DNA from: Octopus bimaculoides
Taxonomy: Eukaryota
Length of the DNA: 44,660 bases
Assembly: GCF_001194135.2 (NCBI RefSeq)
Contig: NC_068983.1
Location: 106,676,683-106,721,342 of the forward strand
Reading direction: 5' to 3'
Shown: positions 1 to 44,660 of the stretch, piece by piece
Layout of the letters: each line of letters opens with the position of its first letter
Numbering within the stretch: position 1 is the first letter of the stretch
Translations under genes and position numbers: made by a program
The notes under the pieces: model-generated
What the model saw: only the letters and a program-made list of their open reading frames with translations
Told to the model about the DNA's origin: nothing
Database searches by the model: none

Positions 1-195
1 CCCCCCCAGCATTGCTTGACAACTGATGGTGGTGTGTTTACGTCCCTGTAACTTAGCGGTTTGGCAAAAGAGACCGATAGAATAAGTACTAGGCTTCCAA
101 AAGAATAGGTCCTAGGGTCGATTTGCTTGACTAAAGGCGGTGCTCCAGCATGGCCTCAGTCAAATGACTGAAACAAGTAAAAGAGAGTAAAGAGT
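1..195 (+). mobile_element. SINE family A, 3' part (runs off window start)
   Basis: Near-identical to the 3' halves at 17170-17356 and 37380-37571 (cttgacaac...gtaacttagcgg...gaataagtactaggctt...ggtgctccagcatggcc...gactgaaacaagtaaaagag). Confidence 0.9.
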
Positions 196-490
196 ATATC
201 TGCTGGAGTAATGGTAGAACAAGTATTGTTCTGGTGATCCTATGACAAAAAAGTGTTTATGACTGTCTTTCTTGTATCCAGACAATCAGATTATCTTCTT
301 CCTCAATAGCCAGTCAATTTTGGAGAAATTCTTGATTCTTGAGATTATCTCACCTTCTCATTTGGCATTGATTGTTATCGTTACAGGGTGTTTGTTTACT
401 TTTCTCTCAAAGTAGATAATTTCAATAAATCTTGTATTGTATTAAATTTCTTTTATTCATCTTTATTGTCCACATCATAAAATATTTCAC

Positions 491-529
<39 letters not shown>

Positions 530-731
530 TTAGTGACCATTTCCCATACTGGAATAGGTTGTTAGTTTGACTAGAGTTGGTAAGCTGGAGAGCTGCACCA
601 GGTTCCAGTCTGTTTTGGCTTGTTTTCTACAGCTGGATGCCCTTCTTAACACCAACCATTTCACAGAATGCACTGGATGCCTTTAACATGTTACTGGCAC
701 CGGTGCCTTTCATGTGTCACCGGCACTGGCC
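491..731 (-). mobile_element. RTE-tail element (family D) with (GAT)n tail
   Basis: Reverse complement carries ggtgttaagaagggcatccagctgtagaaa...ctggtgcagc and ends in the (CAT)n run at 491-528; homologous to 38190-38476 and 40319-40716. Confidence 0.8.
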
Positions 732-1971
732 ATAGCTTAATATTTCAATAAAATATATGCGAGTTAACTGAGACCAATTTTATATGTTGGTGATGTTCTC
801 AAATTAAAAATTGTTTTGTTTGAAAAGTATTTAATCAAATTAGGATTAACAATAGGTAATATGATTTGTAAAAAAAGAAATCCACTTATATATATATATA
901 TATATNNNNNNNNNNNNNNNNNNNNNNNNNNNNNNNNNNNNNNNNNNNNNNNNNNNNNNNNNNNNNNNNNNNNNNNNNNNNNNNNNNNNNNNNNNNNNNN
1001 NNNNNNNNNNNNNNNNNNNNNNNNNNNNNNNNNNNNNNNNNNNNNNNNNNNNNNNNNNNNNNNNNNNNNNNNNNNNNNNNNNNNNNNNNNNNNNNNNNNN
1101 NNNNNNNNNNNNNNNNNNNNNNNNNNNNNNNNNNNNNNNNNNNNNNNNNNNNNNNNNNNNNNNNNNNNNNNNNNNNNNNNNNNNNNNNNNNNNNNNNNNN
1201 NNNNNNNNNNNNNNNNNNNNNNNNNNNNNNNNNNNNNNNNNNNNNNNNNNNNNNNNNCCCTTAGATGTCTTATGTGTTTGTTTATGGATTCATTATAGCA
1301 GACTGAGTGATACTACTTATGATTTGTATTTTTATGTGTTCGGGCAAGAAGTTTGCAGGCTGGTTGGAGGTAAGATAGAGTAGGAACAGTGGAAAAGACC
1401 AGCCACTGGATTTGGTTAAAAAGAGATGATGAGTGATGACTAGAAGAATATTGAGCTTTATTTAATAACCAGTTGATCTAGCAAGCTGGACCTCATATCA
1501 GTGAGGGGGCCGGTGCGCAGTGATGCTGTCGAGAGGTAGGCCCCAAAATGGCACACATTCTCTCCTGATGACCCCATACACTTGCTGGCTTCCAGTATGC
1601 AGAGTCCTTGACTGGTAGCACTTGCATGTGCAAGTAGTTTGCAAAACAATGAATAAAGAATAAATTAGAGATGATAAAGGGAATTTCAATATAGATAAGG
1701 TAAGGATGTAAAGTACATTTATAAGTTGTAAATACAGTTGAGAAAATTTGTATATATACAAGTCCACACACACGTATATACATGCATACATACATTCATC
1801 CATACGTCCATGTATATATACACACAGAGATGGTCACACACTTATGTACATACACGCATATACGTGAATACATCGATCCGTATGCATATTGACATATACA
1901 TCTACATATACATATACATACACTTACGTGCACATGCTTATATGTATATATATATATATGTATGTACATAT

Positions 1972-2365
1972 GTGGAGGCGCAATGGCCCAGTGGTTAGGG
2001 CAGCGGACTCGCGGTCATAGAATTGTGGTTTCGATTCCCAGACCGGGTGTTGTGAGTGTTTATTGAGTGAAAACACGTAAGGCTCCATGAGGCTCCGGCA
2101 GGAGATAGTGGCGAACCCTACTGTACTCTTTCACCACAACTTTCTCTCATTCTTACTTCCTGTTTCTGTTGTGCCTGTAATTTAAAGGGTCAGCCTTGTC
2201 ACACTGTGTCACGCTGAATATCCCCGAGAACTACATTAAGGGCACACGTGTCTGTGGAGTGCTCAGTCACTTGCACATTAATTTCACGAGCAAGCTGTTC
2301 TGTTGATCGGATCAACTGGAACCCTCGACGTCATAAGCGATGGAGTGCCAACAACAAACAACAAG
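1972..2365 (+). mobile_element. tRNA-derived SINE family B, full length
   Basis: A-box-like tggcccagtgg and B-box-like ggtttcgattccc, (CAA)n tail; aligns end to end with 24546-24935 and, inverted, 18405-18775. Confidence 0.9.
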
Positions 2366-2696
2366 AATATGTACTTTTTAACTCATCACCCCTAAGAAGA
2401 AGTTGATATAGATCCGTGATGGTCAGTTGATTTTGATTGGTTAGTGGAATTTTGAATTATTATGTCACTGTAGCATTTCTAGGCAAGTGTATTTCTTTAA
2501 TGGTTTCCTAAACTGTTATATCTGAATTTACATGTGAAAATAATAAATGTTTGTGTGTACACACATGCAAGTGTATATAAATTTAGTCATAGATATATAC
2601 ACATACATATACACCTATATATGCACATATACATACACACATACATACATATATATATATGCACATATACACATATGCACACACACATCTGTGCAA

Positions 2697-2759
<63 letters not shown>

Positions 2760-4039
2760 TAGAGAGAGAGAGAAAGAGAGAGAGATACACATATATTAAA
2801 ATTGGATCTAAAATATGTCTTTCTTTTGACATATTTTAAAAATGGCTAATTAATATGTTTAGAGTAGCTATATAGATATACAGATATATTAAGTTCAACC
2901 TGAAGGTTAAGATTTAAAAATCGACGAACTTTGGTATTCTGGCAAATAAAGTCTTAGGCATATTAAAGTACAGAAATATATACATTTATAAAATCTTTAG
3001 ATAACAATAATCATGACAAAATTTTGTAAATGAAAAATGTATCATCATCATCATCATCGTTTAATGTCCGCCTTCTATGCTGGCATGATAAATAAATATA
3101 AAAACATGTCTTAGAAACAACCAGGAAAACAATACATTTGGGAAGAATTATGTTTATTTATTTTCATGCAAAGAATCCTTATATGATGTAAGTAATCCTT
3201 ATATTTGCTAAAAGGAGATGAATATAAAACATGGATATTTATAAAAAGAAAACATTGACTGCTACTGAATAGTGTCATATTAATATGTGTATAAATTATA
3301 AGTTGTAACTGATAACAATATCTTATATGTTGAAACATGGAATTATAAAATCAAGAACAACATAAATAGAGTAAGTGAAATCAAATTTAATGAAAATATG
3401 TGAGAATGAATATATTGCAACTGAAGTGAGAATATAAATGATTATATGGCAGGAAAAGTGGATTAAAATTAAACAGAAATAGAAAAGATTACAAGTTTGG
3501 ATAAGGTGTACAAAAATACCAAATGAAATGTAAAGGAAAAACAAAACCAAAAGTCAAAAGAAAAAACTTATGCTAGCTTAGGAATGCAATGAGATAAATA
3601 TGAAACATGAAATTAAAAGAAAATGTGTGAATGTTAATGCATGAAGATAAAAGAATATGATTTACAGTAAGGTAATGGATAGAAATAAAGTAGAAATGTA
3701 AAAAAGAGGTGAGTGTAAAATAAAAACGAAGGAGTTATAATTTTGAATAAGGAAATAAGACTGTATAACCTGGAAAAATTATGATCAGTTGAATCAAATG
3801 TAGTTGAAAGAGGTGTTGTGAAAAAAATTAATTACTGTAAAATAAAATTAATAAAGATAAATGGATGGTTTAGTAAGAATTTTCATTTAGCCATTTTGAT
3901 AGTTCATTCACTCATCTATTCAGCCATTCAACTAACCGACCGATCATCCATTCATCCATCTATCCATCCATCCATTTTCTCTACCCATTTTTCTTCAGAC
4001 ACCTTCTCCATAATGCCCTATCAGTTAAATTCCTTTACT

Positions 4040-5450
4040 AGTGCTCCAATGCAAAATTTTGCTTGATATTCATTATTCAGCTCAACTTTTGCACACTATA
4101 CTAAAGAGCTAATGAGGAAGTTTTCCTTACTTGGGTAGTGATAAGAGTTTATACGTTTTTAAGTGTTTAGTGATGTCAAAATATTGTTTGGCATATGCTT
4201 TGCTTTGAAGAAATTCAGAGCTGTGAAACTTTGTAAGTGTAATAAACTTAGGCAGATATTTAAAAAAGTTTTAGTGTCTATGTTCACTGTAAAAGGAAGT
4301 GAAACTAACTTGAGGAACGTCTTAGTTATATTTTTTCAAACATTGAAACTGAAAACTGGATTATGCCACAATTTTTCAATTTTTATTTCTGTTTGGGAGT
4401 TGAAGGTTTGAGTATATATTCTATCTCACTGAAAAATCTATGACAGTTAAATGCTTCATTGCAGAATTCTAAAATTTTTGTAAAAGTTGCTACATTTAGA
4501 GATAAAGATGATATATGACTGATAAAATTGGAAACTAAATTACAGAAAATATTACGTGGATATGATTACAAGTCATATTAATATAAAATAACCTTTCATT
4601 AAGTTTGTAATAGGAAAAAAAAATATTCATCAGCTGCTAACTTTAATTCTTTGGTCTAGAAAATTAACTTTTGAAAGGTAACACTGACAGCAAACTTTAA
4701 ATCTAATTCACTAAAGAATGAAATAATTATTCTATCTATATCATACTATTCATATTTCACAAGGAAAATTATCCATCTTCATGATAAATTCCTCTAGTCA
4801 GGAATCTTTTATACCACAAATTATAAAGATAAAGCAATGAGGGCACACATTTCTTCCCCATTAAATTTTTTTTTCCTATTACAAACTTATGAGTCATAGT
4901 TATATCCAACAATATCTCTCCATTCTTGTTTTACCTGGGCTGCATTTTGGAAAAACAAGAGAGATTTTCTAGGATGCAGAATAACTTCAATATCTGAATA
5001 GGGAGTATGGTTTTGGCAAAGGCTAATACTTGTAGCAGTAGTGACTTTGTGTGATAAAGAGATAAAAATTGTAATCTCAAATTGGAACGAAAAAAACCTA
5101 TTCTTTTTTTTTATCATGGATATTACTGAACTGTTCTATGAGACTATCACGCTATTATTCCATACTGGAGTCAAACTATTTTTATGCCTCTAAAAATAAC
5201 AGGATCAAGTATTTTTTTATACCTAAGCCTGTTTTTACTGGGTTGATTAACCTATTTAGGGTGACTAGTGAACTTAACTTTATGGTTCTTGAGTGTGTTG
5301 TGTGGTGGGAAAGAAGCCAATGATTCAACTCATGTATTTTGAGTGCAGAGAAGTTTCTGACTCTATATTCTTTGATTTTATTTTCATTTTATTTTTCATA
5401 CTTGTTACTCTTTTCCTTTTTCTTGATTATATCCAAGGCTGTTTGTGATA
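4040..5450 (-). mobile_element. Degenerate Penelope-like retroelement (RT plus start of GIY-YIG region), YxDDG type; may extend to about 5850
   Basis: Manual minus-strand translation through stops and frameshifts gives, in the expected order: RLINPVKTGLG; LIEQFSNIHDKKKNRF..FQFEI; DIEVILHPRKSLLF; FNGEEMCALIAL (cf. FDGAEVCELVGL); GIYHEDG at 4772-4792 (cf. GLYRDDG); FYINMTCNH; LWHNPVFSFNV*KNITKTFLKLV (cf. IWFNPPYSKNV.TNIGK.FL); AKFCIG. Confidence 0.85.
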
Positions 5451-7219
5451 TATTGCTTTATGAATAGAGAGTGAATTCTGACCGCATTTTGAAAGTTAAC
5501 ATTATTTTTTAATCCCCATATATTCCATCACTCATTTTCTCACTTTCTTGTTTTGGTTTTCTTTTTTAATATTGTAAAATTTTGTTGTATTTGAGCATGA
5601 ATGACGTTTGCGAAAGGTTTAAAATACCTGCAGTTAACATAATTGAATCATACACCCACAGAGAGGCTTTGAAATATTTAAATTTATCTCAGATCTGATT
5701 TATTCTTTTTTCTCTTTAGTCATTTGATTTTATCTTTACGTATGCATCCAATCTAATATGTTTCATGTATTTGATTTTTATCTTTATGCATGCATACTGA
5801 ATATTTTTATTAACAGCTTCTTGTTTTATACCCCATATTTAGTTTGAAGACTTGTGCCAGAGCTCCTTTGCCAAGACACCAGGCCAATTTTATGGGAAAA
5901 CCAAGTAAAATACATCTGGTCTTTATCTGATTAATCCCTTAACTGAAAGAGTATTTAAGTAAGTTTCACCTCTGCAGTATACTACCATGTCAGTAATTCA
6001 CAAGGATTTGCTCACTCCAATCCTTGCAACAATCTTAATATACATGCTGGATCCCATAGTATTATACTTCACTCGTTTCAATCCACACAGAAAGATAGAA
6101 GAAGTATCTCTACTTAATGGCAGCTGCTGTTTGTCATGACAAGGTCAATATTGAGGTATTTAAGAGGTGTTAAACGATTTCGCATGTCAAATCTTCTCCC
6201 TTTCATATATGATTATTACTCGTGATAGCAGATCCCTGTGGGATGCTTTGTGGCACATAGTGTTAGCTAGATACAACAGATTGCTAAATATTTAGAGAAT
6301 GTTTGTTATTGTATTTAGTGTGTGTGATAAACAGTGTGCATAAAACAAATATATCATGTCATGATTAGATAAATAGATGCATGTGAAATATCCAGATAAG
6401 GAAATATAAATTATTATTATTTGAAATATAAATGTGAAGAGATCATGAGATAAATTTCTTCTTAATTTTTAAATATTTTTTTTGCCTTTCTTTAATATTT
6501 ATGTATATCTGTGAACATACTTCGTGATGCATTATATGTACATATATGCATACATAGACACATGTATATATGTACGTGTGTGTGTCATTGTCCTCTCATC
6601 AATCAAAGTATTAAGTTGTATTACAATCATCATTGGAAGAAGGACCATTATTGTAAAATTATCAAGCTAGCTATGTAGTTTGACTAAAGGGTAATCCAGC
6701 CTTCAAATAAAATTATGTGTGTGTATTGTATGCGTATATATATATATACATACATATATATATATATATATANNNNNNNNNNNNNNNNNNNNNNNNNNNN
6801 NNNNNNNNNNNNNNNNNNNNNNNNNNNNNNNNNNNNNNNNNNNNNNNNNNNNNNNNNNNNNNNNNNNNNNNNNNNNNNNNNNNNNNNNNNNNNNNNNNNN
6901 NNNNNNNNNNNNNNNNNNNNNNNNNNNNNNNNNNNNNNNNNNNNNNNNNNNNNNNNNNNNNNNNNNNNNNNNNNNNNNNNNNNNNNNNNNNNNNNNNNNN
7001 NNNNNNNNNNNNNNNNNNNNNNNNNNNNNNNNNNNNNNNNNNNNNNNNNNNNNNNNNNNNNNNNNNNNNNNNNNNNNNNNNNNNNNNNNNNNNNNNNNNN
7101 NNNNNNNNNNNNNNNNNNNNNNNNNNNNNNNNNNNNNNNNNNNNNNNNNNNNNNNNNNNNNNNNNNNNNNNNNNNNNNNNNNNNNNNNNNNNNNNNNNNN
7201 NNNNNNNNNNNNNNNNNNN

Positions 7220-7255
<36 letters not shown>

Positions 7256-7259
7256 CAAA

Positions 7260-7645
7260 TTTACAGAAAACAAAAGATGAAGACAGGTGTAGGAACAACA
7301 AGTAAGTGTATTAGTGTTTAGCACTTGAGTAGAATGGAAAGGTCTTTTACATTTTGAGGCTATGCTCTCTGACAGAAAGGATTAAGAGGTAAAAAATAGG
7401 GAGAGAATGAAAAAAATGGAGAGAGAAAAAGTGCAGAGTTCAACAGTCCAAAACGATGAGATAACTGGGAAAAAGAAGTTGAATGAAAGGGAGAAAATAA
7501 TAATAATGACCGTAAAGGTAATGGTGACCCCAACGAATGAAGGTGTGCAAGCGTGTGTGTATGTAAGAATGGTGTCTGTGAGTGTGTATGTGTGAATGGG
7601 GGCAAGCGATCTAACATATGTGTGTGAATGGGGGCGAGTGGGTCT

Positions 7646-7688
<43 letters not shown>

Positions 7689-9250
7689 TGTGTGTAGCAG
7701 TTGATGTGTGTTGTGTGTAGCAGGTGGTGCATGCACATGTGTATGTGTGTGTGTGTGTTTGTGTGTGTATGTGTGTGTATGTGTGTGTATGTGTATGTGT
7801 GTGTGTCTGTGATGAAATAGTGTGCATGTGTGTAGTATAGGTTTGTGGGCGAAAGTTATCTTTGCCTATGTGTGTTGTGTGTATGTGTATATATTGTCTG
7901 TGTTCAGGTATTATGTATGGGAGTGTGCATGATGGTGTGTGGTGTGTGTATTGAGTTAAACAGTGTGTGTGGCTGCTTGTATAGTGGTATGTGTGGTGAC
8001 AGTATTGACGATTGTGTGTGGGTGTGTGGTGTGTGATGTGGGTGCTGAGAAGTGTTCAGTGCTAGTGTGTGTGTGCAGTGGGAAGGTGTTTGTGGTGTTT
8101 GTGTAATGGTGTGTGAAGTGAGTCATGAGTTGAACAGTGTGTATGAGTGTTTGTATAGCGGTGTGTGCGTGTATGTGTGTGGTGAGGGTACTGAGGTACT
8201 GAGGTAGGTGGTATGCAGGTATGTAGGTGGAGGGTGCAGTTAGATGTGGGGGGGGGGTCGGAATCCTTCTGGGGGCTGGCATCAGATGTAGAGAGTTGAG
8301 CCCATGTAGTGCAAAGGAATGAAGAGAGAAAATTAATACTTGTTCATGGTGAAGGTGGGAGTCTGGATGGCCCCTGTGCAGAGACAGTCCAATCACAGAC
8401 AAATATTGTAGTGAATGACTGGTAGTGTGGAAGTGGCACAGGACCAGAGTGTCATTGTTGAGTCTGATGTCTTGGAGGTGCTCTGTGAACCGGTCAGCTG
8501 TTTGACCAATGTACAGGGTAGGACAGAAAGAGTAGGAGATTCAATAAATAATATTACTAAGGGTGCAGGTAAAAGAGTCAGTGATGTGATAGGGATGGAG
8601 ATGGATACCAGTGAGGATGGTGGTGTTGGAGAGTTAGGGGCAGGTCCGACAGTGTGAGTGGGAGCAGGGGGAGGAGTGAGGGGTAGAGAAGAAACTGTGG
8701 ACCAGGAGGTCATGCAGGTTTTGAGCTCATTTGAAGGAGAGAGGGGGTAGGTTAGGGAAGATGTGTAAGGTGAAGGGGTTGGACTGGAGTCACTGGAAGG
8801 CTTGGAGAATGGTGTGTTGGAGGGGTAGGGTGGAAAGGTGGTAGGTAAGGGGAAACAGGAGGCAGATAAGGGTGGGATGGGTGCGAAGAGAAAGCAGATT
8901 CACAGTCCACAGATTATGCCTGGGCAAGGGCAGTGTGGATAATGATGAGAGGATGTCCATTTTAGATGAAGTGGCAAGCCATGAGTTGAGACTCAGTCTC
9001 AAAGTCATAGTCGTCACTGCAGAGCCTGTGTAGACAGAAGAATTGGGAATAGGGGATGGAGAGCTTGGTGTGGGTAGGGTGGGAGGAGGAGAAGTTAAGG
9101 TAGATTTGTGAGTCAGTGTGTTTGCAGAGGATGGAGGTGGTAAGTGTGGAGTGATGTATACTGACAGAAATGTTGAGAAATTCAATGGAAGAGTTAGAGA
9201 TAGTGTAGGAGAATTTGAGGGTAGGATGGAAGGATTGGACAAAGAAGAGG
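7260..9250 (-). mobile_element. 5'-truncated Penelope-like element (Neptune type): RT C-terminus, Cys linker, GIY-YIG endonuclease, microsatellite-expanded 3' region
   Basis: Minus-strand peptides TTSILCKHTDSQIYLNFSSSHPTHTKLSIPYSQFFCLHRLCSDDYDF, PCSHSHCRTC, FTCTLSNIIY*ISYSFCPTLYIGQT..RFTEHLQDIR...HEQVLIFSLHSFALHGLN (coding about 9240 to 8290). The 3' limit near 7260 is inferred from the hammerhead-like remnant. Confidence 0.88.
7345..7378 (-). ncRNA. Decayed minimal hammerhead-ribozyme-like motif at PLE 3' end
   Basis: Minus strand reads ctgtcaga gagc atag cctc aaaa tgt, a degenerate version of CUGANGA-stemII-GAAA; core positions are mutated, so probably inactive. Confidence 0.4.
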
Positions 9251-9266
9251 AAGGAGTCCAGATGTA

Positions 9267-9304
<38 letters not shown>

Positions 9305-9454
9305 GGTAAAGGATTATTAATTTATTAATAAATTAATAATTAATAATTTTTACCAAGCACTTCGGTATGTAAACACCGTTATCGGTAAAGAACTTATTTA
9401 AAAGTAAAGTAAATCCCTTAATTATGTTTATATATATATATATATAGTATATAT

Positions 9455-9890
9455 GAGGTGTAGGCATGACTTGTGATAACAAGTTTGCTTCTCAACCACA
9501 TGGTTCTGGGTTCAGTCCCTCTGTGTGGCATCTTAAGCAAGTGTTTTCTACTATAGCCCCAGCTTGGGAGTGGATTTGCTAGATGAAAACTTAAAGAAAC
9601 CTGATGTATATATGTACATACATAAATATACGTATGTGCTTATGTGTGAGTGTGTGTATGTTTGTGTCTCTTTGTCTCGACAGCTTGTAATTGTTGCAGA
9701 ATGATTGTCATTTGTTTCCAATATTCTGTAAAAACATGTCTGGCTATGGGGAAATATTACCTAATTTGGAAACAGGTGAGAGTTGGTGACAGAAAGGGCA
9801 TCTGGTCATAAAAAAATCAAATCTGCCTCAATAAATTCTGTCTGATCCATGCAATATGGAAAAGAGGATGTGAAAATGATGATGTATATA
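9455..9890 (+). mobile_element. SINE with family A head, internal microsatellite and alternative RTE-like tail
   Basis: Head ccacatggttctgggttcagtccc...gcaagtg; body then ends gttggtgacagaaagggcatc...catgcaatatggaaaag...aatgatgatg; the same tail occurs at 12270-12515. Confidence 0.75.
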
Positions 9891-10215
9891 TAGGCACGAC
9901 CATAGCAGAGTGTCTTAAATCATACCTGCACTGACTGCACTGATCATTTGATGTCTTTTTCTATTGCTCCCAGCCAATCAAAGCCTTGTGAGTGGATTTG
10001 GCAGACAGAAACTGAAAAGAGCCCAATGTATGTACGTGTGTGTGTGTGTGTATGTGTGTGTATGTGTGTGTGTATGTGTGTGTGTGTGTGTATGTGTGTG
10101 TGAGTGTGTTTGTGTGGGTCTTTTTATATTTCCCATGTCTACATATGTATTTTGTTTACATGCTTGTAATCCATCCGTCTATCTATCTATCTATCTATCT
10201 ATATACATATATACA

Positions 10216-10251
<36 letters not shown>

Positions 10252-11249
10252 NNNNNNNNNNNNNNNNNNNNNNNNNNNNNNNNNNNNNNNNNNNNNNNNN
10301 NNNNNNNNNNNNNNNNNNNNNNNNNNNNNNNNNNNNNNNNNNNNNNNNNNNNNNNNNNNNNNNNNNNNNNNNNNNNNNNNNNNNNNNNNNNNNNNNNNNN
10401 NNNNNNNNNNNNNNNNNNNNNNNNNNNNNNNNNNNNNNNNNNNNNNNNNNNNNNNNNNNNNNNNNNNNNNNNNNNNNNNNNNNNNNNNNNNNNNNNNNNN
10501 NNNNNNNNNNNNNNNNNNNNNNNNNNNNNNNNNNNNNNNNNNNNNNNNNNNNNNNNNNNNNNNNNNNNNNNNNNNNNNNNNNNNNNNNNNNNNNNNNNNN
10601 NNNNNNNNNNNNNNNNNNNNNNNNNNNNNNNNNNNNNNNNNNNNNNNNNNNNNNNNNNNNNNNNNNNNNNNNNNNNNNNNNNNNNNNNNNNNNNNNNNNN
10701 NNNNNNNNNNNNNNNNNNNNNNNNNNNNNNNNNNNNNNNNNNNNNNNNNNNNNNNNNNNNNNNNNNNNNNAGGGGGGAAAAGGAGATACGTAGTAGTAAC
10801 AGAGGAAGAACGAGAGGGGTAAAGCGAGATACGTAGTAGTAAACAGAGGAAGAACGAGAGGGGGAAAAATTGAAGAGGAAGAGAAAGAGAAAGAGATAGA
10901 GTAGCGTCAGAAAATATAAAGTTGCGAAAACTACTTACAGATTGGTGACGCTGCGTTCGGTCATGTAAAAACAAATAGTAAATGAGTATATGCATATATA
11001 CGTACAGGTATGTGCATACTGACATCCACCTGTATGTATAGGTGCATATCTGGGTACAGGACATTGCAGTCTTTGGCCACTTTAAACTATTGTAAATTTC
11101 TACTAATTGCCAACTTATAAGTGAATGTTTTGCATTGTGTTTTTTACATATGAAACATTAGCCCTGTTGGGGTCATTTCCATACCTAATCATTAAATTTT
11201 GTAATAGAGTTCTGAATGAGAGGGTAAGATGTGAGATGACCACCAAAAA

Positions 11250-11935
11250 TAGCTGTGCAAAAGTTTTCGGTCACCTCACATAAACCAGTCAAGATATAGT
11301 GTTTTAAACAAAAATGTCTATAATGAAAATTTATTACAGAATGTTAATTTCCAGAAGTTACTGTACATTGTTAATATTTTGTGTGGCTTCCCTTAGCTTG
11401 AATAATTGCTTCAATGTGCCTGGGTAGAGATGCGTACAAATCCGTCACCATCTTCACAGGTATAAGACGATATTCTCTGTGGCTGAGCTCCCTAACCCTA
11501 ACTCTTCAAAATTGTGTGGATTCTTCTGACAAACTCTTCTCTTTAGTTCTGTCCACATTTGCTCAATGATATTTAAGTCAGGGATCTGAGCTGGCCAGTC
11601 TTTCAATGCAATTACACCTTCATGAGTCAGACTCTTTTGAGTTGCATGTGATCAGTGGCATGAAGTTCTGTCATGCTGAAAAATCTCACCTTCATCCAAG
11701 TCTGGTATCAAATTGTCCTTCAGCAACTGGATGTATTTGGTACTATTCAAGTTACCGCCAATTTTAACCAACTTCCTTGAACCATCACATTTTATGTATC
11801 CCCAAAGCATCAGACTCTTACCCCAAAACTTAACTGTTTTCATTGTATAACATGGGTCATTTCGCTTTCCTGGAGGCATTCTGACAAATTCCTGTTTATT
11901 ACAAAGTGAAACGACCCATGTTACATGAGGGAAAC
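11250..11935 (-). mobile_element. Tc1-like transposase catalytic-domain fragment with 3' TIR remnant
   Basis: TVKFWGKSLMLWGYI...GNLNSTKYIQLLKDNL...IFQHD...DWPAQIPDLNIIEQMWTELKRRV with an internal stop; TIR-like tagctgtgcaaaagttttcggtcac at 11250. Confidence 0.92.
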
Positions 11936-11959
11936 ACTGAGGTTTGGGGGTAAAGAGTG

Positions 11960-12238
11960 ATGGTTGGTAACAGGAAGGGCATCTACTTGTAGAGAATTTA
12001 CCATCTGACCTATGCAAACAAGAGTGTTTTGTGTTTGTGCTTGTCTCCCACTATTACTTAATAACTAGTGCTGATTTGTTTATACCCCTGTAACTTAGCA
12101 GTTTGGAAAAAGAGACTGATAGAATAAGTACTGGACTTAAAGAAAAATATAAGTACTGAGATTAATTCATTTGACTTCAACATGGTGCCCCAACATGGCC
12201 ACAGTCTAATGACTGAAACAAGTAAAAGATAAAAGATA
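11960..12238 (+). mobile_element. SINE family A, 3' part, diverged
   Basis: gtaacttagcagtttgg...gatagaataagtact...ggtgccccaacatggccacagtc...gactgaaacaagtaaaag. Confidence 0.75.
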
Positions 12239-12532
12239 TGTGAATGTCTGTGTGTGTATACGTATGTGTATGCATGTGGATATGTGTTTGTGCCTCCTTA
12301 TCCTAGTGTTTCGTGATAGCTGTAAATGAGTGTCATACAAGCGGTGTCTTTCAATACGAATCTTCCACAAAAACATGTTTGGTCATGAAGAAATATTACC
12401 TTGCTTGGAAACAATTGGAAGTTGGTGACAGGAAGGACTAGAATATCTACCTTCAATGAATTCCATCTTACCTATGCATAGGTGGAAAAGGGAATATTGA
12501 GACAATGATGATGATATATGTAAACATATGTA

Positions 12533-12579
<47 letters not shown>

Positions 12580-12699
12580 GTGTGTGTGTGCGCGCGTGTT
12601 TGTGTGTGTGTGTGTGTGTGTGTGTGGTATATGTGTATGTGCATGTGCATTGTATGTATTTATGAATATTGATAGAAAGATATCCTGTAATTATTCAAA

Positions 12700-12945
12700 A
12701 TGCTTTGGATGGAAGTGATGCTGAAATCTTATCTTTTCATTCAGGTTAATCAAGTCTGCTTCAAAGTTTTCAAGATCCTTTATCTGAGGTTGACATTTCT
12801 GCGATTTGGTGTCAAATTTATCTACACATATGCTCGTAGTCACATTCTTGAAAAAGTAAGCCCTTGAGCGCATACTTTCTCCAATAAGATGTGTTATATA
12901 ATGCTTCATTGAAAACATATAGTTGTTCTTCAGTGAGTATAGAAA
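12700..12945 (-). mobile_element. Penelope-like element N-terminal fragment (same type as 4040-5450)
   Basis: Open reading FLYSLKNN...MRSRAYFF...KSQKCQPQIKDLENFEADLINLNEKIRF resembles the recalled N-terminus YSLKNIP...RMRWKAYFF...PPQIKELENFENDL of YRDDG-type PLEs. Confidence 0.75.
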
Positions 12946-13117
12946 TGATCAACTCTTTATCTGTTTGTTCTTCATCTATAGATAGGGTTCTACAATGTAT
13001 GAAGAAGTTAGACTGATAGAAGTACATATAAAAGGTAAAAAAAAAAAGGTGTTGAGCATATATTGTGGAGATAGAATGTATTTATTAACAAATTTGTATT
13101 ACTAAAAAGTTTCACAG

Positions 13118-13209
13118 ATGCAGAAAGCATGTCTGAACATTCAGGCTCTTCCTTTCTGTGATGAAGCAATCACTGCTTCTGAAAGGAAGTTAATCTCATT
13201 GGATGAAAG
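13118..13209 (+). CDS. Candidate internal exon, unidentified protein (MQKACLNIQALPFCDEAITASERKLISLDE+AG)
   Basis: Acceptor aagtttcacag, donor AG|gtaata, 92 nt; only one frame is open; unique non-repetitive sequence. No homology recognised. Confidence 0.35.
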
Positions 13210-14824
13210 GTAATATTTGAGTCATGTGATGGAATTGGTAAACCAATGAGTACATTTTATAGGAAAGTGACGCTGTCCGTCCGCAATAGAAGTAGTGGCT
13301 CTTGTTTTTGATAGAAACTGCAGGGAAATAAAAGAGAGACTGAGAGAAAGAGGCTTCTTTTCAATTATATTATATCGATGTGGTCAACCTGTTGAAATTT
13401 AATCACAATTCAAGATGTCATCTTTGATTCAGTCATTGTAAATGCAATGTTTATACTTACAAATATGTTAAAATGTATATAATAAGAGAAGAAGAGGGAG
13501 AGATAAAGAGATGCTTTCAAAAACAATGACTGAATCAAGAACAACATCTTGAATTGTAGACTACATCCAAACAATATAATTGAAAAGAAGTCTCTTTCTC
13601 TCTGTGTCTCTTTCCCTTTCATTTTTCTTTTTTGTTTCCTTTCTTTCTGTCTTGTCCTTCTTCCTGTCTGTCTCTCTTTCTCCCTTTCTCCAAAAAAATC
13701 AAAATTCACATCTTGAAATGTCATTTAACATCAACCATTTGTTAGTTAAAGACCATCCCAAAATACATGCTTTCTCCTGTTTTCTTTTTTCTGTCCTCTC
13801 TGTCTTCCTCTCTCTCCTCCCTCCTTTCCTCATTTCTCTTTCGCCTTNNNNNNNNNNNNNNNNNNNNNNNNNNNNNNNNNNNNNNNNNNNNNNNNNNNNN
13901 NNNNNNNNNNNNNNNNNNNNNNNNNNNNNNNNNNNNNNNNNNNNNNNCAAGTGTCTTCTGCTATAGCCCCGAGCCGACCGAAGCTTTGTGATTGAATAGG
14001 CGGAAGTTACTGCCGTGTGTGTATCTGTATCTATATAACATTGATATAATTTTTAAAAATAATATGTTTATAATGGACTTCTGGTAATGCTTGCACAATG
14101 ATATGGCCAGAATGAAGTGTTCATGACTGAGCTACAGTTTATGTGCATGCACAAACACAAGTAGCCTTCTCATTCGAATTTCTTCTTGGCAAACTTCTAT
14201 TAAAGCTTATGTTTCATTGTCTTTTCTTACACTTAATATTCATCATGTATTCATCATTGTTTTTTTTTTAATATTAAATGCACGTTCTGTGAACAACTGC
14301 TTTGCAATATTTCTTATAGCTATCTGCTTTCAATTTTACATTTTCAACTGCTGCATACTTTGCCAGCATTCTACTAAGAATTGCTATTTCATCGCCTGGC
14401 ATACCTACACATGTGTTCCCCCAACCCCAAATTTCCTTTCTCATAACTTCCAGGAAAATGGATATTTTTAAATGAAATTTTCTACCAATACGCTTCAGAT
14501 GATGTAAATCCCAATTATATTGGAATTTGTTGTGAAAACGTTTTTCTGTGGATGGGGAGAGGAACTGTGGAAAATTCACACTAGTTGGCTTTCTTTTCAC
14601 ATAACTTCCTGGAAAATGGATATTTTTTGGTAACATTTTCTACAAATACTTTTCAGAACGTGTAGATTATAATTATATTGGAATTTAATATGAAAAACAA
14701 AAATGTATCCTTAATGTAGTTCTCAGGAAGATTCAGTATGATACAAAGTGTGACAAAGCTGGCCCTTTGAAATACAGGTACAACTCATTTTTGCCAGCTG
14801 AGTATACACTATAGGAATATGTGA

Positions 14825-15490
14825 TACAATGATATCAGTTTTATTCGGCATGATTTCTGCAGCTGGATGCCCTTACTTATGTCAACCATTTTCAGCATGT
14901 GCTGGGTGTTTTTGATGTGGACAAGTATGGGTGCTTTTTACATGGACTATACAAGGGCTCTTGCAAGGCAGAAACCTCTTCAGCTGGTTGAGAAACATTA
15001 AAAATTTTGGTGTGGTGGGTGGGAATTTTTGAGTACAGCAAGGTGCTACATATCTCAGTCTATTAGATATCTCAGTCCATTAGATATCTTGGTCCATCAT
15101 AAGGTTCAGTGTCCTGAGATCAGCCTTCATTATTTCATCCAATGTCATCCTGGCCACCCTCTTTCACTTGTTCCAACCATTGTAAGTAATCAGACCTTCT
15201 TTATGTAGCTGTCTACATCCATCTGCATCACATGACCAAACAAGCGCAATCATCTCTCTTCCATATTGCATCAAATTTCTCTTATGCTTAACTCTTCTCT
15301 CAATACACTAGCACTCTATTGTACATGTACACTTTCATTGCACATCTAGCAGATCATACTTGTTACATTCCCCGCTAGCTTTCAGATATCCTCTACATTC
15401 AGGGCCTATGTCTCACGACTATGTAGCATTGCTGTTCGTATACATGCATCATATAATCTTCCTTTCAATCAGAGACACCTTTGGTTGTCA
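14825..15490 (-). mobile_element. RTE-clade LINE 3' end (ORF C-terminus plus 3' UTR)
   Basis: Decayed LPLLTTKGVS..KGRLYDACIRTAMLHS.ET*ALNVED...SVLREELSIREI...RLRLFGHVMQMD...GTSERGWPRMTLDEIMKADL, followed by catgtaaaaagcaccca...ggttgacataagtaagggcatccagctgcagaaa. Confidence 0.85.
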
Positions 15491-15664
15491 ACAGAGGTAA
15501 AAACTGTAACTGACTGGAATCTGGTACAGCTCTCCTGCTTGACAACTCTGGTCAAACCGTCCAACCCATGCCAGTATGGAAAATGGAAGTTGAATGATGA
15601 TGATTATGTTGATGATATCAAATCAATGTAAAGCATGCTATCTTAGAGATAGCATGTTTGCTCT

Positions 15665-15767
<103 letters not shown>

Positions 15768-16074
15768 TCCCCTGAGAGGGGAATATGTTGGAGAAAATCA
15801 TAATTAACTGATCTGCCTGTATTTTTTTTAGCCAAAGCCCAGAACTTTTCAGCACCCTTTCATATATGATGGGCTCCAATGCAGCTTTTGCCCCAAAATT
15901 ACACTCACAAGGCTTCAGCCACCCTGAGGCATAAGTAAAAGACTTGTCAAGTGAGTTTTACTGTGGAGTTGAACCAAAGACCACATGCCTGTAAAGTGAA
16001 TTTATTCTTCTTAAACCTTACATGCATGTATGCCTGCATATATACACACATATACAGAAACACACAATATATCT

Positions 16075-16115
<41 letters not shown>

Positions 16116-16299
16116 TCTATATAACTGTATGTGTATCTTATGCATATCTATGCATGTATAAGTGTGTGTCTGTGTATGAATGTGTGTGTGTGTATGTATG
16201 TTTGTATGTATGTGTAGTGTACGTATGTTTGTATGTATCAATATACCTTTATATTTATGTGTGTGCGTGTGTATGTATATATATTTTCAGACATGTAGA

Positions 16300-16890
16300 T
16301 ATAAATGTCTGTTAATACATACATACAAACATGCATATACAAATTTATACATCAGCCTACATACACATAGTTTCACACACATACATACATACATGCATAC
16401 GTACATACATACATACACATACACACTTTTGCACATATACACACACATACATATATGCATGCACACACACATGCATATATTCTCTCATATACATACATAG
16501 ATACATACATACACACATGTACAAACATTCTTTCTCTCTCTTTCTCNNNNNNNNNNNNNNNNNNNNNNNNNNNNNNNNNGCACACACACATGCATATATT
16601 CTCTCATATACATACATAGATACATACATACACACATGTACAAACATTCTTTCTCTCTCTTTCTTATACACATACATACATACACAATACATACATACGT
16701 ACATACATACATACACATACACACTTTTGCACATATACACGCACATACATATATGCATGCACACACACATGCATATATTCTCTCATATACATACATAGAT
16801 ACATACATACACACATGTACAAACATTCTTTCTCTCTCTTTCTCACACACATACACACATACATACATACACAATACATACATACATACA
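16300..16890. repeat. Compound (CATA)/(CA) repeat with roughly three longer tandem units across a gap
   Basis: The block cacttttgcacatatac...catgcatatattctctcatatac...gtacaaacattctttctctctc recurs near 16425, 16580 and 16720; may be partly an assembly duplication. Confidence 0.75.
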
Positions 16891-16894
16891 TACG

Positions 16895-17139
16895 AGTGGC
16901 TGTGTGGTAAGTAGCTTGCTTACCAACCACATGGTTCCGGGTTCAGTCCCACTGCGTGGCACCTTGGGCAAGTGTCTTCTACTATAGCCTCGGGCTGNNN
17001 NNNNNNNGGGTTCAGTCCCACTGCGTGGCACCTTGGGCAAGTGTCTTCTACTATAGCCTCGGGCTGACCAAAGCCTTGTGAGTGGATTTGGTAGAGGGAA
17101 ACTGAAAGAAGCACGTAAAAGAGTAAAAGAGTATATATG

Positions 17140-17170
<31 letters not shown>

Positions 17171-17356
17171 CCCCACCATCGCTTGACAACCGATGCTGGT
17201 GTGTGCATGTCCCCGTAACTTAGCGGTTTGGCAAAAGAGACCGATAGAATAAGTACTAGGCTTACAAAGAATAAGTCCTGGGGTCGATTTTCTCGACTGA
17301 AGGTGGTGCTCCAGCATGGCCGCAGTCAAATGACTGAAACAAGTAAAAGAGTAAAG
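16895..17356 (+). mobile_element. tRNA-derived SINE family A, near full length and young, with internal microsatellite
   Basis: A-box-like tggctgtgtggtaag and B-box-like gggttcagtccc; caccttgggcaagtg segment resembling the CORE domain; CpGs retained; about 50 bp duplicated either side of the 10-N gap. Confidence 0.92.
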
Positions 17357-17377
17357 AGTATACATACATACATACAT

Positions 17378-17712
17378 AAGCTTGACTCCATCGGTCACGA
17401 ATGACCATGGGTGCACCTAAGAGGTTCCTCTCCAGGGTACAAGTCCGGGTGGAAAGTCACCTCACCGGTAAATGTACAACCTAGGGTTGTTTTTTCTATG
17501 GAAGACCAGCAGTCACCCATGCATACCAGTCTCCCCTCTCTATGCCACTAATGTTATCCAAATAAAAGGCAAAGGCCGATACAACTTGGCACCAGTGATG
17601 TCGCAATTTATTTCTACAGCTGAGGGAACTGGAGCAACATGAAATAAATTGTCTTGCTCAAGAACACAACACACAGCCTGGTCCAGGAATTGAACACATA
17701 ACCTCATGATCA
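17378..17712 (-). mobile_element. SINE-like element (further family) abutting the truncated Tc1
   Basis: Minus strand begins catgaggttatgtgttcaattcctggaccagg...gtgttcttgagcaagac (B-box-like plus CORE-like); ends gtgaccgatggagtc, similar to the family B 3' end. Confidence 0.65.
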
Positions 17713-18368
17713 TAAGCTTTGTGCAGCTCCCGGCAAACAGTTTTTTGTGGAAACTGAGTTCTCGAAGAGGTCATTAATCTCTGCAGTAATTTTGGGAGCT
17801 GTACATTTGTGATCCTTTCTAACAGTTTGTATAAGAGTCTGATGGTCCCTATCTGAAAGTTTTGGTTTACTTCTGGAATTTTGTTTTGACAAGGAGGTTT
17901 TTCCCTCTTTTCCAAAGGCTGTCATTACTTTCGAGACAGTACTTCTTGATACACCAAATATTTCGGCTGTTTTCGCTACACTAGCGCCTGCCATACGAGC
18001 ACCAACAATTTGACCTCTTTGAAAGTCTAATAGATCTGTCATTTTAATGAATTTTATTTACCTTTTTCTGATGATATCTGAAAAGAAACAGTANNNNNNN
18101 NNNAATATTTCGGCTGTTTTCGCTACACTAGCGCCTGCCATACGAGCACCAACAATTTGACCTCTTTGAAAGTCTAATAGATCTGTCATTTTAATGAATT
18201 TTATTTACCTTTTTCTGATGATATCTGAAAAGAAACAGTAATTTTAGCAAAACATATTAAGTAACACTAATAATAAATAAAAAAAATGTAAAAATAAACA
18301 GGCTTTTGATGGTTTTATAGATATTTCAAAATTATGATGCTATGATGCATTATTTTATCCAACCCCTG
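17713..18368 (-). mobile_element. Tc1-like element 5' half: TIR and N-terminal HTH domain
   Basis: TA-CAGGGGTTGGATAAAATAATG end at 18368; ORF 18042-17710 MTDLLDFQRGQIVGARMAGASVAKTAEIFGVSRSTVSKVMTAF...PKLSDRD...VRKDHKCTAPKITAE. Confidence 0.93.
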
Positions 18369-18404
18369 TATATATACACACACACATACATTCTCTCATA
18401 TATT

Positions 18405-18775
18405 GTGACACTCTGTCGGTTACAACGATGAGTGTTTCAGTTGATCTGATCACTGGAACAGCCTGTTCATGAAATTAACGTGTTAGTGGCTGAGAACTCC
18501 ATAGACATGTGTACCCTTAATGTAGTTCTCGAGGAGGTTCAGCATGACACAGTGTGTGACAAAGATGGCCCTTTGAAATACAGGTATAACAGAAACAGGA
18601 AGAAAGAGTGAGAGAAAGTTGTGGCGGAAGAGTACAGCAGGCTTCTCCCCCTCTGCCGGAGCCTCGTGGAGTTTCAGGTGGTTTGTTAAACTCACAACAC
18701 CCAGTCTGGGAATTGAAACTGCAATCCCACGACCATGAGTCTGCTGCCCTAACCACTGGGCCATTGCATCTCCAC
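18405..18775 (-). mobile_element. SINE family B, full length, inverted
   Basis: Reverse complement of the 1972-2365 element (aaccactgggccattgcatctccac at the right end). Confidence 0.9.
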
Positions 18776-18779
18776 TCTT

Positions 18780-19475
18780 ATTTACATACATACATACACA
18801 CACACACATACATACATTCTCTCTCTCTTTTACTTTCACACACACATACATACATACATACATACATACACACACATACATACGCATATACATACACACA
18901 CACATATACATACATACATACCTACATACGTACATACGTGCATACACACACACACGTACATACAGTCTCTCATTCTCACACACACACACATACATACATA
19001 CATACATACATGCATACACACATACGTACACACTTACACATATACATACACACACATATACATACATACATACATACATACACACATACATACATACATT
19101 ATCTCTTTCTCTCACACACACATACATACATGCATACATACATACTTACATACATACATACATACATACACACCCATACATGCACACAGACATTCACATA
19201 TACATACACACACATATATACCTACATACCTACATACATACATACATACACACACACTTACATACATTATCTCTTTCTCACACACACACACATACATACA
19301 TACATACATACATGCATACACACATACATACACACATACATTCACATATACATACACACACATATATACATACATACCTACATACATACACACACACGTA
19401 CATACATTATCTCTTTCTCACACACACATACATACATACATACATACACACATACATACACACATACATACATAG
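18780..19475. repeat. Higher-order (CATA)/(CA) array punctuated by cattatctctttctc
   Basis: Punctuation motif near 18815, 18965, 19097, 19264 and 19405. Confidence 0.85.
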
Positions 19476-19947
19476 TGTGTTCGTGCACGTGTTCCATTAT
19501 GAACAGAAGAAAAAAATAATGGCAAGATTGGGAAATATGGAATTTAGTATAGAGACATGACTATGTTATTGCACGCATGTGTGACATACAACAATAGTTT
19601 CTTAGGCAAAAATTAGAACAATGGAAACTAAAAATGGTAGCAAGGAATTGAGTGCAATGAAACAAAAAGAAACAAAGAAAGAAAAGAAATAATAAAACAA
19701 CTAAAAGCAATTGTTCACTATAATTATTGTATCAATCCTCTAACAAGAATCGCAGCAGGCTATGATAAGATGTAAGGGAGGTAACTAGTGGTGGACGGAA
19801 AACAATTTGCGTACGTTAATCTACTACAGTCAGTGTGTGACGTCATCTCTGCTTGCTTTTCCACTACGAATTCACCTTGGAACAAACACGCAACAAATGG
19901 TTTATATGCAGAGAGAATTATGGGAGTGATAGAATAAATCCGGGGAA

Positions 19948-19971
19948 ATAATAATAATAATAACATTAATC

Positions 19972-20035
<64 letters not shown>
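19948..20035. repeat. (TAA)n microsatellite
   Basis: Direct reading; another copy at about 33492-33546. Confidence 0.97.
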
Positions 20036-21039
20036 TGATAAAGCAAAAATAAAAAACAAAGAAACAAAGAACGCCATAAATTCATATATATATATATATA
20101 TATATATGCATATANNNNNNNNNNNNNNNNNNNNNNNNNNNNNNNNNNNNNNNNNNNNNNNNNNNNNNNNNNNNNNNNNNNNNNNNNNNNNNNNNNNNNN
20201 NNNNNNNNNNNNNNNNNNNNNNNNNNNNNNNNNNNNNNNNNNNNNNNNNNNNNNNNNNNNNNNNNNNNNNNNNNNNNNNNNNNNNNNNNNNNNNNNNNNN
20301 NNNNNNNNNNNNNNNNNNNNNNNNNNNNNNNNNNNNNNNNNNNNNNNNNNNNNNNNNNNNNNNNNNNNNNNNNNNNNNNNNNNNNNNNNNNNNNNNNNNN
20401 NNNNNNNNNNNNNNNNNNNNNNNNNTATATAATATACTCACTTGTACATATACATACATACATATGTATATATGTATGTAAATAAAATCGTTATGTTTAA
20501 AAATAAGAGGAAAGAGAAACCATGATGATAATAATGGTGTATTACTCAGTCTGTAGGATAAATTTCTTTAGGAGAAGAAAATGAATGGCGGCGTTTATGC
20601 CTTTCCGAAAGAGCTTAATGGCATAAAGGGAAGGAAATAGTTTTAATGAGAGAAATAATTCTTTCTAATAACCATCATGAACATTAATGTTTTTAGGATG
20701 AGAAAAGTATCAAGCTGTGACGTTCATGCTTTTCCCAGCAACATCATGGGTGTTGGTGAATTGAAGGGTTTCGTACTGAAATTAAAACAGAATAAACATC
20801 GACACTACTTTTCATTACGGTTTTCTTAAGTTCACCAAAGGAAGGGAGATTAATATACTATCTTTCCGGCACATTGAAAGACAGTATATATCAATGATAT
20901 TTACTGTATGGATTCTAGTGGTATGAAATGCAAAGCCATTTTAGGTGAGGTTTCTACATAGAACAGAATTCTGAGAGGTTCTTGGTTTGCTGTTATAACA
21001 TTTCTGATAAACTACCTGACCTATTTATGAATAATCGTT

Positions 21040-21215
21040 TCTAACATAGCCACAAGGCCAGATATTTTTGGGGAGGGGTTAGTCGATTAAATCGACCCCA
21101 TTACTTCAATGGTTCTTTATTCTATTGACTCTGTGAAGATGAAAGGCAAAGTTGACCCCAGCGGAATTTGAACTCATAACATAAAGGGATGTAACTAAAT
21201 ACCACATGGCCTTTT
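21040..21215 (-). mobile_element. SINE family C, diverged
   Basis: Reverse complement contains gagttcaaattccgctggggtcaactttgcctttcatc...ggggtcgatttaatcgactaa; homologous to 39621-39851. Confidence 0.75.
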
Positions 21216-22829
21216 GTCTGACACTAAAGAATTTGCCAATAGTGTAAGGATGTTTTTTTTTTTACCATTATGAGGTGGACAAAATGACTGGCATTTATTT
21301 GTTCTGGGTTTCTGCCCTCAGTGTTCAATTCCTGCTGAGGCAAACTTTGCCTTTTATCCTTCCAGGGTTGATAAATAAAGTAACAGTCTTAGGCAGGTGA
21401 ATGATAGAATTTCTAGTGTTAGACAATAAGCCTTGTTGTATCTGTGCTATCACCTCATGTTCTGATGACAACAGCTGTGATGATGTTCTTGCCAGGCTGT
21501 ACCAGCCCTTGACATCAGCCTTGTACAACATTACTGAAAAAGAAGACACCTATATGTATAGGCAATTGCTGCTTTTCCATTAAAATAAACCTTTCCTAGG
21601 CCTACAAACTGGAGAGGACATTTATAGGCATTGATCATTTTCTCACAATACATATAGAGGCCCTTTGAATAAGGATTTCTTACGTTGGCAAAAGGGCCAC
21701 AAATTTGTAGGGAAGGCAAAGCAGGGCAATGTATAGTCACTTAAACCAACAGAGAAGTGAATAGTAGAATCAAAATTGGTTGGAATTGAATATAGAATGT
21801 AGAGGAATAAATTCAAAATACCGTAAGGCATTTAGTCTGTTACCAACAACACAAAGAGTCCTATTGTGAGTTGAATTAACTTCAGTATATTACTGTTATC
21901 TATTTTACTGTACGAAGCCTTATTTTGTCAGCCTGATTATGGGTCTTTAAGGTGGATTTGTCACAAATATTTTTGGAGGAGGAAGGACCATAGTGAATTC
22001 AGTCAACCCTGCTATCTGATTTGTACTTATTTATTTTATTGACCCTGGTGGGAAGTAAGACAATATTATGTCTGGTGGGATTTGAACACATAAACATTGA
22101 GTTATCAATTAGCAATATATAGAATTTATTTCTACCACTTTACTTACCACTTCATTAATGATAATAACAATAATAATAACAATAATTTTTATATTTCTCA
22201 TGCAAAGATGCACACACACAAACTCACATATACAAGCATACATATGCACATATACACAATCATGCACAAATAATTAATTTTCTTTTTATAGATAAAAATG
22301 TAATATTGAGGAATTTATGAAGTTCATGCCTTTCTGAAAAATTGAAAGAAAAAGCAACCTTAAACTCTTTCAAATAAAAATGAAAATAAAAAATATTTGA
22401 TTGCTGCAAAAGACACCTCCCCTAACTCTACCAAAAAATAAAAAAAGAAATCAAAAAATAAATATGAAGAAAAACAGGAAAAAAAAAACAACTCTATATA
22501 TAAAAAATATACCCGCAGTAACAAGGAACACAAAATAAAACAAAACAGTTATAGACAGAAAACGAAAGAAAGGAAAAAAGAGAAAGAAAGAAGGAAGGAA
22601 GAGGAGAAAACGAAAGTGAAAGTATGATATGAGCTGTATATATTTGTGTGGTGTATGTTAATATGTTAAGAGTGGTATGATGGGCTGGAATACTACTGCT
22701 GCGTTTTTCTTTAGACTAGCAGGTGTAGAGTTTAAGTGGCCGACTTTAATAGTGTGTTAGGTTGGCACTGGATAGAGTTGTAGATTGTCTGCTAGATCAC
22801 TGAATATTAGCCACAGTTCATGTTTGCTT

Positions 22830-22883
22830 ATAGTAGTGGTATGATGGGTGGTAGTAGTAGTAGTGGTAGTAGTAGTCGTAGTC

Positions 22884-22914
<31 letters not shown>

Positions 22915-23194
22915 CTGGTAGTGGTGGTGGTGGTTGGTGGTTGTGGTTATGGTAGTTGTAGTGGTTGTAATTGTGGTGGTTGTGCTTCTGGTGGTTGTAG
23001 TGGTCGTTGTGGTTGTGTTAGTTGTGGTGGCTGCAGTGGTAGTGGTTGAGGTGATGGTGGTAATGGTGGTTGTGATGGTTGTGATGGTTGTGGTGGTGGT
23101 GGTGGTGGTGGTGGTTGTGGAGATGATGGTTGTGGTGGTCGTGGTAGTGGAGATGATGGTGGTTTTGATGGTTGTGGTAGTGGTGGTTGTGGAG
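22830..23194. repeat. (GTA)n/(GTG,GTT,GAT)n trinucleotide low-complexity tract running into a gap
   Basis: Direct reading; explains the poly-V and poly-T ORFs. Confidence 0.92.
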
Positions 23195-24091
23195 NNNNNN
23201 NNNNNNNNNNNNNNNNNNNNNNNNNNNNNNNNNNNNNNNNNNNNNNNNNNNNNNNNNNNNNNNNNNNNNNNNNNNNNNNNNNNNNNNNNNNNNNNNNNNN
23301 NNNNNNNNNNNNNNNNNNNNNNNNNNNNNNNNNNNNNNNNNNNNNNNNNNNNNNNNNNNNNNNNNNNNNNNNNNNNNNNNNNNNNNNNNNNNNNNNNNNN
23401 NNNNNNNNNNNNNNNNNNNNNNNNNNNNNNNNNNNNNNNNNNNNNNNNNNNNNNNNNNNNNNNNNNNNNNNNNNNNNNNNNNNNNNNNNNNNNNNNNNNN
23501 NNNNNNNNNNNNNNNNNNNNNNNNNNNNNNNNNNNNNNNNNNNNNNNNNNNNNNNNNNNNNNNNNNNNNNNNNNNNNNNNNNNNNNNNNNNNNNNNNNNN
23601 NNNNNNNNNNNNNNNNNNNNNNNNNNNNNNNNNNNNNNNNNNNNNNNNNNNNNNNNNNNNNNNNNNNNNNNNNNNNNNNNNNNNNNNNNNNNNNNNNNNN
23701 NNNNNNNNNNNNNNNNNNNNNNNNNNNNNNNNNNNNNNNNNNNNNNNNNNNNNNNNNNNNNNNNNNNNNNNNNNNNNNNNNNNNNNNNNNNNNNNNNNNN
23801 NNNNNNNNNNNNNNNNNNNNNNNNNNNNNNNNNNNNNNNNNNNNNNNNNNNNNNNNNNNNNNNNNNNNNNNNNNNNNNNNNNNNNNNNNNNNNNNNNNNN
23901 NNNNNNNNNNNNNNNNNNNNNNNNNNNNNNNNNNNNNNNNNNNNNNNNNNNNNNNNNNNNNTATATATATATATATATATATATATGTAAATGTATATAT
24001 AAATGTGTGTCTGTACACACACACATGCACACACACACACGCACACACACACACATATATACATACATATATATGTAAATTTATATATAAA

Positions 24092-24124
<33 letters not shown>

Positions 24125-24216
24125 ATATGTATGTATGTATCTAAGTAGATGGATAGATATATAGATAAATACATAGATAGGTAAATATATAAGTACACAC
24201 ACACATGTATATATGT

Positions 24217-24248
<32 letters not shown>

Positions 24249-24545
24249 TTAAGCACAAATTTAAACTCAGTGTCTCTAGGGCTACATTATACAATGTATC
24301 TGTCTTATTTTAAAGATAACAGGAGGTGATTTGAGGTAAATTAGTTGGTTGCTATTTCTAGGAAGTCAAGCAATCATGTAAAGGCTTCCTCATGGGCTTT
24401 GAAGGTGGTAGTTATTCTTGCAGTTGTTCAACTCCAAATTAGACATGAAAGAGAAGACCATTCCAACTCTGACCATTCTGATTTTTTTTTTTTGTGTGTG
24501 TAGGGAAGACAAAAAACATATTATCCAATGTATCTTTTATAAAGA

Positions 24546-24935
24546 GTGGAGGCGCAATGGCCCAGTGGTTAGGGCAGCGGACTCGCAGTCATAGGATCGC
24601 GGTTTCGATTCCCAGACCGGGCATTGTGAGTGTTTATTGAGCGAAAACACCTAAAGCTCCACGAGGCTCCGACAGAGGATGGTGGCGAACCTTGCTGTAC
24701 TCTTCCACCACAACTTTCTCTCACTCTTACTTCCTGTTTCTGTTGTGCCTGCAATTCAAAGGGTCAGCCTTGTCACACTGTGTCATGCTGAATATCCCCG
24801 AGAACTACATTAAGGGTACACATGTCTGTGGAGAGCTCAGCCACTTGCACGTTAATTTCAAGAGCAGGCTGATCCGTTGATCGGATCAACTGGAACCCTC
24901 GACGTCGTAAGTGATGGAGTGCCAACAACAACAAC
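24546..24935 (+). mobile_element. SINE family B, full length
   Basis: Aligns along its whole length to 1972-2365 with scattered substitutions; (CAA)n tail. Confidence 0.92.
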
Positions 24936-25006
24936 TTTTATAAAGAAGTAAGATGTAATTTGAAAGATTTGGCTGCTGTTTCTAACAGAATAATGACCAT
25001 TTAGAG

Positions 25007-25344
25007 CAGTGGTTCTCAACAAGTCCATTATGGCTCCTGAGGGTCCATATAAGATTTTTAGGGATCCATATGACAAAATAGTAAATTGGGGATCTGGAAT
25101 AGTATTCTAAGGGCCTCTGTAAAAAATTTTGCTTTAGATACATGTATTGGTATATATTGCAAGAAACAGGTTTCTTTCTCCACCATTTTACATAGTTCAA
25201 CTTAAATGAATGTTTGAAAAACAAAATAGGAATTTTGAAAGAAGTTTCTATAAAGCTAGTTTTCAAACATCGAATGGCTATGGGGGCCCACCAAAGTTAG
25301 TAATTAAAGGGAGTCCAAAGATGAAAAGTAGTTGAGAACCACTG
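25007..25344. mobile_element. hAT-type MITE
   Basis: 14-bp TIRs CAGTGGTTCTCAAC / GTTGAGAACCACTG; flanking 8-mers atttagag and atgtagtg (6/8, decayed TSD). Confidence 0.85.
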
Positions 25345-25599
25345 ATGTAGTGGCTTACATGTAGGCTTCTCCTGTAGAGATCTAGAATGAGAATATGCTG
25401 AGGTAGGTGGTGATGGTCTTGATTGTTGTACAGAAGTGAATGCTAGTAGTGGTAGTTCATGCTGACAGAGTACAGGAGATAGTAGTGATTGTGGTGGTGG
25501 TGATTGAAGCATAGTGAGTGTGGGTAGTGGTACCTCATGTTGGTTGAGTATAGGTCATAGCAGTGAGGTGGTGATGGTGGTGATTGTAATTACATAACA

Positions 25600-25868
25600 G
25601 TGAATGTGGGACTTGTGCATTGCGTCCTTGAGGAAGACACTTTATTTCACATTGCTCCAGTCCACTCAGTTGGCAAAAATGAGCAATACCTGTATTTTAA
25701 GGATCCAGCTTTGTCACATTCTGCTTCAGGATGAATCTCTCTGAGAACTATGTTAAAGGTACACATGTCTGTGGAGTACTCAGCCACTTGCATGTTAATT
25801 TCACGAGCAGGCTGTTCCATTGATCAGATCAACTGGAACACTTGTCGTCATAACCGATGGAGTGCCAG
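25600..25868 (+). mobile_element. SINE sharing the family B 3' domain, different 5' part
   Basis: gagaactatgttaaaggtacacatgtctgtggagtactcagccacttgcatgttaatttcacgagcaggctgttcc matches family B. Confidence 0.75.
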
Positions 25869-26000
25869 TTGTCAGTGGTGATATCTGCAATAGTATTTGT
25901 AACACATGTATGTAGTAGTAACCTATAAAGGTAGAATATGAAAGATGGTGGTGGTGGTGGCGGTAGTCGTGGTAGTGGTGATTGTAGTGGCGGTAGTGGT

Positions 26001-26063
26001 GGTTAGGGTTAGTGATGGTTAGGGTTAGTGATGGTTAGGGTTAGTGATGGTTAGGTTAATGAT
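26001..26063 (+). repeat. 16-bp minisatellite containing TTAGGG
   Basis: (ggttagggttagtgat)x3 perfect plus one degenerate unit. Confidence 0.9.
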
Positions 26064-26596
26064 GGTGGGGAAGGTGGGTAAATGAAAAGTGACAATGTTT
26101 GGTATGGAAAAATGGTGGTGATTTTGGAAGAAGGGGACGGCAGTAATGGTAGTTGAGATAGTGACAGTTACGATGGTACTAAGATGCACATGGTACTGAT
26201 GATGGTGATTGTGGTGAAGATGGAAATGGCCTGAGCTGGGTGAGATTTTTATCATGATTACTAATGGTAGTGATGGTTGAGACTGTTTTGATGGTTGTCA
26301 AGGTTATTGTGGTGCGGTGAAAATGTAGTGGTGATTGTGGTATTGTGATAATGTTGTTATTGTTGCATTATTGCCAAAGTGTTGTTGTGATGGATGAAGT
26401 ATTGTCATAGATGTGGTGGTTTTGAAATAATACATCCTTTCACTTATTAAAAATGTCAAGGCTATTTTTAAAGATGATTTAGCTGCTGTGACTAGCAGGT
26501 CTTGTAGCCTGTTGGGATGATATACAGGTATGGGCTGAGTCTGCTTGCATGACTGCTCTACGATTGCAAAATACTTTGGGGTGATAAGGTGGTGAT

Positions 26597-26800
26597 CTGG
26601 CAGAATCATTAGCATGCCAGGCAAAATGTTTAGTGGCATTTTGTCCATCTTTATGTTCTGTGTTCAAATTCCACCAATGTCAATTTTGCCTTTCATCCTT
26701 TTGCAGTCAATAGAATAAGCACCAATCGTGCTCTGGAATCGATTTATTCAACTTATCCTCTCTCCCAAAATTGCTCGCCTTATGCCAAAATTTGAAATCA
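26597..26800 (+). mobile_element. SINE family C, diverged
   Basis: ggtgatctggcagaatcattagcatgccaggcaaaatg...gttcaaattcc...ttttgcctttcatcc. Confidence 0.75.
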
Positions 26801-26891
26801 ATATACTTCTAGGTGGACCAAGTCTACAATAACGGTACAATTCTAGGTCTAGCTGTTTATCTTGCCTACTTTTCTTTTATATAATGTTGTC

Positions 26892-27394
26892 TTGTGATTC
26901 TCAACCATTTTTTAATTATGGAACCCTTTGATTACTGTTTCATCATTCTGATGGACACCCGTAGCCAATCGGATGTTTAAAAGCAAGTTTTATAGACACT
27001 TCTATTTTACACATTTACTTATGTAAGTTTGCATAGCACACCCTAAGATAACATGTTTCTGTGACTGGAAACATGCTGAACTATGTTAAGCATTGGAGAA
27101 GAAACTTAGCAGTTTTATACAATAAATAGGTCTGAAACAAAATATTTTCCTGGACCCCTAAAATATTATCATGAACCATCAATTTACTATTTTGCTCATG
27201 TGGATCCCGCGTTAGGAAGGGCATCCAGCTGTAGAAACTCTGCCAAATCAGATTGGAGCCTGGTGCAGCCATCTGGTTCTACAGTCCTCAGTCAAATCGT
27301 CCAACCCATGCTAGCATGGAAAGCGGACATTAAACAATGATGATGATAAGGATGCATCCCCAGCAGTCATATGAACCACAGTTGAGAACCACTG
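26892..27394. mobile_element. hAT-type MITE with perfect 8-bp TSD, containing a nested family D tail (about 27209-27347)
   Basis: Left end ttgtgattctcaacc (decayed), right end gttgagaaccactg; atgttgtc at both 26884-26891 and 27395-27402. Confidence 0.85.
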
Positions 27395-27429
27395 ATGTTG
27401 TCAGTGTCAGAGGAGCTGTGTCTGTAACA

Positions 27430-28200
27430 TTTTTGGTCTCCTCCAGACTAAGATCAATGGGGCTGGTAGGGGGGAGTTAATGAGGATTGTAACTCTGGGA
27501 AGAAAGGATTGGGATAATTGATTATTGTGCTATCTGCAAAGTGTGACACATTCAGTGGAAGATGAGTACTGAGTAGATCTAGGTAGAAGGTATAGGCAGT
27601 CAGTAGGTTCAGAGATTTAGAAGAGATCATTAAAGATACACAATAAAAGAGGTGGAGAGAAGAAACAACACACATTTGTGCTAATGTTTTTGAAGTGTGT
27701 CGCTGAGAAAAAATTTTATCAATTAATCACCAGATGACATTCTTTTAGATGTGATCTCTGATATTTGCTTGGGTAGCTGCAGCACTTCCCCAAAATTTTG
27801 AACCAAACTCAGTATAAATCACACTAGAGCTTTGCAATAGATCAGCAACTGAGGAAACTTTGAGGGTATTTTCATTGCGTGTTGTTCATGTGAAGAGAAG
27901 GTGACATATTGGATGTTGGTGTAGTAAAGGTTCTCAAAGCTCTAAGGGCAAAGACAATTTTACCTCTCTCACCTTGATGAACAACAGGATAAGCAAGAAA
28001 AAATTTTGCATCCACTTCACACCTACATCTAGGGACAACTTACCCCACTGTTCTCTTTTTGCTACACTTCTAGTACTGGATTGTTTCCTTGATGTGTATA
28101 GTGATCATGTCATTGTGCTGTTGAAAGAAATTAAATTGTCATTGTTGTCCTGTAATCTCAGGCAGCAGTTCATAAGTTCCAATCAGATTAATGTTATCAA
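27430..28200 (-). mobile_element. Highly decayed CR1/L2-like LINE reverse transcriptase fragment
   Basis: Minus-strand remnants SPPLLLCIFNDL (cf. SPTLFLLFINDL) and VSHFADSTII (cf. YADDST) in the right order; upstream motifs only weakly recognisable. Confidence 0.5.
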
Positions 28201-28464
28201 ATTAAATGATTGGTTGAAGTAATCAATCAATATCTCTTGCCATGGCCCTCATCAATTTATTGATGGATATGGTGTCCAAAAATGTTGGCCTTAAAACATG
28301 TGATCCTATTCTAATGGCAACAAGTTAGTTCTTCACAATATGAGTGGTTTTATGACTTTTAGTGTTAAGGTTTACGAGGCCATAATGAATGATAGAAGCA
28401 TCAATGAAGCCTTGTGATCTTGTGTCAATGTTGATTCTGCATAAATCTTCATATTTTCTTTTAG

Positions 28465-28496
28465 TAATTTGTTTTCGTAATGTTCTCTCATTCATG
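28465..28496 (+). CDS. Candidate 32-nt exon (xICFRNVLSFM)
   Basis: Acceptor atattttcttttag, donor ATG|gtaaat; ends in phase 0, compatible with the next candidate. Confidence 0.35.
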
Positions 28497-28680
28497 GTAA
28501 ATACAAGCTCATTATATTATTATAATTATTATCAAAACTGTCATCTCATGGAAGAGTGAATCTTTATAATTTATTTGTGCCAAATCTATCGCAACAACAT
28601 CAATTAAAACTCTCTCAAGGCTATTATTTAAATATATTTAGACTCTGTAAATGAAAAACAAAGTTGTTTTTGTATGTCAG

Positions 28681-28783
28681 TATAAGATAGAGACATTGCC
28701 ATCAAGAGACATTAACAATTTCAAGAAACCAGAAATCAAAGTATATAAACTTCACTTGATGTACATCACAGCACGTCAAGCAG
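28681..28783 (+). CDS. Candidate 103-nt exon (YKIETLPSRDINNFKKPEIKVYKLHLMYITARQA+G)
   Basis: Acceptor ttgtttttgtatgtcag, donor CAG|gtacac, 34 open codons in AT-rich context; in frame with 28465-28496 across a 184-nt intron. No homology recognised. Confidence 0.4.
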
Positions 28784-28934
28784 GTACACAAATAAGCACA
28801 TAAGAATTGCTGTTTGGTAATAACAAATGTGGATAATATTAGATCTGAAGTTTAAATAGAACAAATCTGAATTAAATCTTTTGATATTAACCTGCCTGAG
28901 ATCAATCCTCTGTCTGTTTGTCTGTCTGTCTGTG

Positions 28935-29260
28935 GTTGTGTATTAAGAAGTTTGCTTTGCAATCATATGGTTCTAGGTTCAGTCCTACTGCATGGCACCT
29001 TGGCAGTTGTCAAATACTATGACTTCGTGAGTGGATTTGGTAGATGGAAGGAAGCCTGTTGTGTGTGCATGTGTGTGTGTGTTTTTCTCCCACTACTAAT
29101 TGACAACCAGTGTTGGTATGCTTACATCCCTGAAACTTAGCAGCTTAGCAAATGAATGAGTACCAGGCTTTACAAAAAATAAGCACTGGTGTCAATTCGT
29201 TTGACCAAAATTCTCCAAGGCTGCAGTCTAATAACTGAAACAAATAAAAGATAAAAAGAT
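28935..29260 (+). mobile_element. SINE family A, diverged
   Basis: Head (catatggttctaggttcagtcctactgcatggcaccttgg), internal (GT)n, and tail ending gaaacaaataaaagataaaag. Confidence 0.8.
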
Positions 29261-29334
29261 ACACACACATGTATATATATGTATGTATATTTGTATGTAT
29301 GTATATATATATATATATACACACATATATATAT

Positions 29335-29394
<60 letters not shown>

Positions 29395-30224
29395 GAGTGT
29401 CTATATCTAAATTAAAACTTTCTGCAATAATTTAATGTAAGATCCTTTGGTTAATTTATAATTTAAACACCAGGTTGATAGAGAAATAGATGTAAATATA
29501 TGTAAAAGGGAATTATCTGACTAAATCTTTCCAAATTCTTGATTATTTTCCAAAATGAACTGAAGCACATAGACAATTTATTAGAAATATAACTACAATA
29601 AAGTTGAACATTTTATACTTGGAGAATGGCTAAAATGGCGCCCCAGCATGGCTGCAGTCCTTGGACTGAAACTAAAAAGAAAAAAGAAATAATTAAAATC
29701 ATATGTGATGTGAAAATGCATGGTTTAGTGGTTCAAATGTTGGTCTTGTGTCCATAAGTTTACCAGTTCAATTTCTGGAGTAGGTAACATATTGTATCTG
29801 TGAGCAAGGCACTTCATTCCATTTCTTGTCTACTCAGCTAAAGTGAGTACCAGCTGGTGTACCTCTCTCTTTCTCCAGCTGTCCCACCCTGGTTGTTCCA
29901 TTGAATTATGGGTAGGAGAACTAAGAGGGTGTCTATGTTTTCTCATGACTCCATAGGCATAGTTAATTTATGTAACTGACCATAGTTAATTTATGTAACA
30001 TTAATATTAGGTGATAAGATAATTGGCTCAAATTTTAGTGGGTGGATGATCCTAGAGAAACAGGTTAGGAAGAAATTTTAGAAAGTTGAGTCTGACTGGT
30101 TATAAAGTATCTGAATTAGCTTTTTTGAGTTAGTACCAGCAAGCTCTACTTCTTTTTTTAACCCTTCAGTTGTCCACAGCATATTCATAAGTTTGTCTTA
30201 AATGTCCATTCTTGTTTTCAGACT

Positions 30225-30630
30225 TTTAGTAGAAATTCTCCTATAATCACTTCTGACTTTTCTCTTGAGGTATGGCAAAGAGCTGAATCCTGCTGCAACA
30301 TGTATGGTCTTCTAGCAATGACCTTTTCCAACCAGGGATTGGCTGCAATCTCCAACAGCTTCACATAACTGTCTGAATTAAGCCTAAGGCCTTGTTAAAA
30401 GATGGAGAATGATTTAACATCACCCTCACTGGAGATACACTTAAAAAGTCCATCGCAGCTGTCATGATTTGTGGGACACTTCTCATAGCCTTTACAGTGT
30501 TCACAGAGCATGGAGTATCAGTCATCATGTCAGCATTTAAATACTCAGTGAGAATCATCATGATGCAAGTAACTCTTTCTCAGTATTTGGATGGTGTCCA
30601 GTCCGCCACTGACTAACTTTTTCTCAACTA
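30225..30630 (-). mobile_element. DD37D (maT/Bmmar1-like) transposase fragment
   Basis: Homologous to 32340-32740; minus strand retains RPYMLQQDSALCHTS. Confidence 0.75.
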
Positions 30631-31386
30631 CAACTTTAATCTTTATGCTCCCCAATACCTTTGACTATACACCAGAACATCAAATTGTCCCTGAAAAAAA
30701 ATAAGACAAAAATATCATCAAACTTAGCCCTAAAACACCTTGTATATACATTATATACATTGTATCTCAAAACAATAGTTGAGATGGTTACAGATGTAAT
30801 GTTTTTGATCATACATAGATCTGCTTGATCGGGACTGGCCTGGGGGGGGGGGATCAAGCAATAACAAACCTCAGCCATTTTACAGTGCTTTTTAGAAGTT
30901 CTAAGTTATCCAGGTAGCTGAAAAATACTGGGAATGTATATCATATATGCTTCATCAACATATGGACACCTTTGAAGTATGTCCAGGACAGACAAAACGT
31001 TAGTGTCAGTGCTTTATCATTTCCTCAATGTTTGTAGTCTTGTGCCAATCCAAGGATTTAGTTAAGGTTCTTTATGTCCTGGAGTTTTAAATCCTGCTTA
31101 ATTCAAATCTGTATTTTGGTGATTATGTTTTCCTTTTCTGTTGTTGCTGTAGTTGTTTCTTTTATGATGTGTTTTATACAACTGGTGTTCATAATAAACT
31201 ATTATTACAGGTTACTATTGACACATTTAATGCTACTACTATAGATGTTATTGTGATATTTATGTTTTTAATTTGCTGATTGTGTCTGTTTGGACTGTAG
31301 TTTGGAATGCTGAGAATTGATAACACTATTATCACTCTTGATATAACTATTAATCAGACTGGTTGGCATAGTAACAATGCTTATCA

Positions 31387-31491
<105 letters not shown>

Positions 31492-32210
31492 ATATATATA
31501 TGAATGAATATATATATATATATATATATATACTTGTGGTAAAAGTAAGCTTCTACCAAGTTTAGTGAGATATACTGTTTCAATTCCCTGTTGATGCTCT
31601 TTCATTTTATTTATGTCACTAATACCCTTGAGAAAGACATGAATATAACACCCCACTCAATTTCTCATTCCATAAAGTTTCAGACTTTTTGTCTTAATAA
31701 GAAGGAACAATATATTACGTTGATGATAATAATGTTAGAATGTAAGCTATTTCCAGTAATCTAAGATATATGTTACAGTCATATGCTATTTATAAATATA
31801 ATAGTAGTGTTACTGAGGGAGGTGGTAGAGCTTTGGACTAAACATCAGTTCAGTTTCATTCTTTTATATCATGAGATCTACTCCTACCAGTACTGATTTT
31901 GTTTTGCTTTAGTGAGCAAAGTTGATAAATACTAATATAAGGGAGCCTGTGTATTCATTTTCACCTGCTAGAATAGCAGTCAAATCTTTCTTGAATCACA
32001 TCCCAAGGTCTTAAAAAAGGAGAGGACACATTAAATAGCATATTTTTGTATAACCCCTAAAAAGATGGTGTAATTATATCTTTTGTCATGGGTCTGCTGA
32101 ATAAGGGTTGACCTGAGTTTAAACAACAACCACAACAAGGCACTAATGTAGGATCAAAGACATTACAACTGTGACCATCTCATCTATTATTTTGAGATAC
32201 AGTGTATATA

Positions 32211-33085
32211 CAGGGTGTATGGGCTAAATTAGACGAATTTCATGTCTCCTTTTTTCAGGAATAGCTTGATTTAGTGGTTAAAAATCAAAAGTATTGGAGA
32301 TCATAAAGATTAAAATTGTAGTTAAGAAAAAGCTAGCTGATGGAGGACTGGAAGCCATCTGAATATTGGAAAAGAGTTACCTGCATCATGATGATTCTCA
32401 CTGGGTATCAAAATGCTGACATGGTGACAGTTGTTCCATGCTCTGTGAACACAGCAAAAGCAGTAAGACATGTCCCACATATCATGAAAACCAAGTTCCC
32501 CTACACGGTAATGGACTTTTTGGGTGTGTCTCCAGTGAAGGTGATGTCATGCCATTCTAAATCTTTGAACTGGGCCTTAGGCTCATTCAGATAGCTATGT
32601 AAAGCTGCTGGAGATTGTAGGCAATCCCTGGCCGATGAAGGTTGTTACTGGAAGGCCATATGTGTGGCAGTAGGGTTTAGCTCCTTGTCATACATCCAGA
32701 AAGAGTAAGAAGTGGTTGTAGGAGAATTTCTACAACTTCACTACCCTGCAATTTCTGGCCTCCTAATTCCCCTCATTGTAATCTCATGGATTACCATGTG
32801 TCAGGCACAGATGAGAAAGAGACCAACCACAATGCTTGCAACACCAAGGCCAAACTGGTGGCTAAGATTAAGGAGGTATTCAAAGATCTTCCCAGGGACA
32901 CAGTGAGGAATATATGCACCAGGTTCTGGAGCTGTCTTGAGGCTGTGGTGGAAGCTGTGGGTGGCTACTTTGAGTAAACTGTTATCTCCCACCCATAATC
33001 TAGTTGATATTTTTTGATTTTTTAAAACACTTTTAATTTGGGATGGGATTGTGTATTTTATTTTCCTATCATGCAAAATGTTAAA
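32211..33085 (+). mobile_element. Internally deleted DD37D (maT/Bmmar1-like) transposon
   Basis: TA-CAGGGTGTATGGGCTAAATT 5' end; peptides IMKTKFP.TVM, WQ*GLAPCHTSRK...WPPNSPHCNLMDY and TKAKLVAKIKEVFKDLPRDTVRNICTRFWSCLEAVVEAVGGYFE*; 37 codons between the second and third catalytic positions after correcting one frameshift. Confidence 0.85.
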
Positions 33086-33490
33086 TTTAAGCTGATCACT
33101 CTTTAGTCAATGCTCCACTTAAATGTCAAATTTAAACTGAACTCACATTATTCAATGCTCCACTTTTTTCTTTTTTAAAATTGTAGAGTATTTTTAGAGG
33201 GTGTTTCAGCTCATAATGGATGAAGACCTGGGATTTAACAATGACAAATAAGCACCAGTTGCATAATATGTCAATCATTTATACACCCACTTCTAAAAGT
33301 GTGTGACCTTTCTTCTATTGCAAAAAAATCCAATATTTATAAGTAGATTATAAACATATTTATAAATAGAGTCACATTGTCACAGCAACAGTACAGAGCT
33401 AATGCAGTAACTATATTTATAAATTGGTGAACATATGTTATATTGATATAATATTAAAACAATATTATTAGATACTCTAGATAATGTGTC

Positions 33491-33547
<57 letters not shown>

Positions 33548-34437
33548 TCACAATATTTAAAAATATGCCAGAATTTGTAACAACAATAATATTATGAATG
33601 TGTATATGTTAATACATTACGCCCAATTGCATTATGCTGTCACCTGATTAGCTGAAGGAAAAGGCGAAGAGCAAGAGTAAAAGAGGGAGAGAATATTAAT
33701 GACATAAGGCAGTGGGGAATGTAATAGTTATTATGTTAAGATGCTGTCAAGTGGTTAGTGAAGAGAGAGAACGAGAGATAGAAAGACAGAATATGTTAGC
33801 ACTGTGAAGGTAAGATAAATAGGTAGATATGTAGATAGATATGTAGACAGATAGATAGATGGATAAATAGATAGATAGATTGATTGAATGATTGATTGAA
33901 TGATTGATTGATTGATTGAGTGATTGCCCCAACAATACAGCCTATGTGGATTTTTACATCTTCTCAAGAATCAAATGTTTCAGAAAAATATACAATTACA
34001 ACATGCAATTTTCAAAATAACTGTGAAATTTCCATGGATACTAATTAGTACTTATGAATATGCTAGAATATGTGTAACGGTAATAATGTGAAAATATTTA
34101 GAATATGCCATTATATGTCACATCAATTATACCATAATAGTCTATGTTATTCTGCTATAGTCTATATATAAAACATTTTGTATGGAACAAATTCAAAAGA
34201 TATGATCTATTATCTATAATTTATCTTCTATCTTTTACCTATTTCAGTCATTGAACTGCAGCTCTACTGGGGCACCATCTTGAAGGGTTTAGTCACATAA
34301 ATGGGCCCTAGGATTTATTTTTTAAAGTTTGATACTTATTACATCAATAACTTTTGCTGAAAGCTGAATTACTGATGACATGAACAAAATGATACTAATT
34401 GTTAAGCAATGGGGATGGGGGACAAACACATACACAA

Positions 34438-34494
<57 letters not shown>

Positions 34495-34654
34495 ATTTAT
34501 ATAATTTGTTAGAAAACTGACCAATAAAATCTGATATGAAATTGAAGACATAATTTAAAAGATACGGCATTTATGATATTTAATATTATTTTTAAGACAA
34601 GTGATTGGGAAATAAATAATTTAAATTAAGAGTGATATATATAATATGTATTGA

Positions 34655-34790
34655 TGTTTTGCAAAAAGCAGCCTTATTGGGCACAGCGCACATCTTAAGG
34701 AAAATATAATCTGTCCTTGTTGTGACTTGACAGATGACTAAAGACTTCGGTGCATTTTTACCTCCACTGTGTTACGAAGGAAATATAATG
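34655..34790 (+). mobile_element. R4/Dong-like non-LTR retrotransposon 3' tip
   Basis: DVLQKAALLGTAHILRKI* matches the recalled C-terminus of R4-clade elements; short 3' UTR followed by a (TAA)-like run at about 34783-34810. Confidence 0.7.
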
Positions 34791-34994
34791 ATAATAATAA
34801 TTATTATAATAGAGCTTATTGTATACAATGTTCAAGTGTGTTGCAAAAGTGTATAAGAGGGAACATAAATTAGTAGTAAGTTAAGTAGAGAAAGACAGTA
34901 GTGAAAGCTAAAACTGCATGCACAACAAACAGAATGAAACACAAAAAGGCGTAAAGTTAACAGTAAAAGAGCCATAAAGAGGAAAGTGTGTATA

Positions 34995-35165
34995 GGCACC
35001 TGAAGAATACTGTTGGCAAATTTCAGGAAGCATGGAAATTTTGAATGATGCAGTATCCTGACAGCTAGCAACTGATACAGATAGTTTATTTGGTAGTTTA
35101 TTCCATGCATCTACCATTCTGAATGTGAAAAAAAAAGTTTCTCAAAGTCATGGGTGCTGCACTGT
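34995..35165 (-). mobile_element. CR1-type LINE 3' tip
   Basis: FTFRMVDAWNKLPNK...SCQDTASFK, cf. CR1 C-terminal FFSNRVVNAWNSLP...TVNSFK. Confidence 0.7.
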
Positions 35166-36164
35166 TTTTTGATTTTATATGCATGTCCATAAGTGGTAGA
35201 AGTATTGAATTAAAAATGGTGACCAAAGTTGTTGTTGGAAAGATGGTTGTGGGCTTCTACTGTAAGTCTTGATGTAAAGATAAAAATAATAGATAACAAC
35301 TCTAAAGATAGAAGAAGTGACAAATGTTTTCTCCGATGACTGCATCTTCAGTATTATCTTTGTCGACTTCACACAATCTCAAAAATCAAATAACTTAGGA
35401 AAACTACAATTTCAAAATAAATTTTGTATTTCATGATTCTCTATAAAGTTCCAACAATTTTATTGTTTTCAAAATAGCTATAGAATTTCCCTGCTACTAT
35501 TAGTATTGTAAATAGACCTGAAAGTACTGCTAATACTATAAACAGACTAGAATACATGCTATTGATAATGTGACAATAATTATGGAATATATCAAAACAT
35601 GTATAACACTGATAATGTTTTGACAAGATTGATAAACAAGCTACAATATGTTTACAGAAAATAATTATAGATAGGCCACAGTAAAATTGTTGAAATGTTG
35701 TCACAGTATTTATAATGAGCTCCGAATATGTTTCATGGTAATAAGTGATAACATTTATGAATAAACTAAAATAACTCTGTTAATGTAGTCACAGTATTTA
35801 TAAATAGGCCAGGATAGATTTTATTTTAACTTTAAAGAAAACAAAGATGTCTTACATTTTCAGAACAATAGCATCATTAAATATAGGTTTCTAATGAGTC
35901 AATCACTGGTTCACTACATTTATGACAGCAATTGTGATAAATGAGTGTCTGTGCAAATAAATACCACAAGGTATTTTTGTTTGAACCAAACAGTTCATTG
36001 ATTTTTTCCCCCACAGATTGCGAAGTACAGGCTTGCTTGTGTGGTTAAGAAATTCACTTTGCAACAACCGGGTGGCTTCAAGCTCCGTCTCACTATGTGG
36101 TACCTTGAGCAAGTATCTCCAATTATAGCCAAGAGACCAACTAATGTCTTGTGAAGAATCATGT

Positions 36165-36199
<35 letters not shown>

Positions 36200-36200
<1 letters not shown>

Positions 36201-36367
36201 AACGGATGTGTGGTAAGATGGTAAGAAGCATGCTTCCTAACCACATAGTTCTGGGTTCAGTCCCGCTGTGTGGCATCTTGGGCAACTGTCTTCTACTATA
36301 GCCTCAGGCCGACCAAAGCCTTGTGAGCGGATTTGGTGGATGGAAACACAAAGAAGCCCGTCGTATA

Positions 36368-36435
<68 letters not shown>

Positions 36436-36622
36436 TGTTTATGTGTGTGTGTCTTTGTGTTTTTGTTTGTTTGCCCCCACCATTGCTTGACAAGCGATTG
36501 ATAGAATAAGTACCAGGCTTACAAAGAATAAGTCCTGGAGTTGATTTCTTTGACAAAAAGGTAGTGCTCCAGCATGGCCACAATCAAATGGCTGAAACAA
36601 GTAAAAAAATAAAGAAATAAAA
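36200..36622 (+). mobile_element. SINE family A with internal (AT)n(GT)n
   Basis: Head, microsatellite at about 36364-36450 and tail all present. Confidence 0.9.
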
Positions 36623-36643
36623 GAATATATATTTATATATATA

Positions 36644-37571
36644 TAGGCACAGGCATAGCTGTGTCGTAAGAAGCTTGCATCCTAACTACATGGTTCCGGG
36701 TTCAATCCCACTGCATGGCACCTTGGGCAAGTTGTCTCCTACTCTAACCTTGGCACGACCAAAGTCTTGTGAGTGGATTTGGTCGATGGAAACAGAAAGA
36801 AGGCAATTGTATGTATATATATATATATATATATATATNNNNNNNNNNNNNNNNNNNNNNNNNNNNNNNNNNNNNNNNNNNNNNNNNNNNNNNNNNNNNN
36901 NNNNNNNNNNNNNNNNNNNNNNNNNNNNNNNNNNNNNNNNNNNNNNNNNNNNNNNNNNNNNNNNNNNNNNNNNNNNNNNNNNNNNNNNNNNNNNNNNNNN
37001 NNNNNNNNNNNNNNNNNNNNNNNNNNNNNNNNNNNNNNNNNNNNNNNNNNNNNNNNNNNNNNNNNNNNNNNNNNNNNNNNNNNNNNNNNNNNNNNNNNNN
37101 NNNNNNNNNNNNNNNNNNNNNNNNNNNNNNNNNNNNNNNNNNNNNNNNNNNNNNNNNNNNNNNNNNNNNNNNNNNNNNNNNNNNNNNNNNNNNNNNNNNN
37201 NNNNNNNNNNNNNNNNNNNNNNNNNNNNNNNNNNNNNNNNNNNNNNNNNNNNNNNNNNNNNNNNNNNNNNNNNNNNNNNNNNNNNNNNNNNNNNNNNNNN
37301 NNNNNNNNNNNNNNNNNNNNNNNGTATATATGTATATATATATATGTATGTGTGTATGTGTTTGTATGTCTGTGTTTGTCCCCCCAACTTCGCTTGACAA
37401 CCGATGCTGGTGTGTTTATGTCCCCGTAACTTAGCGATTCGGCAAAAGAGACCGATAGAATAAGTACTAGGCTTCCAAATAATAAGTCCTGGGGTCGATT
37501 TGCTCGACTAAAGGCGGTGCTCCAGCATGGCCACAGTCAAAAGACTGAAACAAGTAAAAGAGTAAAAGAGT
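36644..37571 (+). mobile_element. SINE family A spanning an N-gap at its internal microsatellite
   Basis: Head 36644-36810, gap, tail 37370-37571 nearly identical to 17170-17356; could also be halves of two copies. Confidence 0.8.
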
Positions 37572-38056
37572 ATATATATATATATATTATATATATATAT
37601 AGTTATAATTATTGATGATTCTTAAATATTGTTATATCGAAACATATATATGTATGTAGAATATTTTGGGGATATTTTTGGGTTATTTTGTTGGTCGAGG
37701 CGGTTCCTTTTATACTCTTATAGACATGTCTTTCCATCTTTTAATTTGAATTACTTTTCCAATTGTAATACAAATAAAACAAACCAAGCATCTTTTTTTG
37801 GTAAACTTAACTATTAAAATGAAATGTCAGAGTTATTTTCATTTTTGTGTAATTTAGACAGCAGTTTATAAATTCACCCTGTATATGCATACACAATAGA
37901 CTTCTTTCAGTTTCTGTCCATTACATTCACTCACAAAGTTTTGGTTGGCCCAACGTTTTAGTAGAAAAACTTGTCCAAGATGTCACATAATGGGACTGAC
38001 TCCAGAATGATGAGGTTGGGCAGTGAATTTCTTAACCACAAAGCCATATCTGCATA

Positions 38057-38091
<35 letters not shown>

Positions 38092-38128
38092 TATATACAT
38101 ATATATATACACACACACACACACACAT

Positions 38129-38186
<58 letters not shown>

Positions 38187-38189
38187 GCC

Positions 38190-38476
38190 AGGTCGTTGCC
38201 AGTGCTGCTGGACTGGCTCCCATGCAGGTGGCATGTAAAAAACACTTTTTTGAGTGTGGCCGTGGCCAGTACCATGTGACTGGCCCTCGTGTCGGTGGCA
38301 CGTAAAAGCACCCACTACACTCTCGGAGTGGTTGGCATTAGGAAGGGCATCCAGCTGTAGAAATTCTGCCAGATCAGATTGGAGCCTGGTGCAGCCTTCT
38401 GGCTTGCCAGTCCTCAGTCAAATCGTCCAACCCAAGCTAGCATGGAAAGTGGACGTTAAACGATGACGATGATGAT
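38190..38476 (+). mobile_element. Family D (RTE-tail) element with two ~60-nt internal repeats and (GAT)n tail
   Basis: ggtcgttgccagtgctgctggactggctcc...actggccctcgtgtcggtggcacgtaaaagcaccc...aggaagggcatccagctgtagaaa...gacgttaaacgatgacgatgatgat. Confidence 0.9.
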
Positions 38477-39474
38477 GTACATATCCATGTATGCATGTGT
38501 ATGTATATTACATATGCATATGTTTGCATGTATGTATGTATGTATATATGTATGTATGTATGTATGCATGTATGTATGTATGTATGTATGTATGTATATA
38601 TATGTGTATGTATGTATGCATGACTGCATGCATACTTACTTATATGCATTTTACTAAGAGGAAAGGAAAGCATTGTAATAATTTATTGTAATGCTGAGAA
38701 TGCTCTTTGTTACTACTCCAACATTCGTGATTATCCTTGTTAATCATATAACTCAAAACACACATACTTGTCACACACACACATAAGCATACAGAAAAGT
38801 TGATGGACAAACCCACATTTATATTTGTCTGTCTGTATGAATGTCTGTGTGTGTACATGCACATGCATACGTGCAAGTGCACACACACACATATAATGTA
38901 TGTACTATCTGTATCCTCCACGATGACTGTTTAAATATAAGCATGTATTCTTTGACATTGAATCCTCGATTAGACACCAGCAAATTAAATTTAGTAAGCA
39001 ACGCAAATAAAAAGAAGGAACTGAAACAAAGGTTGCAGACCTCAGCTCATCCGGAGAATAACAACAATAATTGAAGCTGGCAGAGGATTGAAAATTTGAT
39101 ATTTAAAGGATTAGCAGCAGTAGTTGAGGCAACAGCAAATTTCATATCACTGTTCATCTGTATAAACTTGATATACAAATATCAGTGGTAGTAGTAGTAA
39201 TTGCAACACAAGTTTTCCTGACATATGGTAACTCTGTAATATTTAAGATTATGATAACAATAGCTAGCTACTGTTATAAATCATGTAGAGTTATTCCTAT
39301 AAATACTACAGCATTGAGTCTTATTTATTAATATTGCGACAATATTATCACAGTTACAACATATTCTGGATCATTTTATATATAGTGTGACAGCATTATT
39401 ACTGTTAGACATATTCTGAAATATCAAATATTTATAAATATTATTATGACATTGTCAGTGTAATACATTATAGC

Positions 39475-39869
39475 CTGTGGCTGTGTGGTAAGCAGCTGGC
39501 TTCCCAACCACATGGTTTCAGGTTCAGTCCTACTGTGTGGCACCTTGGGCAAGTGTCTTCTACTCTAGCCCTGAGCCAACCGAACCCTTATGAGTGGCTT
39601 TGGTAGGCAGAAACTGAAAGGCGGTGAACTGGCAGAAACATTAGCATGCAGGGCGAAATGCTTAGCTGTATTTTGTCTGCCATTACGCTCTGAGTTCAAA
39701 TTCTGCCAAGGTCGACTTTGCCTTTCATCCTTTCGGGGTCGATTAGATTAGTACCAGTTACGCACTGAGGGTCGATATAATTGACTTAATCTCTTTGTCT
39801 GTCCTTGTTTGTCCCCTCTATGTTTAGCCCCTTGTGGGCAATAAAGAAATAAGAAACTGAAAGAACCCA

Positions 39870-39907
<38 letters not shown>

Positions 39908-40112
39908 AAGTGTATGTGTTTGTCTCCCACCACCACTTGACAACTGGTGTTGGTGTCTTTACGTCCCCATAACTTAGCAATTTAACCAAGGATATCAATA
40001 GAATAACCAGGCTTTTAAAAAAAGTACTGTGGTCAACTCATTCTACTAAAATTCTTCAAAGGTGGTGCCCCAGCATGGCCACAATCTAATGACTGAAACA
40101 AGTAACAGAATG
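39475..40112 (+). mobile_element. SINE family A interrupted by a family C insertion
   Basis: Head ends at agaaactgaaag (39620) and resumes at 39852. Confidence 0.88.
39621..39851 (+). mobile_element. SINE family C, full length, with 12-bp TSD
   Basis: agaaactgaaag at 39609-39620 and 39852-39863; B-box-like gagttcaaattc; A-rich tail. Confidence 0.92.
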
Positions 40113-40118
40113 AAAGAA

Positions 40119-40147
<29 letters not shown>

Positions 40148-40149
<2 letters not shown>

Positions 40150-40318
40150 AAAATTGGAATGANNNNNNNNNNNNNNNNNNNNNNNNNNNNNNNNNNNNNN
40201 NNNNNNNNNNNNNNNNNNNNNNNNNNNNNNNNNNNNNNNNNNNNNNNNNNNNNNNNNNNAGATTAGCATGGTCCCTGCAAAAGGATGACACACAAATTTG
40301 TGAAGCGTTCCATATTTT
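40148..40318 (+). pseudogene. U6: U6 snRNA retrocopy, split by an N-gap
   Basis: 40260-40318 AGATTAGCATGGTCCCTGCAAAAGGATGACACACAAATTTGTGAAGCGTTCCATATTTT differs from canonical metazoan U6 at 5 of 59 positions (three at CpGs); 40148-40162 CTAAAATTGGAATGA matches the upstream U6 segment at 14/15. The first ~24 nt of U6 are absent and no promoter is visible. Confidence 0.93.
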
Positions 40319-40716
40319 AACCGCCTGATTGGCCCTCGTGCCAGTGGAATGTTAAAAGCACATCCGAGCATGATTGTTGCCAGGGCCATGGATTGGCTCC
40401 TGTGCCGGTGGCATGTAAAAAGCACCGTTTGAGCGTGATCGTTGCCAGCATTGCCTTCCCAGCACATGTGAAAAACAACATTCAAGCGTGGTCGTTGTCA
40501 GTGCCGCTGGACTGGCCCTCGTGCTGGTGACACGTAAAAGCTCCCACTACACTCTCGGAGTGGTTGGCATTCAGAAGGGAATCCAGCTGCAGAAACTTTG
40601 CCAGATCAGATTGAGCCTGGTGCAGTCTTCTGGCTCACCAGTCCTTAGTGAAACTGTCCAACCCATGCCAGCACGGAAAGCGGACGTTAAATGACGATGA
40701 TGATGATAATGATGAT
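40319..40716 (+). mobile_element. 5'-truncated family D (RTE-tail) element fused to the U6 3' end
   Basis: Begins two bases after the U6 TTTT within a ~60-nt internal repeat unit; ends gacgttaaatgacgatgatgatgataatgatgat. Confidence 0.88.
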
Positions 40717-40721
40717 ATATA

Positions 40722-40875
40722 GGCGTGACTGTGTGGTAAGAAGCTTGCTTCTCAATCACATGGTTCTAGGTACAGTCCCACTGTGTGGCATATCAGGCAA
40801 GTGTCTTCTACTATAGCCTTGGGATGACCAAAGCCTTGTGAGTGGATTTGGTAGATGGAAACTGGAAGAAGCCCC
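40722..40875 (+). mobile_element. SINE family A head only
   Basis: ggcgtgactgtgtggtaagaagcttgc...ggatttggtagatggaaactggaagaagccc. Confidence 0.85.
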
Positions 40876-41136
40876 ATCCCACTATCATCTGTTCCCCAAC
40901 ATGAAAAAACTCTTAGCTGGGAATCAGTATTGCTGTGATGATGATGTCATATTTGCTGTTGATGACTTTTTTGACCAACAGAGTGGAAGCTTCTTCACCA
41001 ATGGGATCCAAGCACTGCAACACTGGTGGAAGCAATGTGTGGATCATAAGAAGGATTATGTTGAAAAATGAATGTTATTTGGTGAAATTCCATTAGTGTA
41101 TCTCAGTCAGCCTGTGAACTTTTCAGCTGCCCCTTG
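40872..41136 (+). mobile_element. Mariner transposase C-terminus plus 3' TIR
   Basis: APSHYHLFPNMKKLLAG...FFTNGIQALQHWWKQCVDHKKDYVEK* (cf. SPDLAPSDYHLF...GDYVEK); TIR gcctgtgaacttttcagctgccccttg-TA. Confidence 0.9.
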
Positions 41137-41401
41137 TAAATTCTATTGAAATCCAGATGTCACTTTATCTTGTTTTTCTTAAATCTTCATAAAACACTTT
41201 TGTTTCTTTTTCTTACTTTACAGAAAGCTCTAGATACATAAATGTGTATGTGTGTGCGTGCGTACTCACACACTCAAACGTATGACTAGCTACATGAATA
41301 TTAAATACGTATAATAACATATTTTATGTAGCTACATCAAACATAGAAATAAATTCAAGAATTTATATATACATATACATGTATACATACACATTATATA
41401 A

Positions 41402-41450
<49 letters not shown>

Positions 41451-42394
41451 NNNNNNNNNNNNNNNNNNNNNNNNNNNNNNNNNNNNNNNNNNNNNNNNNN
41501 NNNNNNNNNNNNNNNNNNNNNNNNNNNNNNNNNNNNNNNNNNNNNNNNNNNNNNNNNNNNNNNNNNNNNNNNNNNNNNNNNNNNNNNNNNNNNNNNNTGT
41601 GTGTGTGTGTGCATGTGTGTGTATGTGTGTGTGTGTGTATGTGTGTGTGTGTATGTAGATAGATAGGAGTAATGAAAATAAAAGTGGGACATGGAAATAA
41701 GTAACAGAAAAGGACAATAAAACATAAAACTCCTATCATCAGCCATAGAAACCAGAATCAATAGAATTTCAGTTCATTTAGAATCTAAAATCTTCATGGG
41801 ACTACTCCTTTAGTTGGTATTAAATATCACTGGGGTGATAGCTATTACAAAGAAAAACATCTTAGAATATAGAAGACAACAACATAAAAATGAGACAGAA
41901 AACTAAAAACTAAAACAGAAACATGTAATACAATTCAAGAAGAATGCATGCATAATGCAATCTTTTAGCTGGACACATAAAAACAACAAACTCAATGAGT
42001 TTGGAAAATAGGAAAATAGGAAAAAGAAAACTTTTGTTATAACATAAATAAACAAGAAGATAAAAAATATAAGAACCTTCATGTAAAAAAAGAGACTGAA
42101 TGAAGGAAGGGGATGTTGGAACTAGGTACAAGAAAGTTGGATAAAGGAATGTGAGAGGACAAAAGGAAAGGTAAAGGGAGAGGGGGGGGGGGAATAGCAA
42201 GTGAGAGCAAGTAAACAAGAGACACAAATCGAAAGGAAGATATAGAGAGGGGGAAATAAATTGTAAGTGACAGTGAGAACAAAAGAGAAAGATGAAGAGA
42301 AATAGAGAGAAAGGGTAGACAAGGAAGAAAAGATAGAGTTGTTACAATATGAGAAGAAAAGTATCTATAGATGAGCATCGATGGGTTCAAATTT

Positions 42395-42612
42395 TAGCAC
42401 AAGGTTTGTAATTTTTAGGGAGAGTGGGTTAGTTGATTACATTGACCCTAGTACTTGATTGGAGCATATTTCATCAACCTTGAAAGGGTTGGTGAAAGGA
42501 TGAAAGGTGAAGTTAACTATGACAGTTTTTGAACTCACAGTGTAAAGAGCCAGACGAAATGCTGCTATGTATTTTGTCCAGCATGCTAACGATTCAGCCA
42601 GCTCACCATCTT
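42395..42612 (-). mobile_element. SINE family C, diverged
   Basis: Reverse complement starts ggtgagctggctgaatcgttagcatgctggacaaaat. Confidence 0.75.
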
Positions 42613-43378
42613 GCAGATGAGCAATAATAATATGATGTGTTCACTAGAAATCTAGTAAGAAGAATTAAAATAGGACGTGGACACAAATAACAGACAAGAA
42701 CAATAAACATGAAAACCTCTCATAAACCGTGGAGACCAGAATCAGCATATGCGTGTGTGCACACATGTATTCACACACACGGACGTGCATGCGCACACAC
42801 ACACATTTTCTTCTTTTATATAAGATGGCCAAAATTCTGCCTCAGTAGGTCTACTATGCACCAACACCTATTAGCTGTAATTTCCTATATCTCAACCAAC
42901 TGTATGCAATAACTTTAACAGTTCTATTTGATGTATGTGATATCAAGTGAGAACTCTATTTAACATCTTACCATTGATCAGTACATTTCTAACTTAATTC
43001 ATCACAGTTCAGTTAACAGCACCGCAATTTCAATTCTGACTTTATAAAATTATCATTCTAAGTTTTCAACATTTCATTTAAAGCTTAAAATTATTGTTCT
43101 CTAAATAAGTGTTTTATTCTGCAGTTAACACTGTCTTGTCAACTCATTTCAATACTCAAACATCAATTCTCCACAGAATGAATCTAGTGAATGACCTTTT
43201 ATATTACAGTTTTGCTTACTTAGTGTAACATTCAAATCTCTGTAAAAGAAATTCTCCTTTATCTTTAAAATGAAGATCACATGTTTTAATTCCTAATCCT
43301 TAAAGCAATAATATCGCAATGCAGATTATAAAAATCACAGCTAAAAGTGCAGTAGAGACATTTTTAAATGTCTATATA

Positions 43379-43596
43379 CAAGGTGGTGCTGAAAAGTTCC
43401 TGGCTTTGAGGGTATTGCAAAAGTCCTGGTTGGGAGGCCCAACCTTCCAAGTTCTTTTACAGAGCTTAGAAAAATTGAAGGACTACTGCAATGAGTGTGT
43501 GAATCTGAGAATGGAATATGTTGAATAAAATCATAATTAACTATTCCTCTTGTATTTTCTTTTACCCAAAGCCAAGAACATTTCAGTACCTCCTTA
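43379..43596 (+). mobile_element. Non-autonomous mariner derivative (218 bp) with both TIRs and TA flanks
   Basis: TA-caaggtggtgctgaaaagttcctggcttt ... aaagccaagaacatttcagtacctcctta-TA; retains LEKLKDYCNECVNLRMEYVE*. Confidence 0.85.
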
Positions 43597-44019
43597 TATA
43601 AATGTTATTGGTTTAGTGGTAATTATCATAAGCTATTGCCTTGTCAGATACTTTGTTTTCAAGTTATGTACAGAACTTGGTAATATTTATTCCTCTTCTA
43701 GCCATATCTGCAAGAGAAGTTAAATTTTGCATCAGGTTGATAAAATATTTGTCTGTTTTATAGTACTGTGCTACTGTACTTCTGCATCACACAGTGGAAA
43801 GTTCAGTAGTGTATGTAACTAGTGAGAGTGGGGAAGAGGTGATCTGCCCTGAGCAATGCTTTTATGGGAGCAGTACATTTGGGTCTATCGTATATGCCTG
43901 TATAGACTTGGGGCCTGGGAGAGTATGGGTGAAGGCACAAGCTTAAGGGTTGCTCTGCACATCACACACACACACTAGCTACACCCCCAGGTGAGTTGTT
44001 CCTACCTGCTGTCATTATT

Positions 44020-44235
44020 TATGCCTAGTTTGGTATTAGGAAGGGCATCCCCATTGGCATTAGGAAAGACAACTAGCTGTAGAAACCTAGCCAAAACAGA
44101 CTATGGAACTTGGTGTGGATTCTGGTCTTGCCAGTTCCTGTCAAGCTGTTCTACCAATGCTAGCATGGAAAATGGATGTTAAATGTGGATGGTTGATGGT
44201 GAAATGATAATGATGATGATGATGATGGTGATGAT
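44020..44235 (+). mobile_element. Family D tail, diverged
   Basis: ggtattaggaagggcatcc...catggaaaatggatgttaaa...gatgatgat. Confidence 0.75.
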
Positions 44236-44454
44236 GACAAGATTAGTGATTCTTAACCTGGATGCTGATGCACCTTTGGAAGCATTGTGACCTGACAAGA
44301 GTGAAGCAAATGTCGGTGTCAAAGGATGGTAAAGTGGGTTATAGGGGTAATAGGGATTTAGCAGTAACTTAATTTTTCTTAGAAATTTTTTTAGAAAATT
44401 AGGAGTCTCTAATTTGCATATATATATACATACATACATATATGTTATATAACA

Positions 44455-44652
44455 GGGGCATGTAAAAGGTACCCACTACACTCTTGGAGTGGTTGCCATT
44501 AGAAAGGGCATCCCACCATAGAAACCAAGCCAAAAATCGGACTGGACCCTGATACAGTTCTCCGGCTTACCAGTTTCTATCAAATCATCTAACCCATGCC
44601 AGTATGGAAAATGGACACTATATGATGATGGTGATGATGATAATGATGATGA
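44455..44652 (+). mobile_element. Family D tail, diverged
   Basis: ggcatgtaaaaggtacccactacactcttggagtggttgccattagaaagggcatcc...(GAT)n. Confidence 0.8.
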
Positions 44653-44660
44653 TATATATA

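What the first reader, a model, noticed from the sequence alone, without database searches (positions are those of the whole stretch)
40148..40716. U6 snRNA / RTE-tail chimeric retrocopy
Seen: a U6 copy ending in exactly four T (ccatatttt, 40318) is followed after two A by a 5'-truncated family D element ending in (GAT)n. Established: U6/L1 chimeras with U6 joined at its 3' U-tract to a LINE 3' segment are well known in mammals and attributed to RNA ligation (RtcB) or template switching. Inference: the partner here is RTE-related, because the same tail follows the RTE ORF at 14825-15490, so RTE machinery in a mollusc-like genome may produce U6 chimeras. If many copies share this junction it would instead be a U6-headed (Pol III) SINE family. 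I do not recall either being described for this lineage. Caveats: the U6 5' 24 nt are missing, no TSD is identifiable, and a 97-N gap stands where only 8 nt (TACAGAGA) are expected.
Basis: partly seen in the sequence, partly recalled or inferred. Interest (0 to 1): 0.8.

Follow-up and report, generated by a model that had tools for sequence, protein, structure and literature searches.

The report
U6 pseudogene fused to LINE tail
A dead, partial copy of the U6 spliceosomal RNA is fused at its natural 3' end to the tail of an RTE-type jumping gene, most likely because both were copied into the genome together; this by-product is already known from vertebrates, so it is real but fairly ordinary.

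Summary
The described sequence is there. U6 nt 25-39 (40148-40162) and nt 48-106 (40260-40318, ending TTTT) lie on either side of the 97-N gap. They are collinear and in the same orientation, and only 8 nt are missing. After AA comes a 396-nt 'D' element that ends in TAA plus (GAT)8. The U6 is a dead copy: it lacks nt 1-24, has no promoter, and 4 of its 5 CpGs are decayed.

D is the 3' end of an RTE-like LINE. Eight copies in the window share the 3' end and have different 5' ends. The last ~45 nt of D are the last codons of a full-length endonuclease+RT LINE found in an environmental contig.

The best reading is a single U6/RTE chimeric retrocopy, formed by template switch or RNA ligation. It looks like the 5'-truncated, TSD-poor U6 chimeras reported with L2 in platypus and with RTE in Anolis and opossum (PMC4476161). 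I could not test for single-event origin, copy number of the junction, or the gap, because no reads or genome were available.

Verdict: new member of a known kind, low to moderate interest.

The parts
39478..40120 (+). Upstream flank: a tRNA-type SINE ('SINE-A') with its usual end ...ACAAGTAA(A)AGA(G)T(A)AAAGA(G)TAT. A second SINE is nested inside it at 39621-39852. It is context, not part of the chimera, unless this is a tripartite chimera.
   Evidence: six copies of the SINE-A tail occur in the window, and this one ends at ~40120. No U6 5' piece lies upstream of its head.
40121..40149 (+). (CT)14 microsatellite at the 5' junction. Its last CT coincides with U6 nt 25-26.
   Evidence: TRF. It is not part of the SINE-A tail in the five other copies. 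Its origin is inferred only: either slippage from the U6 CT or sequence already at the target.
40148..40162 (+). U6 snRNA nt 25-39 (CTAAAATTGGAATGA), with one CpG->TpG change.
40163..40259 (.). Assembly gap (97 N). U6 collinearity predicts only 8 nt (TACAGAGA, the ACAGAGA box).
   Evidence: Reads were not available.
40260..40318 (+). U6 snRNA nt 48-106, ending in four T. There are five differences from canonical U6, three of them at CpG sites.
40319..40320 (+). AA at the U6/D junction. It is either extra nucleotides or diverged D sequence; it aligns with GT/AG of the D repeat unit.
   Evidence: Ambiguous.
40321..40544 (+). D element, 5' part: about 3.5 degenerate tandem units of ~64 nt (GATTGGCCC..GTAAAAGCAC..GAGCGTGATCGTTGCCAG).
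   Evidence: units at 40327, 40391, 40465 and 40510. The sister copy at 38186-38300 has the same units.
40545..40690 (+). D element, conserved 3' module shared by all eight D copies. 40652-40687 reads NCPTHASTESGR and is followed by TAA at 40688-40690. This is the C-terminal coding end and the candidate RT-recognition hairpin of an RTE-like LINE.
40693..40716 (+). (GAT)8 microsatellite tail (GAC GAT GAT GAT GAT AAT GAT GAT), the 3' end of the retrocopy.
   Evidence: The same tail occurs on the other D copies and on L001-L003.
40717..40870 (+). Downstream flank: ATATA, then the head of another SINE-A (from 40722), which is cut off at ~40870.
   Evidence: An analogous SINE tail-(TA)n-SINE head arrangement without any insert occurs at 36570-36660.
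15139..15468 (-). RT C-terminal remnant of an RTE-like LINE (..LRLFGHVMQMD..RGWPG..), 5'-truncated and containing stop codons. Its 3' region at 14835-14913 (-) is homologous to D positions 217-295.
   Evidence: tblastn with the L004 ORF: 31% over 110 aa, E 2e-10, minus strand.

Best explanation
This is a one-off U6/RTE chimeric retropseudogene. An RTE-type LINE began target-primed reverse transcription on the (GAT)n tail and conserved 3' terminus of an RTE RNA and copied about 400 nt. Synthesis then continued onto U6 snRNA at its mature oligo-U 3' end. That happened either because the reverse transcriptase switched templates or because U6 had already been ligated to a cleaved RTE RNA (RtcB-type ligation of the U6 2',3'-cyclic phosphate). 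Synthesis stopped at about U6 nt 25, just 3' of the U6 5' stem-loop, and the cDNA was joined to the target next to a SINE tail. The copy has no function and has since decayed.

Shown: the anatomy, the RTE-like nature of D, and the death of the U6 copy. Inferred: that both parts arrived in one event, and which of the two joining mechanisms applied.
For: 1. U6 is joined in the same orientation to a 5'-truncated LINE 3' end, exactly at its natural 3' end (T4, within 2 nt).
2. D carries the complete LINE terminus plus microsatellite that a stringent LINE needs for priming.
3. Seven other D copies in 44 kb share the 3' end, have different 5' ends and carry no U6. This is the pattern expected if chimeras are rare by-products of an abundant LINE (criterion from PMC4494074).
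4. The missing U6 nt 1-24 are not upstream of the adjacent SINE, so the truncation was not caused by a SINE splitting a U6 gene.
5. The two parts have similar decay: U6 6/74 = 8.1%, D 12/124 = 9.7% private differences.
6. The structure matches published chimeras with stringent LINEs. In platypus, almost all U6-L2 chimeras have a 5'-truncated U6 upstream of a short L2 piece, with TSDs of 1-9 bp. The opossum U6-RTE_Mdo chimera is 5'-truncated with no TSD, and Anolis has three U6-RTEX-2 chimeras (PMC4476161).
7. The junction lies inside an uninterrupted contig, 59 nt from the gap.
Against: 1. There is no target-site duplication beyond ATAT, so a single insertion event is not demonstrated.
2. This is one locus only. 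No orthologous empty site, no reads and no second copy could be examined.
3. The region is a dense nest of repeats (two SINEs, D, a transposase remnant within 1.6 kb), so chance adjacency is possible.
4. The D divergence figure is inflated if the subject copy belongs to a slightly different subfamily, so the age match is weak.
5. The AA at the junction and the (CT)14 at the 5' end have no firm explanation.
6. The 97-N gap could hide more than 8 nt.
Confidence: 0.6

Rival explanations
1. It is a decayed member of a U6-headed non-autonomous retroposon family (SINEU-like). A single ancestral U6/RTE chimera became a master copy and amplified using RTE machinery.
For: snRNA-headed retroposon families exist (SINEU, PMC4494074). 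A 2026 Octopus vulgaris repeat annotation lists one 'SINE/U' family covering 369 kb, with 19 recent insertions, and a 'U-L1' family (PMC13282606). D has the RTE terminus needed for mobilisation in trans. In the window, only the subject D copy extends far enough 5' to show a head, so the window cannot exclude this reading.
Against: Metazoan U6 promoters lie upstream of the gene, and here even the first 24 nt are missing. The T4 run at the junction is a Pol III terminator, so a Pol III transcript would not reach D. The seven other D copies have scattered 5' ends with no common start and no U6. It is not known which snRNA heads the O. vulgaris SINE/U family. The junction 26-mer was found nowhere else, although only in a collection that is unlikely to hold this genome.
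Confidence: 0.15
2. There were two independent events. An older 5'-truncated U6 fragment (a gene remnant or retrocopy) was already present, and a D element later happened to insert with its 5' end next to the U6 3' end.
For: There is no TSD around the composite. The locus is an insertion nest. Other D copies also abut other repeats, for example the copy at 38186 abuts (TA)n and the copy at 15521 abuts the RT remnant.
Against: The 5' end of a LINE insertion is not aimed by the endonuclease, so landing within 2 nt of the natural U6 end and in the same orientation is a coincidence of roughly 1 in 100 or less. A stand-alone U6 retrocopy is hard to make with stringent LINEs that need their own 3' tail (argument of PMC4476161). 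No U6 downstream genomic flank survives. The two parts have similar decay.
Confidence: 0.15
3. It is an assembly artefact. The scaffold wrongly joins a U6-containing contig end to another locus, or the contig is chimeric at the U6/D junction.
For: This is a short-read style scaffold with 12 gaps in 44.7 kb. One gap lies inside the U6, at its most conserved, multi-copy part. The stated gap length (97) disagrees with the 8 nt expected.
Against: The U6/D junction is inside continuous sequence with no repeat shared between the two sides that could mislead an assembler. The two gap edges are collinear pieces of one U6 in the right order and orientation (chance about 1e-4). Gap sizes from mate pairs are rough estimates.
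Confidence: 0.05

Closest known systems
U6 chimeras with stringent LINEs: U6-L2/Mon-1 in platypus, U6-RTEX-2 in Anolis, U6-RTE_Mdo/RTESINE1 in opossum (Doucet et al. 2015, PMC4476161)
   Same: U6 is joined at its 3' end to a short 5'-truncated LINE 3' segment that ends in the LINE's simple-repeat tail. The U6 is usually 5'-truncated. TSDs are tiny or absent. The partner is from a non-L1 clade, including RTE.
   Different: The host here appears to be a mollusc (cephalopod-like repeats; my inference, not tested) rather than a vertebrate. This is a single locus with no TSD and no census.
Mammalian U6/L1 chimeric pseudogenes (Buzdin 2002; Garcia-Perez 2007; RtcB ligation model of Moldovan et al. 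2019, PMC6789731)
   Same: U6 ends in an oligo-T tract (4-8 T) and is conjoined to a variably 5'-truncated LINE in the same orientation.
   Different: In mammals the U6 is almost always full length, the element ends in poly(A), and it is flanked by 6-19 bp TSDs at an L1 endonuclease site. Here the U6 lacks 24 nt, the tail is (GAT)n and there is no TSD.
SINEU, snRNA-headed retroposons of crocodilians (Kojima 2015, PMC4494074)
   Same: An snRNA-derived 5' part lies upstream of a LINE-mobilisable 3' part. Both have an internal oligo-T and no internal Pol III promoter.
   Different: SINEU heads are U1/U2, and the families have many copies with shared junctions and no matching abundant LINE. Here the matching LINE tail is abundant without the head, and only one copy is known.
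Octopus RTE LINEs (RTE-2_OV, Petrosino et al. 2022, PMC9115989)
   Same: [quoted passage not shown]
   Different: I could not compare sequences with RTE-2_OV, and D has ~64-nt tandem units upstream of the terminal module.

Membership tests
U6/LINE chimeric retropseudogene | U6 sequence is joined at its natural oligo-T 3' end, in the same orientation, directly to a 5'-truncated LINE 3' segment. | tested here: met
   U6 nt 48-106 ends TTTT at 40318, followed by AA, then D from 40321 on the same strand.
U6/LINE chimeric retropseudogene | The LINE part runs to the LINE's own 3' terminus and tail. | tested here: met
   The terminal module and (GAT)8 are shared with 7 other D copies and with L001-L004.
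U6/LINE chimeric retropseudogene | The whole composite is flanked by one target-site duplication. | tested here: inconclusive
   Only ATAT is found on both sides, which is not significant. Published L2/RTE chimeras often have TSDs of 0-9 bp, so this neither supports nor excludes membership.
U6/LINE chimeric retropseudogene | Both parts arrived in one event (orthologous empty site, or presence/absence as a unit). | not testable with these tools
   No reads, no related genomes.
snRNA-headed SINE family (SINEU-like) | Many copies share the same head/body junction and diagnostic changes. | not testable with these tools
   None of the 7 other D copies in the window reaches the junction position.
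snRNA-headed SINE family (SINEU-like) | The head can drive transcription through the body. | tested here: not met
   U6 nt 1-24 are absent, and a SINE tail plus (CT)14 lie where the upstream promoter would be. T4 lies between head and body. SINEU itself also fails this feature.
Functional U6 snRNA gene | A full-length ~107-nt conserved sequence with an upstream promoter. | tested here: not met
   The 5' 24 nt are missing, 4 of 5 CpGs are decayed and there are 6/74 differences. The Rfam score nevertheless passes the gathering threshold.
RTE-clade LINE 3' end (identity of D) | Copies are anchored at the 3' end and have variable 5' truncation. | tested here: met
   Eight copies, with 5' ends at D positions 1, ~146, 202, 212, 245, 255, 298 and 345.
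RTE-clade LINE 3' end (identity of D) | The 3' terminus is shared with an autonomous single-ORF endonuclease+RT element whose ORF runs into a short simple-repeat tail. | tested here: met
   L004 has a 1090-aa ORF with Exo_endo_phos and RVT_1. It ends ..GNRPTHASMESGRKTD* inside (TGAT)3, and its terminal 40 nt are 90% identical to 40652-40691. The window's own minus-strand RT remnant shares 79 nt with D.
RTE-clade LINE 3' end (identity of D) | The RT domain is placed within the RTE clade by phylogeny. | not tested
   No reference RT set was available. The RTE assignment rests on architecture and on the RLRWFGHV..RGRGRP C-terminal motif, which I recall from RTE-type elements.

The most novel reading that the evidence does not exclude
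The locus is a decayed member of a U6-headed, RTE-mobilised retroposon family in cephalopods, possibly the unexplained 'SINE/U' family annotated in Octopus vulgaris. That would make it the first U6-derived SINE-like family, and one that amplifies without an internal Pol III promoter.
Probability: 0.13. Interest if true: 0.55.

Novelty: new member of a known kind. Interest (0 to 1): 0.3.

Why it matters
If it is confirmed as a single event, it would extend U6/LINE chimera formation by stringent, tail-dependent LINEs from vertebrates (L1, L2, RTE) to a protostome RTE. That would support the view that U6 capture by template switch or RtcB-type ligation is a general property of non-LTR retrotransposition. 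Such chimeras can also serve as dated markers of past RTE activity in a lineage where RTE elements are claimed to be active in the brain.

There is a practical point too. This truncated pseudogene scores above Rfam's U6 gathering threshold, so it would be annotated as a U6 gene by default.

Tried and rejected
- **Junction peptide:** searching the 75-aa minus-strand peptide that spans the junction (40260-40485) against the protein collection, in the hope of finding other assemblies or copies, gave no candidates.
- **Exact look-ups of window ORFs to fetch the same locus from other assemblies:** none is on record.
- **Protein search with the window's RT remnant:** no hit at E <= 0.001, and Pfam found nothing on it either.
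- **Exact junction 26-mer in metagenome contigs:** absent.
- **Was the U6 5' end split off by the SINE insertion?** No U6 5' piece exists anywhere in the window. The two other short U6-like matches (2788-2806 and 5079-5090) do not extend and are chance.
- **TSD search over 80 nt on each side:** nothing beyond 4-6-mers in the wrong places.
- **Rfam at permissive E-values, looking for other small-RNA fragments at the 5' ends of other D copies:** only microsatellite-driven miRNA false positives. ARAGORN found no tRNA.
- **Literature search for the D tail motif as a text string:** only unrelated primers.
- **Functional U6 gene:** rejected (truncated, CpG-decayed, no promoter).
rejected, because the two are on opposite strands.

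Full report
**What is there**

Rfam finds exactly one family above its gathering score in the 44.7-kb window. It is U6 at 40259-40319 on the + strand, at 53.1 bits against a threshold of 44. The 15 nt just left of the gap, CTAAAATTGGAATGA at 40148-40162, equal nt 25-39 with one mismatch. AA follows at 40319-40320.

**The gap**

- Both gap edges are pieces of one 107-nt RNA, in the right order and orientation, and exactly 8 nt (TACAGAGA) are missing between them.
- Elsewhere in the window only 6 of 82,400 15-mers resemble the U6 5' half that well. The left edge being U6 by chance is therefore about 1e-4.
- The 97 N are thus most likely a poor size estimate across the most conserved, multi-copy part of U6. 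More sequence hidden there cannot be excluded.
- The U6/D junction is not at the gap. It lies 59 nt inside continuous sequence.

**The U6 is a dead copy**

- Nt 1-24 are absent here and everywhere else in the window, including upstream of the neighbouring SINE. So the truncation was not caused by a SINE splitting a gene.
- The place of the promoter is taken by a SINE tail and (CT)14.
- Six of the 74 covered positions differ from canonical U6, and 4 of the 5 CpGs are changed to TpG or CpA.
- It still passes Rfam's threshold, which is a trap for automatic annotation.

**What D is**

- blastn finds seven more D copies in the window, at 504-700(-), 3041-3087(-), 15521-15616(+), 27216-27354(+), 38191-38477(+), 44054-44235(+) and 44459-44650(+). 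All share the 3' end and (GAT)n, and each starts at a different point. This is the signature of LINE 5' truncation.
- The subject copy is the longest. Its 5' half consists of about 3.5 degenerate ~64-nt tandem units, which the sister copy at 38186 shares.
- A scan of metagenome contigs with a 22-nt D-tail pattern returned four contigs.
- L004 carries a full-length 1090-aa single ORF with endonuclease and RVT_1 domains. Its last codons..GNRPTHASMESGRKTD*, are the D terminal module: 90% nucleotide identity to 40652-40691. The stop codon sits inside a (TGAT)3 tail.
- L001-L003 show the same module followed by (GAT)4-8.
- Four D copies in the window translate to SNRPTHASMESGR*.
- A stop codon followed directly by a microsatellite is what Petrosino et al. 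report for octopus RTE-2_OV (PMC9115989).
- The module can fold into a small conserved hairpin, CCAUG-loop-CAUGG, but with little covariation.
- I did not place the RT in a phylogeny. 'RTE-like' therefore rests on architecture and on the RLRWFGHV..RGRGRP motif as I recall it.

tblastn with the L004 ORF aligns aa 936-1045 to 15468->15139, at 31% identity and E 2e-10. The + strand D tail at 15521-15616 therefore lies back to back with it and does not follow it. Even so, the remnant's own 3' region (14913->14835, minus strand) aligns to D positions 217-295 at 70% over 79 nt, E 2e-9. The conclusion that D is related to this LINE family stands, on different evidence.

**Flanks**

- Upstream is a tRNA-type SINE at 39478-40120, carrying a nested SINE with an 11-bp TSD. 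Its tail ends as in five other copies, and (CT)14 is not part of that tail.
- Downstream, ATATA is followed by the head of another such SINE.
- The same SINE tail-(TA)n-SINE head arrangement, without any insert, occurs at 36570-36660. A plausible empty site can therefore be imagined for the whole (CT)n-U6-D block.
- The only duplication is ATAT, which carries no weight in AT-rich DNA.

**One event or two**

Points in favour of a single chimeric retrocopy:
- The join is within 2 nt of the natural U6 3' end and in the same orientation.
- The 5' end of a LINE insertion is not aimed, so an independent landing there is a coincidence of roughly 1 in 100 or less (my estimate).
- A stringent LINE cannot mobilise U6 alone (the argument of PMC4476161).
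- The two parts are similarly decayed, at 8.1% and 9.7%.
- D without a head is abundant, which is Kojima's criterion for independent chimeras rather than a SINE family (PMC4494074).

Points against: there is no TSD, this is a single locus, and it sits in a repeat nest.

A U6-headed family cannot be excluded. Only the subject copy reaches the junction position, and an O. vulgaris annotation lists a 'SINE/U' family of unknown head (PMC13282606). However, the head has no promoter and T4 separates it from the body.

**Comparison with what is known**

- Doucet et al. 2015 (PMC4476161) describe U6 chimeras with L2 in platypus: 40 cases, almost all with 5'-truncated U6 and TSDs of 1-9 bp.
- The same paper reports chimeras with RTEX-2 in Anolis (three) and with RTE_Mdo/RTESINE1 in opossum (5'-truncated, no TSD). 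It concludes that L1, L2 and RTE can all do this.
- The joining step may be a template switch or RtcB ligation of the U6 cyclic phosphate to a 5'-OH RNA (PMC6789731). The sequence here cannot tell these apart, and the AA is unexplained under either model.
- I found no report of such chimeras in molluscs or other invertebrates.

**Verdict**

The most likely reading (0.6) is a one-off U6/RTE chimeric retropseudogene, which makes it a new member of a known kind. That the window is cephalopod is my inference from the SINE sequences and was not tested. The decisive tests (reads across the gap, a genome-wide census of U6 3' flanks, and orthologous loci) could not be run here.

Noticed in passing
L004:163-3435 (-), L001:455-520 and 1197-1266, L002:1114-1180, L003:725-860; window 40640-40716 and the other D tails: The last ~45 nt of the D/RTE-like element (CGTCCAACCCATGCTAGCATGGAAA.CGGACGTTAA) are 82-90% identical between this window and four environmental contigs. 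The RT proteins, by contrast, are only ~31% identical. L004 holds an apparently intact 1090-aa endonuclease+RT(+PHD-like) LINE. The module folds into a small hairpin with little covariation. It may be a conserved RT-recognition element, or a sign of horizontal spread of this LINE lineage.
   Followed up: partly
window 39610-39863: A second SINE (39621-39852) is nested inside the tRNA-type SINE and is flanked by a perfect 11-bp target-site duplication, GAAACTGAAAG (39610-39620 and 39853-39863). This shows that clean TSDs can be seen in this region when they exist.
   Followed up: partly
window 15139-15468 (-) and 15521-15616 (+): An RT C-terminal remnant of an RTE-like LINE on the minus strand lies back to back with a 5'-truncated D tail on the plus strand. 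These are two separate insertions, not one element.
   Followed up: yes
window 40259-40319: The truncated, CpG-decayed U6 pseudogene still scores above Rfam's U6 gathering threshold (53.1 vs 44 bits), so automatic annotation would call it a U6 gene.
   Followed up: yes
window 36570-36660: A SINE tail, a (TA)n run and the head of the next SINE lie directly in series. This is the same arrangement as the flanks of the U6-D block and suggests that these SINEs often land next to each other's AT-rich tails.
   Followed up: no
window 17710-18042 (-), 11652-12017 (-), 40880-41072 (+): These are remnants of Tc1/mariner-type transposases. The first has a helix-turn-helix N-terminus (Pfam HTH_28, HTH_23). 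The other two look like DDE and C-terminal pieces from memory but give no Pfam hit.
   Followed up: partly
window, e.g. 24019-24138, 38552-38620, 29271-29341, 16077-16271: At permissive E-values Rfam reports over 100 matches to miRNA families (mir-297, mir-3149, mir-466, mir-1277 and others). All fall on (TG)n, (TA)n or (TATG)n microsatellites and all are far below the gathering scores, so they are artefacts.
   Followed up: no
window gaps at 906, 6773, 10252, 13848, 16547, 16998, 18094, 20115, 23195, 36839, 40163, 41451: There are twelve assembly gaps (3,278 N in total) in 44.7 kb, most of them bordered by microsatellites. The gap inside U6 is the exception: it is bordered by a conserved multi-copy RNA gene sequence.
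   Followed up: no
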